In this document: piece after piece, positions 1 to 64,000 of the stretch
How the letters are laid out: each line of letters opens with the position of its first letter
How positions within the stretch are numbered: position 1 is the stretch's first letter
Assembly: GCA_016297965.1 (NCBI GenBank)
Contig: JAEDDP010000004.1
Span: forward strand, 15,661 to 79,660
Reading direction: 5' to 3'
DNA: 64,000 bases
DNA from: Alphaproteobacteria bacterium
GTDB taxonomy: Bacteria > Pseudomonadota > Alphaproteobacteria > Rs-D84 > CACZYB01
Position numbers and translations under genes: made by a program
Notes under the pieces: model-generated
The model's database searches: none
The model's input: only the letters and a program-made list of their open reading frames with translations
Told to the model about the DNA's origin: nothing

Positions 1-50
1 AAGGACCGCCAAAAGACAGTCCCTTATTTATTTGAAATGAAAGTTTTACT

Positions 51-2007
<1,957 letters not shown>

Positions 2008-2038
2008 AATAACCTCCATCTTTTTTATTACAGACTTT

Positions 2039-2067
2039 TATATAATAATCACTATTCCGTTTTTCAA
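2039..2067 (-). promoter_or_regulatory. sigma70-like promoter for groES-groEL
   Basis: On the minus strand: TTGAAA (2067..2062), a 17-nt spacer, then TATATA (2044..2039). Confidence 0.45.
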
Positions 2068-2071
2068 TAGT

Positions 2072-2100
2072 ATACAGGATATTTTTTTGAAATAATTAAG
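2072..2100 (-). promoter_or_regulatory. Possible sigma32 (RpoH)-type heat-shock promoter upstream of groES
   Basis: On the minus strand: CTTAAT (2100..2095), a 16-nt spacer, then CCTGTAT (2078..2072). This resembles the CTTGAA-N16/17-CC(C/T)ATNT pattern. No CIRCE inverted repeat was seen. Confidence 0.3.
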
Positions 2101-2104
2101 AAAT

Positions 2105-2206
2105 AAAAAATCACTTTAAAGGTCATCACCCTTCCAAAGTGTCATTAAGTTATCTATCATCAATGTATATAAATATAATATCACGATTCGTGAAATAATG
2201 CAAGGG
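2105..2206 (-). repeat. Copy 1 of a ~102-nt intergenic element (candidate sRNA unit)
   Basis: On the minus strand: TTGCAT (2203..2198), a 17-nt spacer containing TCACGA-A-TCGTGA, then TATTAT (2180..2175). The hairpin CACTTT..AAAGTG spans 2141..2112 and is followed by T6. It differs at 3 positions from the copy at 49224. Confidence 0.85.
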
Positions 2207-2271
2207 AGAATATAATCTTTTTTTTATTTTTCCACCAATCAAATTTGTTATATTAAGCTATTTCCTACGGA

Positions 2272-2457
2272 TTATCTGTATTTACAACTTTTCAAAAGTT
2301 CCAATGTATAGAAGTAATCGTTAAGGAATATCATTTTTCCAAGTTGTGCATTTATAACGAAACCGTATGTGTCTTCCTGCGCATTTTCCAATACGAAATT
2401 AAGTATTTCTAAATCTTCATCTTTTTGTGAATTGTAAACCTTTTGAACTTTTTTCAT
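2272..2457 (-). CDS. Hypothetical small protein (61 aa)
   Basis: ORF only; no recognisable motif. Confidence 0.35.
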   Translation of the reverse strand: MKKVQKVYNSQKDEDLEILNFVLENAQEDTYGFVINAQLGKMIFLNDYFYTLELLKSCKYR

Positions 2458-2574
2458 TTTTTACTCCTGTTTATAAATTTTATTAAATTCTAGTAAAAAG
2501 TTTATACAAAATCAATAAAAAGTACAAAAGGAACTTTCATTAAAGAAGGTCCTTTTATTTTAAGGGGTAAAAAT

Positions 2575-3486
2575 CTATCTTTCCATTTGCTTTTTTAATG
2601 CCAAAGACTGGGCGAGTTTACGATTTTTTGTAAGGGTTGCACTTTCAATAAAACCGTTAAACAAATTTTTGCTTGGAACATTATCCATCGTCGCCCAACG
2701 TTCCGGATGCCATTGAACCCCGATAACAAAATCGTTCCACGGAGATATTGGTTCAATCGCTTCCACTGTACCATCCGGTGCAGTTGCAACTGCCTTTGTT
2801 TGTCCCAAATTATCCTTGTCTATGGCTTCGTGGTGAACGGATGTTACCATAAAATCATTTTGCTTTACCACATCAAAAAGTTTGCTGTTTTCATCTATAC
2901 TTACAGTGTGGATAAGCTTTGCCCCACCCGGCCTGTGGTCTATTTGAATATTATTCTTGTCTTTGTTTATGTTGGTTCTGATTTTTGCCCCAAGATATCC
3001 GGCAAGCGCCTGCTCTCCGCCACAAATCCCAAGTACTGGAAGTTTATTTTTGTCGGCATACGAAAGCATTGATTGATAAGCATCATTTCGTTTGAAATTT
3101 GAAACTTCCTTATCCAAATTTACATACCAATCGGCCGGAAAATCAAAATCACCACCAATAAGTAATATTGCATCTGGATTAAAGTGTTCCAATTGTTCCT
3201 GAATTTTATCAAATGCAATAAACACAGGATATCCGCCGGCATTTTTTACCGCATCAACATAAAATGGGGTTATAAAATAATCCTTTTCCGCACGGTTTGG
3301 ATTTTTCCATTGAGCAAGGATTGTCGCAACAACCGGTCTGTTTTCCACATTTTTTTCGGCCAAGGTTATTTCCGGAATGTCCCCAGAATTAAGGACATCC
3401 GTAACCTTTTGCGCCTCCAAAGAGTAAGATTCATAATCATGACCTTCGTATTGAACCCTATCCATAATAATATTTTTATATTTCAT
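2575..3486 (-). CDS. Class I glutamine amidotransferase / peptidase C26 family (gamma-glutamyl-GABA hydrolase-like)
   Basis: GICGGEQ nucleophile-Cys motif and HHEAI...VQWHPE (His/Glu of the triad). The SD GGAGGA precedes the ATG. Confidence 0.8.
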   Translation of the reverse strand: MKYKNIIMDRVQYEGHDYESYSLEAQKVTDVLNSGDIPEITLAEKNVENRPVVATILAQWKNPNRAEKDYFITPFYVDAVKNAGGYPVFIAFDKIQEQLEHFNPDAILLIGGDFDFPADWYVNLDKEVSNFKRNDAYQSMLSYADKNKLPVLGICGGEQALAGYLGAKIRTNINKDKNNIQIDHRPGGAKLIHTVSIDENSKLFDVVKQNDFMVTSVHHEAIDKDNLGQTKAVATAPDGTVEAIEPISPWNDFVIGVQWHPERWATMDNVPSKNLFNGFIESATLTKNRKLAQSLALKKQMER

Positions 3487-3510
3487 AGCTTTCCTCCTTC
3501 TTCTTTTTAA

Positions 3511-3897
3511 TTATCTTTCTGGATTTTTTGCATATCCATATTCTGCAACTATTTTATCGTTTTTGTTGCGGGTATTTTTCAAAAGCATATTTGCAAAAAT
3601 TATTTTCTTTAATACAGATTCACGGCCCCAAATTTCCTTTGTTCTTGTTTCCGCAGATGGAAGCTTTGAACGGTCAAATCCGTGTAAATCATTATCTTCC
3701 AAATTTAATTTTTGTAATGGTTCGGAAAACAATAGTGATTTTGTGTCAACGTCAACATCACTGTAATTAGTTGTTGTTTTGGTTGCATTAAATCCAATAT
3801 CAAGTGGACTGTGAATGCTTTCTTCCAATTCTTCAAAAATATGACCGTTGAAAATCAATTCTGCGTCATCATCAAAAATATTTATAACTTGTTTCAT
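3511..3897 (-). CDS. Hypothetical protein (128 aa)
   Basis: ORF 33 nt downstream of the 237-aa ORF on the same strand. No motif and no clear SD. Confidence 0.45.
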   Translation of the reverse strand: MKQVINIFDDDAELIFNGHIFEELEESIHSPLDIGFNATKTTTNYSDVDVDTKSLLFSEPLQKLNLEDNDLHGFDRSKLPSAETRTKEIWGRESVLKKIIFANMLLKNTRNKNDKIVAEYGYAKNPER

Positions 3898-3930
3898 TTT
3901 TTATTTTTTTCGTTTATTTTTAATATTAAG

Positions 3931-4644
3931 TTATCTTTCTTTTGAGTACAAACTTTTTGCGATATTTTTTGCAATATCGTATTCAATATCTTTCTTTTTA
4001 CATTCCTTTTTAAGAAATTTTTTAAAGCTCAACATTCCTGGTGGGGCTGGAATATCTTCAACCAAATTCTCGCCAAGGCCTCTTGTTGTGTTATAGTGAA
4101 CATAATTATCGTAATCATCTTTCACTTTATCAACAAACTTTTCTATGGATTTTATACCAGATTTTAATGGAGTTTGTTGCATTGCACGGGCAACTTCATC
4201 CCTTATCATATCTTTTAATTCTTCTTTAAATGAATAATCATCTTCGGGTGACTCATCCCATTCATCTTGACGTTCACTGTATGGGATTTCCTCAAAAGCA
4301 TCAAAAATTTTCTTTGCCTTATCTATGGATTCTTTTTGCCATTTTGTTATATATATTTTTTCTCCATTTTTAAGGGGAATATAAAAAGTATCTGAATCTC
4401 TGTCGTATTCCACAACTGGACTTCCACTTTCTTCCTTTGCGGAGGGACATGGTGAGGTGTAAAAATATGGTGGAGCGCCAAGACCTTCCCTTCCATCATT
4501 GAAACATAATGATGATGGCGCAAATTCCATAGGCTCCATTCTTTTCTGCATTTTACGGCGTATTTTTTCATTTCTTTCCTGAGCCTTTAAAATTTGTCGT
4601 TCTTTTATTGACTCTTCAATGGATTTTTTTATATTCACTTTCAA
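3931..4644 (-). CDS. Hypothetical protein (237 aa, charged/coiled-coil-like)
   Basis: ORF with a GGGAG SD. The start is TTG at 4644 or, with better spacing, GTG at 4638. No recognisable domain. Confidence 0.55.
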   Translation of the reverse strand: MKVNIKKSIEESIKERQILKAQERNEKIRRKMQKRMEPMEFAPSSLCFNDGREGLGAPPYFYTSPCPSAKEESGSPVVEYDRDSDTFYIPLKNGEKIYITKWQKESIDKAKKIFDAFEEIPYSERQDEWDESPEDDYSFKEELKDMIRDEVARAMQQTPLKSGIKSIEKFVDKVKDDYDNYVHYNTTRGLGENLVEDIPAPPGMLSFKKFLKKECKKKDIEYDIAKNIAKSLYSKER

Positions 4645-4690
4645 ACTCCCTTTTGTTCTTGTTTAACAATTCACTTTCGTATCGTTAAAA

Positions 4691-4720
4691 ACTATATTAA
4701 CAAAAAAAAAAAAATGTCAA
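4691..4720 (-). promoter_or_regulatory. Promoter with a T13 homopolymer in the -35/-10 spacer
   Basis: On the minus strand: TTGACA (4720..4715), then T13 (4714..4702), then gt-TAATAT-agt. The spacer is 15 nt to TAATAT (4699..4694) or 18 nt to TATAGT (4696..4691). Confidence 0.5.
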
Positions 4721-4737
4721 TAAAAGATTAAAATTAT

Positions 4738-4769
4738 AAAAAAATTCCCCTGAATTAAATCTAAGGGAA
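4738..4769 (-). terminator. Intrinsic terminator after ssb
   Basis: On the minus strand: TTCCC/GGGAA stem (4769..4745) followed by T7 (4744..4738). Confidence 0.55.
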
Positions 4770-4799
4770 CCTTTAACTTTTTGATTATTCCAACTTTTA

Positions 4800-5252
4800 T
4801 TAAAATGGAATTTCGTCGTCAATATCACCGGAAGGTGTTGCGGAATTATCCCAGCCAGCATCGGATGAAGGCATAGAATCATCGGAACCATCAAATCCAC
4901 CGGATGTTTTATCAAGCATTATCATATATGCATTAAAGCCGGACAAAACAACTTCGGTTGAATATTTATCGGCACCGGATGCATCCTGCCATTTACGAGT
5001 ACGAAGTTGACCTTCCACATAAACCTTTGACCCTTTTTTAAGGTATTTTTCGGCAACATCAGCAAGTCCAGGAGAGAATATAACGACACGATGCCATTCT
5101 GTCCTATCTTTTCTTTCGCCACTTTTATCTTTCCAAGATTCAGATGTTGCAACATTAAAGGTTACGATTTTATTACCGTCCTGTGAATGTCTTACCTCTG
5201 GATCTCCGCCAAGATTTCCCACTAATATAACTTTGTTTATTGATCCTGCCAT
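4800..5252 (-). CDS. ssb: Single-stranded DNA-binding protein
   Basis: [19 protein letters not shown]-fold N-terminus, a Gly/Ser/Asp-rich linker, and the acidic C-terminal tip DDEIPF. Confidence 0.95.
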
Positions 5253-5272
5253 TTTTATTTCTCCTTTTTACA

Positions 5273-5296
5273 GGCCCATACAGGAAAGTATGGGCC
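5273..5296. other. Perfect 9-bp GC-rich hairpin between eno and ssb
   Basis: GGCCCATAC-aggaaa-GTATGGGCC. There is no adjacent U-tract on the minus (transcribed) strand. Confidence 0.6.
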
Positions 5297-5310
5297 CCTT
5301 CATGACTTTT

Positions 5311-6600
<1,290 letters not shown>

Positions 6601-6625
6601 TCATAAAATTATTTGACATAGTGGA

Positions 6626-6654
6626 ATTATAGTACTGTGGTTTTGATTTTGCAA
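6626..6654 (-). promoter_or_regulatory. sigma70-like promoter for eno
   Basis: On the minus strand: TTGCAA (6654..6649), a 17-nt spacer, then TATAAT (6631..6626). Confidence 0.55.
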
Positions 6655-6710
6655 GAGTCTATTTACAAAATAATCCATATTTATTTTATGTAAAGTTTTG
6701 GTAAAAAGAT

Positions 6711-6741
6711 AAAAAAAATAGGGTTGAAAAAATCAACCCTA
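6711..6741 (-). terminator. Intrinsic terminator after the OmpA-family gene
   Basis: 9-bp stem TAGGGTTGA/TCAACCCTA (6719..6741), followed by T8 on the minus strand (6718..6711). Confidence 0.8.
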
Positions 6742-6765
6742 CCCTTTGTTTTTACACAAAATAAA

Positions 6766-7425
6766 TTATTCTGCTTCTGTTGGAACAAGCTTTATTTCAA
6801 CACGACGGTTTTGTGCACGACCAGATGCAGTTTTGTTTGATGCAACTGGATAATCAGGACCATAACCGTTTATTGAGAATCTTTGTGCGCTTACCCCTTG
6901 TGATTGAAGGTATTTCGCAACGGTATTTGCACGATTATATGAAAGTTTCATATTTGTTGCACGTGTACCGGTACTGTCGGTATAACCATTTACGGAAATT
7001 GTTGTCTTGTCATACTTCTTTAATACCTTTGCAACGGAATTTAATACATCAAAGAAATCAGATGTCAACGATGCCTTTCCATATTCAAATGTAATATCCC
7101 CAGGCATATTCAATGTTATATTGTTGCCAACCTTTGTAACACTTACACCAGTATTTGCAAGTTCCTGACGCAAAAGTTTATTTTGGTAATCCATATATGC
7201 ACCAACACCACCACCCAAAGCAGCACCAGCCAAAGCACCGGTCAACATATGTTTACCACGATGTTTTGAACCACTTGTTGCGGCACCAACAATAGCACCA
7301 GCCAAGGCACCAACACCGGCACCAGTTGCGGTTTTACTTGCCCTTTGTTCACCAGTATATGGATCAACAGCACAAGATGTTGCAAACAAAGCAACACAAA
7401 TTGAAGAAATAAGTACTTTTTTCAT
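6766..7425 (-). CDS. OmpA-family lipoprotein (glycine-zipper plus OmpA C-terminal domain)
   Basis: Lipobox LFATSC, glycine zipper GAGVGALAGAIVGAA, and the OmpA-like motif NGYTDSTGTRATNMKLSYNRANTVAKYL...NRRVEI. Confidence 0.88.
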   Translation of the reverse strand: MKKVLISSICVALFATSCAVDPYTGEQRASKTATGAGVGALAGAIVGAATSGSKHRGKHMLTGALAGAALGGGVGAYMDYQNKLLRQELANTGVSVTKVGNNITLNMPGDITFEYGKASLTSDFFDVLNSVAKVLKKYDKTTISVNGYTDSTGTRATNMKLSYNRANTVAKYLQSQGVSAQRFSINGYGPDYPVASNKTASGRAQNRRVEIKLVPTEAE

Positions 7426-7436
7426 TTTACACCTCT

Positions 7437-8141
7437 TTAATAATTAAATTTTGGTGGCTGACCTACACCATTTGAATTTGATTTATAATTCATATTAGAA
7501 GCATCACCAAGCCCCAATGAACCAGGTAAAGCCTTCTTTGCACTTGGAGATACGAACAAAGATGAGTCAGTTACTGACATACTTTGTACATTATCACCAT
7601 CTGTGTTTGAAAGATTTTGTTGTGGTTGCAATGCAACAGGTTGTCTTACTGGTTCCATCAATTTTTGTGTTTGAACAGGAGTCGGAGCAACAACATTTGA
7701 TTGTGGTTTCTTTACAATAACCTTATTATTTCTTGGTGCTGGCGACATTGTAAATGTCACCGATGTACCCTGGAATGGTGAAGGTGAAAGTTGTATCAAA
7801 GCGATACGAGAATCACGTGCATAAGTCAAAACAGAGTTTGGACCTCTTACTGATGTAATTTCACTCCATCCAAATTTTGGCATTTCTTCCATATAGAAAT
7901 CAAACACACCACCAACACTGTATGGTGCTGTAAATACTACCTTTCCAAGCCAGTCATTTTCACGTCCGAAAATCGCAGTTCTGTTAAGATTCATAACTGC
8001 ATTTTCCGGCACTGGGACATCGGAAAATTGTGAAAAAGTATATGGAAGTTCGCCAGCCTCCGACGATACCCCCTGAGTATCCATCGCACAACCGGACAAA
8101 AGAATTGTAAACACAGCAAAAATATTTTTAAATTTAATCAT
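7437..8141 (-). CDS. Hypothetical lipoprotein
   Basis: Signal peptide with lipobox LLSGCA, and GGGGAG as SD. The C-terminal third is low-complexity (Q/P/S/N-rich). Confidence 0.6.
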   Translation of the reverse strand: MIKFKNIFAVFTILLSGCAMDTQGVSSEAGELPYTFSQFSDVPVPENAVMNLNRTAIFGRENDWLGKVVFTAPYSVGGVFDFYMEEMPKFGWSEITSVRGPNSVLTYARDSRIALIQLSPSPFQGTSVTFTMSPAPRNNKVIVKKPQSNVVAPTPVQTQKLMEPVRQPVALQPQQNLSNTDGDNVQSMSVTDSSLFVSPSAKKALPGSLGLGDASNMNYKSNSNGVGQPPKFNY

Positions 8142-8167
8142 TATATGTCTCCCCTATTAAATTATTC

Positions 8168-8686
8168 TTAAATTCTACTTCTTTTTTGATTTTTTTCAAG
8201 TTTTTTGTTGAAACTTCTTAAATTTTTAAAAAAGTCCTTTAACAATTTCGTTGAATCTTCGGACATTATTCCGCCTAAAACGTTCGGTTTATATATATTT
8301 TTTGCATTATTATAAAGGTTAATTCCATTTATAATTGCCCCGCCCTTTTTATCCTCACTCGCGAAATAAACATTTTCAATTTTGGCAAGGGATATAGCCA
8401 TCGCACACATAGGACAAGGTTCAAGTGTTATAAAAATACTGCATCCCATTAAATACTTTTCACCCATTTTTTTTGTCGCCTTTGTTATGGCAAGAATTTC
8501 CGCGTGTGCAGTTGCATTATGCTTATTTTCAACAAGGTTGTGCGCCCGTGATAAAATTGTGCCATCAGGGGCAACAATAACCGCCCCAATGGGAACTTCA
8601 TCCTTTTTAAATGCCTTTTTTGCCTCGGAAATGGCTATTTTCATATAGCCATAAATTTTTTTGTGATTTAAGTCTTTATTTTCCAA
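8168..8686 (-). CDS. tadA: tRNA adenosine(34) deaminase
   Basis: CDA zinc motifs HAEILAI and PCPMCAMAI. TTG start with AGGAGA 7 nt upstream. Confidence 0.9.
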   Translation of the reverse strand: MENKDLNHKKIYGYMKIAISEAKKAFKKDEVPIGAVIVAPDGTILSRAHNLVENKHNATAHAEILAITKATKKMGEKYLMGCSIFITLEPCPMCAMAISLAKIENVYFASEDKKGGAIINGINLYNNAKNIYKPNVLGGIMSEDSTKLLKDFFKNLRSFNKKLEKNQKRSRI

Positions 8687-8822
8687 TTTTTTTCTCCTAT
8701 ATTAAAATGGTACATACAAATTTTTTATTTTTAAAGCTTTTTATTATTAACTTGACCTTGTCGGTTGAATTATAATAAAGTACACTTAATGTAAAATTTT
8801 AAGAGGAAAGGTTTTTACAGTT

Positions 8823-11480
8823 ATGATTGGATACATTACAAAAAAGATTTTCGGCACAGAAAATGAAAGAATACTTAAAAAATATCGTTCAAAGGTTAAG
8901 GAAATAAATGAAAAGGAACCGGAGCTTGTAAAGCTTTCGGATGAAGAACTTCAAGCAAGGACAACCTGGCTTAAAGGACGACTCCAAGCCGGTGAAACAT
9001 TGGATAATATTCTTGTTGATGCATTCGCAACCGTACGTGAAGCGGCAAAACGTGTGATGGGACAAAGACATTATGATGTACAGTTAATTGGTGGTATGAT
9101 ACTTCACGAAGGAAAAATTACCGAAATGAAAACCGGTGAAGGTAAAACTTTGGTTGCAACCCTTCCTGTTTACCTTAATGCCCTTACCGGAAAGGGAGTT
9201 CACGTTATTACAGTTAATGATTATTTGGCAAAACGTGATGCCGAAACAATGGGAAAAATTTATAAATTTCTTGGTCTTACGGTGGGTTGTATTGTTAATG
9301 AATTGGAAGATGATGAACGACGTGAAGCATATAATTGTGATATAACCTATGGTACAAACCACGAATTTGGTTTTGATTATCTCCGTGATAATATGAAATT
9401 CAGAATGGAAACTTTGGTTCAACGTCCATTTAATTATGCAATTGTTGATGAGGTTGATTCTATTTTGATTGATGAGGCAAGAACTCCTCTTATCATTTCC
9501 GGACCAAGTGAAGGAACCTCAGATGCGTACAAACAGGTAAATTCAATTATTCCACTTCTTAAACCGGAACATTACAAGGTTGATGAAAAGGACCGAAATG
9601 CAACACTTACAGAATCTGGTATGCAATTTGTTGAAGATGTCCTTTTTGAAAAGGGAATTACAAAGGTTAAAAATCTTTACGATATTTCAAACGCAACTAT
9701 CGTTCACCATCTTGATAAATGTTTGACTGCACATAAACTTTATAAAAAGGATGTGGACTACCTTGTAAAGGATGACCAAGTTTATATCATTGATGAATTT
9801 ACCGGTCGTATTATGGAAGGTCGTCGTTATTCGGACGGACTTCATCAGGCATTGGAAGCAAAGGAAAATGTTAATGTGCAAAATGAATCCCAAACATTGG
9901 CAAGTATTACATACCAAAATTATTTCCGACTTTATCCAAAACTTGCCGGTATGACGGGAACCGCATTAACCGAAGCACAAGAATTTGATGAAATTTATAA
10001 ATTAAGATGTGTAGAAGTTCCAACAAATCTTCCTGTTCGTCGTGTTGATTACAATGATGAAATTTATCTTACCGAAGAGGAAAAATACGAAGCTATTGTA
10101 AAACTTATAAAGGAATGCCATGCGAAAAAACAACCTGTTTTGGTGGGAACTGTTTCCATTGAAAAATCGGAAAAGCTTAATAACTTCCTTATTTCCGAAG
10201 GTATAAAAGCACAGGTTTTGAATGCAAAGTATCATGAATCCGAAGCATATATTATCGCCCAGGCCGGTGTTCCGGGGGCAATAACTATTGCCACAAATAT
10301 GGCTGGTCGTGGTACTGATATTCAATTGGGTGGTAATTTGGAAATGCGGATTAAACAGGATACCGCTGGTATTGAAGATCCTGAACTTTTGAAAAAGAAA
10401 ATTGATGAAATAAAAGAAGATATAAAGGCGAAAAAAGAAATTGCCCTTGCATCTGGCGGTCTTTATGTTATTGGTACCGAAAGACACGAATCAAGACGTA
10501 TTGATAACCAGCTTCGCGGAAGAACCGGAAGACAGGGAGATCCCGGCGCTTCAAAATTCTTCTTGTCAATGGAAGATGATTTAATGCGTATTTTTGGCGG
10601 TGAAAAGATGAAAACAATGCTTTCCCGACTTGGACTTAAACGTGGTGAAGCAATAGTTCATCCTTGGGTTTCAAGGGCACTTGAAAAGGCACAAACAAAG
10701 GTGGAAGCCCACAACTTTTCAATCCGTAAAAACCTTTTGAAATACGATGATGTGATGAACGAGCAACGAAAGATTGTTTATACTCAACGTCGTGAGGTTA
10801 TGGGACTTGATAATATTTACAACTATATTGAAGATATGCGACTTGACGTAATTGAAGATATGGTTGATAAGGCAATTCCGGAACATTCCATTGTTGACGA
10901 TTGGAACTTTAACGGACTTGAAATTGATTGTTTTGAAACATTGGGGGTAAAAATAGACTTTAAAAACTATATGGAAGAACATCCCGATGCCGAACCACAG
11001 GAAATTTTCAACCTTGTAAAAGAAGCAAGTGATGCAAAAATGAATTTCCAAGAAAAACGATATTCAAGTGATTTTATGAGGTATATTGAAAAGGCAATAT
11101 TCCTTCAAACTTTGGATCAGGTATGGAAGGAACATTTACTTTCCTTGGACTTCCTTAAACAAGGAATTGGTCTTCGTGCATACGGTCAAAAGGACCCATT
11201 GAACGAATATAAAAAGGAAGCATTTATCACATTTGAAGAAAATATGCTTAAAATAAAATATAAAACCATACAATTGTTGGCAAAAACCGATTTCTCACAG
11301 GAAGGTATAGCTGAATTCACCGAGGAAGACGAAACAATTTCCGATGAAATGAAGGAAAACAGACCTGCGGAAGAATTGGTTGAAAAAACAAAACCTGTAA
11401 ATTTGGAAATAAGCCGTAATGATTTGTGTCCTTGTGGCAGTGGTTTGAAATACAAACATTGTTGCGGTAAATTGAAATAG
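8823..11480 (+). CDS. secA: Preprotein translocase ATPase SecA
   Basis: 885 aa with MKTGEGKTL Walker [20 protein letters not shown], and the C-terminal zinc motif [14 protein letters not shown]. Confidence 0.97.
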
Positions 11481-11505
11481 TTGCATAAAGTAAAGGTAAA
11501 GTATA

Positions 11506-14500
11506 ATGTCAATAGCTCCTTTCGTTCATTTAAGGAACCACACAGCATATTCTGTGGCGGAGGGAGCATTGACTTCGCATACCATCGTTGATTTGTGTAA
11601 GGAATACAATATGCCGGCGGCGGCCATTACCGATACAAATAATATTTTCGGTGGTGCGGAATTTTCAACTTACCTTGGGGATGATGGAATACAACCAATA
11701 CTTGGAACCCAACTTGATGTTGATTTTGGTTTACCCTCCTCTGTTTTTGCAAAGGCGCCCTATTCACAGTTAGTACTTCTTGTAAAGGATGATGTTGGTT
11801 ATCACAACCTTATAAAACTTATTTCCTATGCACACATAAGAAAAAAGGATAATGAACCGGCACGAATAACCCTTGATATGTTAAAGGAAAAGACCGAAGG
11901 ATTGATTGCACTTTCCGGTGGTGTAAAGGGAGTTATTGGTAAATGCTTACTTGCGGAAAATAAGGAACTTGCCGAAGAAAAATGCCTTTTATTAAAGGAA
12001 CTTTTTGGCGACAGATTTTATATGGAAATTCAACGGCACAACCTTGCCGATGAAATCACAACAGAACCGGACTTTTTAAATCTTGCATATAAACACAACA
12101 TTCCATTGGTTGCCACGAATGAATGTTATTTTGCATCCCGTGATATGTACCAAGCACACGATGTTTTACTTTGTATAAGTGCCGGACGATTTGTTGATGA
12201 AAAGGACAGACGAAGGGAGACCGAGGAACATTATTTTAAATCACCGGATGAAATGGTTGCCCTTTTTTCGGATTTGCCGGAAGCCATTCAAAATACCATA
12301 GAAATTGCAAAAAGATGCGCCTACAAATTTATGACATCAAAGCCATTATTACCACACGTTGAAAAAGGTGCGGATGAACCAACCTTGCTCCGCCAAAGGG
12401 CGCACGATGGTTTATTGGAACGTCTTGACAAGGCGGGAATTATTGGGGATGAAGCCCGAAAACCGTATATGGACCGTCTTCAATATGAACTTGATGTTAT
12501 AACAAAAATGGGCTTTTCCGGATACTTCCTTATCGTTGCGGACTTTATCGGATGGGCGAAAAGACACGATATTCCGGTTGGTCCGGGTCGTGGAAGTGGT
12601 GCCGGCTCCATCGTTGCTTGGGGTATGAAAATTACGGATTTGAATCCGTTAAGATTTGGTTTGCTTTTTGAACGATTCCTTAACCCTGAACGTGTTAATA
12701 TGCCGGATTTTGATATTGACTTCTGCGAAGATCGTCGCGGTGAGGTTATCCACTATATTCAGGAAAAATATGGTGCAGACAGTGTTGGTCAAATTATTAC
12801 ATTCGGTCAGTTAAAGGCAAAAAACGCAATAAAGGATGTTGGACGAGTTTTGCGTATTCCGTATACAAAATGTGATGACCTTTGCAAAATGATTCCTGTA
12901 AAGGTTAAAATTGTAAAGGATGGCAAGGAAAAGGAAGTTGAATCAACAATACCTCTTTGTATGAAATATGTGCCGGAGTTTGCACAGGCTGTTGAAAATG
13001 ATGATGTGTTAAAGGGGCTTATCAATATTGCGGTGAAAATTGAAGGTTTATTCAAAAGTACCGGAATGCACGCCGCCGGTGTTGTTATTGGCGACCGTCC
13101 AATTGATGAACTTGTTGCCCTTTATAAAACTGATAAATCCGACCTACCCGTTACCCAATATAATATGAAATATATTGAAAGTACCGGACTTATCAAATAC
13201 GACTTTTTGGGACTTAAAACACTTACCGTTATAAAAACGGCATGTGATATGATTTACAAATGCCGTGGAATAAAAATTGATATTAACAATATTCCGATGG
13301 ATGATAAGGACACCTATAATCTTCTTATGCAATCAAATACTCCGGCTGTGTTCCAGTTGGAATCAAAGGGTATGCAAAGTACAATTTTGGATTTAAAGCC
13401 AGATAAGATTGAAGATTTGGTGGCATTGGTTGCACTTTACCGACCTGGACCTATGGATAACATTCCTCTTTACATCCGGCGAAAGTTTGGTGAAAAAGTT
13501 GAATACCTTCATCCGAAAATGGAACCAATACTTCGCGAAACATACGGTATTATGGTTTATCAGGAACAGGTTATGGAAATGGGTAAACAACTTGCCGGAT
13601 ATTCACTTGGTGCGGCGGATATGCTTCGTCGTGCAATGGGAAAGAAAAAACCGGAAGTTATGGCCCAACATCGTGAAATATTTAAAAAGGGATGTTTGGA
13701 ATACAGCAACATTGATGAAAAAACATCAATGGCTATATTTGATGCAATGGAACAGTTTGCAAACTATGGTTTCAACAAATCCCACGCGGTTTGTTATGCA
13801 TGGGTTTGTTATCAAACGGCATACCTTAAAACACACTATGCCCCTGAATTTATGGCGGCATCAATGACCTATGAAATGTCCGATACGGACAAGCTCGCCT
13901 TTTTCGCGGAAAATGTGAAAAAAATGGGTATAAAGATTTTACGCCCAGACATCAATAAATCATTTGAATATTTTTCTGTTGAAAATGGAAACATCCGCTA
14001 TGCAATGTCTGCGGTCAAAGGTGTTGGTACCGGCGTGGTTAAGGCAATTGCCGAAGAACGTGAAAAAAATGGCGAATTTAAAAACATAACCGATTTTATT
14101 TCAAGGATTGATTCAAAAAATCTTAACCGACGAATGCTTGAAAACCTTATAAAGGCCGGCGCATTTGACAGTCTTGAACCAAACAGAAATAAAATGTTTG
14201 AAAATGTAAGTTATATTCTTTCACAAATTTCATCAATAAATCAGGATAAGGAAAACAATCAAAACAGCCTATTTTCACTTGATGAAATGAATGTAAAACG
14301 CGATGATATACGACTTGCCGAAGCAATTGATTGGAAACCACTTGAAAAGCTTAATTTTGAAAAGGAAGCCATCGGTTTTTACGTATCTGCACACCCATTG
14401 GATGTTTACGAAAATACACTTCTTGCCCTTGGAATAAAAAATACAAACGACATTTCGCAAATAAAGGAAGATTTAAAAATTTCCGTTGCCGGTATTGTGG

Positions 14501-14994
14501 AGGAAGCAAAACAAAGGGTTTCAAAAACCGGCAAAAACTATATTATGGCAAAAATAAGCGATAAGTTTGGAACTTGTGATGTACTTTTCTTTGAACGGAA
14601 ACCATTACCATATAATCAAAAGTTTTCAAAGGCGGAACCACCACAATCACTTGAAACAATAAAGTCAATCCTTGACAGTGGAAAACCTGTCCTCATTTAC
14701 GCGGATACAAAATGCGGAAACGACGGACGTGTTTCGCTTTTCGGAAATAAAATTGAATATTTAACACTTAACACACAACTTGGTTCCGATATTTATATTC
14801 AAATAAATGAGGTTGATGCGGTCCGCGCCCTTAAAAAAACAATAACATCATTACCGGGCGGATTTACATCAATCCATCTTCAAGTAATTGAAAACGGAAA
14901 ACGGGTAAATGTAAACCTTTCCGATAAAAAAGCAATTACGACGGAAAGTATTGAATTATTAAAGGTTATTCCGGGAATTATTTTTCATTTTTAA
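11506..14994 (+). CDS. dnaE: DNA polymerase III alpha subunit
   Basis: 1162 aa with an N-terminal PHP domain (FVHLRNHTAYSVAEGA), GPGRGSGAGS, the PDFDIDF catalytic motif, and FNKSHA. Confidence 0.97.
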   Translation: MSIAPFVHLRNHTAYSVAEGALTSHTIVDLCKEYNMPAAAITDTNNIFGGAEFSTYLGDDGIQPILGTQLDVDFGLPSSVFAKAPYSQLVLLVKDDVGYHNLIKLISYAHIRKKDNEPARITLDMLKEKTEGLIALSGGVKGVIGKCLLAENKELAEEKCLLLKELFGDRFYMEIQRHNLADEITTEPDFLNLAYKHNIPLVATNECYFASRDMYQAHDVLLCISAGRFVDEKDRRRETEEHYFKSPDEMVALFSDLPEAIQNTIEIAKRCAYKFMTSKPLLPHVEKGADEPTLLRQRAHDGLLERLDKAGIIGDEARKPYMDRLQYELDVITKMGFSGYFLIVADFIGWAKRHDIPVGPGRGSGAGSIVAWGMKITDLNPLRFGLLFERFLNPERVNMPDFDIDFCEDRRGEVIHYIQEKYGADSVGQIITFGQLKAKNAIKDVGRVLRIPYTKCDDLCKMIPVKVKIVKDGKEKEVESTIPLCMKYVPEFAQAVENDDVLKGLINIAVKIEGLFKSTGMHAAGVVIGDRPIDELVALYKTDKSDLPVTQYNMKYIESTGLIKYDFLGLKTLTVIKTACDMIYKCRGIKIDINNIPMDDKDTYNLLMQSNTPAVFQLESKGMQSTILDLKPDKIEDLVALVALYRPGPMDNIPLYIRRKFGEKVEYLHPKMEPILRETYGIMVYQEQVMEMGKQLAGYSLGAADMLRRAMGKKKPEVMAQHREIFKKGCLEYSNIDEKTSMAIFDAMEQFANYGFNKSHAVCYAWVCYQTAYLKTHYAPEFMAASMTYEMSDTDKLAFFAENVKKMGIKILRPDINKSFEYFSVENGNIRYAMSAVKGVGTGVVKAIAEEREKNGEFKNITDFISRIDSKNLNRRMLENLIKAGAFDSLEPNRNKMFENVSYILSQISSINQDKENNQNSLFSLDEMNVKRDDIRLAEAIDWKPLEKLNFEKEAIGFYVSAHPLDVYENTLLALGIKNTNDISQIKEDLKISVAGIVEEAKQRVSKTGKNYIMAKISDKFGTCDVLFFERKPLPYNQKFSKAEPPQSLETIKSILDSGKPVLIYADTKCGNDGRVSLFGNKIEYLTLNTQLGSDIYIQINEVDAVRALKKTITSLPGGFTSIHLQVIENGKRVNVNLSDKKAITTESIELLKVIPGIIFHF

Positions 14995-15058
14995 ATAGAC
15001 AGACAACTTATTTTATGTTATAATGAAAGACGTTTAGGAAATTTTCTGGAGAGAAGCT

Positions 15059-16126
15059 ATGGATTTCAAAGAAAAAATTGAAACAAAGCACCACACAGTA
15101 TTAGGAATTTCACTTTGTTTGTTGTTCGTATTAACGGCGACATTGGATGTTTATGCTGCAACACGAACCGTGGCAAGACGTGCCTCATCAACAAAGAAAA
15201 GTTCAGGAACACGCACAAATAAACGTGCCGCATCAAGTGGCAGAACAGCAAAGAAAAGCAGTTCTTCATCTTCAAGAACAAACAAGCGTGCGGCTGCAAG
15301 CGGAAGAACAACTTCCGGAACAAGCAGTGCAAGAAGTTCTTCTCGTTCTTCAACGAAACGTGCGGCCGCTTCAACCCGTAGCTCCGCTACATCAACAAAA
15401 CGCTCATCCGCTTCACAAAGGGCAAGATATTCATTTTCTTCAAGAGCTGCTGTTGCGACTGCATCGTCAACTGGAACAACAACTGTAAAGACCGCAACCG
15501 CATCTACACTCTGCCCTATTGAAAAATTGTTAAAGAAAACTGTTAATGATGATGGAGCTGATGTTTACTACAAAACAAGAACAATTTTGTGTTCTGCCCC
15601 TGAAAACACTGAGGATAAACCTTGGGATATGACCGATAGTAAAAAGTTGAAACAGTTCACAACAAAAAAGGCTTGGATTTCATCGGATGAGGCCGTTTAC
15701 CTTGAATGTAGCGATGGTTATTTATTATATCAATCTGCGTGTGTAAGTTATGATGACTTCTGTCCTTTAAATGAAATACTTGAAAAGTCGGGAAAAAAGT
15801 ATACCAGTCCATATACAGATGATATATGTAAAGTTGCACCAAACTCCATTGCACAAAAGGTATCCGAGGAAGAAAACGATTCCGGTATTGTTCAAAATAA
15901 GGCCTATCGTTTGGTATGTAAGGAAGGTTATTATACCGATACTGATAATTACGTAAGATGTTTGAAATGTCCAAACAATGGTACATCAACAAAGGGTGAA
16001 AATATTGGTGTTTCATCTTGTTCTGGTGCTAAAATTACCACGACAACAACTACTACAAACACCACAACGGAACCAAAGATTCCTGATTGTCCTGCGGGAT
16101 ATTATGCCGCCACAAGTTCATCTTAG
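15059..16126 (+). CDS. Secreted/membrane-anchored protein with a basic Ser/Thr/Arg/Ala-rich repeat region and Cys-rich C-terminal modules
   Basis: N-terminal hydrophobic segment. About 110 aa of imperfect repeats of the TNKRAA(S/A)SGRT type. Then Cys-rich modules such as CKEGYYTDTDNYVRCLKCPNNGTS and CPAGYY, and a poly-Thr run. Confidence 0.6.
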   Translation: MDFKEKIETKHHTVLGISLCLLFVLTATLDVYAATRTVARRASSTKKSSGTRTNKRAASSGRTAKKSSSSSSRTNKRAAASGRTTSGTSSARSSSRSSTKRAAASTRSSATSTKRSSASQRARYSFSSRAAVATASSTGTTTVKTATASTLCPIEKLLKKTVNDDGADVYYKTRTILCSAPENTEDKPWDMTDSKKLKQFTTKKAWISSDEAVYLECSDGYLLYQSACVSYDDFCPLNEILEKSGKKYTSPYTDDICKVAPNSIAQKVSEEENDSGIVQNKAYRLVCKEGYYTDTDNYVRCLKCPNNGTSTKGENIGVSSCSGAKITTTTTTTNTTTEPKIPDCPAGYYAATSSS

Positions 16127-16151
16127 TTTGTGGTTGTTTTGAAATTAAAAA

Positions 16152-16182
16152 ATCCCTCTTGTTTAAAGGGGGATTTTTTTTT
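16152..16182. terminator. Bidirectional intrinsic terminator
   Basis: ATCCC...GGGAT hairpin flanked by an A-run and T9. It lies between convergent genes. Confidence 0.7.
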
Positions 16183-16196
16183 ACTCAATCAAAGAT

Positions 16197-16742
16197 TTAT
16201 TTCTTCTTACATATTGATTTTGATTTCATCACATCTTCCAAAATTGGTTTCATCTTTTTTATTATATTTCGGTAAACATCTCGTTTAAATGGAACGACTC
16301 TCCTTGTAATATTTTGCGACAATTCCACCCATTTAAAGGAAGACAACTCAACATTCGGAATTTTTATATCGGCATCATTTCCACAAAATTCAATAAGAAA
16401 CCATTTTTGAATTTGTCCATTGACATTTTTATAATAGTCATGCGCCTTTTTGGCGGAAAACTTCAACTCTGCGGGAAATCTGTATGCCCGCCAAACGTTA
16501 TCTTTATATACTATCTTTGCCTTTTTTATTCCGGTTTCTTCAAATAATTCACGAAGTACTGCCGTATCGGTCGTTTCACCGGTATCCACCCCACCCTGTG
16601 GAAATTGCCATTTGTATATTATTTTATCCTGATTACGTTCCGCCAACAAAACCTTTCCATCGGAATTAAATAAAATAATTCCAACGTTTTTGCGATAACG
16701 GCAACCATCAATTTCAATATATTCTGATTTATCTACTTCCAT
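16197..16742 (-). CDS. rppH: RNA pyrophosphohydrolase (Nudix)
   Basis: Nudix box GGVDTGETTDTAVLRELFEETGI. The N-terminus YRKNVGIILFN is typical of RppH/NudH. Confidence 0.85.
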   Translation of the reverse strand: MEVDKSEYIEIDGCRYRKNVGIILFNSDGKVLLAERNQDKIIYKWQFPQGGVDTGETTDTAVLRELFEETGIKKAKIVYKDNVWRAYRFPAELKFSAKKAHDYYKNVNGQIQKWFLIEFCGNDADIKIPNVELSSFKWVELSQNITRRVVPFKRDVYRNIIKKMKPILEDVMKSKSICKKK

Positions 16743-16886
16743 AAAGATTCTCCTTACTTTTGTAAGTATAGTATGTAAAAGGAAAAAGACAATAATTTTA
16801 AATATTTTTTATAAAGTAATTCTCACCTCATCTATCATCCTGAGTTTATTTTAGGAGCTTTTGGAAAGGAACACAAGGTGCAAAAA

Positions 16887-16910
16887 AACTCCTTAGGGTT
16901 TTAAGGAGTT
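16887..16910. terminator. Bidirectional intrinsic terminator after the merR-family gene
   Basis: AACTCCTTA-gggttt-TAAGGAGTT flanked by an A-run and a T-run. Confidence 0.75.
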
Positions 16911-16926
16911 TTTTATTTTCAAGAAT

Positions 16927-17358
16927 TTATTCCGAAAGGATTTTTTCAATTTCAGAAAGTTTTTGTATCGCCTCAGAAAAATCAACCTTTTTATCTTCAC
17001 TTTCGGACAATGGAGCATCAAAGGAAAAACGTTTCAAAATGCGGGAACTTTTTTGTTGTACCGGTTCTAATGTCTGGGTTACCTCATCCATTTGAAAATC
17101 CGCAAACACCTTCGCTCCATCAGATTTTTTTTCATGCAAAATCTTTTTCGCACCCTTTATCGTAAATCCCTTCTTATAAAGTAAATCCTTTATACGAAGG
17201 ATGGTCTCTATATCATTTTGACGATAATAACGGCGACCCTGCCGTCTATCGGGATTGATTTCGGAAAATTCCTTTTCCCAAAAACGAATAACATATTTTG
17301 GAAGTTCGGTCTTGTCTGACACTTCGGCAATGCTGTAAAATATTTTATCCTCAGACAT
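16927..17358 (-). CDS. MerR-family transcriptional regulator
   Basis: N-terminal HTH YSIAEVSDKTELPKYVIRFWEKEF. It sits directly downstream of ihfA, as in many alphaproteobacteria. Confidence 0.8.
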   Translation of the reverse strand: MSEDKIFYSIAEVSDKTELPKYVIRFWEKEFSEINPDRRQGRRYYRQNDIETILRIKDLLYKKGFTIKGAKKILHEKKSDGAKVFADFQMDEVTQTLEPVQQKSSRILKRFSFDAPLSESEDKKVDFSEAIQKLSEIEKILSE

Positions 17359-17383
17359 TCTCCCTCTCCCAAATCAAATTGCT

Positions 17384-17671
17384 TTAATTAAGTGTAGTTT
17401 TTAAATTTTTTGCCGGTCTAAACGAAATAACATTTCTTGCTTCAATAACGGCTTCCTTACCTGTTTTTGGATTTCTTCCAATTCGTTCATTTTTATGTTT
17501 CACGGTAAAGGTTCCAAGTCCCATAATCTTCACCTCTTTGGCCGAAGCAATACCATCAGACAAGATGTTAAAAAACAAATCAACAATTTCCGAAGAATCT
17601 GTTAAACTTAAACCTGTACCCTTTGAAATATCAGATGCCAAGTCTATTTTTTTTATATTTTCCTTTTCCAT
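17384..17671 (-). CDS. ihfA: Integration host factor alpha subunit (HU/IHF family)
   Basis: GLGTFTVKHKNERIGRNPKTGKEAVIEARNVISFRPAKNLK (DNA-binding arm). It sits downstream of fabH. Confidence 0.75.
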   Translation of the reverse strand: MEKENIKKIDLASDISKGTGLSLTDSSEIVDLFFNILSDGIASAKEVKIMGLGTFTVKHKNERIGRNPKTGKEAVIEARNVISFRPAKNLKTTLN

Positions 17672-17684
17672 TTTAACACCTCAT

Positions 17685-18647
17685 TTAAAATTCAAGAAAA
17701 ACTGAACCCCAGGTAAAACCTGCACCCATCGCGGTCAAAAGGACCTTATCTCCTTTTTTAAGCTGACCATTTTTTGTGGCAATATTCAAAGCCAAAGGAA
17801 TACAAGCCGACGAAATATTTCCGTGTGATTGTATTGATTTTACAACCTTTTCTTCTGGAATATCCAAATTTTTAAGGGCAGCATCAATAATTCTAACGTT
17901 TGCCTGATGTGGAATAAAACAGTCAACATCCGCCATTGTATATCCCGCCTTTGCCACAACTTCCTTTGATATTTCCGGCATCCTTGCAACGGCAAGTTTG
18001 AAAACTTCCTTACCTTCCATATAGATATTTCCCGAAGTTTTTGTCATTGATGGACCACCAGTTGCCTTTAATATATCAACATAGTTTCCATCCGATTTTA
18101 TTGAATAAGAAAGGATTCCAGTCTTCTTACTGGTCGCACGAAGAACCGCCGCACCCGCACCATCACCAAAAAGAACACAAGTTGTTCTGTCGGTCCAATC
18201 GGTAATACGGGAAAGTGTTTCCGCACCAACAACCACCGCAGTTTTATATTGTCCGGACTTTATCATTGCATCGGCAACGGTCAATCCATATACAAATCCG
18301 GAACACGCCGCCTGTATATCAAAAACAACGGCATTTTTAAGTCCCAACTTTTTTTGAACTATACATGCAGTTGCCGGAAAAACCAAATCAGGAGTAATTG
18401 TTGCAACTATAAGCAAATCAACATCGTCAACGGAAACATTGGCATTCTTCAATGCATCTGAAATTGCCCGTGCCGACAAATCGGATGTATATTCACCATC
18501 ATCCGCAACACGACGTTCCTTTATACCGGTACGTGTGAAAATCCATTCATCAGAAGTATCAACAACCTTTGATAAATCCTCATTTGTCACAATTTTTTCA
18601 GGCAAATAAGAACCTGTACCAATTATTTCTGAATAAATCTCACTCAT
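17685..18647 (-). CDS. fabH: 3-oxoacyl-ACP synthase III
   Basis: Active-site AACSGF, HQANVRI, and GNISSACIPLAL. Confidence 0.95.
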   Translation of the reverse strand: MSEIYSEIIGTGSYLPEKIVTNEDLSKVVDTSDEWIFTRTGIKERRVADDGEYTSDLSARAISDALKNANVSVDDVDLLIVATITPDLVFPATACIVQKKLGLKNAVVFDIQAACSGFVYGLTVADAMIKSGQYKTAVVVGAETLSRITDWTDRTTCVLFGDGAGAAVLRATSKKTGILSYSIKSDGNYVDILKATGGPSMTKTSGNIYMEGKEVFKLAVARMPEISKEVVAKAGYTMADVDCFIPHQANVRIIDAALKNLDIPEEKVVKSIQSHGNISSACIPLALNIATKNGQLKKGDKVLLTAMGAGFTWGSVFLEF

Positions 18648-18668
18648 CCCTAGTCCTTTTACTTATAA

Positions 18669-19694
18669 TTACTTTATTTTTTCAATTTCCTTTTCAATTT
18701 TTGGAATAAAATTGTTTACAAGCATTTTCGAAGCATAAAGCACAGCATTTGAAAAACCGAACGCATCGGTTCCGCCATGACTTTTTACGACAACACCATT
18801 AAGTCCAAGCAACACCGCACCATTATATTTTCGTGGGTCAATCTTGCTTTTAAATTTCTTAACGGAACTACGCATAAACATATAACCAATAATTGAAAGT
18901 ATTGATTTTGTAAAAACTTTTTTCAAATCATTTTTGATAAATTTTGCGGCACCTTCAATAGATTTAAGGGCAATATTACCACTGAATCCATCGGTTGCAA
19001 TAACATCAACCTTGTCCTGCATAATATCATCACCTTCAACAAATCCATAATAATCAAATGGAAGATGTTCTTTCTTTTCCGCAATGATTTCTTCTGCCTT
19101 TGTAAGGTAATCCAACCCCTTGCCGGCTTCTGAACCAATATTCAAAATACCAACCCTTGGACGTTCCTTGCCAAGCAAGATTTTTACATACATACTTCCC
19201 ATCACGGCAAATTGCACGATATTATGTTCATCACATTCGGCATTTGCCCCCAAATCCAACATAGCCGTATAATTAGCACTATTAGGGAGAAGTGTTGTAA
19301 TCGCTGGACGACGGATTCCCTCAATCATAGAGATAAGAAGTTTTGAAATTCCCATCAAACAACCGGTATTTCCACCACTCACAACCGCATCCGCCTGCTT
19401 ATTACGAACGGCTTCAATCGCCATCCACATAGATGTATTGCGCCCCCTTCTTATAATTTTTGATGGCTTATCATCGCCCTGCACCACTTCATCCGCCTGA
19501 ATAACAGAAGAAATATTGTTAAGACGAGGATATTTTGCCAAATAAGGAGCCAAAACATTTGCATCCCCAAAAAGGAGCAAAGAAATATTGTTTTTAACTA
19601 AATAATCATAAACAATATCAAGTCCGGCAATAACTGAGTAAGGAGCATTATCCCCACCCATAGCGTCAATTGCAATCGTCCACTTTTTATCCAA
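18669..19694 (-). CDS. plsX: Phosphate acyltransferase PlsX
   Basis: IAIDAMGGDNAP and GLNGVVVKSHGG motifs. TTG start with AGGGGA as SD. Confidence 0.95.
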   Translation of the reverse strand: MDKKWTIAIDAMGGDNAPYSVIAGLDIVYDYLVKNNISLLLFGDANVLAPYLAKYPRLNNISSVIQADEVVQGDDKPSKIIRRGRNTSMWMAIEAVRNKQADAVVSGGNTGCLMGISKLLISMIEGIRRPAITTLLPNSANYTAMLDLGANAECDEHNIVQFAVMGSMYVKILLGKERPRVGILNIGSEAGKGLDYLTKAEEIIAEKKEHLPFDYYGFVEGDDIMQDKVDVIATDGFSGNIALKSIEGAAKFIKNDLKKVFTKSILSIIGYMFMRSSVKKFKSKIDPRKYNGAVLLGLNGVVVKSHGGTDAFGFSNAVLYASKMLVNNFIPKIEKEIEKIK

Positions 19695-19711
19695 AATGAT
19701 TCCCCTACTTT

Positions 19712-19894
19712 TTATTTTGCAGAATCTTCAATAACTTTTCTGCCATTGTAAGAACCACAAGCCTTACATACGTTATGAGGTTTCACAACTTCACCACATA
19801 CTTTACATACAGAAACTGCATTAACAGCCAAAGCATCGTGAGCTCTTCTCATATTTCTTCTTGATTGAGATGTTTTCTTTTTTGGAACAGCCAT
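19712..19894 (-). CDS. rpmF: 50S ribosomal protein L32
   Basis: MAVPKKKTSQSRRNMRRAH plus CxxC...CxxC. Confidence 0.95.
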   Translation of the reverse strand: MAVPKKKTSQSRRNMRRAHDALAVNAVSVCKVCGEVVKPHNVCKACGSYNGRKVIEDSAK

Positions 19895-20068
19895 TTTAAA
19901 TACTCCATTTCGTTAATTATTAAATTTTTTTAATTAAAACAATCAGTTAATTGCCTATATTTAACACTAAATTAAATATTTTTGCAAGATTTATTTTAAC
20001 ATTCCTGAAAATATATATAATTTCAAAAGATTTTGCAAGTTATTTTAAGAATTTTTTAATAAAAGTAT

Positions 20069-20096
20069 TTGACTGTAAAATAAAAATAAGTATAAT
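20069..20096 (+). promoter_or_regulatory. sigma70-like promoter for tRNA-Thr
   Basis: TTGACT (20069..20074), a 16-nt spacer, then TATAAT (20091..20096). The tRNA starts 17 nt downstream. Confidence 0.65.
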
Positions 20097-20112
20097 AGTC
20101 AAATATCTTGTT

Positions 20113-20187
20113 GCTACTGTGGCTCAGTGGTAGAGCGCACCCTTGGTAAGGGTGAGGTCGTGAGTCCGATTCTCACCAGTAGCACCA
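20113..20187 (+). tRNA. tRNA-Thr (anticodon GGU), CCA encoded
   Basis: Manual cloverleaf: acceptor GCTACTG/CAGTAGC, D-arm GCTC-AGTGGT-AGAGC, anticodon arm CACCC-TTGGTAA-GGGTG, T-arm GTGAG-TCCGATT-CTCAC. Confidence 0.9.
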
Positions 20188-20202
20188 TTCCAAGTTTTTG
20201 AT

Positions 20203-20535
20203 ATGAAAAAAGATATGTTTTTTAAATATTGCAAATTTTTATTTGAAATAATATTTAAAATTCAATCTGAAATTGGAAATCCAAACATTGAAAACGACGA
20301 AACAAATAAGAAAAGATTGGCAAACCGAAAATACGGACACATTTCTGAATATCTTACATCTTTATTCATTGAAGCAAAAAGGATGCAGGGATATAAAATA
20401 AAGGAATGCCCTATTGTCAAAACCGATTTCAAATTGTTTAATTTGCCAATAATTTACAGGGTAAAAACAAACGTATATGGAAAAATCTTTTTATTTGGTA
20501 AAAAGATAATAAAGTACAAATACTTCAAAAAATAG
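20203..20535 (+). pseudogene. Probable 3' remnant of a DUF4422-type glycosyltransferase gene
   Basis: The 110-aa ORF MKKDMFFKYCKFLFEIIF...YGHISEYLTSLFIE...IKECPIV resembles only the C-terminal third of DUF4422 proteins (MKKELFxxYCxWLF...GxxSERLL...E.PV). It starts 16 nt after tRNA-Thr. Confidence 0.45.
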
Positions 20536-20581
20536 TATCACAACATATTATTTGCCAATTCACTTTTTCCCCCCAACAAAA

Positions 20582-20607
20582 AATCCCCAAGCCTTCGTTC
20601 GGGGATT
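20582..20607 (-). terminator. Intrinsic terminator after rpmE
   Basis: AATCCCC/GGGGATT stem, followed by a T-run on the minus strand. Confidence 0.65.
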
Positions 20608-20634
20608 TTAAATTCTTTACAATAAACAAAAATA

Positions 20635-20859
20635 TTATGCTTTTCTTGTAAATCCAGCAAATTTTTGTTTAAATTTATCGGCAGCACCACCACCAATATC
20701 TTGTAAACTTCTTTTACCTGTCCATGCTGGATGAGTATTTGGATCAATATCAAGTTTCAATGGTTCCTTTCTTTCCAATGTTGAACGCATTTTAACTACT
20801 TCACCAGTTGTAAGAATAACATCATATTCGTTATATTTTGGATGAATACCTTTTTTCAT
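20635..20859 (-). CDS. rpmE: 50S ribosomal protein L31
   Basis: MKKGIHPKY N-terminus and HPAWTG motif. Confidence 0.93.
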   Translation of the reverse strand: MKKGIHPKYNEYDVILTTGEVVKMRSTLERKEPLKLDIDPNTHPAWTGKRSLQDIGGGAADKFKQKFAGFTRKA

Positions 20860-20948
20860 AATAAAATTCCTTTTGTTTTGACAATTAGTATACGATATTA
20901 TATAATAAAAAATATTTATTTCAAGTAAAAAATAGGGAAAAACACATT

Positions 20949-21530
20949 ATGCAAAGAATATTTGTAATCGCAGGACCAACAAATGCCGGAAAAGACACTA
21001 TAATGCACCAATTATTGCCCGATACTTCCCTTAAACTTGTAAAGGTGGTAACCTCGGCATCGCGCCCTCCTCGCCCTGGTGAAGTTGATGGTGTTGACTA
21101 TCATTTCTATTCACGGGATGAATTTAAGAAAAAAATTGAAAATAACGAATTTTTTGAATGGGCCTTGGTTCATAATGATTATAAGGGCATTCAAAAATCA
21201 TCCATATACAACGATATTCCAAAGGACAAAGACATCCTTATCCAAGTTGATGTTCAAGGATATATGAATTTGAAACGCACACTTGATTTTTCAAATTACA
21301 AACTTATCGGAATCTTCATTCTTCCACCATCAATGGAGGAACTTAAACGAAGAATGACCCTTCGCGGTACCGAAAAGGACCCAAAGGATATAGAGATTCG
21401 CCTTGCCGATGCAAAGGTGGAAATTGATGACCGATATTTATTTGATTATATCGTTGTCAACGACAATTTGGAAACTGCCGTTGCCGAAGTCAAAAATATA
21501 ATTCACGAAAATCAACTTTCCGAATTTTAA
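20949..21530 (+). CDS. gmk: Guanylate kinase
   Basis: P-loop GPTNAGKDT, then SRPPRPGEVDGVDYHF and FFEWALVHNDYKG, typical of Gmk. Confidence 0.85.
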   Translation: MQRIFVIAGPTNAGKDTIMHQLLPDTSLKLVKVVTSASRPPRPGEVDGVDYHFYSRDEFKKKIENNEFFEWALVHNDYKGIQKSSIYNDIPKDKDILIQVDVQGYMNLKRTLDFSNYKLIGIFILPPSMEELKRRMTLRGTEKDPKDIEIRLADAKVEIDDRYLFDYIVVNDNLETAVAEVKNIIHENQLSEF

Positions 21531-22408
21531 GATTTTGACTTACTTTTTCTGTTTGTAAGGTATATCCCAAGCAATACCAATATTCCACCATATATTTGTG
21601 ATGAATAAATTTCCTCACCCAAAAGGAAATAAGCTTCAATTGAGCTGAATACCGGCATCAAATAGTATATAACACTTGATTTTAACGAACCAATTTTTTC
21701 AATGGAAAGATTCCAACACAAATATGAAATCACCGAATTAAACAACCCCATGTATACAAGTGTTCCAATCGTCAACATATCCCATTTATCACAAACTGGG
21801 CTATGAATTGTTTGCCAAACAAATAATGGAAGTATGAAAATTGTACCCACAAATATCATCATTGAAAGAAGTCCCGTTTGCGAAAATTCTTTTGGCTTTT
21901 TGGTCATAAGGACGCTGTAAATAGCAAATGATAAGGCAAGCATTAACATCCATAAATCACCAATTTTGAATGTAAGATTTGCCTTTAAAATATGTCCGTG
22001 AAGAATAATCACAACAACGCCCAAAAACGACAATACAATTCCAATAATTTGAAGCTTTGACACCTTTATTTTAAGGAATATCCGCGATAAAATCACAATA
22101 AACACTGGTCCCATCACACCAATCAACGACATTTCCACCGCGGAAATAGTTTGTGCTGCAACATAGGAAAAGGTATTCATCAAAATGATTCCAAAAATGG
22201 AATATAACAAAACCTTTTTCCAATATTTAAAATATATGTCTCCATTTTTATAAATTTCCTTTACCACAAACGGAAATAAAATAACCGATGCAAAAAACCA
22301 CCTGTAAAAAGAAATTTGCCATGGTGTAAACGTATCAACAAAATATTTTGCCACAATAACATTAAAGCTCCAAAAAAACACCGCCAAAACTGCATATACA
22401 TATCCCAT
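21527..22408 (-). CDS. EamA/DMT-family transporter
   Basis: About 10 predicted TM segments arranged as two EamA-like halves. Confidence 0.75.
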   Translation of the reverse strand: MGYVYAVLAVFFWSFNVIVAKYFVDTFTPWQISFYRWFFASVILFPFVVKEIYKNGDIYFKYWKKVLLYSIFGIILMNTFSYVAAQTISAVEMSLIGVMGPVFIVILSRIFLKIKVSKLQIIGIVLSFLGVVVIILHGHILKANLTFKIGDLWMLMLALSFAIYSVLMTKKPKEFSQTGLLSMMIFVGTIFILPLFVWQTIHSPVCDKWDMLTIGTLVYMGLFNSVISYLCWNLSIEKIGSLKSSVIYYLMPVFSSIEAYFLLGEEIYSSQIYGGILVLLGIYLTNRKSKSKS

Positions 22409-22411
22409 AAT

Positions 22412-23839
22412 CTACCCCTTTATTTTTTCATCTGAATTTATATTTACGGCTCTGCCCCCTATTGCCTTATAAAAAGTAATTAAATATTTATAAAGATTCG
22501 CATTAGAGTTCACCCAATTTGTTTGTGCCGACAACCGGTTTTGTTCGGATTCAAGAACCTGTGAATAATCAATCAAACCAAGTTCATATTTTTTCCAATT
22601 AAGTTCGGAAACAAGGCTCATACTTTCGTATGCCTCACGTGCGGACTTATTTATCTGGTATTCCTTTTCCACCGCAACAATTGCATTTCTTACCTCGGAA
22701 ACCGCAGTAAGTACTGTATTTTTATAATTTTCCAAACTTTCCTCGGTTAACAATTTTTGTATCCGAACATTTCGGCGAAGTTGCCCCCAATGAAAAATTG
22801 GAAAGGTTATACTTGGAATAATTGAACTTGCCGAACTGTCGCTATTTATAAGCTTTCGCCAAGGTTTTGATTCAAAACCCAAAAATCCAGACAATGAAAA
22901 TGTTGGATAAAGTTCACCAAGGGCAACTCCAATTTCTGCATTTTGAGCAATCAAATTTTCCTCTGCCACCTTTACATCCGGTCGGTTTCTTATAACTGAA
23001 ATTGGAAGTTTATATAATTTTTCCAAATCAAATGCGAATACATCACTTACGATATTCTTTTTATTTTCATATAAAACATCATCAATTTCCCCCGGAAGTT
23101 TACCAAGTATCACAGCCAATGAATTTGCATAAATTTCCCGTTGATATTCATATTCCGGAATTTGCATTTTTATTGTTTCCACCAAATATTTTGCTTGTGA
23201 TACACTTATTTCATCGGTAAGTGCAACATTATATTTTTCCAAAACTATATCGTATGCTTCCTCCTGTATAGCCAAATTTTCAATGGCATTTTTAAGCTGT
23301 TGTTCCGTATTGCGAAGATTAACATAAATTGTTGCCACCTCCGATACCAAGGACACATTTACATTTTTAAGGTTGTAAATTTCCGCCATAAATTGAGCTT
23401 TTGATGCTTCGGTTTTTCTTCGTGTACCGCCGAAAATATCAATTTCCCAGTTCATATCAAGTCCTACCTCATAAAAATTTGAATTAAGCAAGGTCCCCAT
23501 ATTTTTACTGTTATTCACCTTTGTATATTTACCAATAAAATCAAGTGTTGGAAAACCATTTTTCAATGTGATATTAAGGTTTTCCCGTGCCTGCTTTAAT
23601 TTCAAAATTGCAATTTTTATTGATGGACTGTCTTCTTGAACTTCATCCATAAAATTATTTAATGTTGCATCCCCAAAATCATACGGTGAAAAAGTATTTT
23701 CGGCATTTACCTTTTCAATATCATCAAGTCCAACCGATTTTTGTAATTCCTCATCATTAAACAACTTTGGGGTTGAATAATCCGGTCCAACAGTACACGC
23801 CGAAAGCAAAATAAAAGTTATCAAAAGCTGTTTTTTCAT
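22412..23839 (-). CDS. RND efflux outer-membrane factor lipoprotein (NodT/OprM family)
   Basis: Lipobox LLSAC after the start at 23839 (SD GAGGGG). The size and repeated OEP-like halves fit the family. It is the last gene of the adaptor-pump-OMF operon. Confidence 0.85.
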   Translation of the reverse strand: MKKQLLITFILLSACTVGPDYSTPKLFNDEELQKSVGLDDIEKVNAENTFSPYDFGDATLNNFMDEVQEDSPSIKIAILKLKQARENLNITLKNGFPTLDFIGKYTKVNNSKNMGTLLNSNFYEVGLDMNWEIDIFGGTRRKTEASKAQFMAEIYNLKNVNVSLVSEVATIYVNLRNTEQQLKNAIENLAIQEEAYDIVLEKYNVALTDEISVSQAKYLVETIKMQIPEYEYQREIYANSLAVILGKLPGEIDDVLYENKKNIVSDVFAFDLEKLYKLPISVIRNRPDVKVAEENLIAQNAEIGVALGELYPTFSLSGFLGFESKPWRKLINSDSSASSIIPSITFPIFHWGQLRRNVRIQKLLTEESLENYKNTVLTAVSEVRNAIVAVEKEYQINKSAREAYESMSLVSELNWKKYELGLIDYSQVLESEQNRLSAQTNWVNSNANLYKYLITFYKAIGGRAVNINSDEKIKG

Positions 23840-23858
23840 TTTTCCCCTCAAACTATTC

Positions 23859-26800
23859 CTATTTATCTTCATAGGTCAACAATTTCATTTGACTGTTATC
23901 ATCCGTTAAAACAGACACAGATTTTTTTGAAAACTTTGTAATAACTGTATCAAAAATTGCAAACAATACCGGAATAAAAATAATTCCAATAACCGTTGCA
24001 AACAACATTCCAAAAAATACACTTGTTCCCATTGAAACCTGTGATGCGGCACCAGCACCCGTTGCAAATACCATTGGAATCACACCTAAAATAAATGTAA
24101 ATGCAGTCATCAAAACGGCACGGTATCTTTCCCCTGCCCCATCAACCGAAGCCTTTACAATATCGTATCCTTTCTTTCTGTAATCAAGTGTAAATTCCAC
24201 AATCAAAATTGCATTTTTACTTGCCAATCCAATAAGAAGTACTATTCCAAGTTGTGCATATATTGAAAGTGGCAATGACAACATCAACAATCCTATCAAT
24301 GCCCCCATAATGGCAAATATATTTGAAAACATAACCGATAATGCGACAAGCCAACTTTCATATAATGCAACAAGAAACAAATAACCAAATATAAAGGCAA
24401 GTCCGATAAGTATCACAATCAACCCTTGGGTTTCAACTTCCTGTAAACTTAACCCAGTCCATGAAATTGAATAGTTCTTCCCAAGTTTTTTTGCTAAATC
24501 TTCAATAACGGAAATTGCCTGACCTGTACTTACATTTTCTTTTGTTGATGCAGTAATTGACGCACTTAAATATTGATTAAATCTGTAAAATATTTTTGGG
24601 ACAAGCACCATTGAAAGTTTTGAAATTTCCTTCACTTGAATAAGTTTTCCCTTACCTGATTTAACATAGGTATTTAAAATATCGGCAAAATCCTTTCGGT
24701 ATGGAAAATCCGATTGAACAATCACTTTATTTATTTGCCCAAGCGAGGTTATATTGTTTACATAAACCGAACCTAAATTTGCCTGTAATACGGTAAATAA
24801 TGTTGAAACCGGAGTATTAAGGCTTTCAAGCTTTGTCCTATCTACATCCAAAAATATATGTGGTGTTCCGGCAGTAAACCCAGAAAATGCAAATTCAAAG
24901 ATTGGTGAACGATTAAGGTTAAATAAAAATTCTTCTAAAACCTTATACAATTCATCACTTGAAATTGCCTGATTAAAGGCGTTAAGTTGGAAACTTAAAC
25001 CACTGGAATTTCCAACACCTGGAATTGCCGGTAATGAATAAAAATCAATGGTCGCAGACATATCACCAGCATAAAGTTTCCTTAATTTTGACTGTATTGC
25101 CGTTTGTGAAAGGTCCTTACTTTCACGCTTATCCCAATCGGAAAGTCCAATCACACCCATACCAATATTTTCGCCACCACCACCCATAAGGCTTGTTCCG
25201 GAAATTCCAATAAAGAAATCCACACCCTTTTGTTTAAGGACCTTATTCGCCATATTGGAAAGAAGTTGTTTTGTTTGATTCAAACTGGCATTATCCGGAA
25301 GTTGTACATTCGCAAAAATAAGCCCCTGATCTTCCTGCGGTATAAACGAAGTCGGTGTAATTTTAAAAAGGTAAATAATTACACAAATCACAACACCAAT
25401 AATCCCAAGCGACATTTTCATATGACGACAAAAAAACGAAACCACCAACAAATACTTTTCCTTTGTGTAATCCAAAACCTTATCAAACATAACAAAAAAT
25501 TTCGCCTTTGTTTGTGGTTTATTTTTCAAAAATATTGCACACAAAGCAGGACTTAATGTTAACGCATTAACAGATGAAAAACTTACCGCCGTTGCTATGG
25601 TTACGGCAAATTGTTTGTAAATTTCACCGGTTAATCCAGCCATCAATCCAACCGGTATAAATATTGATAATAAAACAAGTGTTGTCGCCACAACTGCCCC
25701 GCCGATTTCTTGCATCGCCTTTTCCGATGCCTCGGTTGAATTAAGATTTTTATATTTCATAAGGTATTCAACACGTTCTACCACAACAATGGCATCATCC
25801 ACGACAAGACCAATCGCCAAAATCATTGCAAACAGGGTAAGAATATTTATATTGAATTTCAAAAGGTATATAACTGCAAATGTCGCAATCAATGAAACCG
25901 GAATTGTAATTGTCGGAATAAGTGTTGACCATGGATTTTGCAAAAACAAATACACCACCAACACCACAAGGGCAAACGTTAAAAATAATGTTGAAATAAT
26001 ACTTTGAATTGAGGCACGAACATATTTTGTTGAATCATAAATTATTTCAAATTGCATATCATTCGGAAATGAGTTTTTAAGGTTTTCCATTTCCGTTTTA
26101 AGGTCCTTCATAATATTAAGGCTGTTTGTATTCGGCATCTGACTTAATCCAATAACAACCGCCGGTGAATTATTAAAATCTGCCTCTACATTATACGAAC
26201 TTGCACCAATGGCAACATTCGCCACATCTTTAAGTCGCACAATCGCACCATCGGAACCCGTTGCCACAATAATATTTTCAAAATCCGAAATTTTGTTAAG
26301 TTGCCCCTGAGTCATAAGAGATAAAACCAAATTTGTATCCTTTGCACTTGGCGCACTTCCTATACTTCCAACACCCGCCTGTATATTTTGACTTGAAATT
26401 GCACTTATCACATCTTCGGAGGTTAAGTTTAATGATGCAAGTTTATGTGGATTCATCCAAACCCTTATACTATACTGCGGACCATAAATATTAACATCAC
26501 TTACACCTGGAACACGCCCCAATGGATTTTGAACATTCGTGTATGCAAAATTACTTAAATACAAATTATCATAGGTATTATTTTGCGACCGAAGAATAAT
26601 CATTCCCAAAATATTTGATGACTGACTCTTTACCGTCAAACCTTCCTTTGTCACAATTTCCGGAAGAATTGATGTTATCTGTTGAAGACGGTTTTCAACC
26701 TTTACCTGCGCAATATCCGGATTCGTGCCAATATTAAATGTAATGGTAAGTTGATAAAGTCCATTGTCATCTGAGGTTGATGACATATAAAGCATATTTT

Positions 26801-27026
26801 CAACACCATTCACCGCATTTTCAATTGGTACCGCCACCGTATTCATAATGGTCGTTGCATTTGCCCCTGGATATGTTGCTTTTACCAAAATTTGTGGCGG
26901 AGTAATTTGTGGGTATTCCGAAACCGGCAAAACAATAATTGCCATCAATCCAAACAAAACCATTACAAGGGCAATAACTATTGCAAACCTTGGTCGCTTA
27001 ATAAAAAAGGAAGAAAAATTATTCAT
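23859..27026 (-). CDS. RND multidrug efflux pump (AcrB/HAE1 family)
   Basis: 1055 aa with 12-TM architecture and two large periplasmic loops. N-terminus FFIKRPRFAIVIALVMVLFG. Confidence 0.93.
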   Translation of the reverse strand: MNNFSSFFIKRPRFAIVIALVMVLFGLMAIIVLPVSEYPQITPPQILVKATYPGANATTIMNTVAVPIENAVNGVENMLYMSSTSDDNGLYQLTITFNIGTNPDIAQVKVENRLQQITSILPEIVTKEGLTVKSQSSNILGMIILRSQNNTYDNLYLSNFAYTNVQNPLGRVPGVSDVNIYGPQYSIRVWMNPHKLASLNLTSEDVISAISSQNIQAGVGSIGSAPSAKDTNLVLSLMTQGQLNKISDFENIIVATGSDGAIVRLKDVANVAIGASSYNVEADFNNSPAVVIGLSQMPNTNSLNIMKDLKTEMENLKNSFPNDMQFEIIYDSTKYVRASIQSIISTLFLTFALVVLVVYLFLQNPWSTLIPTITIPVSLIATFAVIYLLKFNINILTLFAMILAIGLVVDDAIVVVERVEYLMKYKNLNSTEASEKAMQEIGGAVVATTLVLLSIFIPVGLMAGLTGEIYKQFAVTIATAVSFSSVNALTLSPALCAIFLKNKPQTKAKFFVMFDKVLDYTKEKYLLVVSFFCRHMKMSLGIIGVVICVIIYLFKITPTSFIPQEDQGLIFANVQLPDNASLNQTKQLLSNMANKVLKQKGVDFFIGISGTSLMGGGGENIGMGVIGLSDWDKRESKDLSQTAIQSKLRKLYAGDMSATIDFYSLPAIPGVGNSSGLSFQLNAFNQAISSDELYKVLEEFLFNLNRSPIFEFAFSGFTAGTPHIFLDVDRTKLESLNTPVSTLFTVLQANLGSVYVNNITSLGQINKVIVQSDFPYRKDFADILNTYVKSGKGKLIQVKEISKLSMVLVPKIFYRFNQYLSASITASTKENVSTGQAISVIEDLAKKLGKNYSISWTGLSLQEVETQGLIVILIGLAFIFGYLFLVALYESWLVALSVMFSNIFAIMGALIGLLMLSLPLSIYAQLGIVLLIGLASKNAILIVEFTLDYRKKGYDIVKASVDGAGERYRAVLMTAFTFILGVIPMVFATGAGAASQVSMGTSVFFGMLFATVIGIIFIPVLFAIFDTVITKFSKKSVSVLTDDNSQMKLLTYEDK

Positions 27027-27031
27027 TTATT

Positions 27032-28147
27032 CTACTCCTTCGCATAAATGTTTTGCTTTAAATCAAATTCGGACAATGTATCCAAAACCACCACATCATC
27101 GGCAACCAAGCCCTCATCAACAACAAAATTATTGTTAATTGTTTGACCTATTGAAACCACTCTCTTTTCAGCTTTGTTATCCTTTAAAATATAGACATAG
27201 GTTTCCGTTGGTGTGAAATAAACCGCACTTTGTGGAAGCAAGATTGCATTATCAATAACCCGTTCCATAATCACATCAACATACGAATTTGCCACCAAAA
27301 TTTTATCTGGATTTTTAAAATCAGCATAAACTTTTATTGAACTTGTAAGTGGTGATACTTCATTGTCAAGGAACTTTATCTGCCCCACTTCATTATATAA
27401 ATTGTCATTTGCCAACTTTAATTTTACATTCCAACCATCAAAAAACTTCTTTGATTTTGCCGATAACATTTCATTCATATATTCTTTATCCGCAATGGAA
27501 AAAACAACTCTGATTGGGTTAAATTGAATTATTTTCACCAACGGACTTCCTTCCGGTGAAACATAATCACCCTTTGTAATTGAAACATCACCCACGGTTC
27601 CATTTATCGTAGATGATACAACAGTATAGTCATAATTGATTCGGCTAAGTTCATAATTGGAAATTGCCGAAGCTAAGTTCGCCTGAGATGAAAGAAAAGA
27701 GGTTCTTGCATTATCAATATCATTTTTTGATACTGCCTTACTTCCAGCCTGTTGCATTCGTTCATAAAATCTTTTTGCATTATCAAAGTTTACCTTTGCA
27801 TCCAATACACCGGCATAGGCACTGTCAACATCCGCCTTATACTTTGCCTGCCGGATAATGAAAAGAGTATCCCCAATCCTAACATCTTGCCCACCACGAA
27901 CCAAAACCTTATCAATAAAACCAGAAATAAAAGGCAACACCGCCACAGATTTAATAGGAACAATATTTCCAATGTATTTTTTTGATACAGTTATTTGTTC
28001 CGGTTGAACTTTTTTTACATTCACAATAATTGAATTGTAATCCGAAAAAATGCTTGATGACTTTGCCCTAAAAAGGTATCCGTAAAGGAAAACCCCCGCC
28101 ACCAAAAGTAATACTATTGAAATAATAATTCGTAATATTTTGCCCAT
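27032..28147 (-). CDS. RND efflux periplasmic adaptor (AcrA/HlyD_D23 family)
   Basis: N-terminal TM anchor, then lipoyl / alpha-hairpin / beta-barrel pattern. Start chosen at M19 (28147) behind the SD GGAGAGGG. Confidence 0.85.
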   Translation of the reverse strand: MGKILRIIISIVLLLVAGVFLYGYLFRAKSSSIFSDYNSIIVNVKKVQPEQITVSKKYIGNIVPIKSVAVLPFISGFIDKVLVRGGQDVRIGDTLFIIRQAKYKADVDSAYAGVLDAKVNFDNAKRFYERMQQAGSKAVSKNDIDNARTSFLSSQANLASAISNYELSRINYDYTVVSSTINGTVGDVSITKGDYVSPEGSPLVKIIQFNPIRVVFSIADKEYMNEMLSAKSKKFFDGWNVKLKLANDNLYNEVGQIKFLDNEVSPLTSSIKVYADFKNPDKILVANSYVDVIMERVIDNAILLPQSAVYFTPTETYVYILKDNKAEKRVVSIGQTINNNFVVDEGLVADDVVVLDTLSEFDLKQNIYAKE

Positions 28148-28223
28148 TTTACCCTCTCCAATCTTCACATCTATTGTAAAGATTGCGAAAGGATTCGGCA
28201 ATAATCAGATATTCCTAAGCAAG

Positions 28224-28892
28224 TTAAGCCGTCAATATTTTACAGTCATCATCAACAATCAAATCCGCCTCGGTTGATGAAATAACATCTTCCAACGAAG
28301 AATACGGACTTACTTCACGTAAATGAAGACCATCTTCCTTTACCCTTATAACTGCCTTTTCGGTAATAATTAAATCCACCGCCGAAACCGCAGTCAATGG
28401 CAAAGAACATTGATGAAGAATTTTTGGGCTTCCATCCTTTACATTATGTTCCATCGCAATAATAACTTCTTGCGCACCAATAACCAAATCCATCGCGCCA
28501 CCCATTCCCGGAACAAATTTTCCAGGAATAAGATAGTTTGCAAGGTTTCCTTTTTCATCAACCTGTAATGCACCAAGCACTGTTTTATTGATGTGTCCAC
28601 CACGTATCATTGTGAATGACATAGAACTGTCAAAAAAGGCACCACCATTTAATACTGTTGCCAAATTTCCACCGGCATCAGTTATTCTTTCATCCCTATT
28701 TGTTTCATCCGGTCTTGGTCCACAACAAACGATTCCATTTTCCGCCTGAATTGAAATGTGAACCCCATCCGGCACATAATTCGCCGCCAATGTTGGCATT
28801 CCAATACCAAGTGTAACAATATCCCCATCCTTAAATTCTTGGGCTACACGCCGTACAATATATTCACGAATTTGTTCCTTTGAAAGCTCCAT
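28224..28892 (-). CDS. 3-oxoacid/acetate CoA-transferase subunit B
   Basis: Catalytic-Glu motif QAENGI (SENG-type). It is adjacent to subunit A with a 1-nt gap. Confidence 0.9.
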   Translation of the reverse strand: MELSKEQIREYIVRRVAQEFKDGDIVTLGIGMPTLAANYVPDGVHISIQAENGIVCCGPRPDETNRDERITDAGGNLATVLNGGAFFDSSMSFTMIRGGHINKTVLGALQVDEKGNLANYLIPGKFVPGMGGAMDLVIGAQEVIIAMEHNVKDGSPKILHQCSLPLTAVSAVDLIITEKAVIRVKEDGLHLREVSPYSSLEDVISSTEADLIVDDDCKILTA

Positions 28893-28893
28893 T

Positions 28894-29544
28894 TTATTTT
28901 TCCTTTTTCACAATATAGTCAATAAAAAGCCCCGGAATAACAACTTCGTTCGGGTCAAGATAGCCATCAATATATTCATCCGCCTCAACAATAACAACAT
29001 CCGCCGCCGTCGCCATCACCACATTTGTATTCCGTGTTGTTCCAATAAATGAAACATTTCCGTTTCTGTCAACCTTTGAACCATAAATAAGAGCTACATC
29101 ACCCCTTAATGGCTTTTCAAGAAGGTAATCCTTTCCATCAACATTTACAACTTGCTTTCCCTTTTGAACTTCGGTTCCAATACCCGTTGGAGTAAGCACA
29201 CCGCCAAGTCCGGCACCCGCCGCACGGATTCGCTCACACAAAGTTCCCTGTGGAACAAGCTCCACCTCCATTTCACCGGCATTCATTTGACGACCAGTTT
29301 CAGGGTTAAGCCCAATATGCGAAGCAATAACCTTTTTCACCCTTTTGTTTACAACCAACAATCCCCTGTCTGAATCAACAAGTGATGTATCATTTCCAAC
29401 AAGGGTTAAATCTTTTGTATCAGTTTTAAGGATTTCTTTTATAACTTCCTTTGGTGTCCCACATTTAAGGAAACCACCAACGAATAAAGTCATTCCAGAT
29501 TTAATAAAGGAACAAGCCTGTACCGCAGATATTATTTTTGCCAT
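28894..29544 (-). CDS. 3-oxoacid/acetate CoA-transferase subunit A
   Basis: MTLFVGGFLKCGTP N-terminal glycine motif; family I CoA-transferase A pattern. Confidence 0.9.
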   Translation of the reverse strand: MAKIISAVQACSFIKSGMTLFVGGFLKCGTPKEVIKEILKTDTKDLTLVGNDTSLVDSDRGLLVVNKRVKKVIASHIGLNPETGRQMNAGEMEVELVPQGTLCERIRAAGAGLGGVLTPTGIGTEVQKGKQVVNVDGKDYLLEKPLRGDVALIYGSKVDRNGNVSFIGTTRNTNVVMATAADVVIVEADEYIDGYLDPNEVVIPGLFIDYIVKKEK

Positions 29545-29623
29545 TTATACTTCCAACAATTAAACAATAATGGTTCATTTTACCGTCAATTATGAAAAAT
29601 TTCAATAAAAACCATACAGAAAT

Positions 29624-29726
29624 AAAAAATCACTTTAAAGGTCATCACCCTTTCAAAGTGTTATTAAGTTATCTACCATCAATGTATATAAATATAATAT
29701 CACGATTCGTGAAATAATGCAAGGGG
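29624..29726 (-). repeat. Copy 2 of the ~102-nt intergenic element (candidate sRNA unit)
   Basis: Same layout as copy 1 on the minus strand. It differs at 4 positions from the copy at 49224. Confidence 0.85.
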
Positions 29727-29816
29727 TTATTTTATATTTTTATAAAACATCAACCAAAAAGAAAAACTCCCACAAAAATCTGATGGGAGTTTCTAAAAAA
29801 GGTATTCCTTTATAAT

Positions 29817-30302
29817 TTATCTTGATTTATTCATCGCATCTGAAATCAAGCTTGCAATTTCATTACTGTTAAGTGATGAAATTAAATCTTGCCAACAATC
29901 TTGACATTTCCACATATCGCAACAAATACCTTCACAATCTTTATTTGCAAATCTTGAACGTTCACGAATAAATGATTGAACATTTTTATCAATATTTGCA
30001 TTTTCAGCCATCGGACAAACACCATTCTTTAAATTCATAGTTTTAAGAAGCTTTTCAACATTATCACGAACTTCCTTACTTTCAAATTCATAACCATCCA
30101 ATCTTGAATAAAGTTCCCAAATTCTTTTATCTCTTGCATTTGCTAAAACAGTACTAATGTTTGTTTCTTTTTCGCTTGGGATATAGGTTTCATTATCAAT
30201 TGAAACAATACCTTCCCTATTACGTTTAATCAAATCATCAATACCTTGAATTTTTTCAATTTCTTTTTTGGCTTTTGCTGTTAATTTAAAAACTTTTTTC
30301 AT
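29817..30302 (-). CDS. Hypothetical protein (161 aa) with a Cys-rich C-terminal segment
   Basis: ORF with SD AAGGA. CEGICCDMWKCQDCW cluster. No recognised family. Confidence 0.5.
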   Translation of the reverse strand: MKKVFKLTAKAKKEIEKIQGIDDLIKRNREGIVSIDNETYIPSEKETNISTVLANARDKRIWELYSRLDGYEFESKEVRDNVEKLLKTMNLKNGVCPMAENANIDKNVQSFIRERSRFANKDCEGICCDMWKCQDCWQDLISSLNSNEIASLISDAMNKSR

Positions 30303-30460
30303 CTTTTATCCTTAATTATTATATTTTTAATTCAATTTCCGATTCTTTTCTTAAATCACGATAATTATATTAACAAAAAAAACATATTTGTCAATATAAT
30401 TTTATAAAAAATCCTTTGATTCTTGCCACCAACCTGTGCTATAATAGAAAAATCATTTAC

Positions 30461-30550
30461 GGAAAGGTGGCAGAGTGGTTGAATGCGGCGGCCTCGAAAA
30501 CCGTTATGGGGGCAACTCCATCGGGGGTTCAAATCCCTTCCTTTCCGCCA
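30461..30550 (+). tRNA. tRNA-Ser (anticodon CGA), long variable arm, CCA encoded
   Basis: Acceptor GGAAAGG/CCTTTCC, anticodon loop CTCGAAA, long variable arm GGGGGCAACTCCATC, and T-arm GGGGG-TTCAAAT-CCCTT (stem closed by a G-T wobble). Confidence 0.9.
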
Positions 30551-30574
30551 TAATTTTAATTTAAAAATTTTTCT

Positions 30575-30603
30575 TTGCATTTTTTCCTAATATTTGCTAT
30601 AAA
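30575..30603 (+). promoter_or_regulatory. sigma70-like promoter for the small lipoprotein gene
   Basis: TTGCAT (30575..30580), a 17-nt spacer, then TATAAA (30598..30603). Confidence 0.5.
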
Positions 30604-30657
30604 ACAGATACTTTCTTTTAAAAAGAGAGAGTAGTAAAAACGAAAGGAAAAATAAAA

Positions 30658-30807
30658 ATGAAAAAATTAACACTTATCGCATTATTATTTACACTTGCTG
30701 CATGTACTGGTACACGTGGAAAAATCGGTTCACAAAAAGTTTGCACAAATGACTACCTTCTTGGTGTTATTTCTATTTCTGAACTTATCAGCCCATGCGG
30801 AAAATAA
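30658..30807 (+). CDS. Small lipoprotein (49 aa), below the ORF-track size cutoff
   Basis: MKKLTLIALLFTLAAC with lipobox LAAC. The SD AAAGGAAAA lies upstream, and an intrinsic terminator follows immediately. Confidence 0.6.
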   Translation: MKKLTLIALLFTLAACTGTRGKIGSQKVCTNDYLLGVISISELISPCGK

Positions 30808-30827
30808 GTTTTTATTAAGAAAAAAAT

Positions 30828-30856
30828 ATCCCCCAATTCAACGGGGGATTTTTTTT
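30828..30856. terminator. Bidirectional intrinsic terminator (small lipoprotein gene / marC)
   Basis: ATCCCCC-aattcaac-GGGGGAT flanked by A6 and T8. Confidence 0.8.
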
Positions 30857-31439
30857 AAATCTGTTCAACAATATAAGTTATATTCGTTATAAAAAGTTTA
30901 AGTGCAATTGAAAGCAAAATCACACCAAAAAACTTTTGCATCATATAAATAATTGCATCACCCAAAAACTTTTCAATATAATCAATGCTTGCAATAATTA
31001 TGAATATAAGTACAACATTCAATCCCATCGCAATAAGCATATTTATATCCGCATATTGTGCACGGATGGAAAGAACCGTCGTAAACACCCCCGCACCGGT
31101 AAGAAGCGGAAACACAACCGGTATAAATGTTGCATCATTGCCTTCTGTTTTACTGTCCCTGAAAATAGCAATATTAAGTGTCATTTCCAATCCAATAACA
31201 AAAATAACGATGGAACCGGCAACGGCAAACGATGGCAAATCAATATGAAAAAGCCTAAGCATTACATCCCCAACATAAAAGAATATAAGAAGCATTACAG
31301 AAGAATACAACGCCGCCTTTGATGCAGAAATTGTTTTCCCCTGCTTTTTCAAATTTATAATTGTTGGCATTGCCGCAAAGGCATCAATAATCGCAAAAAG
31401 TACCAAAAAGGCACCAATAATTTCATTTACATTCAACAT
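30855..31439 (-). CDS. MarC-family (UPF0056) integral membrane protein
   Basis: 194 aa with 6 TM segments and a MarC-like N-terminal pattern (FLVLFAIIDAFAAMPTIINL). Confidence 0.75.
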   Translation of the reverse strand: MLNVNEIIGAFLVLFAIIDAFAAMPTIINLKKQGKTISASKAALYSSVMLLIFFYVGDVMLRLFHIDLPSFAVAGSIVIFVIGLEMTLNIAIFRDSKTEGNDATFIPVVFPLLTGAGVFTTVLSIRAQYADINMLIAMGLNVVLIFIIIASIDYIEKFLGDAIIYMMQKFFGVILLSIALKLFITNITYIVEQI

Positions 31440-31595
31440 ATCATTTTCCTTATTTTATCTTTTTAGATTGAAGAGAATATAACTAAAAAATTTAAAATCA
31501 AGCAAAATAATAAAAGTATTTTATCCACATAATAATTATTGATACACACCCAAATTTTATGTATAATAAAAGTGAAAGATAAGGAGAATTCAAAA

Positions 31596-31865
31596 ATGAA
31601 AAAGCTTTTATTTACCGCAATACTTATTTCAATATTATCCTTTAATGCCTCTGCTGTAAAGGAGGTATACCAAACAATAGAAACGGAAAATGCAAAATAT
31701 TCCTGTTATGCAAAAACTTGCTCCCGCATTGATGGAAAGGAAGAAATTGGTGAAAAATTTTCATATACATCAATAACAACTTCAAATTCCGGAAAATCAT
31801 CATCAAAAAGACATTACTATTGCACCACAACAAAGGAAGGCGCAACCTGTAAGCTTTCACACTAA
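31596..31865 (+). CDS. Small secreted Cys-containing protein (89 aa)
   Basis: SD AAGGAG 7 nt upstream of the ATG at 31596, a signal peptide MKKLLFTAILISILSFNASA, and 4 Cys. Its stop overlaps the convergent comEC stop. Confidence 0.5.
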   Translation: MKKLLFTAILISILSFNASAVKEVYQTIETENAKYSCYAKTCSRIDGKEEIGEKFSYTSITTSNSGKSSSKRHYYCTTTKEGATCKLSH

Positions 31866-34507
31866 TCAAACGTTTTCAATACATTTGAAAATGAATCGTC
31901 ATTTTTATTTGGTGTATAACCATAAACCCACGGACGATTTCCGATATAGTTTTTAACCGTCCTAAATTTTACCTTTTTATCATCAAAGAAAAATTCGGCA
32001 CCCCTCGCCCGACGCAAAAATGACTTGTCAAACACCCTTTTCTTACATTTAAAAAAGGCCTTGTTTTTATAAAATGTTGTAAATAAAACATCACTATTTA
32101 AACAGGCATCCTTGTAATCCTTATATTGGTTTACAAACGACACATTCACACCGTTCAAATTGAAATTATCCTGACTGCTTTGTTCAATATTTTTTATTCC
32201 GGTATGTTGCGACCAACCATCCAAGGTCATTTTTGCCGGTGGATACTTACTTTTACTTACAACAACAATTTTATCCTTTTCCACAACACCAAACAAAGTC
32301 CCATTTTTATCCACCAAAAGATTAGGATTTTTTGTAAACACATACGACACCAAGCCCAAGCAAATAAAAACAAGTCCCAACTTTTTCCATTTTTGGCTCC
32401 AAAGGAAAAACCAAATCATTCCCAAAAGGATAAACATCAACGAAAAAAGACTCATTGATTTAACATCAATTGACGCATACGGAAGCGCAGAAACACGAAA
32501 TGCAAAGAAATTTATTCCATCAACCCCAAGTTCCGCCACCTTTAAAAACAACCATTCCAAACCAAATGGCATAGTTAAAAAGGCAAACAATATCGCCGGC
32601 ATAACCACAAAAGAAAACAACGGAATACCAAAGAAATTACCAAGTACACTATAAAGTTGTACTGTGTTAAAGTTGTAAACGACAAATGGCGCAATGGCAA
32701 GCCCCGTAAAAAACGAAGTCAAACTTGTCGCCCAAAATGTATTTAATAATTTTATGATTTTTGTTCTAAATGGTGATTCGTAATCATTGTTTGGAATAAT
32801 CCATGATTCCCGTTTTTCATACAGTTTTATAAGAGATACAACCGCAACAAATGACATTTGAAAACCGGCATTAACCAATGCTTCCGGCGACAACAATAAT
32901 ATTATAATCGCACTTACTGCAATGAACCGAAGGGAAAAAGGACTCCGGTCAATCAATACGGCAATAAGCGCCAATGTTGTCATAATGAATGCTCGTTGCG
33001 TTGGCAACCGCGCCCCACTTACAAACAAATAAAACACACTGAACATCAATGCAAAAACTACGGCAATTTTTTTTGTATTATACCTGTTTGACAACGGCAT
33101 CCAACATGCCAAAATCAACCGAACGACAAAAAATGCAAATCCCACAATTAAGGTCATATGGAATCCAGAAATGGCAAGCATATGTGATATACCGGCACCC
33201 TTGTACGCCTCTGAAATATCATCTGAAATTGAATAACGCTCCCCTGTCATCATTGACATAATAACACCGGATACATCCTTACTTGTATCACGTTCAACAG
33301 TTAAATTTATCCGATTTCTTAAATCCAAAAATTTAAAAAACAGATTTTCAAAAACGGAATTTTTAATTTGAACTTCGGAATATTTCCATCCATCAAACGA
33401 CCGGCCACTTGCTGATAATTCCTTATAATAAGAATATCGTGCAAAATCAAATCCATCAACAGTTATTGGTTCAAACGGAGGAATAAGTGAGGAATTAAAG
33501 GTCAATGTTTTTCCCATTTTCGGCATCCCAAAAGACTTATCAAACTTCACCCGAATTTTATTAAGTGGTACATTTTCCCCATCCACAACCTGCACCTTAT
33601 CAAAGGTAAGCCTGTACTGATTTTCAAAATTTTCACTGCTTATCACCCTTGCGGTAATTTGTGCATTTTTTATGTTTTTATCAAGAAGATACGTATTCAA
33701 CACATTTGTTTTAAGCTTTATTACAAACACCCCTAAAATAAAAAAGAATAAAACATAATTAAATGACACAACAAACCGAACACAACCATTTACAACATTT
33801 TCCGGAACATATTTAAAAACCAACCCAACCGTACGACGAAAGAACCGAACAACATTCCGACGAACGATTCTTTTTATACGAATAATAAAACGAACCAAAG
33901 GATTGTTAAAGATTCCACCAAACACAAATCCGGTTAACAACTTTGTCTTTTTGATAAGCAAACGAAAAACTTTGTGTACCGGTTTCTTTTTGTTATGCGA
34001 AGTTTTCACCACATTCTTTGAATACTTTGAAAGCTTTGTTTTTTGGAATCGGTTGGTAATCGGACGAAAAATAAACTTTATAACCTTCCAAATCCCCTTC
34101 ATCAAAGAATTATCGTATATAAGTGCAAAATATTTAAGGTAATAGGAATATTCAAGTATTGAAACAAACCAACTTCCAATCAAAATAAACAGTGTTATAT
34201 GCCCCACAATCGGAAATAATAATGCAAAAAGTGCAAACTTTAACACCTTTTTAATAATGTATTTGAAAGTAGAAAGAATAACTAAAAGCTTGTAACGCTT
34301 CACCTTATCCGACGAATTTCCAAAGTTCACAAACAAAAGAATAAGGCTACTTATAATAAAAACTAAATTTACAACCCAAGTTTTTGGCTCATTATACAAA
34401 TGAAAATAATACCCAATCCCAAGTCCAATAAACACCGGAATAAAAAGGGGAAAATTTTGAATTTCCTCCCGTAAATTAGAAACTATGTAAGAAAAAATCT
34501 TACCCAA
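31862..34507 (-). CDS. comEC: DNA internalisation competence protein ComEC/Rec2 family
   Basis: Polytopic membrane protein with the Competence-domain signature ISHMLAISGFHM. No HxHxDH metallo-beta-lactamase motif is visible in the C-terminal part. TTG start with AGAGGG as SD. Confidence 0.8.
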   Translation of the reverse strand: MGKIFSYIVSNLREEIQNFPLFIPVFIGLGIGYYFHLYNEPKTWVVNLVFIISSLILLFVNFGNSSDKVKRYKLLVILSTFKYIIKKVLKFALFALLFPIVGHITLFILIGSWFVSILEYSYYLKYFALIYDNSLMKGIWKVIKFIFRPITNRFQKTKLSKYSKNVVKTSHNKKKPVHKVFRLLIKKTKLLTGFVFGGIFNNPLVRFIIRIKRIVRRNVVRFFRRTVGLVFKYVPENVVNGCVRFVVSFNYVLFFFILGVFVIKLKTNVLNTYLLDKNIKNAQITARVISSENFENQYRLTFDKVQVVDGENVPLNKIRVKFDKSFGMPKMGKTLTFNSSLIPPFEPITVDGFDFARYSYYKELSASGRSFDGWKYSEVQIKNSVFENLFFKFLDLRNRINLTVERDTSKDVSGVIMSMMTGERYSISDDISEAYKGAGISHMLAISGFHMTLIVGFAFFVVRLILACWMPLSNRYNTKKIAVVFALMFSVFYLFVSGARLPTQRAFIMTTLALIAVLIDRSPFSLRFIAVSAIIILLLSPEALVNAGFQMSFVAVVSLIKLYEKRESWIIPNNDYESPFRTKIIKLLNTFWATSLTSFFTGLAIAPFVVYNFNTVQLYSVLGNFFGIPLFSFVVMPAILFAFLTMPFGLEWLFLKVAELGVDGINFFAFRVSALPYASIDVKSMSLFSLMFILLGMIWFFLWSQKWKKLGLVFICLGLVSYVFTKNPNLLVDKNGTLFGVVEKDKIVVVSKSKYPPAKMTLDGWSQHTGIKNIEQSSQDNFNLNGVNVSFVNQYKDYKDACLNSDVLFTTFYKNKAFFKCKKRVFDKSFLRRARGAEFFFDDKKVKFRTVKNYIGNRPWVYGYTPNKNDDSFSNVLKTFD

Positions 34508-34645
34508 AACAACCCTCTTTATCTGTAATTACAAAGGTAATGATAAAGTGTTTATTACATAAAATCAAATATTTTTAAATTTTTAAGAAAAAATATCTTG
34601 AAAAGAATTTTTTACGTGATATACTTTATACATCATTTTTCAAAA

Positions 34646-34722
34646 CGGGGAGTAGCTCAGTCTGGTAGAGTACTAGTTTTGGGAACTAGGTGCCGCAAGT
34701 TCAAATCTTGTCTCCCCGACCA
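34646..34722 (+). tRNA. tRNA-Pro (anticodon UGG), CCA encoded
   Basis: Acceptor CGGGGAG/CTCCCCG, anticodon arm CTAGT-TTTGGGA-ACTAG, T-arm GCAAG-TTCAAAT-CTTGT. Confidence 0.92.
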
Positions 34723-34754
34723 TTGAAATTTGATGTCAGAGAAACAATCATTGT

Positions 34755-34778
34755 CCTCCGCATGTGGGGGCTTTTTTT
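34755..34778 (+). terminator. Intrinsic terminator after tRNA-Pro
   Basis: CCTCC-gcatgt-GGGGG followed by C and T7. Confidence 0.7.
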
Positions 34779-34875
34779 ATATCTTTTTCAAACCGTTTTT
34801 TTACAAAAAAAATAAAAGCATCACTTTTATATGACGCCTTATTTTTTCTTAATTAAAAAGAAGGGAAAGAAACTT

Positions 34876-35745
34876 TTATCTCATCTTATCCAAAACTTCA
34901 TTCAACATTATCGCATTGATTTTACGACCATTATATTTGAATTTAATTTCATCCAATGCCCTTTTATGAAGGGATACATCGGAAAATGGAACCATACCTC
35001 TTTTTTCGTTAAACAAAGACATTTTCGCCATTGTTTCAACAAAAACCTTATCCGCCTTTGAAAGCTCACTTGTATAAATCATTTTATCTAATTCCCGTAT
35101 AAAGCTGTCAAAAAACTTTTCTGGGAAATACGATTTTTCAACAATCTTTCGTACAAAGTTCAAAACCTCACTAGTTTCAAGATTGTACTTATCACTTACA
35201 ATATACTTATGCGCCTGATTCAAATAAAATCCGGCATCATCTTCATCCTTATCCGAACTGCCAAGATAGCCAAGCACCAATCGATTCTTTAAAACACTAA
35301 CCAATTCTTCATAAAATTCCTTCCAAGAAATATCTGTAAGTGAATATTCTTCGCCAAAGGAATCAAGGAACTGACCTTCCCTGTCAAAAAAACCAGTCAT
35401 TTTATTATAGAGGAAAAAGTAATCCAAACCTTTTGAAAGGGAAATTTGTTTTGCAATCTTTGCACCAAATCTCTTATATGACATAGTCGCAATAACATCA
35501 GAATTATCAACTTCACCCAATTCATTTTGCTTTTTAAATAACAAAAGCTCACCATTTTTATTTCGCCTGCCTGCATCCGACAAAAGCTGTACTTTTTCAA
35601 CATGTTCCAAAACATTGGAATGTCTTGCATCATTGGGTGCCTTTATAACATCTGTTGCCAACACATTGTCCTGACCGCCCGGAACGAGATAAAGCACTTT
35701 TTGTTCTAAAACATCAATTTGTGGTATTTCATAAATATAAGACAT
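34876..35745 (-). CDS. Hypothetical protein (289 aa), translationally coupled partner of the RelA/SpoT-like ORF
   Basis: Its SD GAGGTG (35756..35751) overlaps the TGA stop of the upstream ORF. No recognisable domain. Confidence 0.6.
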   Translation of the reverse strand: MSYIYEIPQIDVLEQKVLYLVPGGQDNVLATDVIKAPNDARHSNVLEHVEKVQLLSDAGRRNKNGELLLFKKQNELGEVDNSDVIATMSYKRFGAKIAKQISLSKGLDYFFLYNKMTGFFDREGQFLDSFGEEYSLTDISWKEFYEELVSVLKNRLVLGYLGSSDKDEDDAGFYLNQAHKYIVSDKYNLETSEVLNFVRKIVEKSYFPEKFFDSFIRELDKMIYTSELSKADKVFVETMAKMSLFNEKRGMVPFSDVSLHKRALDEIKFKYNGRKINAIMLNEVLDKMR

Positions 35746-35754
35746 AATAACACC

Positions 35755-36780
35755 TCATAAATCTCTTGCTTGACAAAGAGCTTTCGTTAACGCAATGGAT
35801 GAACCTGCACGATTAAGCATTTCATCCCGTTCTTCTTTATTATCATTATAAGGAAGAATTTGAATTGAATTTGGATGGTTCACATTATAATTTGTGATAA
35901 CATTATCAACGTGAATTGCACGAAGCAAAGCCTTTAACACCTTTTTAAAGGTTTGTTCTGGCAAATCATCCCCAACCATAGGAGTAAACGTCCTTATTAT
36001 TTCATAAATAACGTGTGTTTTTTCATACACATCAACAAAGCAATCCAATGTTGCAATAACTTCACAAATTAAAAAATCACCCTTTCGTTTTCTCTTGCCA
36101 TCAATAAAGCTTGGGATTGGAATTTTAACATAAAATTTAAAGTCCATATAATTACTTGGTTTAAGACTTGGTTTCTTTGTTAAAAATCTGTATTTTTTTC
36201 TTTGTTTTTCATCAACATCTAATAAAAAGGAATTTGAAATGCAAATATCGGTCCGTGGCAAATTATTCATCAAATATTTTGCCGGATTATATCTTTTCAA
36301 AAGCTTATCTATTGTATGTGTTTTTTCAAGGACTGCATTACCTTTTTCATCCTTTACCGGTTCACCATTTTCATTCAATTTTTCGGAGATGTAGGTAAAG
36401 CTCTCATCGTTAAACGATGGTGATAAAAAGTCATAATTTTGTGTAAAATCATCTTCGGTAAATTTGGTCGTAGAAATAAATTGAAGGAAGTCCAACAATT
36501 CCTCAACTGTTTTAAATGAAACGGTACCCCTTACAACATCAAGAATATCACTGGCACCATAAATATCATCATCCTTTTCAATTTTTTCATTGATACGCTT
36601 TCTGCTTTTAAGTGGTACAACAGTTGTACGCATAGTCGTATTGTGTGCCTTTTCAAACTTTTCCTTTAATACAAGAAGAAAATAGTCAAAAGCACCCTTC
36701 ACTGCCCCACCAAAATTGATAAGGTCATCTACTTTCACATCATCTGGCTGTCTTGGTTTTCCCGTTCTAATATTTTCCAT
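35755..36780 (-). CDS. Divergent RelA/SpoT (RSH) synthetase-like protein (341 aa); functional call tentative
   Basis: aa 56-99 PLKSRKRINEKIEKDDDIYGASDILDVVRGTVSFKTVEELLDFL resembles RVKxxxSIxEK...DIxDIAGxRVxxxFxDDV. aa 210-260 NYMDFKFYVKI...FLICEVIATLDCFVDVYEKTHVIYE resembles GYRSxHxVV...xEIQIRTxxxxxWAxxEHxxxYK. An extra insertion of about 85 aa separates the two blocks. Confidence 0.4.
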   Translation of the reverse strand: MENIRTGKPRQPDDVKVDDLINFGGAVKGAFDYFLLVLKEKFEKAHNTTMRTTVVPLKSRKRINEKIEKDDDIYGASDILDVVRGTVSFKTVEELLDFLQFISTTKFTEDDFTQNYDFLSPSFNDESFTYISEKLNENGEPVKDEKGNAVLEKTHTIDKLLKRYNPAKYLMNNLPRTDICISNSFLLDVDEKQRKKYRFLTKKPSLKPSNYMDFKFYVKIPIPSFIDGKRKRKGDFLICEVIATLDCFVDVYEKTHVIYEIIRTFTPMVGDDLPEQTFKKVLKALLRAIHVDNVITNYNVNHPNSIQILPYNDNKEERDEMLNRAGSSIALTKALCQARDL

Positions 36781-36812
36781 AATACACTATACCTATTTTC
36801 CTTATTAACCAT

Positions 36813-36841
36813 AATATAATTACTTTGAACCCATTTGTCAA
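36813..36841 (-). promoter_or_regulatory. Near-consensus sigma70 promoter for the two-gene cassette
   Basis: On the minus strand: TTGACA (36841..36836), a 17-nt spacer, then TATATT (36818..36813). A second TTGACAAA lies 12 nt further upstream. Confidence 0.6.
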
Positions 36842-36860
36842 TAGTTTTGTCAAATTATTT

Positions 36861-38957
36861 TCAACCTTTCAAATTAAGACTTTTTGTACTATATTCAAAC
36901 AGATACAATAAATTTTGTAAATCCTTCCATCTTTGGGTATTATTTTTTTTGTCATACAAAAGGATATTTTTTACATCCTGCGATGCCGCCATAAACAGGT
37001 GGTAATCATCCTCAATATTAGCAATTTTAAAATCAACAATACCACTTTGCCGTATCCCCAAAATATCACCGGCACCACGAAGCTTTAAATCCTTTTCGGC
37101 AATCTTAAATCCATCGGTTGTTTCCTTCATCACCGAAAGCCGTTCCCTTGCCATCTTGCTAATCTTATTTGAATGAAGCAAAATACAAACAGACTTATCG
37201 CCACCACGACCAATTCGTCCCCTAAGTTGATGAAGTGAGGAAAGCCCAAATCGTTCACTGTGTTCTATAACCATCAATGTTGCCTCGGGAACATTAACAC
37301 CAACTTCAATAACCGTTGTAGCAACAAGTATTTTTATTTTTCCATTCGGATTCGCAAAATCGGACATTATAACATCCTTTTCCACACCCTTCATTTTTCC
37401 GTGAATAAGGGCAACCGCATCACCAAAAACACGTTTCATTTCTTCAAATCTGGTCTGGGCCGCCGATAAATCAAGCTTTTCACTTTCCTCCACCAACGGA
37501 CAAACCCAATAAAGCTTTTTAATACTTCCGTCATCAAGGTTCCGTTTAATTGATTGAATAAGTTCATCAATTTTTGACATATTCATAACAAGGGTTTCAA
37601 CTTTTTTCCGGTTCGGTGGCATTTCATCAATAACCGACAAATCCATATCCCCAAACGATGCCATGGCAAGGGTCCGTGGAATTGGCGTTGCCGTCATTGT
37701 CAAAATATTCGCACTAAATTCACCTCCCTTATCCGAAAGGTTAAGCCGTTGATGCACCCCAAATTTATGTTGTTCATCAATCACCGAAAGGTAAAGGTTT
37801 TTAAATTCAACACTGTCTTGAAAAAGCGCATGCGTTCCGATAACAATATCTACCATTCCGGATTTTAAAAGGTCAAGTTTTTCCCGTTTTACCTTCCCCT
37901 TATCCTTTCCGGTCAACAACATCAAACGAACCCTTTCACAAATTCCGGCATTATTAAGAAGTTTTGTAAATGTTTCAAAATGTTGTTCCGCCAAAATTTC
38001 CGTTGGAACCATAAAGGCACCCTGCCCGCCACCTTCCACAACCGAAAGAAGGGCAAGCATCGCAATAATCGTTTTACCACTTCCAACATCACCTTGAAGA
38101 AGGCGAAGCATTCGTTCATCCGAAACTAAATCATTATAAATTTCATTCCATACCCGATTTTGCGCACCCGTAAGTTCAAACCCAAACGCCCGCAAAAAAG
38201 GAACGGTAAGACTTCCATCCGCCAAAACTTTTACACCCTTTTCTTTCTTAAAATTTTCCCGCGATAATGCAAGGGCAAGCTGGTTCGCCAATATCTCATC
38301 ATAGGCAATTCTTTCCCTCGCCCGTGTTATAACATCATTATTTTTTTGCGGATTATGAAGTCGTTTTAATGCATCCGAAAATGAAATCTCTGCTCCATCT
38401 TGCCATTCCGGTAGGTCCGGTAAATTATTAAGGAGTATTGAAACAACATTCCGTATCATCTTGTTTGTAATGGCATAGGTAAGCGGATATATTGGTTCCA
38501 ACGTTGCAATTTTTTCAAAATCAGACACCGACACAATATAATCCGGATGGGAAATACTCCGTTCTCCATTAAATTCATCCACCTTGCCACTTACACAAAC
38601 CTTTCCACCAACTGGAAGTTGCCGTTTAAGGTAATCACCGGCATTAAAAAAGTTAAGTGTTATCAAACCACTTTCATCACTACATAAAACTTTGTACGGA
38701 ATTTTCCGACCACGAACAAACGGCGCAGGAGTATGTTTTAAAATATTAAGCCGAAGGGTGGCAATTTTTCCAATTTCCGCATCCATAATCAACGGACAAT
38801 AACTTCTATCAATAAAACTAACCGGAAAATGAAAAAGCAAATCTTTAAACCTTGTATTCGGTAAAAGTCGCGAAAGTCCATCAAAAAACTTTTCACCAAC
38901 CCCCTTTACCTGACGCAAAGATTTAAAAAAATATTGTAAATTTTCCTGCATAACCAT
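36861..38957 (-). CDS. recG: ATP-dependent DNA helicase RecG
   Basis: Walker A GDVGSGKT, DEQHKFG, QLRGRIGRG, and an N-terminal wedge/OB region. Confidence 0.95.
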   Translation of the reverse strand: MVMQENLQYFFKSLRQVKGVGEKFFDGLSRLLPNTRFKDLLFHFPVSFIDRSYCPLIMDAEIGKIATLRLNILKHTPAPFVRGRKIPYKVLCSDESGLITLNFFNAGDYLKRQLPVGGKVCVSGKVDEFNGERSISHPDYIVSVSDFEKIATLEPIYPLTYAITNKMIRNVVSILLNNLPDLPEWQDGAEISFSDALKRLHNPQKNNDVITRARERIAYDEILANQLALALSRENFKKEKGVKVLADGSLTVPFLRAFGFELTGAQNRVWNEIYNDLVSDERMLRLLQGDVGSGKTIIAMLALLSVVEGGGQGAFMVPTEILAEQHFETFTKLLNNAGICERVRLMLLTGKDKGKVKREKLDLLKSGMVDIVIGTHALFQDSVEFKNLYLSVIDEQHKFGVHQRLNLSDKGGEFSANILTMTATPIPRTLAMASFGDMDLSVIDEMPPNRKKVETLVMNMSKIDELIQSIKRNLDDGSIKKLYWVCPLVEESEKLDLSAAQTRFEEMKRVFGDAVALIHGKMKGVEKDVIMSDFANPNGKIKILVATTVIEVGVNVPEATLMVIEHSERFGLSSLHQLRGRIGRGGDKSVCILLHSNKISKMARERLSVMKETTDGFKIAEKDLKLRGAGDILGIRQSGIVDFKIANIEDDYHLFMAASQDVKNILLYDKKNNTQRWKDLQNLLYLFEYSTKSLNLKG

Positions 38958-39012
38958 TTACCCTTCAACTACTATAAAATACCAAATTTCAAGGTAAAAG
39001 TCAATCACGACA

Positions 39013-39750
39013 CTATCGGATTTTTTTCAAAATATCATCCAAAACACAGCTTGATGAAAAAACTTCTTCTATTTGATATTTGTAAACTATTGCCGTATCA
39101 GCAATATATGGGTCAAATAAAATACTTTTGTTCTTTTTAAGATAGTTTAGTGTTTCCAACAATGTAAACGGATTTTTATTATAACACCGTGTACCCATAA
39201 GCGCCGAAATCACATCGGCAACCTTTGCCACACGACCAAGAAGAGAAATTTCCGTTCCCTTTTTACCAAACGGATAACCTGTACCATTATAATTTTCGTG
39301 ATGTTCGGTAATTACACACAATGCCGCCTTATAAAATTCTCCCTCATATTTTGTAAGGTTTTTCTTTAACAACATCAACTCAATTAAAATTTGTTTACCA
39401 TAAAGTGGATGAAGTTTAATCTGATTATATTCATCTTTGGTCAATGCAAACGGTTTATTAAGTATTTTTTCGGAAATTCTTAATTTGCCTAAATCATGTA
39501 CTTCATAGATGTACGACAAAGTATCCAAATCAATGTTTTTAAAAACACTTTCTTCAATCCCAGAAATTGAAACTTTTTTAAAATCAATATTTTTCAAAAT
39601 CACTCTGGCAATTTGTGAAACTTCACGACTGTGCTTTGCCAAATCAACACTTTTTGAATAGGTAATTTTTGAAATTAAATCTATCGTATCCTGTACATAA
39701 AGCACGGATTTTTCATTCATCGTAGCGGTATCTTCAACAGATATTTTCAT
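39013..39750 (-). CDS. Stand-alone HD-GYP domain protein (putative cyclic-dinucleotide phosphodiesterase)
   Basis: HDLGKL and HHENYNGTGYP motifs. No receiver or other sensor domain was recognised. Confidence 0.78.
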   Translation of the reverse strand: MKISVEDTATMNEKSVLYVQDTIDLISKITYSKSVDLAKHSREVSQIARVILKNIDFKKVSISGIEESVFKNIDLDTLSYIYEVHDLGKLRISEKILNKPFALTKDEYNQIKLHPLYGKQILIELMLLKKNLTKYEGEFYKAALCVITEHHENYNGTGYPFGKKGTEISLLGRVAKVADVISALMGTRCYNKNPFTLLETLNYLKKNKSILFDPYIADTAIVYKYQIEEVFSSSCVLDDILKKIR

Positions 39751-39823
39751 ATAATAAATTCACTTTCCTCATAAAATAAAATAAAAATATATAACAAAAA
39801 TATCTTGGCTTCAAGGAAAATAA

Positions 39824-41839
39824 TTACATAAAATTATACGGATCAATATCAACCTTTAACTTCACGGACGAGGGAATATTTACCATGGAAACCCAACGTT
39901 TCAAAATGTCCTGTATTTTAATCTTTCGGTCAACCACCAACAAAAAACGCTTTCTGTAATTATTTTTAAGGTACGATAACGGCGAATCAATCGGACCATA
40001 CACCTGTATATTATCCAATCCAACCGGCATTTTTTGCCGTAATTTTGCACAAACATTTTCAAGGGCAAGTTTATTTTTTGATGAAAGGATAAGCGCCCCA
40101 AGCTTTGAAAAAGGTGGCATCATTGCATTTTGTCGGTCAATAAGTTCCTGTTTCACAAATGCTTCTCGGTCATTATTTTTAATCGCCTGCATCACCGAAT
40201 TTTCCGGATTATAGGTTTGTATTACCACATTTCCCTTTTTCACATCACGACCGGCACGACCGGAAACCTGTGTCAACAACTGAAATGTATTTTCATTTGC
40301 CCGCAAATCCGATGATGAAAAACTCATATCACCATCAACCACCCCAACCAAGGTAAGGTTCGGAAAATGATGTCCCTTCACCAATATCTGCGTTCCAATA
40401 ATAATATCAACTTCACTTTTCGCAATCTTTGAAATTATTTCATTAAGACGAGTTTGAGAAGTTATAATATCCGAAGATATTGTTTCAACACTCGCCGTTG
40501 GGAAACGATTTTTAACCTCTTCCTCAATTCGTTCAATCCCCGGTCCACAAAGCGTCCAGCTGTCCTCCGCCTGACATTTCGGACACACCTTTGGAAGTCG
40601 CATTGAATACCCGCAGTGATGACAACAACATCTGGTATCATCTTTGTTATGTGCAGTTAAATATACATTGCAATTCGGACATTGAATCCTGTGTCCACAC
40701 TTTCCACACAACACCAACGGAGCATACCCACGCCGATTTATATAAAGCATCACCTGTTCTTTGGCCGACAATTTTTCTTCTATCTGCTTCACAAGTATGG
40801 ATGAAAGCCACGCCTTTCCCCAACTTTCCTTTGCCGGTTGATTTTGCCTCATATCTATAAGTTCAACATCCGGCATAACCGCACTACCAAATCGGGATGT
40901 AAGTTTTACAACCGAATATTTGCCAAGGTTCACATTATTTATTGTTTCAATTGATGGGGTCGCCGATGCCAAAATAATTGGAATCTTATCAACCATAGAT
41001 TTAAGCACCGCCATATCGCGCCCCTGATAAATAACACCTTCTTCTTGTTTATACGAACCGTCATGTTCCTCATCAAGGACAATAAGTGAAAGATTTTTAT
41101 ATGGCAAAAATAAAGAAGATCTGGTTCCAACAATCACCCGCGCATCACCGGAAATAATCGCCTTCCAATTATCCCGACGTTGTGCCTTTGTCACACTACT
41201 GTGCCACAAAACCGGCAAAATTCCAAACCTGTCCTTAAATTTTGAAAGGAACTGTCCGGTCAACGATATTTCCGGAAGCATTATAAGAACCTGTGCTTCC
41301 GGCTTTTTTAATGCTTCATTTATCACATTAAAATAAACCTCGGTTTTACCACTTCCCGTTATTCCATCAAGAAGACTGACCGAAAAACCAGCCCCAAGTT
41401 TTTTTGATAAAACACCAACTGCATTTTTTTGTTCTGGGGATAATTCCGGCGAAACATAGGTCGGATTATAGTTTGTTTTTTTCACCCGTGGAATGGTTGA
41501 TGAAAAAACTTCATCAAATCCCATAACCATTTTTAACACATTTCCAACCTGCGTTAAATTATAATCGGCAACCCGCAAAACAAATTCAATTTGCGTTGGC
41601 AAAAGTTTATAATTTTTAACCTTTGAAATAATCTTCCTTACCCTTGAAATATCGTAATCTAAGGGTTCCTTTTTTTCGGAAAAAACAACACCAACTTCTT
41701 CTTTATTACGAAGGGGAACACGAACAAAATCACCAACACAAAGTTCCAAATTTTCCGGCACGATATAGTCATAACCATCACTTGCAAGTGGAAGTACTAC
41801 TTTAACTATATCACCACAAGAAAATTCAGTTTTTTCCAT
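39824..41839 (-). CDS. priA: Primosomal replication-restart helicase PriA
   Basis: GITGSGKTEVY Walker A, LDEEHD, and a Cys-rich zinc region CGKCGHRIQCPNCN...CHHCG...CPKCQ. Its start overlaps the queA stop (ATG/TAA share 1 nt). Confidence 0.95.
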   Translation of the reverse strand: MEKTEFSCGDIVKVVLPLASDGYDYIVPENLELCVGDFVRVPLRNKEEVGVVFSEKKEPLDYDISRVRKIISKVKNYKLLPTQIEFVLRVADYNLTQVGNVLKMVMGFDEVFSSTIPRVKKTNYNPTYVSPELSPEQKNAVGVLSKKLGAGFSVSLLDGITGSGKTEVYFNVINEALKKPEAQVLIMLPEISLTGQFLSKFKDRFGILPVLWHSSVTKAQRRDNWKAIISGDARVIVGTRSSLFLPYKNLSLIVLDEEHDGSYKQEEGVIYQGRDMAVLKSMVDKIPIILASATPSIETINNVNLGKYSVVKLTSRFGSAVMPDVELIDMRQNQPAKESWGKAWLSSILVKQIEEKLSAKEQVMLYINRRGYAPLVLCGKCGHRIQCPNCNVYLTAHNKDDTRCCCHHCGYSMRLPKVCPKCQAEDSWTLCGPGIERIEEEVKNRFPTASVETISSDIITSQTRLNEIISKIAKSEVDIIIGTQILVKGHHFPNLTLVGVVDGDMSFSSSDLRANENTFQLLTQVSGRAGRDVKKGNVVIQTYNPENSVMQAIKNNDREAFVKQELIDRQNAMMPPFSKLGALILSSKNKLALENVCAKLRQKMPVGLDNIQVYGPIDSPLSYLKNNYRKRFLLVVDRKIKIQDILKRWVSMVNIPSSVKLKVDIDPYNFM

Positions 41840-42867
41840 TAGTTATCTTTCCTTTTTAAAAGTGATGAATCACCATAAGAATAAAATCTATAACTATTTT
41901 CTTTTGCAAATTCGTATGCTTTTTTCATTTCATCCATACCGGCAAAAGCACTTACCAACATAAACAAAGTTGACTTTGGCAAATGGAAATTTGTCATCAA
42001 ATAATCAACTGATTTAAACACGTATGGTGGTGTTATAAAAATATCCGTTTCTTGTGCAAATGGATGTATAAATCCATCACTATCAACCGCCGATTCCAAC
42101 GACCGTAAAACAGTTGTTCCAACCGCAACAATTTTCTTTCCATCACGTTTTGCCTGATTTATTTTATCGGCAACTTCCTTTGTTATAACAACATATTCGG
42201 AATGCATTTTGTGATCCTTTGTATCTTCAACCTTTACCGGTTGAAAAGTACCTGCACCAACATGCAATGTAAGTTCAACTGTATCAATTCCTTTTTTATG
42301 AAGTTTTTGCAAAAGTTCATCTGTAAAATGAAGTCCGGCCGTCGGCGCCGCAACCGCCCCTTCCTCCTTTGCATACACTGTTTGATAACGTTCAAAATCT
42401 TCTGTTGTTGCCTCCCTTTTCAAATATGGTGGCAATGGAAGTGTCCCAATATGTGAAAGTACATCAAAAAATTCATGACCTGATTTATTGAATTGAAGTT
42501 CAACACCACTTTCACCTTGCTTTGATTTAACACGACCAACAAGCAATCCTTCACCAAACGAAATTTCATCACCTTCATGCAATTTTTTTGAATTTTTAAT
42601 AAATGCCAACCACGTATCCAATGCAATATTTTTGTGAAGTGTCACCTCAAAATGTCTTTCACCACATATACCAAAAATTCTTGCCGGAATAACCTTTGTA
42701 TTATTAAAAACCATCAACGTATTTTCAGGCAAAATATCAACCAAATCCTTTACCTGCTTGTTTTCAAGTTGAGGCACAAGTAAAAGTTTTGCCTCATCCC
42801 GCTTTGCAAGTGGAACCTTTGCAATAAATTTCTCTGGCAAATCAAAATCAAATAAATCTACACGCAT
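41839..42867 (-). CDS. queA: S-adenosylmethionine:tRNA ribosyltransferase-isomerase
   Basis: DFDLPEKFIAKVP N-terminus, TAGLHFT, and the typical 342-aa length. Confidence 0.93.
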   Translation of the reverse strand: MRVDLFDFDLPEKFIAKVPLAKRDEAKLLLVPQLENKQVKDLVDILPENTLMVFNNTKVIPARIFGICGERHFEVTLHKNIALDTWLAFIKNSKKLHEGDEISFGEGLLVGRVKSKQGESGVELQFNKSGHEFFDVLSHIGTLPLPPYLKREATTEDFERYQTVYAKEEGAVAAPTAGLHFTDELLQKLHKKGIDTVELTLHVGAGTFQPVKVEDTKDHKMHSEYVVITKEVADKINQAKRDGKKIVAVGTTVLRSLESAVDSDGFIHPFAQETDIFITPPYVFKSVDYLMTNFHLPKSTLFMLVSAFAGMDEMKKAYEFAKENSYRFYSYGDSSLLKRKDN

Positions 42868-42912
42868 AACAAAAACTCCTTTGTAAAGTATTATGGGAAA
42901 AACAAAAGCACA

Positions 42913-44169
42913 CTACTCCGCCAATATGCCATCAATCGCACGAGCAAAAGAATATGACATTTTTTCACGATACCATTTTTGATTAAGTTTCTTTTCTTCA
43001 TCCTTATTTGAAAGGAATCCTGCCTCAATCAAAACAGATGGAATTGATGAACGAAGTACAATAAACGGTGCCTCCCTGTGCGGATGATAAATACATGCCA
43101 CATCCTTTTTTATCTGGTCAACAACCGCATTCGCCAATTCAACCGATGCAATTTTCACCTGTGTTTGAAGCAAATCCCCCAAAATATTTTTTGTAACGGT
43201 ATCATAACCTTCAAATGAACCAATTCCCAACAAATCCGCAGCATTTTCCTTTTCCGCAATCTTTCTTGCCTCATCATCGGTCGCCTTTTCCGATAAGGTA
43301 TAAATGGAAAATCCATTCGTCTTTTTATTCGGACTACTATTTAAATGAATTGATATAAATATTGATGCACTATTCCGTTCTGCAATCTTTGCCCGATCCT
43401 GTAATTGAATAAAGGTATCATCATCACGTGTCAAAATAACCTTGTAATTCGGATTTTTCGCCAAAATATCACGAAGTTGTTTTGCAAGAGCAAGCGCAAT
43501 AGTCTTTTCATAGGTACCACCAGAACCTATTGTTCCTGGGTCCTTTCCTCCATGTCCCGCATCAATAACAATTATCTTTTTACTTTGATTATTCACTGGC
43601 TTTACATTCTTTTTTCCAGTATTTGATGATGTTTTATTTGAAACAACTTTATTATTAACCACCTTTTTATTTGATAAAAAGACTTCCTCCTCAACAACAT
43701 TTTCTTTTTTTGAAGAAGACTTTGCCCCACCGGCAAGCTTTGAAAATTCATCACCCGAAGCCTGTTCCAAATCCAAAACCAACCTGTAATTTGCACCATC
43801 CTTTATCGGATTAAGCACAAAATTTTTCTTCACCTTTGCAGTATTTGATAAATGAAGTGCAATTTGCGATGTCTTACCATCACCCGATGAAACCTTTACA
43901 TCAGAAATAAATCCGGACTTCACACTGTCCTTTTTCACATCATCAACATCCAAATTTGAAATATCAATAACAACCCGACGTGGATTATCAAGATATGATA
44001 TATTGTAAAGTGATTTTTCCTTTGTTTCCAAAACGAACCTTGAAACATTACCCGGTTGGATTCCGGTACGTAAAACTATTGCCTTATTTTTTGCAAATAA
44101 TTCGCCGGAAAAAACAAAAATTGACAAAGCAATCCAAAATATTCCAACTATGCGTCTAAACACTCTCAC
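42913..44169 (-). CDS. N-acetylmuramoyl-L-alanine amidase with N-terminal AMIN domain (AmiC type)
   Basis: Signal peptide, an AMIN-like RFVLETKEKSLYNISYLDNPRRVVIDISNL, and Amidase_3 motifs IVIDAGHGGKDPG...EKTIALALA...ISIHLNS. Confidence 0.88.
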   Translation of the reverse strand: MRVFRRIVGIFWIALSIFVFSGELFAKNKAIVLRTGIQPGNVSRFVLETKEKSLYNISYLDNPRRVVIDISNLDVDDVKKDSVKSGFISDVKVSSGDGKTSQIALHLSNTAKVKKNFVLNPIKDGANYRLVLDLEQASGDEFSKLAGGAKSSSKKENVVEEEVFLSNKKVVNNKVVSNKTSSNTGKKNVKPVNNQSKKIIVIDAGHGGKDPGTIGSGGTYEKTIALALAKQLRDILAKNPNYKVILTRDDDTFIQLQDRAKIAERNSASIFISIHLNSSPNKKTNGFSIYTLSEKATDDEARKIAEKENAADLLGIGSFEGYDTVTKNILGDLLQTQVKIASVELANAVVDQIKKDVACIYHPHREAPFIVLRSSIPSVLIEAGFLSNKDEEKKLNQKWYREKMSYSFARAIDGILAE

Positions 44170-44249
44170 AATAAAATCCCCAAATGAAAAATTTCCTTTA
44201 AAGTATATAACATATATAAAAAATTAAAAGGAAAAAAACAATAAAAAAC

Positions 44250-44278
44250 TTGTAATATTTTCTTTATTAAAGTATAAT
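44250..44278 (+). promoter_or_regulatory. sigma70-like promoter for rne, implying a ~220-nt 5' UTR
   Basis: TTGTAA (44250..44255), a 17-nt spacer, then TATAAT (44273..44278). The start codon is at 44507. Confidence 0.5.
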
Positions 44279-44506
44279 GTACGGCAGTTAAATAAAAATA
44301 AGAAGATTTTGCTCTTAATATGATAAAAACGTTTTCAAAATTTCTAAAAAAGTTGGCAAAAACATTAAATGGTGATGTTTTTGATATGGCTTTTTGTTTA
44401 TTTAACCTTTCGGATACCCTTGTTTGCGAATATGCGACTGGGTACACATTGAACTCACAAAATTTATATACAGAAGAAAAAAATAAAAATTGGAGAATTA
44501 TAAAAA

Positions 44507-46294
44507 ATGACAAAGAAAATATTGATAGATGCTACTTATTCCGAGGAAACTCGCGTAGCTATTACAGAAAATAATATATTAGAAGATTTTGAAGTTGAAT
44601 CCATATCAAAAAAGGAAATAAAGGGAAACATATATTTGGCAAAGGTGATTCGTGTTGAACCATCATTGCAATCTGCATTTGTTGAATACGGCGGAATTAA
44701 ACACGGTTTTCTTCCATTTTCTGAAATCCATCCTGATTATTTTCAAATTCCAATTGAGGACAAAAAGGCATTACTTATAAACTCATCAGATGTTGATGAA
44801 GAAAGTGAGGAGGATGCGGAGGCAACCGGTGTTGAAATATTCTCTGATGATGAGGATGAATTGGCCGAAAAACAGGCGGAAGAAAAAAGAAAACTCCTTA
44901 TGAAAAAATATAAAATACAGGAAGTTATCAAATCCGGTCAAATCCTTCTTATTCAGGTTGAAAAGGAAGAACGTGGAAACAAGGGTGCCGCAATCACAAC
45001 CTACATTTCACTTGCCGGTCGTTATTGTGTCCTTATGCCAAACAGCAACAAACGCGTAAAATATGGCGTTTCAAGAAAAATTCCATACGGCGAGGAAAGA
45101 AAGGAACTTAAAAATATATTAAAAGATCTTCCAATTCCAGAAGGTATGACCGTTATTGCAAGAACTGCTGGATGCAACCGTTCATATAAGGAAATTTTAA
45201 GTGATTATAACTACCTTACCGGACTTTGGAATGAAATAAGGAAAACAACACTTGCATCAACTGCACCTGCCCTTATTCACGAAGAAAGCGATTTGTTAAG
45301 ACGTACAATCCGTGATATGTATAAACCTGATTTTGAAGAAATTTTAATTGAAGGTGATGAAGGTTATAAACAGGCGATTGAGTTTGCAAAACACATTGGT
45401 TTTGATGAACTTAAAAAGATTAAAAAATATGAAGGTAAGGCTCCAATATTCATTGAAAACAAGATTGAAGCACAGTTGGAGGCCGTACAAAACCCTGTTG
45501 TGAAACTTCCATCCGGCGGTTACCTTGTTATAAATCCAACCGAAGCATTAACTGCAATTGATGTTAACTCCGGTCGTGCAACAAAGGAAAGAAATATTGA
45601 GGAAACTGCCCTTAAAACAAACATTGAATCCGCAATTGAAATTGGTCGTCAGCTTCGTCTTCGCGATATGGGCGGACTTGTAGTTGTGGACTTTATTGAT
45701 ATGGTTGACCCAAAGCACAACCAAGCTGTTGAACAAAAAATGCGTGAAGCATTAAAAAAGGACCGTGCAAAGGTTCAAATGGCAAAACTTTCTCAATTCG
45801 GTTTGATGGAAATTTCCCGTCAAAGACTTCGCCCAAGTTTCCTTGAAGTAAGTCATAAGGTTTGCCCTCACTGTCTTGGCACCGGATTCGTTCCATCCGT
45901 TCAGACTGCATCAATCAATTTGTTAAGACATATTGAGGAAGAACTTCTCAAAAAACCGGCAAAAAGAATTTACGTTGCGATTCCATCGGATGTTGCACTG
46001 TACACACTTAACCAAAAACGTGATGACTTGCTTGAACTTGAACAAAGATATGATACAAGTATCATCATAAACGGCGATGACAATATTTTGAATGACAAGT
46101 CATACTTGCTTGAAAAGATGGATCTTGACCGAAAACTTGGTACATATTTCCGTGAAAAGGAACCTGTAAACACAAAGTTCCGTAATGACAGCACGAAACA
46201 ACGTAATCAGGAACTAATCAAAAAAAGTCCCGCAAATAAACTTCAACGAACAAAGAAAAGTAAAAAGGGATTTTGGGCAAAATTGTTTAGTTAA
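44507..46294 (+). CDS. rne: Ribonuclease E/G family endoribonuclease
   Basis: S1 domain GNIYLAKVIRVEPSLQSAFVEYG interrupted by an acidic insert (DVDEESEEDAEATGVEIFSDDEDE), DVNSGR, and the Zn-link CPHCLGTG. It is short (595 aa) and has no long scaffold tail. Confidence 0.85.
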   Translation: MTKKILIDATYSEETRVAITENNILEDFEVESISKKEIKGNIYLAKVIRVEPSLQSAFVEYGGIKHGFLPFSEIHPDYFQIPIEDKKALLINSSDVDEESEEDAEATGVEIFSDDEDELAEKQAEEKRKLLMKKYKIQEVIKSGQILLIQVEKEERGNKGAAITTYISLAGRYCVLMPNSNKRVKYGVSRKIPYGEERKELKNILKDLPIPEGMTVIARTAGCNRSYKEILSDYNYLTGLWNEIRKTTLASTAPALIHEESDLLRRTIRDMYKPDFEEILIEGDEGYKQAIEFAKHIGFDELKKIKKYEGKAPIFIENKIEAQLEAVQNPVVKLPSGGYLVINPTEALTAIDVNSGRATKERNIEETALKTNIESAIEIGRQLRLRDMGGLVVVDFIDMVDPKHNQAVEQKMREALKKDRAKVQMAKLSQFGLMEISRQRLRPSFLEVSHKVCPHCLGTGFVPSVQTASINLLRHIEEELLKKPAKRIYVAIPSDVALYTLNQKRDDLLELEQRYDTSIIINGDDNILNDKSYLLEKMDLDRKLGTYFREKEPVNTKFRNDSTKQRNQELIKKSPANKLQRTKKSKKGFWAKLFS

Positions 46295-46305
46295 AGAAAG
46301 ATAAA

Positions 46306-46330
46306 GGGGAAAGTAAAATTTCCCCTTTTT
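46306..46330. terminator. Bidirectional intrinsic terminator after rne
   Basis: GGGGAAA-gtaaaa-TTTCCCC followed by T5, with an A-run on the other side. Confidence 0.75.
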
Positions 46331-46349
46331 AATTTCGTTCATACAAAAC

Positions 46350-46711
46350 TTATTTTTGATTTTGAATAAGGTTTTGAATTTCAATTTCAAACACCCTTCC
46401 CCTAATTCGTTTAATTTTTTCAAACAACTTTTTCTGTTTCTTTTCCAATGCGGTATTAAATGAATCTTCCATTTCATCCATTATTTTATCGTAATAATCG
46501 CGCGGTCCGGAACACAACTCCGCCAACTCCTTTTCATCTCGCATATAAGAAATCAATGCAGAATATTTTGCAAAAAGTTTTTCAAATTTTTTTTAAAAGC
46601 AAATCTTCCTTTTTCCGCATCCGTGGATTTTGGACTTCGGGAAATTGCCCTCTGTTCGCCATATACATATCAAAAATTCTTTTTTTCTTCTGCACTAAAA
46701 ACTTTTTTCAT
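46350..46711 (-). pseudogene. Small gene interrupted by two frameshifts at homopolymer runs (or assembly indels)
   Basis: ATG at 46711 with GGGG as SD. The reading frame breaks at the A7 run (46686..46680) and again at the A8 run (46594..46587). The third segment is the 68-aa track ORF 46350..46556. Confidence 0.35.
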
Positions 46712-46860
46712 TTTAACCCCATAATTTTTATTTAGATTTATTTTAGACTTAAAATATAAAATTGTTAATCATTCAATTTATAAGCAATAAAGAAACTTAT
46801 CCTATTGACTTTATTGGGAAAAGTTGGAATATTTTTTACACTTAATGAAAGGAGATTAAA

Positions 46861-47412
46861 ATGAAAAGTTTTAACAAAATGCTTTACGAAACAATAAAAA
46901 ATTTGAATATCAGCAAAAAAGATTACATCCAACTTTTAACTCTGTTACACGACCTTATAAATATCGGCAAAGAAAAAGAAAAGCTTGAAATTGAAATACA
47001 AAAATTAAAAAGGGAACTTTGGTTCATATCATCCCAAAACCAAAGAGAATATGCAAAATCATTAAATTTCACACTTGACGAAAAATACAATGGCAAAAAG
47101 ATTGATTTAATAAAAAGGGAACTTTTTACTCGCGAACAAATTTTTCACATAATTTCTCAAAATGAAAAAATTCAGGATTTAAAATCATCAATAATAAAGC
47201 CAACCAAAAACATAAAATCACTTAATCACGAATTGGAACTCCGCCTTAACGAAATCAAAAAATTAAACGAAGATTTAATCTTTTATAATCCGGTAGACCT
47301 TGAGAAAAATCACATAAAGAATTACATAAATAGGGTAAAAAGAACCGAACTTCCAAAAATAAAGGAAAAAATTTTGATTGAAGAATACAAAATTGCCACC
47401 CGCACAAGATAG
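46861..47412 (+). CDS. Hypothetical coiled-coil protein (183 aa)
   Basis: SD AGGAGA upstream of the ATG. Lys/Glu-rich heptad-like sequence with no known motif. Confidence 0.5.
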   Translation: MKSFNKMLYETIKNLNISKKDYIQLLTLLHDLINIGKEKEKLEIEIQKLKRELWFISSQNQREYAKSLNFTLDEKYNGKKIDLIKRELFTREQIFHIISQNEKIQDLKSSIIKPTKNIKSLNHELELRLNEIKKLNEDLIFYNPVDLEKNHIKNYINRVKRTELPKIKEKILIEEYKIATRTR

Positions 47413-47423
47413 CCACCACACAC

Positions 47424-47453
47424 AAAAAACAGGGAGCAAATAAATACTCCCTG
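47424..47453 (-). terminator. Intrinsic terminator after rpoZ
   Basis: CAGGGAG/CTCCCTG stem (47430..47453), followed by T6 on the minus strand. Confidence 0.75.
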
Positions 47454-47479
47454 TATCCATTCAAACAAAAACTTATATT

Positions 47480-47842
47480 TTATGCGATTGTATTTTGAAG
47501 ATCCTCTTCGGATACATTATTAAGTTCTTGGTTTTCATCTTGGAACACACTATCACCCATAAGTTCCTTTTCAATAAATTCCAATTCCTTATTACTGTCT
47601 TCTGTATCCTTAAATGCGATATTGCGACGGAAACCAAGTATTGCTTCACCTTTCAATCTTGCAATATCAACCTTATTTTCTTCAATTTCGCGAAGAGCAA
47701 CTACTGTATTTTTATCATCATCCCTTTTTACCATAGCGGGTGAACCATTGCAAAGTTCCTTTGCCCTTTCGGATGCAACGATAACAAGTTCAAACCTATC
47801 GTTCACTTTATCTATACAATTTTCAACAGTAACTCTTGCCAT
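47480..47842 (-). CDS. rpoZ: DNA-directed RNA polymerase omega subunit
   Basis: MARVTVENCIDKVNDRFELVIVASERAKEL. Confidence 0.9.
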   Translation of the reverse strand: MARVTVENCIDKVNDRFELVIVASERAKELCNGSPAMVKRDDDKNTVVALREIEENKVDIARLKGEAILGFRRNIAFKDTEDSNKELEFIEKELMGDSVFQDENQELNNVSEEDLQNTIA

Positions 47843-47935
47843 TTTAAAAACTCCTATTATAATGTATTGAATAGTTTATACATTAAATTTGTAATCTTTG
47901 CAAGATTTTTTTTGAATATTTTTAAAGGTAGGTAA

Positions 47936-49222
47936 ATGGACGAAGTAAAAGTAATAACATTCGGATGTAGACTTAATATTTTTGAATCAGAAATCATTCG
48001 TAAACGAGTTCAAAAGGCAGGCATAAAAAATGCCATTGTCGTACACACCTGTGCCGTTACAAGTGAGGCTGAACGTCAGGCAAAACAACAAATTCATAAA
48101 ATAATAAAGGAAAATCCAGACGCAAAAATAATCCTTACCGGATGTTCCGCACAAAATTCATGGCAAAATTATAAGGACAACCAAAACATTTTTGCAATCC
48201 TTGGGAATAAGGAAAAACTTTCACAACAATATTATAATGAATTGGCAATACTTACCCAAAAGGATGCACCCCACATATATGTTGGCGAAATCCTTACCAA
48301 TCCACCAGAAATGATTGAGGTACAACCAAAGGACGACCTTTTCAAATTTGATGGAAAAACAAAGGCATTCGTTCAAATACAACAAGGTTGCAATAACCGT
48401 TGCACCTATTGTGTTGTGCCATTTGTCCGCGGTAAAAACCAAAGTTTTTCCGAAAAAAGCATACTTAACCAATGCAAAACATTTATAAAGGAAGGATACA
48501 AGGAAATAATCCTTACGGGTGTTGATATTGCCGCATACGGTTCGGATACAAAAAACAAATCACTGTTTGGATTGGTAAAAAAAATTCTTGATACCTTTCC
48601 AAAACTTCAACGACTTCGCCTATCATCAATTGATCCGGCAAAAAGTTATGACCAAATATTGGGATTGATGAAACTTGACAGACGACTTATGCCACATTTT
48701 CACCTTTCAATTCAGGCCGGCGATGACAAGGTTTTAAACGATATGCGCCGTCGTCATAATCGTGAAGATATAATAAGCTTATGCAAAAAAATTCACCGTG
48801 CGAATAAAAATTCCGCCATCGGAGCGGACATAATTGTTGGTTTTCCAGGTGAAACCGAAAAGGAGTTTGAAAATACGTATAAGCTTGTCAAAAAATGCAA
48901 CATCACCCACCTTCACGTATTTCCATATTCAATTCGTCCGGGTACAGTTGCCGCAAAAATGCAAAACCAAATTAACGGCAATGTAAAAAAGGAACGGGCA
49001 AAAAAGCTTCGTGAACTTGGAGATAAATTAAAATACAAATTTATCAAAAGCCAAAAGGGAAAGAAAACAACTGTCCTTGTTGAAAACAAAAATCAAGGTT
49101 ATACAGAAAATTATATCTTTGTAAATATAGAGGGTGACCCAATCCCAAACAATACCATTGTAAATGTAAAAATTACAAAGGTTGAAAAGGACGGTACCGC
49201 CTACGCAAGGGTTATAAAATAA
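47936..49222 (+). CDS. mtaB: Radical-SAM methylthiotransferase, MtaB/MiaB-like tRNA-modifying enzyme
   Basis: N-terminal UPF0004 domain (TFGCRLNIFESE), radical SAM CNNRCTYCVVP, and a C-terminal TRAM-like segment. Confidence 0.8.
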   Translation: MDEVKVITFGCRLNIFESEIIRKRVQKAGIKNAIVVHTCAVTSEAERQAKQQIHKIIKENPDAKIILTGCSAQNSWQNYKDNQNIFAILGNKEKLSQQYYNELAILTQKDAPHIYVGEILTNPPEMIEVQPKDDLFKFDGKTKAFVQIQQGCNNRCTYCVVPFVRGKNQSFSEKSILNQCKTFIKEGYKEIILTGVDIAAYGSDTKNKSLFGLVKKILDTFPKLQRLRLSSIDPAKSYDQILGLMKLDRRLMPHFHLSIQAGDDKVLNDMRRRHNREDIISLCKKIHRANKNSAIGADIIVGFPGETEKEFENTYKLVKKCNITHLHVFPYSIRPGTVAAKMQNQINGNVKKERAKKLRELGDKLKYKFIKSQKGKKTTVLVENKNQGYTENYIFVNIEGDPIPNNTIVNVKITKVEKDGTAYARVIK

Positions 49223-49223
49223 A

Positions 49224-49325
49224 CCCTTGCATTATTTCACGAATCGTGATATTATACTTATATACATTGATGATAGATAACTTAATAACACTTTGGAAGG
49301 GTGATAACCTTTAAAGTGATTTTTT
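49224..49325 (+). repeat. Copy 3 of the ~102-nt intergenic element (candidate sRNA unit)
   Basis: TTGCAT 49227..49232, a 17-nt spacer with TCACGA-A-TCGTGA, TATTAT 49250..49255, hairpin 49289..49318, and T6 at 49320..49325. It starts 1 nt after the mtaB stop. Confidence 0.85.
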
Positions 49326-50283
49326 ATTTTTCATCCTGCATTTCTTTAATCATTCTTTTTATTGGTTCAACATACTTTTCCATTGAATCATCTTCAACTA
49401 CATTACAGGCCTTACTACAATCATCAAAATATTTAACTGTGTTTGCTTTACTATATTCTCCATAAAAAGCATCTCCCCTACTCTTTTTCTTCAAAAACTC
49501 ATCCAAAGATTTTGTATGATAATGATTTATCCTAATTTTATGAACGTCATTAAAAAGCAATACAGTCCCCAAAATACAATTTTCATCAACAGCATAAAAA
49601 TTCTTTATATAATAAAAGGTATGGACACAATTTGCACTATAAACTAGACGAGGATTTACAATACTTTTAACCAAAGATTTTGTTTCTTTCGCAATTTTTC
49701 CATGAAATTTAAACCTTTCAATAACAAGGTCGTTTATGGTTGTATTTTCCGTTTCCCTTGAACCATAAAGCCACCAAGGAACAAGTAGTCCTGCCACCGG
49801 TGCCTTTAAATCAAGTTCTTCCAAAACACCCCTTATTGTTTTACCCTTCATTGGAACAATAAATTCATCATCATCAATAAAGGCAACATATTTTGATGTC
49901 AACCTTAACCGTTTCAATGCATCATTATAAACTATGTCCTGTTGTTTCTTTCCCGGCCAATAAAAATATTCAACAATTCCCGATTTTATGTATGGTTTAA
50001 GGACTTCTTTCAAATTATCATTTGATTCGTTATCATAAATATAAAACTTTTCAACCCCAACAATTCTGTGATAATTTATCCACTCCTCTATGTACCGAGA
50101 GGCATTTTTAACAATCAAAACAACACTCAAATAATACGGGAAATTTAATTTTTCATCTTTTTTATAGTTTCTAAGGACTTTAAAGTAATACAAAAACATC
50201 CCGTTTCTAAAAGCCCTTCTTAAATTTCTTGATGGAATAAAACAATAAATAATCTTCCTTAACACCTTTTCAAATTTTGTCAT
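49324..50283 (-). CDS. Glycosyltransferase (GT92/GT2-like fold)
   Basis: YLSVVLIVKNASRYIEEWINYHRIVGVEKFYIYDNES and AFIDDDEF (DxD-like). Start moved to the ATG at 50283, which has GGGAG 7 nt upstream. The track start at 50319 lies in the loop of a terminator hairpin. Confidence 0.7.
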   Translation of the reverse strand: MTKFEKVLRKIIYCFIPSRNLRRAFRNGMFLYYFKVLRNYKKDEKLNFPYYLSVVLIVKNASRYIEEWINYHRIVGVEKFYIYDNESNDNLKEVLKPYIKSGIVEYFYWPGKKQQDIVYNDALKRLRLTSKYVAFIDDDEFIVPMKGKTIRGVLEELDLKAPVAGLLVPWWLYGSRETENTTINDLVIERFKFHGKIAKETKSLVKSIVNPRLVYSANCVHTFYYIKNFYAVDENCILGTVLLFNDVHKIRINHYHTKSLDEFLKKKSRGDAFYGEYSKANTVKYFDDCSKACNVVEDDSMEKYVEPIKRMIKEMQDEK

Positions 50284-50295
50284 AAAACACTCCCT

Positions 50296-50521
50296 TTGTA
50301 AAAAAATTGCCACTGTCATAAGTGGCGGGGAGTTAGTAAATCATCAATAATGAAAATGATCTCTTTGATCTTTAAGGGTATACCCTCTGAACATACATCA
50401 AAGACTCCCCACACTATGTGGGGATTTGGTCAACGACCAACATTATTGAAAAGACTTACTACGGTCCCGCATCCACCTATGGATGCTAAATATGGAAAAC
50501 CATATCTGGTTTCAAATATTA
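50296..50521 (-). promoter_or_regulatory. Structured, GC-enriched leader RNA ending in an intrinsic terminator upstream of the glycosyltransferase (candidate riboswitch/attenuator or sRNA)
   Basis: On the minus strand: promoter TTGAAT (50543..50538)-16 nt-TAATAT (50521..50516). Hairpins at 50490..50505, 50469..50486, 50429..50439, 50407..50423 and 50375..50386. Long-range stems 50362..50369/50397..50404 and 50327..50333/50404..50410. Terminator GCCACT-tatgac-AGTGGC (50326..50309) plus T7. Confidence 0.5.
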
Positions 50522-50532
50522 CATAAAGCCAT

Positions 50533-50568
50533 AAAAAATTCAAGGGAAAATAAACAATACTTTCCCTT
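50533..50568 (-). terminator. Intrinsic terminator after the methyltransferase gene
   Basis: AAGGGAAA/TTTCCCTT stem (50542..50568), followed by gaaTTTTTT on the minus strand. Confidence 0.7.
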
Positions 50569-50609
50569 ACCATTATTGAACTAAAATGATTATATTAAAA
50601 AGTACACAC

Positions 50610-51350
50610 CTAAATATCAAAAAGACTTTTTCCATTCAAAAGTATTTCATTTGCCCTTTCCGTATAACTTCCGTCATCATTATGAAGGATAATCGGAGGA
50701 TAAATAACCGCCGGCGACCTTTGGGATTTTACGGCCCGCACAACAACACGGTTTGCAACATCACCTTTCTTTGAATAAAACAAAAATACCTCAATTTTTC
50801 CCATGGAATTTTGCTTTAATGCGGACAAAATATCATCCAACCGCTCAGCCTTATGCACAATGGCAAAGATCCCCCGTGATTTAAGACGCTTAATACACAT
50901 CGTTATCCATTCCGATAAATCAAGTCCCTGCTCACTGTGTGCGGTCGCCTTTATTTTATCGGGTGAAGTATGCCCCTTATAATAAGGCGGATTGGTAATA
51001 ACCACATCAAATTCCATTTCCTTAAAAACCCTATCGGGGTTTAAAACATTTTGTTTTTGTATGGTCCACCTGTCGCCAAAATTATTTTGAATCTTGCTTT
51101 GATGGGAAAGTTCAATCATTTCATCCTGTATATCAATGCCAAGCACCTTTACATCATCAAATCGTGAAAGAAGGCAAAGCGAAACACCGCCACCACCAAC
51201 ACCAACATCCAAAATATTTTTTGCCTTTTTGATAAGTTTTTCATCAATAACCGAGGCAAGCAACACCGCATCCGATGAGACCTTTACCCCCGTTTCAAAT
51301 TGTACTATTTTAACCCTTCCACCAAGTAATGTATCTATTTCTGTTTTCAT
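50610..51350 (-). CDS. SAM-dependent N6-adenine methyltransferase, TrmN6/YfiC-like
   Basis: LLGGRVKIVQFETGVKVSSDAVLLA, SAM motif ILDVGVGGGG, and catalytic VITNPPYY. Confidence 0.8.
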   Translation of the reverse strand: MKTEIDTLLGGRVKIVQFETGVKVSSDAVLLASVIDEKLIKKAKNILDVGVGGGGVSLCLLSRFDDVKVLGIDIQDEMIELSHQSKIQNNFGDRWTIQKQNVLNPDRVFKEMEFDVVITNPPYYKGHTSPDKIKATAHSEQGLDLSEWITMCIKRLKSRGIFAIVHKAERLDDILSALKQNSMGKIEVFLFYSKKGDVANRVVVRAVKSQRSPAVIYPPIILHNDDGSYTERANEILLNGKSLFDI

Positions 51351-51418
51351 ATCTTTGCCACTTGAAATTACAACTTTTATATTATATCATAAACTTTGAT
51401 TTTATAAAGGAGAAAAAT

Positions 51419-52318
51419 ATGTTTGAGGACAATCCATTTTATAATGAAAATATTACCGAAGAAACAAACGAAACAAGCACTTCGGAAAACACTGATATAA
51501 CAACTTCGGATGAAAATATTGCAACGGATGAGGTAAAGGAAACCATCGTACAAACTCCGGATATTGAAAAGGTTGAAAAAAAATCAACCGGTGTTTCAAC
51601 CTATACCGAAATTCCCGACATTGCAAAGGAAAATATTTCCTGTGATTCCAATTTGATAAATATGGCGGACAAATTCAACCTTTGGTTGGTCCTTATCACC
51701 ATAGTTTTACTTTTGGTAAATGCAAAGAAGAAAAGATTCGCAAACATCACCGAAAAATTTACAAACTTCATTTCAAAGCATTCCGTAATGATAAGCTTTG
51801 TTGCATTGATTTTAATCACAACAATTTTTTCATATCCAAAGTTTTTTAGAACCGGAATTTCCGGAAAATTGGATATAATAACAATGTTGGAATTTAGTAT
51901 TTTTACACTAATAAATTCCGCATTCATCACAACCACCGCCATCACGAAGGCAAAGAAAAAAAACATCCTTTTCAAAAACAAAACATATAATTTTTCCGGT
52001 ATAAGTTTTTTAATAAAAAGCCTTATCACTTTTTCGTTCACCGGATGGTTGTTCTTTTTGTTTACTGAATCACAAATTGCATTGGGGTTATTTTACTTTT
52101 TTATAATGCTTACAACCTTGATTTTCGTACTTCACAAAAATCACGAAACATTGGATGAATACAAAAAATTAAAATATATCATCGTGGCATTACAAATTTC
52201 ACTTATCGGAACATTGACTGAGGTATACATAGTATTGCTTATTGGCGCAATTCTTACCGGTCTTTATTTTCCGAATGCAAAGAACACAATTAAATTTTTA
52301 AGGAACAAAGGAAAATAA
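51419..52318 (+). CDS. Hypothetical integral membrane protein
   Basis: Start at the ATG at 51419, behind AAAGGAGA. Acidic N-terminal tail followed by about 6 TM segments. Confidence 0.55.
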   Translation: MFEDNPFYNENITEETNETSTSENTDITTSDENIATDEVKETIVQTPDIEKVEKKSTGVSTYTEIPDIAKENISCDSNLINMADKFNLWLVLITIVLLLVNAKKKRFANITEKFTNFISKHSVMISFVALILITTIFSYPKFFRTGISGKLDIITMLEFSIFTLINSAFITTTAITKAKKKNILFKNKTYNFSGISFLIKSLITFSFTGWLFFLFTESQIALGLFYFFIMLTTLIFVLHKNHETLDEYKKLKYIIVALQISLIGTLTEVYIVLLIGAILTGLYFPNAKNTIKFLRNKGK

Positions 52319-52319
52319 A

Positions 52320-53915
52320 ATGCAATTTCCAAACATCTCTCCCGTTGCTTTTTACATTTTGGGATTTCCAATTCGTTGGTATGCCCTTGCATACATCATT
52401 GGTTTTATTTTGGCATTCCATTATATAAAGTACATCCTACGACACAGCACCAACAACCAAATGTCGTATGCTGACCTTGACGACCTTTTCACATACGAAG
52501 TTTTGGGTATAATCCTTGGCGGACGAATTGGATATACAATTTTTTACAACTTTGATTATTACAGTAAACACCTGCTCCACATCTTTGCATTATGGGAAGG
52601 TGGTATGTCGTTCCACGGCGGACTTTTGGGATGTATAATCGCCCTTTTCATTTGGTGTAAAAAAAATAAAAAATCATTTTTATACATCGCCGATATAATA
52701 TGTATGTCCGGACCAATTGGATTGTTTTTTGGTCGCCTTGCCAACTTTGTAAACGGAGAATTGTACGGAAGAATTACCACATCAAAACTTGGCATAATAT
52801 TCCCAAACACAAACGGACTTCCACGCCACCCAAGCCAAATTTATGAGGCAATAGCCGAAGGCATCCTCCTATTCACAATCCTTTTCTTTTTACGAAAGGT
52901 AAAAGCAATAAGAAACCGCTACGGAACATTGGCATTTGCATTTTTGGGACTTTACGGAATTGCCCGTGTTGGTGTTGAAAATCTCCGTGAACCGGATGTG
53001 CAAATCGGATTTCTTAAATACGGACTTACCATGGGACAATTACTTTCCATCCCAATGATTGCCATATCAATAATATCAATTTGTTTCCTTTTCAAAAGAA
53101 AACAAAAAATGGAAATTTATACATCATCACCATTTCTTGATTCCACATCAACAACAACCAGATTTTTCACCCGTCAATACGGTGTATCCACTGGTGTTTT
53201 TGCATCGGCAAATTGTAAATTTGAAACATCGGACAATGCGGAAAACATTCGGGAAAACAGGAAACTTCTTCTTTCCACAATCGGACTTGATGCCGAAACA
53301 TCCCTTATAACCGTAAACCAACAACATACAAACGAGGTTGTTGTGATAACATCCCCAGTTGTTGCGACACAAAAGTTTTTAAATATGAATGTTGATGGAG
53401 TAATCACAAATCAACCAAACCTTGCCGTTGGAATACTTACTGCCGATTGTGTTCCATTGCTTGTTTCCGATGAAAAGGCTGGCTTTGTCGGGGCAATTCA
53501 TTGCGGATGGCAGGGTATTTATAAGGACATAGTTCACACATCAATAACAAAACTAAAAACACTTGGTTGTAATGTTAAAAATATAAGGGTGGCTCTTGGT
53601 CCATGCCTTAAAAAACAAAGCTATGAAGTGGATGAAGATTTTGTGAAAAAAATCGTTGCACAAAACAAAAAATTCACCTGCCTTTTTTCAAAAAAATCCA
53701 ATGGAAAGTTTTTGTTTGATTGCACAAAGTTTTGTGTTTTAAAATTAAAGGATGAAGGAGTCCTAAATAAAAATATTGAAGTTTTAGATTTCAACACCTA
53801 CACCCAATCCGATTTATTTTTCAGTTACAGACGAAGCCTTCTTTCCGGTAATTACGCGACATCCCCAACAGATGAAGGACGCCAACTTTCAATAATCGTA
53901 AAAAATAAAAGGTAA
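52320..53915 (+). CDS. lgt: Fusion protein: prolipoprotein diacylglyceryl transferase (Lgt) plus YfiH/PgeF (DUF152) purine-nucleoside phosphorylase / peptidoglycan-editing domain
   Basis: N-terminal ~260 aa carry Lgt motifs (FPIRWYALAYIIGF, HGGLLG, FGRLANFVNGELYGR, HPSQIYEA). The C-terminal ~260 aa carry PgeF motifs (FFTRQYGVSTG, NQQHTNEVV, TADCVPLLV, HCGWQG, FSYRR). The frame is continuous with no stop between the two parts. Confidence 0.85.
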   Translation: MQFPNISPVAFYILGFPIRWYALAYIIGFILAFHYIKYILRHSTNNQMSYADLDDLFTYEVLGIILGGRIGYTIFYNFDYYSKHLLHIFALWEGGMSFHGGLLGCIIALFIWCKKNKKSFLYIADIICMSGPIGLFFGRLANFVNGELYGRITTSKLGIIFPNTNGLPRHPSQIYEAIAEGILLFTILFFLRKVKAIRNRYGTLAFAFLGLYGIARVGVENLREPDVQIGFLKYGLTMGQLLSIPMIAISIISICFLFKRKQKMEIYTSSPFLDSTSTTTRFFTRQYGVSTGVFASANCKFETSDNAENIRENRKLLLSTIGLDAETSLITVNQQHTNEVVVITSPVVATQKFLNMNVDGVITNQPNLAVGILTADCVPLLVSDEKAGFVGAIHCGWQGIYKDIVHTSITKLKTLGCNVKNIRVALGPCLKKQSYEVDEDFVKKIVAQNKKFTCLFSKKSNGKFLFDCTKFCVLKLKDEGVLNKNIEVLDFNTYTQSDLFFSYRRSLLSGNYATSPTDEGRQLSIIVKNKR

Positions 53916-53938
53916 GATTTTTAACACCTTACCTTTTT
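53909..53938. terminator. Bidirectional intrinsic terminator
   Basis: AAGGTAAG-N11-CTTACCTT followed by a T-run. It overlaps the lgt-pgeF stop codon. Confidence 0.7.
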
Positions 53939-53955
53939 ATTTTAACTTTGGAGCC

Positions 53956-54621
53956 CTACTTTGATTTTTCAATTTTTGATGTATCTATTTTTCCCTTTAC
54001 CTTTCCGGTAAAAATATATTTATCATTTTTTTTGAAATCAAACCCCTGACTTTCAATTTCACCAAACGAAGTAATCGCCCTTATCGGCTTACTTCCATAA
54101 ACGGACATATTCTTTAAATTAACAACAGCTTCATCCGAATAAACCTTATTTTCTTCATTATCATAAATGAAAATATTTCCGGTCATCAAAAATTTATTAT
54201 CCGTTTTTTTATAATTTCCATTGTCCGTTGAAATATCAATCCAACTTCCATCCGAAAGGAAAATTTTTCCATTTATCTTTTTAAACAACATTGACATATC
54301 ATCCCGCTTTTCCTTAAAATTTTCAACTTTAAGGGAAAACAAGCTGTCCTTTTCACCCTGACCGTAAAATGTTCCATTATCCATAGTAAACGAAACATTA
54401 CTGGTTGTATCAATGGTCGGCATATCAATTTTAAATTTTTTAACTTCATCAATAAATTGTGGAACAACAATAATCACCCCAAGGAACAAGGCAATAATAC
54501 TTGGCAAGGCGAGTTTAAGAAGGAACACAACACGACTGTGTGAGGTCATCCTTCTGTAAACGGACTTAATCGCCCTACCATAAATTTTCAACTTTCTGAA
54601 TAATGAAGAAAATCTTTTCAA
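53956..54621 (-). CDS. lptC: LPS export system protein LptC-like
   Basis: N-terminal TM anchor followed by a beta-rich periplasmic domain. It directly abuts kdsD (no gap), the conserved kdsD-lptC arrangement. Confidence 0.55.
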   Translation of the reverse strand: MKRFSSLFRKLKIYGRAIKSVYRRMTSHSRVVFLLKLALPSIIALFLGVIIVVPQFIDEVKKFKIDMPTIDTTSNVSFTMDNGTFYGQGEKDSLFSLKVENFKEKRDDMSMLFKKINGKIFLSDGSWIDISTDNGNYKKTDNKFLMTGNIFIYDNEENKVYSDEAVVNLKNMSVYGSKPIRAITSFGEIESQGFDFKKNDKYIFTGKVKGKIDTSKIEKSK

Positions 54622-55599
54622 TTAAACTAATCCTGCCTTTAATAAATCATGGAATCCAATAATTCCAACCGGTCTATTGTCCGCATCAACCACGAACAAA
54701 ACCTGAATTTTTGCTTCGTTAATTTTCAACAATGCAGACGATGCAAGACTGTCATCAGAAACGGTCTTTGGTGATTTTCCCATAACCTCAGAAATCTTGT
54801 GTTGCATAAGGTTCACACCTTCGACCAACCTACGACGAATATCACCATCGGTAAATACACCAACAAGACGTCCATCCGCATCAACCACACCAACACAACC
54901 AAAACGAATCTTACGGCTCATCACATCAATAACTTCGGCCATAGATGCAGTATCAGAAACGATTGGAAGTTCCGCCCCAACGTGCATTAACTCTGACACC
55001 TTCAAAAGAGATGCCCCAAGCTTTCCATGTGGATGCCAATTTTTATACATTTCCGATGTAAATCCCTTTGCCTTTTCCAATGCAACAACCAAAAGATTTG
55101 CCATTGTCGTTAAAAGGATAATTGAAATTGTTGGCGCCTTTCCAATCAAACAAGCCTCTGGCAAATCTGGAATTGTAAGGTTCAAGTCCGCATGTTTTCC
55201 AAGCATACTGTTCGGATTTGCGGTAATTGCAAATAATTTAATACCAAAACGACGAGTATAATCAATAACATCGCTCATTTCCTTTGTTTCTCCACTGTTT
55301 GAAACACCGATAACAAGATCATCATCACAAATGATACCCATATCACCGTGCGATGCCTCAGTACAATGAAGATAAACTGACCGTGTTCCAGTAGATGTCA
55401 AAGTTGTTGCCAATCTTTTGGCAACATCACCCGATTTTCCCAAACCTGTAATAACAATTTTTCCGGTAAGTTCGTGTGTTATATAGTTTACAACCTTAAC
55501 AAAAGCATCAACCGGAAAATTATTTTTAAGGCAATCAATTGCATAACTTTCCTGTCTTAAAACATCAAGTACAAGTGGCATAAGTTCTGTATCTGTCAT
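54622..55599 (-). CDS. kdsD: Arabinose-5-phosphate isomerase (KdsD/KpsF; SIS plus 2 CBS domains)
   Basis: SIS motifs GLGKSG and VSNSGET, with a tandem CBS pair at the C-terminus. Confidence 0.88.
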   Translation of the reverse strand: MTDTELMPLVLDVLRQESYAIDCLKNNFPVDAFVKVVNYITHELTGKIVITGLGKSGDVAKRLATTLTSTGTRSVYLHCTEASHGDMGIICDDDLVIGVSNSGETKEMSDVIDYTRRFGIKLFAITANPNSMLGKHADLNLTIPDLPEACLIGKAPTISIILLTTMANLLVVALEKAKGFTSEMYKNWHPHGKLGASLLKVSELMHVGAELPIVSDTASMAEVIDVMSRKIRFGCVGVVDADGRLVGVFTDGDIRRRLVEGVNLMQHKISEVMGKSPKTVSDDSLASSALLKINEAKIQVLFVVDADNRPVGIIGFHDLLKAGLV

Positions 55600-55609
55600 A
55601 AAAAACCTC

Positions 55610-56545
55610 CTATTTATTATTCAAAAAAACTTCTATGGTATCGGCTTTTGGTGAAACCTTATCATCATCTTCCAAAACCATAATCATTATTTGTGATGTT
55701 GGAACATCACGTTCCAAAAGAACTTTTCTTGCATTAAGCAACCTTGAAAAGGCAACATTTCTTTCATCAATAGCAGAATAATATGAAACAATCTTTAACA
55801 TACTTTCTGAATTATTTTTCACATCATCAACCAATGCTTCAAGTTTTTTTTCATCTGCCTTTGAAAGTTCTTCAACATCCTTTTTAAACTTTATTGCAAA
55901 TTTTGCGGGCATTGACTTTTTGGTTTCAACAACAGCTTCAATATCCTTCTTCACTTTCTTTGCTTCAACTTTTGCCTCTTTTTCTTCATCATCAATTACT
56001 GAGTTAGCAAGTTTTTCCGCCGCCTGCAAAAGTTTCTTTGCTTCATCAATATTTTTATCTGTTTGTGATGGCTCTTGTTCCTTTTTAATATCAGCAATAA
56101 CATTTTCACGATTTTCAGGTTCAATCTTCACATCTTCAACAACTGGTTTCCTGTTTTCTTCTGGCATTGGAAGAATAACTGGCTCTGCAACAACGGCTTC
56201 AACCGGCTTAACCTCTTTCTTCACCTGAACTGGCATAGTTTCCGGCATTGCAGGAAGTACAACAGGTTTCACATCGGAAACATCAACTTTTTTTGTTTTT
56301 ACGACTGGTTTTGAAATAACCGGCACATACCGTTTAGGAGCGCCTGCATCAAAACCATATCTTACCTTTGATGGATTTTTAAGGAATACTGGTTCCATAA
56401 GTTCAAAATCACCACGAACCTTTTTTTGTTTCAAAAGCACAACATCATCGTTCACATCATCCCGCACATTAAGTTTGAAATCACGAGCAAAACAAGGCGA
56501 AATTGATTCAATAAACAAAACCGAAAGCAACAAAAATTTTTTCAT
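55610..56545 (-). CDS. Secreted protein with a Pro/Val/Lys/Glu-rich repeat region and a degenerate OmpA-like C-terminus
   Basis: Signal peptide, KPVV/EPV repeats, and the C-terminal LSKADEKKLEALVDDVKNN...IVSYYS...RLLNARKVLLERDVP, which is reminiscent of the OmpA_C pattern. Confidence 0.5.
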   Translation of the reverse strand: MKKFLLLSVLFIESISPCFARDFKLNVRDDVNDDVVLLKQKKVRGDFELMEPVFLKNPSKVRYGFDAGAPKRYVPVISKPVVKTKKVDVSDVKPVVLPAMPETMPVQVKKEVKPVEAVVAEPVILPMPEENRKPVVEDVKIEPENRENVIADIKKEQEPSQTDKNIDEAKKLLQAAEKLANSVIDDEEKEAKVEAKKVKKDIEAVVETKKSMPAKFAIKFKKDVEELSKADEKKLEALVDDVKNNSESMLKIVSYYSAIDERNVAFSRLLNARKVLLERDVPTSQIMIMVLEDDDKVSPKADTIEVFLNNK

Positions 56546-56565
56546 TTTTATCTCTCCTAAAAATT

Positions 56566-57345
56566 TTACTTTTTAATTATACAACTTTTAATTTCTGATT
56601 GTAAATAACTATTTCCACAAACAACAATGTCGGAACTAAACACATCTTGGATTTCCTTCCATTCACCATCATACGCACGAATAAAACCACCGGCTTCCTT
56701 TACAAGCAAAAGACCCGCCGCCAAATCAAACACATTTTTCTTAAATCCAACAAATGCATCCAACATTCCCCCCGCAACATAACCAAGTGAAAGACCAACC
56801 GAACCAAAATCCAAAATCTTTGCGGTTGAAAATCTTTTAAAATCGCCAACTTCACCAATAACTGCATTGAAAAGTTCACGATTAGAAGAAACTCTTATTC
56901 TTCTTGTCATTCTTGACTCTGAAACAAATGTTCCAGAACCTGCCTCCGCATAAAACATCTTATCAAGTACAGGACTATAAATCACAGATGCAATAAGATT
57001 TTTTTGTTCCTGAATTGCAATTGATATTGTGAAAAAAGGAAGTCCACGTGAAAAATTTTCCACACCATCGGACACACTTATAATAAATCTGTGTGAAATA
57101 TCCAAACCCTTTATTTCCTCATTCGCAGAAAGAATACCATACCTTGGTCTTGCCTCTAACAATGTATCAACAAGAATTTTTTCAATTTTGGTTTGTGAAG
57201 CCGATACAAAATTGCCCGCGCCATTAACAGAAGATTGGAGTTGTTCAATTTCTCCGAAATCCCTCAACATATAACGTGAAACCCTTTGACATGCACCAAC
57301 TATAACATTAAGATTTGCAGATAAATTATTGTCCATTTTGAACAC
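56566..57345 (-). CDS. Inositol monophosphatase family protein (SuhB-like) with a non-canonical metal-binding motif
   Basis: NEEIKG, FIISVSDGVENF (in place of the canonical WxIDPxDGTxNF), and FDLAAGLLLVKEAGG (WDxAAG-type). Confidence 0.8.
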   Translation of the reverse strand: MFKMDNNLSANLNVIVGACQRVSRYMLRDFGEIEQLQSSVNGAGNFVSASQTKIEKILVDTLLEARPRYGILSANEEIKGLDISHRFIISVSDGVENFSRGLPFFTISIAIQEQKNLIASVIYSPVLDKMFYAEAGSGTFVSESRMTRRIRVSSNRELFNAVIGEVGDFKRFSTAKILDFGSVGLSLGYVAGGMLDAFVGFKKNVFDLAAGLLLVKEAGGFIRAYDGEWKEIQDVFSSDIVVCGNSYLQSEIKSCIIKK

Positions 57346-57514
57346 TCCTATTTACGATTTTATTTTTTAATACACCGCAAATTATAGGATATCTTTTAAA
57401 TTTTGCAATAATTTTCTTTACAAAAATTGTATTTTATTCTTCAAAATGTTTATTGATTTTTACCCAATAAAATATTATCATAAAACCATCGTTAAATAAA
57501 ATAGGAGATAAATT

Positions 57515-59044
57515 ATGACAGACAGAAAGAAACCTGTATTATTGTGTATTCTTGATGGTTGGGGATATAATCCAAACAAAACCGGTAATGCAATTGAGGA
57601 GGCGAACACTCCAAATTGGCACAGGATGTTAAATGAATACCCTCACGGTTTACTTGATGCAAGTGGTACAGATGTTGGACTTCCACGCGGTCAAATGGGT
57701 AATTCTGAGGTTGGACACACAAACATCGGTGCTGGTCGTGTTGTTCTTCAACTTCTTGGTCAAATAGAACAAGCAATCCAAACAGACACCCTTAAATCAA
57801 ATCCATACCTTTTGGAATTTATAAAAAAGATAAAGGATGCCAATGGTGCCTGCCATCTTTTCGGACTTTTATCCGATGGTGGTGTTCACGCACACATTGA
57901 CCACATAATCGCATTGGCAAAGGCTCTTGATGCCAATAATATAAAGACATACATTCATGTTGCAACTGATGGTCGTGATACACCTCCTTCATCTGCCGTT
58001 GAATATGTAAAACAATTTATTGATGCAACAAAGGATTGCAAAAATATTTCAATTGCAACAATTTCCGGCCGTTATTACTCAATGGACCGAAACAAGACTT
58101 GGGACAGGACAAAGCTTGCCTATGATGCAATGACTATGGCAAAATCAGAAAGCAAATTTACAAACCCTGTTGATGCAATTGAAGCATCATACAAAAATGG
58201 GAAAACAGACGAATTTATCGTTCCAACCGTAAATGAAAATTACCATGGAATGAACGACGGCGACGGTGTTTTAATTGCAAACTTCCGTGCAGACCGTGTT
58301 CGTCAAATTGCATCCGCACTTGCAGACCCAGATTTTAAGGATTTCACACGCCAAAAGGTTGTTAAATTCTCGGCTCTTCTTGGTATGGCGGAATATTCCG
58401 AAGAATTAAACAAGCTATACAAAACTTTGTTCCCTGCGGTTACACTAAAACACATTTTTGGTGAAGAAGTTGCAAATGCGGGATTGAAACAATTACGTAT
58501 CGCCGAAACGGAAAAATATGCCCATGTGACATTCTTCTTTAATGGTGGAGAGGAAAAAGTTTTCCCAAACGAAGACCGAATTTTAATTCCATCACCATCC
58601 GTTGCAACATACGATTTAAAACCGGAAATGTCGGCATACGAAATTACAGATAACCTTGAAAAAGTTATTGCCGAAGACAAATACGATACAATAATCCTTA
58701 ACTATGCAAACGGCGATATGGTTGGACATACTGGTATTATGTCCGCTGCCAAAAAGGCCGCCGAAACTTTGGATAATTGTATTGCACGTCTTGAAAAGGC
58801 AATACTTGCAAAAAATGGAGCAATGTTAATAATTGCCGATCACGGTAATTGCGAAAAAATGGTTGATGAAAACGGTGAACCATTTACCGCACATACAAGC
58901 AACAAGGTATTTTCTATACTTGTAAGCAATGACAAGGACATCCATTCACTTCACGATGGAAAACTTGCCGATGTTGCACCAACATTGCTTAAACTTTTGA
59001 ACTTACCAATTCCTTCTGAAATGACGGGAAAACCTTTGTTTTAA
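57515..59044 (+). CDS. gpmI: 2,3-bisphosphoglycerate-independent phosphoglycerate mutase
   Basis: LCILDGWG N-terminus, catalytic-Ser motif MGNSEVGH, and ADHGN near the C-terminus. Confidence 0.95.
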   Translation: MTDRKKPVLLCILDGWGYNPNKTGNAIEEANTPNWHRMLNEYPHGLLDASGTDVGLPRGQMGNSEVGHTNIGAGRVVLQLLGQIEQAIQTDTLKSNPYLLEFIKKIKDANGACHLFGLLSDGGVHAHIDHIIALAKALDANNIKTYIHVATDGRDTPPSSAVEYVKQFIDATKDCKNISIATISGRYYSMDRNKTWDRTKLAYDAMTMAKSESKFTNPVDAIEASYKNGKTDEFIVPTVNENYHGMNDGDGVLIANFRADRVRQIASALADPDFKDFTRQKVVKFSALLGMAEYSEELNKLYKTLFPAVTLKHIFGEEVANAGLKQLRIAETEKYAHVTFFFNGGEEKVFPNEDRILIPSPSVATYDLKPEMSAYEITDNLEKVIAEDKYDTIILNYANGDMVGHTGIMSAAKKAAETLDNCIARLEKAILAKNGAMLIIADHGNCEKMVDENGEPFTAHTSNKVFSILVSNDKDIHSLHDGKLADVAPTLLKLLNLPIPSEMTGKPLF

Positions 59045-59076
59045 TAAAGAATAAAAGTTCAAAAAATAAAAAATAA

Positions 59077-59100
59077 AGCCTCCAATTTTTGGGGGCTTTT
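59077..59100. terminator. Bidirectional intrinsic terminator after gpmI
   Basis: AGCCTCC-aattttt-GGGGGCT followed by TTTT, with an A-run upstream. Confidence 0.7.
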
Positions 59101-59118
59101 AATAAAAAATATTTGAAA

Positions 59119-59427
59119 TCAAAGATGAATACTTGCCATCCCCTGAACAAAATATTTCACAAAATTTTTAAATTTTGATGGTTTTGTTTGTGTTTTAAAA
59201 AATTCAATATTTATTGAAAACATTGCCCGAAAATAATTAATCTCACTGATACTTAAAAAACGATTTACATTTTTATCATCAACAAATTCATCCCGCAAAG
59301 AAAGTAATTGTTTGTAAACCTTTGATGGATTTTTGTTTTGCATAACTTGTTCCAAACCACCCAAATATTTATCAAAAATTTCCTTCTTTTTGATATTCAC
59401 ATCAATTTTTGAACCAATTTTTCGCAT
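59119..59427 (-). CDS. Hypothetical protein (102 aa)
   Basis: ORF 13 nt downstream of the 106-aa ORF on the same strand. No motif. Confidence 0.45.
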   Translation of the reverse strand: MRKIGSKIDVNIKKKEIFDKYLGGLEQVMQNKNPSKVYKQLLSLRDEFVDDKNVNRFLSISEINYFRAMFSINIEFFKTQTKPSKFKNFVKYFVQGMASIHL

Positions 59428-59440
59428 AAAAATTCACCCT

Positions 59441-59761
59441 TTAATATCCACGTGTATTTTTTCGTTTTATTAAGTTAAATGAAAAAGGAAGCTTGAACTT
59501 TTTCGCCTCAATTTCCGCTTCAACATTTCTTACCTTATCATAAATTATTGTTGCAATACTGTCCGAAAGTTTACTAAGTTTCGCCGACTTTATAAAATCA
59601 TCATTTTCCAATTCAACAATAATTTCCAATAACTTTTGCCTTTTCTTTAACAATTTTAATGAAGAATTAAACACATTAAAGGCACGACCAAAATAATAAT
59701 ATCTTAATGCATTAACGACATCAAATTCTTCATCATCTTTTTCATAAACAACTTTATTCAT
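59441..59761 (-). CDS. Hypothetical protein (106 aa)
   Basis: ORF starting 8 nt after the lepA stop, with AGGA as SD. No motif. Confidence 0.45.
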   Translation of the reverse strand: MNKVVYEKDDEEFDVVNALRYYYFGRAFNVFNSSLKLLKKRQKLLEIIVELENDDFIKSAKLSKLSDSIATIIYDKVRNVEAEIEAKKFKLPFSFNLIKRKNTRGY

Positions 59762-59769
59762 TTTATATC

Positions 59770-61575
59770 CTAATCATCACTAATTTTAAGGGCTTGAATA
59801 AATGCTTCCTGCGGAATTTCCACCGAACCAAAAGTACGCATTCTCTTTTTTCCCTTCTTTTGTTTATCAAGAAGCTTTCTTTTTCGGGAAATATCACCAC
59901 CATAACATTTTGCAAGGACATCTTTTCTGTATGCAGAAATAGTTTCCCTTGCAATAACCTTTGCTCCAATCGCCGCCTGTATTGGAATTTTAAACATATG
60001 CCGAGGAATAAGGTTTTTCAACCGCTCACAAATCGCCCTACCACGCTTTTCAACTTCGGTTTTATGCGCAATAAACGACAACGCCTCAACCGGTTCTTCG
60101 TTTATAAGTATTGACACTTTCGCAAGCTCCGCTTCCTGATAATTTGAAAGTTCATAATCAAAACTTGCATACCCAGAACTGATTGATTTTAACCGGTCAT
60201 AAAAATCAAAAACAATTTCATTAAGAGGTATTTGATAAACAACCATAGCCCGACTTCCAACATAGGTAAGGTTTTCTTGAATACCGCGCCTGTCATTACA
60301 AAGTTTCATTATCGCACCCAAATATTCATCCGGCGTCATAATCGTTGCCCGTACAAGAGGTTCTTCCATACTCCTTATCTTTGATGGATCAGGCATATCC
60401 GCCGGAGTGGTCAAAACAATATCTTCCCCATTTGTAAGATGAAGTTTATATGCCACCGATGGAGCCGTTGTAATAATATCAAGGTTAAATTCACGTTCCA
60501 ATCTTTCTTCAATAATTTCCATATGAAGAAGTCCCAAAAATCCACAACGGAAACCAAACCCAAGTGCCGGTGAATTTTCAATTTCGTAAACAAAACTTGC
60601 ATCATTAAGTTCCAACTTCGCCACCGCATCTTTAAGAAGTGGGTAATCCGAAGCATCAACCGGAAATATAGATGAAAACACAACCGGAACCGAAGGTTTA
60701 AACCCTGGCAATGCCTCACTGGCTGGCTGTTTTACAAGTGTCAAAGTATCACCAACACGACAATCGGAAAGTTGCTTTATACCACTTATAATATACCCAA
60801 CCTCACCGGAACAAAGTTCATCAACTTGTTGCATTTTTGGGGTAAACACACCAATTTGCTCGGCTTTATAATTGGCATTATTTGACATCATTTTTATTTC
60901 ATCGCCCTTTCGTATAACGCCACTTACAATACGAATAAGCATTACAACACCAAGGTAAACATCATACCAACTGTCAACAATCAATGCCTTTAATGGTTCA
61001 TCATCCCTATCCTGTGGCGGAGGAAGTCTTTTCACAATCGCTTCCAACACATCATCAACCCCCAAACCAGTCTTTGCGGAAATAAGTATCGCCTGCGATG
61101 CATCAATTCCGATAACATCCTCAATCTGCCTTTTCACCCTTTCTGGGTCTGCCGCCGGAAGGTCCACCTTATTAAGGACAACTTCAATTTGTAAATTTGC
61201 ATCTATCGCCTTATATGCATTGGCAAGGGTTTGTGCCTCAACTCCCTGCGACGCATCCACAACAAGCAAAGCTCCTTCACATGCGGAAAGCGACCTTGAC
61301 ACCTCATACGAAAAATCAACGTGCCCCGGTGTATCAATCAAATTAAGTTGATACATCCTTCCATCACTCGCCTTATAATTAAGGCGACAGGTTTGTGATT
61401 TAATTGTGATTCCACGCTCCCTCTCAATATCCATATTGTCAAGGATTTGATCCTTCATTTCCCTATCACTTACGGCACCACATTTTTGAATAAGCCTGTC
61501 TGCCAAAGTGGATTTTCCGTGATCAATATGTGCAACAATAGAAAAATTTCGTATATTTTCTTTCGGAGTTTTCAT
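59770..61575 (-). CDS. lepA: Elongation factor 4 (LepA)
   Basis: [18 protein letters not shown] (G1), [13 protein letters not shown], and the LepA-specific C-terminal domain. Confidence 0.97.
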
Positions 61576-61665
61576 CTAAATTCACCCTTTTTATCTTATT
61601 GACTAAAAAGTACCATAGAATACAAATATTTCAATAAAAATTTGATATTTTTACTAAAAAAAGAC

Positions 61666-61694
61666 TTTACAATCATAAAATAAAATTTTACTAT
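61666..61694 (+). promoter_or_regulatory. sigma70-like promoter for the dsbA-like gene
   Basis: TTTACA (61666..61671), a 17-nt spacer, then TACTAT (61689..61694). Confidence 0.5.
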
Positions 61695-61732
61695 CAGAAA
61701 TGTTTCATAAACTACAAGAAAGGAGAAAGAGT

Positions 61733-62563
61733 ATGAACACACTTATGTTAGTATTGGGTCTTATCTGGGTAATTGCTTTTGTAGTATATACAAAAACTGT
61801 TGCAACAAAGACTTTTAACAAAAAATCTACTTCAATTCTTGCAACTGTTGTTGCACCGATTGTTATCTTATTCTTGGCTATTTATACAACTGCACATTCT
61901 GTTGTAAGAATTGCAATGATAAATGACCCAGAAATCTTAACAGATACAATTAAGGAACTTGAAGAAGTTGAAAAACAAAAACAAGAAAAGGCCGCAAAAG
62001 AATCCCTTAAAAATGTAAAGGAAGATGATTCTAAATTTGCACCAACCATTGGTAATTTGGACGGCGACGTTGTTATCTATGAATTCTTTGATTTCAACTG
62101 TGGCTATTGCAAACGTGGAAATATGGCTTTAAGACAAGTTCTTGATTCTGACAAGAATGTAAAGGTTGTTTTGAAAAACTATCCAATCTTCCCATTCTCT
62201 CAAATTCCAGCAAAAGCTGAAATCGCAGCAAAAGAACAAGGTGTTGAAAAGTTAGAAGCATTCCACAATGCTTTGTTTGAAGCAAACCTTATGCCAGAAA
62301 GAGATGCAAAGGCAACCGAAAAAGATATCAACGACCAAATCAAAGCTATCGTTTTTGGAGTTGCACAAAAAGCTGGACTTGACGTTGAAAAGTTGAAAAA
62401 AGATATGGAAGCTCCTTCTGTTGAAGAAGAACTTTTAAGAACTCGTCAACTTGCAGAAAAACTTGGTATCCAAGGAACACCTGCATTCATCGTTGGTGAA
62501 AAATTCTTCCGTGGTTATGTTGATACACCAGTTATTATTGAAGCAATTGAAGCATCAAGATAA
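61733..62563 (+). CDS. DsbA-family thiol:disulfide oxidoreductase (membrane-anchored)
   Basis: Start at the ATG at 61733, behind AAAGGAGAAAG. Two N-terminal TM segments, the thioredoxin CxxC motif FNCGYCKR, and GTPAFIVG. Confidence 0.85.
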   Translation: MNTLMLVLGLIWVIAFVVYTKTVATKTFNKKSTSILATVVAPIVILFLAIYTTAHSVVRIAMINDPEILTDTIKELEEVEKQKQEKAAKESLKNVKEDDSKFAPTIGNLDGDVVIYEFFDFNCGYCKRGNMALRQVLDSDKNVKVVLKNYPIFPFSQIPAKAEIAAKEQGVEKLEAFHNALFEANLMPERDAKATEKDINDQIKAIVFGVAQKAGLDVEKLKKDMEAPSVEEELLRTRQLAEKLGIQGTPAFIVGEKFFRGYVDTPVIIEAIEASR

Positions 62564-62586
62564 TATTGGAAAATTTTAAAGGTCAG

Positions 62587-62612
62587 CCCCCATTTACATG
62601 GGGGTTTTCTTT
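62587..62612 (+). terminator. Intrinsic terminator after the dsbA-like gene
   Basis: CCCCCAT-ttac-ATGGGGG followed by TTTTCTTTT. Confidence 0.8.
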
Positions 62613-62687
62613 TATACAAAAATAATTATTGACAAATTATTTTTAATCGTCTATATTCTAAAACATAAAATAAAAATAAGGAAAAAA

Positions 62688-63215
62688 ATGTTATTGGCAA
62701 ATACACTTATCAATTATAAAAAAAGATGTGCAAAAGAAAGTAATTTCAGGCTACCCCCAAAAATTCAAAAACAGTTTTTGGACAGTATCTTACAGGACCG
62801 CGTGGCCGAAGAAATTGATATTTATTTCACAAGGGTTAATCACAACAACGAGCCAACCGATTTTTCTCAAATATTAAACCCAGTAGAAGAAGTTATCACC
62901 CTTTACGTTAATAACAAAAAATTTTCCGAACAAATCACCCCATCACAACGCGATTTAATGTATGTTGTTTTTTCAACGTTAAGCAGACACCGCACAAAAA
63001 AGATTACATCCGAAATCAAAAATTTAAAGAATTTATCATTCCTTTTCAAAAAAATAACCAACGATGAATTTGTTGATGCCTTTGATGAAATATATGAAAA
63101 AATGCAATCAAGGAAACACAGACACCAACCAATAAATTCAATTGTTAAAGAAAAGAATACAAACAATCTTTCTCCAAATGTAATTCCATCAATGGTAAAA
63201 GAAAAAACACGATAA
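62688..63215 (+). CDS. Hypothetical protein (175 aa)
   Basis: Start moved to the ATG at 62688, behind AAGGAAAAA. The track start at 62598 lies inside the upstream terminator. No motif. Confidence 0.45.
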   Translation: MLLANTLINYKKRCAKESNFRLPPKIQKQFLDSILQDRVAEEIDIYFTRVNHNNEPTDFSQILNPVEEVITLYVNNKKFSEQITPSQRDLMYVVFSTLSRHRTKKITSEIKNLKNLSFLFKKITNDEFVDAFDEIYEKMQSRKHRHQPINSIVKEKNTNNLSPNVIPSMVKEKTR

Positions 63216-63227
63216 TTGTTTTTTTAC

Positions 63228-63256
63228 TTTACAAAAAAAGATTCTTGAATTATAAT
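63228..63256 (+). promoter_or_regulatory. sigma70-like promoter for tRNA-Ser(UGA)
   Basis: TTTACA (63228..63233), a 17-nt spacer, then TATAAT (63251..63256). Confidence 0.6.
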
Positions 63257-63271
63257 CCTAACATCTTTTGC

Positions 63272-63361
63272 GGATGGGTGGCAGAGCGGTCGAATGCGGC
63301 GGTCTTGAAAACCGTTGTGGGGGCAACTCCACCGGGGGTTCGAATCCCTCCCCATCCGCCA
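63272..63361 (+). tRNA. tRNA-Ser (anticodon UGA), long variable arm, CCA encoded
   Basis: Acceptor GGATGGG/CCCATCC, anticodon arm GCGGT-CTTGAAA-ACCGT, a long variable arm, and T-arm GGGGG-TTCGAAT-CCCTC (stem closed by a G-T wobble). Confidence 0.9.
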
Positions 63362-63438
63362 CTTCTCCTTTTTGAATAAAAAAGTAAAAAGAAAGAAATA
63401 TTTTTTATATTTTTAAAATTTTTACACACTATATTACA

Positions 63439-63466
63439 CCCCAAAGTTTATAAAAAAATTTTGGGG
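63439..63466 (+). terminator. Hairpin downstream of tRNA-Ser(UGA) (possible terminator)
   Basis: CCCCAAA-N14-TTTGGGG followed by TAAAATTTT (a weak U-tract). Confidence 0.45.
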
Positions 63467-63476
63467 TAAAATTTTA

Positions 63477-63578
63477 CCCCTTGCATTATTTCGCGAATCG
63501 TGATATTATACTTATATACATTGATGATAGATAACTTATAACACTTTGAAAGGGTGATGACCTTTAAAGTGATTTTTT
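63477..63578 (+). repeat. Copy 4 of the ~102-nt intergenic element (candidate sRNA unit)
   Basis: Same layout as copy 3. The operator variant is TCGCGA-A-TCGTGA. Relative to copy 3 there are three substitutions (one of them the operator change) plus a 1-nt deletion in the 5' region. Confidence 0.85.
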
Positions 63579-63583
63579 ATACC

Positions 63584-64000
63584 TTAGTCAGTCATCGTAA
63601 TAAAATCATCATCACCATACAAACTTTTACCATTGATATAAAAAGTTTTTCCATCATCGTTCTCATTTATCAATTCAAAACCGAAAAGGTTCAACAATTT
63701 CTTATTCATACGATAATGTGTTGGATTTTTCATCCCCATAAAAATATTTTCACGGCAATTATAACATTTTGCAAATACCGGAATTGTCGCCACCTCCCGC
63801 GAAAGGAACGAATGTCCTCGCTTGTTTTGACCAACCAATTCACCATGGTCACTTTGATAAATAATATATGTCGGTGCTCCGGTCTTTTGCGCAACTTCCC
63901 GCGCATATTTGAAAATATTTTTATTCAAATCATCCCACACCAAAACAGAATTGCTGTATTCTGCAACCTTTCGCGATTTCGTACTGTCATCATCCGGCTT
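63584..64000 (-). CDS. Sulfatase-family protein (phosphoethanolamine-transferase / LTA-synthase-like), C-terminal part; runs off the window
   Basis: YIIYQSDHGE motif. The frame stays open upstream of the track start to position 64000 (…EYSNSVLVWDD resembles the YDNxxxYTD motif). Confidence 0.7.
   Translation of the reverse strand, partial: KPDDDSTKSRKVAEYSNSVLVWDDLNKNIFKYAREVAQKTGAPTYIIYQSDHGELVGQNKRGHSFLSREVATIPVFAKCYNCRENIFMGMKNPTHYRMNKKLLNLFGFELINENDDGKTFYINGKSLYGDDDFITMTD

Follow-up and report, generated by a model that had tools for sequence, protein, structure and literature searches.

A conserved operon for a predicted, divergent RelA/SpoT-type synthetase and a partner protein in gut and rumen Alphaproteobacteria

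A two-gene operon between recG and tRNA-Pro(UGG)

The window analyzed here is a 64,000-nucleotide stretch of an alphaproteobacterial genome (contig JAEDDP010000004.1). On its minus strand, downstream of recG (36861..38957; domains confirmed with Pfam), the list of open reading frames contains a RelA/SpoT homologue (RSH)-like gene encoding 341 aa (ORF341; 35755..36780) and a partner gene encoding 289 aa (ORF289; 34876..35745). A terminator-like hairpin followed by a T-run (34815..34840, minus strand) was found by a terminator scan directly 3' of the partner gene. Further downstream, and convergent with the pair, lies a tRNA-Pro(UGG) gene on the plus strand (34646..34722), detected by both ARAGORN and Rfam; the Rfam scan of the window found four tRNAs and nothing else.

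The pair has a promoter of its own. A promoter scan identified a -35 hexamer, TTGACA (36836..36841), and, 17 nt after it, a -10 hexamer, TATATT (36813..36818), both on the minus strand; together they match 11 of 12 consensus positions and form the best site in the region. This promoter is kept in all six syntenic loci, with an equivalent -10 in the relatives, and is therefore more than a chance match in AT-rich DNA. The intergenic region that contains it is nearly identical in a close strain (L025). The -35 hexamer is also the downstream copy of a tandem direct repeat, TTGACAAAA-CTA-TTGACAAA (36834..36853, minus strand), which occurs as an exact match only once in the window. With a period of 12-13 bp, this repeat is kept in five of the six syntenic loci (the window, L006, L007, L009 and L010), and L013 has two TTGACAAA copies ~90 bp apart. 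The other copy, upstream, might serve as an operator or as an UP-like element.

Translation of the two genes is coupled through the Shine-Dalgarno sequence (SD) of the partner gene, GAGGTG (35752..35757, minus strand), which lies 5 nt before the partner ATG and overlaps the TGA stop of the RSH-like gene (35755..35757). The same overlap of stop and SD, with a gap of 2-9 nt, is present in six of the six syntenic loci. It had been proposed in an earlier sequence-only reading of the window, which had also described both ORFs, the promoter and the flanking recG and tRNA-Pro(UGG) genes as we find them. The RSH-like gene and the partner gene are confirmed as a conserved, translationally coupled two-gene operon with its own promoter.

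The cassette had been called an orphan, but homologues exist and their synteny is strict. The order priA-recG-RSH-partner-tRNA-Pro(-comEC) recurs over metagenome-assembled genomes of gut and rumen Alphaproteobacteria with RecG proteins that are 56-77% identical, and tRNA-Pro(UGG) is also downstream in L006, L007, L008 and L013. Behind recG in distant lineages, where RecG is at most 55% identical, the pair is absent, and a metagenome scan with RecG reached more distant lineages only, none of them with the pair. In distant lineages the pair is found in other genomic contexts (L021, L022 and L024). We conclude that the pair is vertically inherited and chromosomally fixed in the gut and rumen clade, and that it is not mobile there.

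This conclusion runs against the suggestion of a mobile toxin-antitoxin (TA) or defence cassette beside a tRNA gene. The position between recG and tRNA-Pro is the same throughout the clade, the base composition of the pair is normal, and dN/dS (0.10 in the RSH-like gene, 0.22 in the partner gene) indicates purifying selection. No defence-system match (PADLOC) and no mobile-element or defence-island context was found at the pair, neither protein matched PHROG, and a scan of viral contigs with the ORF341 family profile yielded no relatives. The strict clade-wide synteny comes close to the housekeeping-type conservation that the sequence-only reading had named as evidence against itself, and so counts against a selfish or defence module; the RSH homology that it had proposed is still supported (see below). 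Two other origins were considered. Because the tRNA-Pro gene belongs to the conserved ancestral synteny, we rejected it as an integration site or scar, and recent horizontal acquisition of the pair was rejected because composition is normal and inheritance clade-wide.

Across the clade the RSH-like protein is 33-55% and the partner 26-51% identical, in comparison to 56-77% for RecG. Co-evolving antagonist pairs typically show such faster long-term divergence. No canonical RSH was found in the DNA stretches examined, which are stretches of genomes rather than whole genomes.

The RSH-like protein

Standard profile collections did not recognize ORF341: there was no match in Pfam, NCBIfam, PADLOC or PHROG, and a search with PF04607, proposed as a check in the sequence-only reading, gave nothing even at E<=10. 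A distant family member, P0029, scored 22 bits against PF04607, below the cut-off of 27. Pfam and PADLOC scans of the family members gave no significant match (PADLOC had none for 20 of 20), and single-sequence PDB searches with ORF341 and ORF289 found nothing. The structural check proposed at the same time did return RSH synthetases. The AF2 model of ORF341 (pLDDT 79.7, pTM 0.83) has an order of secondary-structure elements consistent with RSH topology, and every significant Foldseek match in the PDB was an RSH synthetase, as were 38 of the best 40 matches. CapRel, RelP, RelQ and an exported small alarmone synthetase (SaSAS; 8vx3) were among them, with a probability of 1.0, E-values down to 9.5e-5 (CapRel 7ztb) and TM-scores of up to 0.63 on target length. 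The best match, CapRel, extended over the full length with a low TM-score (0.35).

Profile-profile comparison with hhalign linked the ORF341 family to the set of Apk1(Tas1) and exported alarmone synthetases (EAS) with a probability of 97.3% (E 2.5e-11, 152 columns). The positive control, Apk1/EAS against canonical RSH, gave 97.7%, and the negative controls 0.08% and 0.6%. Compared directly with canonical RSH fragments, the family reached a probability of 5% only, so its significant link to canonical RSH runs only by way of the Tas1/EAS set. A three-sequence RelQ alignment, too shallow as a reference, gave the right register at 1.3% probability. Searched against the PDB, the family profile directly matched Tas1 (E 0.013) and SaSAS, and a profile of the C-terminal half gave a weak match to SaSAS and to nothing else. 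The RSH fold and homology that had been called by eye are thus borne out by the Foldseek matches and by the 97% profile match to Tas1/EAS. Judged from sequence and model, ORF341 is a RelA/SpoT-type SYNTH domain with lineage-specific additions. As part of the overall explanation developed below, its family is probably a branch of the Tas1(Apk1)/EAS wing of the RSH superfamily that has diverged strongly and had not been annotated before.

Conserved columns and the alignments to Tas1/EAS and RelQ delimit a SYNTH-like core (residues 8-269; 35974..36759, minus strand) that starts with an N-terminal K-P-x-Q-P...L-Y motif. It contains the donor helix P-x-K58-x-R-x-R62-x3-K66 (PLKSRKRINEKI), then D81-x-x-R84-x-T86, the G-loop Y211-M-D213-F-K215 and the catalytic strand C-E240-V-I-A-T-L, and ends in the helix T255-H256-x-x-Y-E260-x-x-R263. 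Between the motif halves, alignments and pLDDT define a variable insertion (about residues 105-175; 36256..36468, minus strand), with low-pLDDT segments at 118-121 and 157-163 and a length that varies by up to ~100 residues between relatives. T86 and Y211 are 125 residues apart in ORF341 versus 34 in Tas1, and the excess is ~90 residues relative to both Tas1 and RelQ; the sequence-only reading had recognized the insertion but put it at ~85. The core is followed by a C-terminal extension (residues 270-341; 35758..35973, minus strand), outside the region aligned by hhalign and without counterpart in Tas1/EAS, that is conserved at the invariant columns D271-D272, Y298-N299, I306, P310, D313 and R318.

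The RSH motifs previously picked out by eye are the conserved blocks of the family, and the register proposed for them is the one given by the Tas1/EAS and RelQ alignments. In 20 sequences down to 22% identity, K58, R62, K66, D81, R84, Y211, D213, K215, E240, H256, E260 and R263 are invariant or near-invariant. Six of these, K58, K66, D81, R84, Y211 and E240 (invariant or at least 90% conserved, n=20), align with the corresponding positions of Tas1 and RelQ. Since nearly all catalytic positions are conserved, ORF341 is less degenerate than had been claimed. As also claimed, the catalytic-loop Glu is kept (E240) and the Gln of the E-x-Q motif is lost (I242). Most family members have Ile, Leu or Val at this position, and P0026 alone has Gln. 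FaRel2, the source of our residue assignments for triphosphate, Mg and acceptor binding, uses this Gln to contact the donor adenine (PMC11782079). The Asn/His after the G-loop is Lys in ORF341. From these two replacements, activity or substrate could differ.

The motifs D-x-x-R-x-T, H-x-x-Y-E-x-x-R and N-terminal P-x-Q-P...L-Y are common specifically to the ORF341 family, Tas1, SaEAS and Vibrio EAS. ORF341 has DVVRGT and THVIYEIIR, Tas1 has DLARNT and GHKYYEDWR (donor helix PIKSRERAMQKI), and SaEAS has DAVRYT and THKLYEEQR. Tas1 (Apk1), the (p)ppApp synthetase effector of the Pseudomonas aeruginosa type VI secretion system (T6SS) with Tis1 as its immunity protein, has the SYNTH fold in common with ORF341. 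It is the best PDB sequence match of the family, sharing P-x-K-S-R-x-R-x-x-x-K, D-x-x-R-x-T, G/N-Y, the catalytic-strand E and H-x-x-Y-E-x-x-R. Unlike Tas1, ORF341 has Ile and Lys in place of Gln134 and Asn120, the ~90-residue insertion and the C-terminal extension of ~72 residues. In addition, the Pfam scan revealed no delivery determinant (PAAR/Rhs, LXG/WXG, MuF, XopAD or DUF4157), and lacking PAAR, MuF or another delivery domain, ORF341 is therefore not secreted. The likeness to EAS (SaEAS of Streptomyces, PDB 8vx3; VpEAS of Vibrio) comprises the N-terminal P-x-Q-P...L-Y of Vibrio EAS, D-x-x-R-x-T and the Foldseek match to 8vx3, with S-N-Y-M-D-F-K corresponding to S-G-Y-R-D-L-N and T-H-V-I-Y-E-I-I-R to T-H-K-L-Y-E-E-Q-R. 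In contrast to EAS, ORF341 has no Sec signal peptide and no hydrophobic N-terminus; it starts ~8 residues before the SYNTH core. From the Apk1-homologue lists of PMC12691689 in the form examined (two of the files truncated), including the final set of 1,369, the ORF341 family is absent.

RelQ and RelP (SAS1/SAS2) are more distant comparisons. They have the fold in common with ORF341 and, like the RSH-like gene, are stable chromosomal genes under purifying selection. However, their D-x-x-G-x-R, G-Y-R-S-x-H, E-I-Q-I-R-T and E-H-x-x-x-Y-K motifs are all altered in ORF341, canonical RSH profile similarity stops at the 5% given above, and a coupled partner is not obligatory for RelQ and RelP.

The partner protein

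The AF2 model of ORF289, which is moderately reliable (pLDDT 75.7; one of five models good), predicts an N-terminal antiparallel beta domain and a C-terminal helical bundle. The model has no fold match in the PDB or BFVD, neither the sequence nor the partner-family profile matched a PDB sequence, and Pfam, NCBIfam, PADLOC and PHROG gave nothing, in agreement with the sequence-only reading, which could not place the partner in any family. Pfam, PADLOC and PDB searches found no likeness to Tis1, ATfaRel2/pZFD (YXXY), Panacea or SAH/Aph1, and no DNA-binding or known antitoxin domain was detectable in ORF289. Its family has a well conserved central helix, and the invariant residues, aromatic or hydrophobic ones and Lys, do not look like a catalytic set. 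The partner is large (about 260 aa; ORF289 itself has 289) and basic (pI about 9), and ORF341 is near neutral (pI about 6-7). Typical type II TA pairs have the opposite charge pattern. We consider ORF289 to represent an orphan family, which may be a new class of proteins that neutralise or regulate RSH enzymes.

Partner homologues were missed by a first word-index search and recovered through synteny and an alignment query. Of the 18 fetched loci with an RSH-like gene, 16 have the partner directly downstream of it, with gaps of -8 to +14 nt, including distant members outside the recG context. P0029 and P0026, distant members of the RSH-like family, are without it. An enzyme gene followed by a cognate-looking gene is also the layout of Tas1/Apk1 and of Apk2-BcTis1-Aph1, although ORF289 is related neither to Tis1 nor to the HD-hydrolase Aph1 and, in contrast to the Tas1 systems, the pair is fixed in the chromosome and inherited vertically. 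EAS genes with signal peptides, on the other hand, have no co-operonic immunity genes (PMC12691689), whereas the RSH-like gene has its coupled partner.

Possible roles of the pair

Our combined results are best explained, with a probability of about 0.55, by a domesticated two-gene module for growth control or signalling, in which a Tas1/toxSAS-like pyrophosphokinase would be restrained or regulated by a cognate binding partner. Transcribed from its own sigma-70 promoter, the operon would encode first a cytoplasmic, single-domain pyrophosphokinase of the RSH synthetase type. By analogy with its relatives, this enzyme may bind ATP-Mg via K58, R60/R62, K66 and D81 and stack a purine acceptor on the G-loop Tyr211. 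Glu240 would then promote pyrophosphate transfer to the acceptor 3'-OH, yielding (p)ppApp and/or (p)ppGpp. The second product, coupled in translation, would have no enzymatic activity and would bind its cognate enzyme, most likely to restrain or regulate it, in a role resembling that of an immunity protein or antitoxin. In this the module would differ from the toxSAS TA and effector-immunity pairs of the classical kind: it would be domesticated, held behind recG by vertical descent. Conserved bicistronic arrangement of small alarmone synthetases is an established indicator of toxicity (PMC7229694), and in the cytoplasm, Apk/EAS enzymes kill if they are neither neutralised nor exported (PMC12691689).

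Some observations sit less easily with this explanation. The strict synteny suits a housekeeping role, for which inhibition by the partner would not be required. Relative to type II TA the charges are the other way round, and the partner is unlike known antitoxin or immunity proteins. P0029 and P0026 live without a partner, and the E-x-Q Gln and the post-G-loop Asn/His have been replaced by Ile and Lys.

Alternatively, ORF341 could be the endogenous small alarmone synthetase of this lineage, producing a housekeeping second messenger, with ORF289 as receptor/effector or as a substrate-specifying or localising subunit rather than an inhibitor. We consider this unlikely, though more probable than the other alternatives. 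The vertical position fixed behind recG, purifying selection as strong as that on recG, normal composition, the lack of defence and phage signatures, the large, basic partner with its conserved central helix and the two distant family members without it would all fit. Yet both proteins diverge much faster than RecG, as co-evolving antagonists do, and the partner has no nucleotide-binding fold recognisable in the PDB or BFVD. Moreover, among characterised proteins the closest relatives of ORF341 are without exception fast and toxic enzymes (PMC12691689, PMC10083569).

A classical toxSAS type II TA or abortive-infection system retained at one locus, with a labile antitoxin from which phage or stress frees the toxin to arrest growth, appears improbable. 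Within the clade no empty sites or patchiness were seen (the RecG metagenome scan reached only more distant lineages), and mobile-element or defence-island context and PADLOC matches are lacking. The coupled layout with the synthetase-type gene first is that of several toxSAS and effector-immunity pairs, and FaRel, FaRel2, PhRel, PhRel2 and CapRel are likewise small single-domain RSH proteins from near-overlapping bicistronic operons. In contrast to these, ORF341 has no PF04607 match, its motifs point to the Tas1/EAS branch, and its partner is large and basic, without a detectable DNA-binding or known antitoxin domain. The pair does occur as a unit in unrelated contexts of distant lineages (L021, L022 and L024), and the promoter repeat could be an autoregulatory operator; the reversed charge pattern and low dN/dS speak against such a system.

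ORF341 is very unlikely to be a pyrophosphokinase of the tRNA 3'-CCA end like FaRel2 and CapRel, with a basic partner that either covers the tRNA site or assists in the binding of tRNA or of the ribosome. CapRel is the best Foldseek match over the full length and has a C-terminal extension as well, but the TM-score is low, ORF341 itself is not basic, and its motifs place the family with the nucleotide-producing Tas1/EAS branch. Least likely is a pseudoenzyme that keeps the RSH fold for binding or scaffolding without pyrophosphate transfer: despite the Gln to Ile change, the missing R of the R-x-K motif and the invisibility to PF04607, the Mg-Asp, the catalytic Glu, both donor-helix Lys, Arg84 and the G-loop Tyr are (nearly) invariant in divergent members, dN/dS is 0.10, and Tas1, a very fast enzyme, likewise lacks the R of R-x-K (PIK).

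RSH surveys use profile HMMs, and the ORF341 branch escapes Pfam, NCBIfam and PADLOC and is missing from the Apk1-homologue lists in the form examined; the RSH/toxSAS superfamily is thus larger than such surveys suggest. The partner represents a protein family that is new and has no recognisable fold relatives. Among characterised enzymes, those closest to ORF341 serve as weapons: they are (p)ppApp/(p)ppGpp synthetases, lethal and extremely fast. A relative in a stable chromosomal operon that is under selection in gut commensals makes it possible to ask how toxic alarmone synthetases are tamed and whether (p)ppApp has physiological roles. More speculatively, and with considerable doubt, a Tas1/EAS-type synthetase may have become, across the whole clade, a domesticated enzyme of endogenous nucleotide signalling that is passed on vertically, with a partner of previously unseen fold to control it or read it out. 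Its product may be (p)ppApp, or its donor or acceptor may be unusual given the Gln to Ile change. If this is true, 'toxin' alarmone chemistry would serve these bacteria as a physiological second-messenger system, anchored beside the replication-restart helicases PriA and RecG.

A conserved two-gene operon downstream of recG

ORF341 (35755..36780, reverse strand, 341 aa), an RSH-like protein, and its partner ORF289 (34876..35745, same strand, 289 aa) are real genes that form a translationally coupled operon. The elements named in the sequence-only reading, namely the ORF pair, its promoter, a Shine-Dalgarno sequence on the stop codon and the neighboring tRNA-Pro, are all present in the sequence. 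The Shine-Dalgarno sequence, GAGGTG, overlaps the TGA that ends ORF341 and lies 5 nt before the partner ATG, and a terminator-like hairpin (34840..34815) is found 3' of the partner gene. The pair is flanked on one side by recG (36861..38957, reverse strand) and on the other by a convergent tRNA-Pro(UGG) gene (34646..34722). Within the 80-nt spacer between recG and ORF341, a TTGACA −35 element (36841..36836, reverse strand) is followed after 17 nt by a TATATT −10 element (36818..36813, reverse strand); this site matches 11 of 12 consensus positions and was the top-scoring one of the region in a promoter scan. The promoter is kept in syntenic relatives, including a tandem direct repeat of the form TTGACAAAA-N3/4-TTGACAAA (36834..36853, reverse strand; period 12-13 bp), the second copy of which is the −35 element. 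Of the six syntenic loci, only L013, with two TTGACAAA copies ~90 bp apart in the recG-to-RSH spacer, lacks this tandem arrangement; the window and relatives' loci L006, L007, L009 and L010 have it. The exact tandem form occurs once within the window. It might serve as an operator, either in autoregulation or for a separate regulator, and so be more than a −35 element.

Distribution and genomic context

Homologues of ORF341 were 33-99% identical to it, and when 1.84 billion representatives were searched exhaustively with a profile, only 28 proteins emerged. In a scan of one genome per species (185,579 species) there were five matches, all in metagenome-assembled genomes of uncultured gut/rumen Alphaproteobacteria. 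A first search for the partner missed true homologues that were later recovered through synteny (39-47% identity) and with an alignment query. Both genes are under purifying selection: relative to the close strain L025, ORF341 has a dN/dS of 0.10 and the partner one of 0.22 (recG, same comparison, 0.17).

The gene order priA-recG-RSH-like gene-partner was found in every gut/rumen alphaproteobacterial locus examined, with 71-146 nt between recG and the RSH-like gene and 2-9 nt between the latter and the partner. Identity across these loci was 56-77% for RecG, 33-55% for the RSH-like protein and 26-51% for the partner. The base composition of the pair is ordinary, and its inheritance is vertical. 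The pair was absent from recG loci of more distant lineages (RecG ≤55% identical), and no viral relatives of the ORF341 family were found in viral contigs with the family profile. In distant metagenome members (L011, L021, L022 and L024), the partner lies directly downstream of the RSH-like gene in non-recG contexts. By this distribution, the two genes are an old functional module whose position is fixed in the gut/rumen alphaproteobacterial clade. The partner is missing at two distant members, P0026 and P0029, the latter a solitary gene with gyrA on one side and a HAD gene on the other. P0029 is ~4 kb away from a cluster of phage-like genes (Phage_capsid_2, T7 capsid, GH108, Hydrolase_2) on a Gram-negative chromosome fragment (L012, 1..3900), and no connection of this cluster to the RSH-like gene was established.

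Several differences were seen around the block. In the window and in L025, priA and recG are interrupted by a gene for an HD_5/HD (HD-GYP-type) protein of 245 aa (39013..39750, reverse strand; Pfam E 4e-17), whereas priA abuts recG in L004, L007, L009 and L010. This protein falls outside the SpoT/SAH-type HD family and thus has no evident tie to alarmone hydrolysis. Downstream, the convergent tRNA-Pro is kept in four relatives and the region beyond it varies. The stretch up to comEC (31862..34507 in the window) holds czcD and a csoR-like gene in L001, a number of small genes (DIT1_PvcA and His_Phos_1 among them) in L013, and IMPDH with others in L009, which suggests local gene flux beside an otherwise fixed block. 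Two small unannotated ORFs, one of 108 aa whose N-terminus resembles a signal peptide (MKKLLFTAILISILSFNASA; 31539..31865, forward strand) and one of 161 aa with a Cys-rich C-terminus (29817..30302, reverse strand), lack a Pfam match and have equivalents flanking comEC and marC in relatives.

Relationship of ORF341 to Tas1 and exported alarmone synthetases

No model in Pfam, NCBIfam, PADLOC or PHROG matched ORF341, and single-sequence PDB searches found nothing. An AF2 model built from nine input sequences (pLDDT 79.7, pTM 0.83) has the RSH synthetase fold: its significant Foldseek matches in the PDB were exclusively RSH synthetase domains (CapRel 7ztb, E 9.5e-5; RelP; RelQ/SAS1; smu.1046c; exported SAS 8vx3). 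The top PDB sequence matches of the family profile were Tas1 (Apk1, a Pseudomonas aeruginosa type VI effector that synthesizes (p)ppApp), with PIKSRERAMQKI...DLARNTIIV paired with PlKekerieeKl...DivRatvvf (E 0.013), and SaSAS, whose EVQFHT...THKLYEEQR aligned to the family. We then aligned Tas1/Apk1 and the exported alarmone synthetases (EAS) SaEAS and Vibrio EAS from the supplement of PMC12691689 (A8). By hhalign, the ORF341 family matched this set over 152 columns, from an N-terminal K-P-x-Q-P motif to T-H-x-x-Y-E-x-x-R, with 97.3% probability and a pairwise E of 2.5e-11 from small reference alignments. Against canonical RSH synthetase sequences the family reached only 5%, and the Tas1/EAS set 97.7%; negative controls with the partner family gave 0.08% and 0.6%. 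These profile matches and the hhalign linkage place ORF341, as a remote relative, within the Tas1(Apk1)/EAS wing of the RSH superfamily.

The catalytic positions are preserved. Across 20 family sequences, down to 22% identity, D81, R84, F185, E240, H256, R263, Y298 and N299 are invariant, and near-invariant columns include P9, K58, R62, K66, Y211, M212, D213, K215, T255 and E260. We mapped residues to Tas1 from alignments and transferred roles from FaRel2 (PMC11782079). By this analogy, K58 and K66 (Tas1 K55, K63) would contact the donor triphosphate, D81 (D77) Mg, the G-loop residue Y211 (Y116) would stack on the acceptor, and E240 (E132) would be catalytic; R84 and T86 correspond to R80 and T82, and H256, Y259, E260 and R263 to Tas1 GHKYYEDWR. 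Unlike the Tas1/EAS set, ORF341 has I242 and K215 in place of the invariant Q134 and N120, a ~90-residue insert between the motif halves whose length differs among relatives, and a conserved C-terminal extension of ~72 residues without a Tas1/EAS counterpart.

The partner and the proposed function of the pair

The partner model (pLDDT 75.7; one of five models good) combines an N-terminal antiparallel beta domain with a C-terminal helical bundle. Neither the PDB (best E 0.18) nor BFVD contained a significantly similar fold, and the partner's sequence matched nothing in the PDB or Pfam. Conservation suggests that the partner binds rather than catalyzes: only Y90, F120, F144, Y145 and K153 are invariant among 14 sequences, distant ones included, and neither H179 nor the acidic residues are conserved. 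Partner pI is ~9.0-9.2 in 10 of 11 cases, and the RSH-like proteins are near neutral. The window's partner carries a private acidic insertion of ~26 residues (~27-52; 35590..35667, reverse strand; low pLDDT), missing from all other homologues, which shifts its pI from ~9 to 5.6.

ORF341 may be an active ATP-dependent 3'-pyrophosphokinase producing (p)ppApp and/or (p)ppGpp, as do its nearest characterized relatives (PMC12691689, PMC10083569), with the partner binding it to restrain or regulate the enzyme. We favor this reading because cytoplasmic enzymes of the Tas1/EAS branch are lethal unless neutralized or exported (PMC12691689), because a conserved bicistronic layout of small alarmone synthetases is an established sign of toxicity (PMC7229694), and because both proteins evolve fast in the long term, like antagonist pairs. 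Neither a signal peptide nor a delivery domain was found in ORF341 by N-terminus inspection and Pfam. The main rival is a housekeeping signaling role in which the partner would serve as receptor or adaptor; that ORF341 pyrophosphorylates tRNA, or is a pseudoenzyme, is less likely. A classical toxin-antitoxin or defense module is argued against by the fixed locus, the lack of a known antitoxin domain, the reversed charge pattern and the lack of defense matches in PADLOC.

An RSH synthetase with a cognate protein is an already known kind of system. The ORF341 family was not found in the examined lists of a recent survey of Apk1 homologues (PMC12691689). What is new in this branch is that it escapes standard models, has an altered E-x-Q motif and a novel partner family, and appears to be chromosomally domesticated.

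Follow-up and report, generated by a model that had tools for sequence, protein, structure and literature searches.

A putative sibling small-RNA gene family, with an ancestral copy linked to groES, in an uncultured gut alphaproteobacterium

Sibling trans-acting small RNAs (sRNAs) are exemplified by Qrr1-5 of Vibrio, LhrC1-5 of Listeria, csRNA1-5 of Streptococcus, AbcR1/2 of the Rhizobiales, and CcsR1-4 of Rhodobacter. Repeated short transcripts are also known from Bartonella, where Brt1-9, each ~200 nt in length, are always accompanied by a downstream trp regulator gene (HTH). A further alphaproteobacterial feature of relevance here is the pentanucleotide GANTC, the site methylated by CcrM. 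The stretch of DNA analyzed in this work, hereafter the window, comprises 64 kb with a G+C content of 33-38% and contains four copies of a short intergenic unit which, we propose, may constitute a new family of sibling sRNA genes, each copy being a self-contained gene for a ~64-nt non-coding RNA. Sibling sRNAs as a kind of object are known, and it is the family itself that is new. We lean towards this reading without holding it firmly, because transcription is deduced from conservation only.

An earlier note on the same DNA had reported four near-identical units of ~102 nt, and this description holds. A repeat scan combined with searches returns exactly four copies in the window and no partial ones. 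Four parts of the unit (hairpin, promoter part, middle part, and 13-nt palindrome), each used independently as a query with 2-3 mismatches allowed, lead to the same four sites and to nothing else, the chance expectation for these four queries being 0-1.3 as estimated from shuffles. Pairwise identity between the copies, designated c1-c4, amounts to 95.1-97.1% over 102 nt, with one 1-nt deletion in c4. The ends are sharp: similarity between copies begins at CCC just before the hexamer TTGCAT and stops at TTTTTTAT, which defines the unit as a 104-bp cassette. The full unit of c1 (2103..2206, minus strand) lies 93 nt 5′ of the groES start codon and represents the ancestral copy. Copy c2 (29622..29726, minus strand) is located between orf161, which has its own terminator 5′ of c2, and a CoA-transferase operon, 75 nt 5′ of the ATG of the latter. 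Copy c3 (49224..49327, plus strand) separates the convergent genes mtaB and GT92 glycosyltransferase (331 aa), the stop codon of the GT92 gene (49324-49326, minus strand) falling inside the T-tract of c3, and c4 (63477..63580, plus strand) follows tRNA-Ser(TGA), with a convergent sulfatase-like gene on its other side. All four copies thus come after a gene end. The co-orientation of every copy with its upstream gene, to which the earlier note had drawn attention, is informative for two copies only and hence not significant, because c3 and c4 are flanked by convergent genes.

The anatomy of the unit is best described for c3, all features of which are on the plus strand. A −35-like hexamer, TTGCAT (49227..49232; TTGCAA in relatives), is preceded by CC-N-C and followed, after a spacer of 17 nt, by TATTAT, which together with an adjoining TGA forms an extended −10 (49247..49255; TAATAT in L011/L014, where L-numbers denote the contigs and loci compared). 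The hexamers and the 17-nt spacer are present in 4/4 copies. Within the spacer, the invariant core CGAATCG (49240..49246), which contains a GANTC site, forms the middle of a 13-nt palindrome (49237-49249) that is perfect in c1-c3 (TCACGA-A-TCGTGA) and reads TCGCGA-A-TCGTGA in c4. The predicted ~64-nt transcript (49262..49325), whose start is placed by the position of the −10 only, would begin with a 5′ block, AUACAUUGAUGAU, continue through a variable, A/U-rich middle, and end in a terminator hairpin plus U6. In the hairpin (49289..49318), a stem of 11 bp, CACUUUG-g-AAGG / CCUU-U-AAAGUG, is interrupted by one bulge and closed by a loop of 7 nt; at the DNA level, CACTTTG(G/A)AAGG-GTGAT(G/A)A-CCTTTAAAGTG followed by A-T6 is found in 4/4 copies, and the A-T6-AT tail (49319..49327) marks the 3′ boundary of the unit. 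Differences between copies are confined to positions after the −10, the middle, the bulge, and the loop, and never affect stem pairs. The hexamers and their spacing, the palindrome with its c4 variant, the hairpin with its T6, and the placement of the substitutions are as the earlier note had described them. Its further statement that the unit carries a good sigma70 −35/−10 pair stands as far as both hexamers and their spacing are concerned, but the −35 is weak, with 3/6 matches to TTGACA (3-4/6 counting the units of relatives), and a consensus scanner made no promoter call. The strength of the predicted promoter is ascribed to its extended −10 (TGnTATTAT).

It is hardly credible that the unit encodes a very small protein. 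An ATG-started ORF of 14 codons (ATGATAGAT…CTTTAA) does exist within the putative transcript of c1-c3. However, it has no Shine-Dalgarno sequence, is cut to 5 codons by the 1-nt deletion of c4, suffers indels in strain variants, and gives way to unrelated short frames in relatives; read from the alignments of copies and relatives, the unit holds no conserved ORF.

The distribution of variable positions is in keeping with what would be expected of a promoter followed by an intrinsic terminator. In an alignment of 14 distinct unit sequences from the same species, 0/53 columns vary among those that cover the −35 hexamer, the −10 with its preceding GA, the CGAATCGT core, all 22 positions of the stem, and the tail, as compared with 21/52 of the remaining columns (Fisher p=3e-8). 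Across five species, CTTGCA, CGAATCGT, TAWTAT, both halves of the stem, and the U-tail are retained, as is the arrangement CTTGCA-17-TGnTAWTAT. The earlier proposal of an autonomous mini-gene made of promoter plus terminator is supported by the invariance of its −35, −10, stems, and U-tail in the 14 sequences and by their retention in four other species. Loss of the promoter part, which had been named as an observation that would speak against the proposal, is not seen among the window copies, all four of which carry it, with partial copies being absent.

The 11 bp of the hairpin pair in 100% of alignment cells over the five species, and nine of these pairs are invariant. One double change, A-U→U-G, is common to three species and probably reflects a single evolutionary event, and there is one one-sided change, G-C→G-U. 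Since the G·U pairs of the hairpin (one invariant, one U·G) turn into A·C mismatches if read on the other strand, the hairpin would seem to belong to the proposed transcript strand. In the covariance analysis suggested by the earlier note, pairing is complete and strand-specific, but covariation by itself is thin, amounting to essentially one event with most stem pairs uninformatively invariant. Folding energy is about −10.6 kcal/mol, a modest advantage over shuffles (z about −1.3 to −2.1), and in every copy and relative the stem is followed by A-U6, as in Rho-independent terminators. A second small unit, termed U2, is present in the related species L034 (L034:1584-1675). Its promoter module is identical at 29/29 positions, the CGAATCG core included, and is joined to another short transcript that ends in a terminator of its own. 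Because U2 pairs the same module with another transcript, the promoter module can be regarded as a reusable and separable regulatory part.

Taken as an sRNA gene, the unit would employ its extended −10, sigma-70-type promoter (CTTGCAT, 17 nt, TGnTATTAT) to start an RNA ~7 nt past TATTAT, and this RNA would be composed of the conserved 5′ block, a fast-evolving A/U-rich middle, the 11-bp intrinsic-terminator hairpin, and U6. Like sibling sRNAs, the four copies are 95-97% identical and non-coding. Function may be exerted in trans, by base-pairing through the 5′ block AUACAUUGAUGAU. The middle of the putative RNA is the most variable part within the species, indels included, which is unusual for a seed region. 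Pairing of the RNA with the translation-initiation region of groES is no better than with shuffles in 4/5 species, and no target emerged. The Hfq-type 3′ end and the common regulator of all copies predicted by the earlier note are conjectural.

In the earlier note, the spacer palindrome had been read as an operator, such that a dimeric repressor bound to TCACGA-A-TCGTGA would block RNA polymerase at all copies. The palindrome is perfect in three of the copies and sits between the −35 and the −10; moreover, an unrelated marine SAG contig (L001) has the same 21-mer in the promoter of a gene for a wHTH regulator, and a gene of the merR family ends 7 nt before the unit in L034. Dyad symmetry, however, is not conserved. 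The left arm is TCACGA, TCGCGA, or AAGCGA, pairing of the two outermost positions is lost in 2-3 sequences, and 4-6 sequences have G·T as the third pair, whereas CGAATCGT is invariant everywhere: columns 15-22 do not vary in any species, and of the palindrome only CGAATCG(T) is kept. Because the outer pairs break while this core persists, a symmetric repressor operator is not the best reading of the spacer, and the operator claim of the earlier note is not sustained in that form. In addition, the right arm is partly accounted for by the TG of the extended −10, the motif is found in no other promoter of the window at up to 2 mismatches, and no homologue of the L001 regulator is encoded there. 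MerR-type operators typically have a spacer of 19-20 bp, as opposed to the 17 bp present here. Repression through the palindrome is therefore an unlikely, if reasonable, explanation. To our knowledge, none of the ECF, sigma-32, LexA, CtrA, Fur, and LacI-type motifs fits the unit either.

A different reading of the same core starts from its bottom strand, CGATTCG, which includes GANTC and fits the degenerate motif YGAKTCK. If the RNA starts 7 nt after TATTAT, as the position of the −10 suggests, this GANTC site is centered at ~−19. YGAKTCK, with the consensus TGATTCG, is the motif preferred by GcrA, and the sites at GcrA-activated promoters are "narrowly centered around -20" (Haakonsen et al. 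2015, PMC4647560). Positions of +2 to +30 relative to the start would also qualify for such a promoter. As a well-motivated lead short of a finding, a methylation-GcrA element of the GANTC/YGAKTCK type fits the spacer core better than a repressor operator does. The most likely control of the units would then be CcrM methylation of GANTC together with GcrA-type activation, by which expression would be tied to replication or the cell cycle. Domains of ccrM or gcrA were found neither among the window ORFs scanned nor in the Pfam tables of the compared loci. GANTC is observed 117 times in the window vs 173±13 in shuffles (O/E 0.68), with O/E values of 0.54 in coding and 1.07 in intergenic sequence; by a Markov expectation O/E is 0.86, i.e., mild avoidance, and GTNAC and CCNGG are avoided far more, so that GANTC depletion as a proxy for CcrM is mild and ambiguous. 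The most elaborate version of this idea, an epigenetically gated sRNA cassette in which GcrA reads a CcrM-methylated GANTC at ~−19, which was coupled to groESL ancestrally, and which spread and underwent gene conversion without the hallmarks of a transposase, strikes us as rather doubtful in its entirety. If true, it would describe a regulon of sibling sRNAs timed by methylation and spreading in the form of a complete mini-gene.

Four related species carry a unit of the same architecture, 70-78% identical to the copies of the window (L007; L011/L012/L014; L042, i.e., the NCBI MAG GCA_014803545.1; and L034). In L007, L011/L012/L014, and L042, the unit is located directly 5′ of groES and is followed each time by the groES promoter TTGAAA-17-TATATA. 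The corresponding promoter in the window (2039..2067, minus strand) is separate from c1, lies 3′ of it, and is kept in all relatives, with or without the unit. The upstream neighbor, on the other hand, varies between orf61, priA, a NUDIX gene, a gene with its own terminator, and a divergent gene; in these five upstream contexts, found in four species, the unit stays before the groES promoter. Because the upstream neighbor differs every time, the unit evidently travels with groES and not with the upstream gene. In L034/L035, merR precedes the unit, which is set apart from groES by a 755-aa ORF, while the relatives L010 and L015 have the groES promoter and no unit.

This linkage raises the question of a role in cis. 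According to such an explanation, the unit would be a leader or attenuator whose conditional terminator is read through into groESL or the CoA-transferase operon, for instance upon melting of the hairpin on heat shock, and which adds a second, regulated promoter to the downstream operons. The position of the unit directly 5′ of groES in four species, despite differing upstream neighbors, agrees with this, as do the co-orientation of c1 and c2 with operons beginning 93 and 75 nt downstream, the weak, A/U-rich nature of the hairpin (about −10.6 kcal/mol), and the absence of a CIRCE element from the window. Yet c3 and c4 face convergent genes, so that there is no operon to lead, and at c1 and c2 a separate promoter intervenes between unit and operon (TTGAAA-17-TATATA at c1; at c2 the promoter-like TTGAAA-17-TAAAAT, read from the sequence at 29577..29605, minus strand, and assigned to the CoA-transferase operon). 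Furthermore, in two same-species contigs (L019 and L025) an insertion of ~870 bp with a 179-aa ORF lies between the unit and the groES promoter, the 755-aa ORF intervenes in L034, and L010 and L015 keep the groES promoter without the unit. We consider a leader function quite improbable.

As to the history of the sibling sRNA genes proposed here, the comparison shows c1 to be the ancestral copy and c3 at least to be a species-specific addition, because the c3 site at the 3′ end of mtaB is empty in three relatives (L005, L007, and L011), in which mtaB and the gene after it adjoin or overlap. Judged by their near-identity, c2 and c4 are probably species-specific additions as well. In a clade of gut Alphaproteobacteria with low GC, the ancestral copy is situated just 5′ of the promoter of groES-groEL. 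In the species of the window, the entire cassette was copied into three more intergenic sites, the copies probably being homogenized by sequence exchange. A distinction between an ancient, groES-linked unit and a recent, species-specific expansion of three copies kept similar by exchange is absent from the earlier note. A search for diverged copies in 290 kb of related loci, and then in 45 kb more, with the covariance model R1 yielded only U1 and U2 of L034 and the L042 unit.

Contigs of the same species from other samples bear on the stability of the four copies. The 9 other contigs of the species that reach across the c1 site (identical GroES) all contain c1. Copy c2 is found in the strains L027, L028, L030, L031, and L032 (contigs with identical CoA-transferase), and c3 in one strain, L003, with a 98%-identical MtaB; contig L033, from another sample, encodes an identical 175-aa protein, stops inside c4, and carries the c4-specific G variant. 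No empty c1-c4 site was seen among the same-species strain contigs spanning them, so there is no sign of ongoing transposition in the strains sampled. Contigs L004, L009, L013, L026, L030, L032, and L033 break inside the unit, which is expected behavior because the unit is a repeat. No further copy was found within 8 kb past the left end of the window, which gives a density of 4 copies per 72 kb. The exact GroES protein occurs in 167 blocks of the assembly collection, and the host is therefore a common gut species. Its MtaB and GroES are closest to proteins of human-gut metagenome assemblies and MAGs labeled Alphaproteobacteria, named Rickettsiales proteins being ~45% identical.

Paralogues within the window are 95-97% identical, whereas c1 is 93-94% identical to its own orthologues, although the flanks in those strains are 96-98% identical. 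In L027, ~9 differences set c2 apart from the units of the window, although its flanks are 98.6% identical. Moreover, a block of four changes (GATAGATAACTTAATAAC vs GATGAATAACTT-TTAAC) is common to c1 of L017/L018 and c2 of L027/L028/L030/L031. Because paralogues are more alike than orthologues and because this block variant is common to c1 and c2, we infer gene conversion among the copies, and the copies are likely to be kept alike by sequence exchange.

According to another interpretation, what is repeated is an intergenic DNA cassette, be it a selfish element or an insulator made of terminator plus promoter, and any RNA made from it is itself functionless. The hairpin of the cassette would terminate upstream or convergent genes, the promoter-like part would be incidental or drive neighboring genes, and some mobility or recombination process would have amplified the cassette. 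Three of the four copies being species-specific additions, with an empty c3 site in relatives, conforms to this picture, as do the sharp boundaries and the many metagenome contigs that break inside the unit. Every copy follows a gene end, a terminator would be useful at the convergent c3 and c4, the 5′ end of the unit and the end of mtaB form a 9-bp hairpin at c3 (z=−5.2), and the middle of the supposed RNA is the least constrained part. Nevertheless, a pure terminator does not need an invariant −35, CGAATCG, and −10 across five species, and orf161 is already terminated by its own terminator 5′ of c2. Nor are the traits of a mobile repeat apparent: terminal inverted repeats (TIRs) and target-site duplications (TSDs) are lacking, a transposase domain is absent among the flanking ORFs scanned, presence/absence polymorphism is not found in the sampled strains, and neither the 8 kb beyond the window nor the 290 kb of related loci hold extra or diverged copies, respectively. 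We therefore judge a functionless repeat unlikely, while granting it serious weight.

The identification of the unit with a MITE or IS was rejected for lack of TIRs, inverted repeats being limited to the hairpin, the palindrome inside the unit, and matches between A/T runs of the flanks, and for lack of a TSD, flanking direct repeats common to the copies being absent. The statement of the earlier note that TIRs, TSDs, and a conserved ORF are missing is thereby borne out. A general upstream hairpin using the CCC of the unit was likewise dismissed, as it is significant only at c3. CIRCE/HrcA was discarded because TTAGCACTC-N9-GAGTGCTAA has no match in the window at up to 3 mismatches. A search of the unit against the families of Rfam 15 gave none at or above the gathering threshold, in agreement with the earlier note, which had recognized no known RNA family; only four tRNAs pass in the window, and in E-value mode the best matches on the unit reach ~20 bits vs gathering thresholds of 53-60 bits. 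A contig scan of the genome collection with TTTCNCGAATCGTGATATTAT, a pattern too strict for relatives, returned only the unrelated marine SAG contig (L001/L002). With the hairpin pattern, a scan of JGI metagenomes gave one chance terminator (L016) and a scan of IMG/VR gave nothing. In the literature on sRNAs 5′ of groES or on alphaproteobacterial sibling sRNAs, nothing was found that matches the unit.

Overall, the earlier interpretation is partly supported, and a family of sibling sRNA genes is a plausible account of the four units, which we prefer by a modest degree of confidence on the grounds of sequence conservation. If transcribed, the units would be the first family of riboregulators to be described for a lineage of human-gut Alphaproteobacteria that is widespread but uncultured, and one that Rfam does not contain. 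Adjacency to groESL, a CcrM/GcrA-like element, and spread as a whole mini-gene would make them a compact case of the birth and co-regulation of an sRNA family, and they would give access to the control of stress responses and the cell cycle in organisms for which metagenomes are the only source. Should there be no transcription, the units are just a small intergenic repeat specific to this species.

Among known systems, MITEs and other small repeats, such as the Correia elements of Neisseria, RUP and BOX of pneumococcus, the Rickettsia palindromic elements, and REP/BIME, resemble the unit in being ~100 bp long, intergenic, and multicopy, in their possible promoter or terminator activity, and in causing assembly breaks. 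In contrast to these, the unit has neither TIRs nor a TSD, is fixed among the sampled strains, and has a low copy density; at one locus, the copies of different species are orthologous, and the conservation pattern is that of a promoter plus terminator. The GcrA/CcrM promoters of Caulobacter and other Alphaproteobacteria share with the unit a sigma-70-type promoter and a GANTC within YGAKTCK, located in the unit at ~−19 relative to the predicted start. Known GcrA targets, however, are mostly protein-coding cell-cycle genes. With Brt1-9 of Bartonella, the unit has in common an alphaproteobacterial host, membership in a family of short transcription units that closely resemble one another, and a 3′ hairpin of terminator type, but the units would be ~64 nt and not ~200 nt in length, and a co-oriented downstream gene is present in only 2/4 cases. 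Sibling sRNAs, finally, are like the unit in that several near-identical short non-coding units occur per genome, each with an intrinsic terminator and all with one common promoter element, which implies a common regulator. Unlike them, the unit matches no Rfam family in sequence or structure, the alphaproteobacterial ones included, and its would-be seed partly coincides with the most variable region, while the copies are dispersed as whole promoter-to-terminator cassettes with sharp ends.

The promoter module of the repeated unit also occurs beyond the four copies of the window. A related species carries, besides its first unit, another small one, U2 (L034:1584-1675), flanked by motA/exbB and an HD-domain gene. 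In U2 the module, TTGCAAAAAGTTGCGAATCGTGATATTAT, is identical at 29 of 29 positions and is followed by a different putative transcript of ~55 nt and by a terminator of its own (ACUUUAAA/UUUAAAGU, z=-2.9). An identical 21-mer, TTTCACGAATCGTGATATTAT, is further found at two marine loci (L001:330-350 and L002:1148-1168) in a SAR116 single-cell assembly (CACMOJ010000024.1), as part of a TTGAAA-18-TATTAT promoter upstream of a gene encoding a 168-aa wHTH regulator; no homologue of this regulator was detected within the window. The two loci are different parts of one contig in which a ~700-bp stretch is present as inverted duplicates, probably representing an amplification chimera.

The last codons of mtaB and the first bases of c3, the copy located 3′ of that gene, together form a perfect 9-bp hairpin, GCAAGGGTT/AACCCTTGC (window 49205-49230), which folds far better than shuffled sequences (z=-5.2), is followed by ATTATTT, and could constitute the mtaB terminator. 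No hairpin of comparable significance was found at the sites of c1, c2, and c4. On the other side, a gene for a 331-aa GT92/GT2 glycosyltransferase (window 49324-50319, minus strand), convergent with mtaB, has its stop codon inside the T-tract of c3. This gene is almost wholly deleted in a strain of 98% identity (L003), leaving a remnant of ~36 nt of its 3′ end that adjoins the unit (L003:11395-11430).

Throughout the window, the short motifs GTNAC (O/E 0.26) and CCNGG (O/E 0.42) are strongly avoided. The same holds for most of the relatives (looked at in L007, L011, L015, L034, and L042), and this avoidance suggests restriction-modification pressure of these specificities in the clade. The two tRNA-Ser genes, with CGA and TGA anticodons (window 30440-30550 and 63251-63361), share 84% identity, including ~21 nt 5′ of the mature tRNA; GANTC sites at 30418 and 63240 are situated in or beside the promoter-like regions of both genes.

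The content downstream of groEL is strain-dependent, comprising motA/exbB in L017 and L024 and other genes in L019-L022. In one strain with identical GroES, the region has given way to a series of small opposite-strand ORFs, HTH_36 and Hydrolase_2 among them (L026:2405-10410), which looks like a prophage or island. A related species carries, immediately 3′ of groEL, a microvirus-like gene set encoding a REP_ORF2-G2P replication protein and a Phage_F major capsid protein (L015:12368-16396), apparently an integrated Microviridae prophage. Upstream of groES, two strains of the window's species harbor a ~870 bp insertion with a 179-aa ORF of unknown function and its own terminator-like hairpin, placed exactly between c1 and the groES promoter (L019:9038-9905 and the equivalent region of L025). 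This proximal promoter, (C/A)TTGAAA-17-TATATA (window 2039-2067, minus strand), is conserved upstream of groES in L007, L010, L011, L015, L034, and L042, and is kept clade-wide with or without the unit. The promoter bears a loose likeness to alphaproteobacterial sigma-32 promoters; the window contains no CIRCE element.
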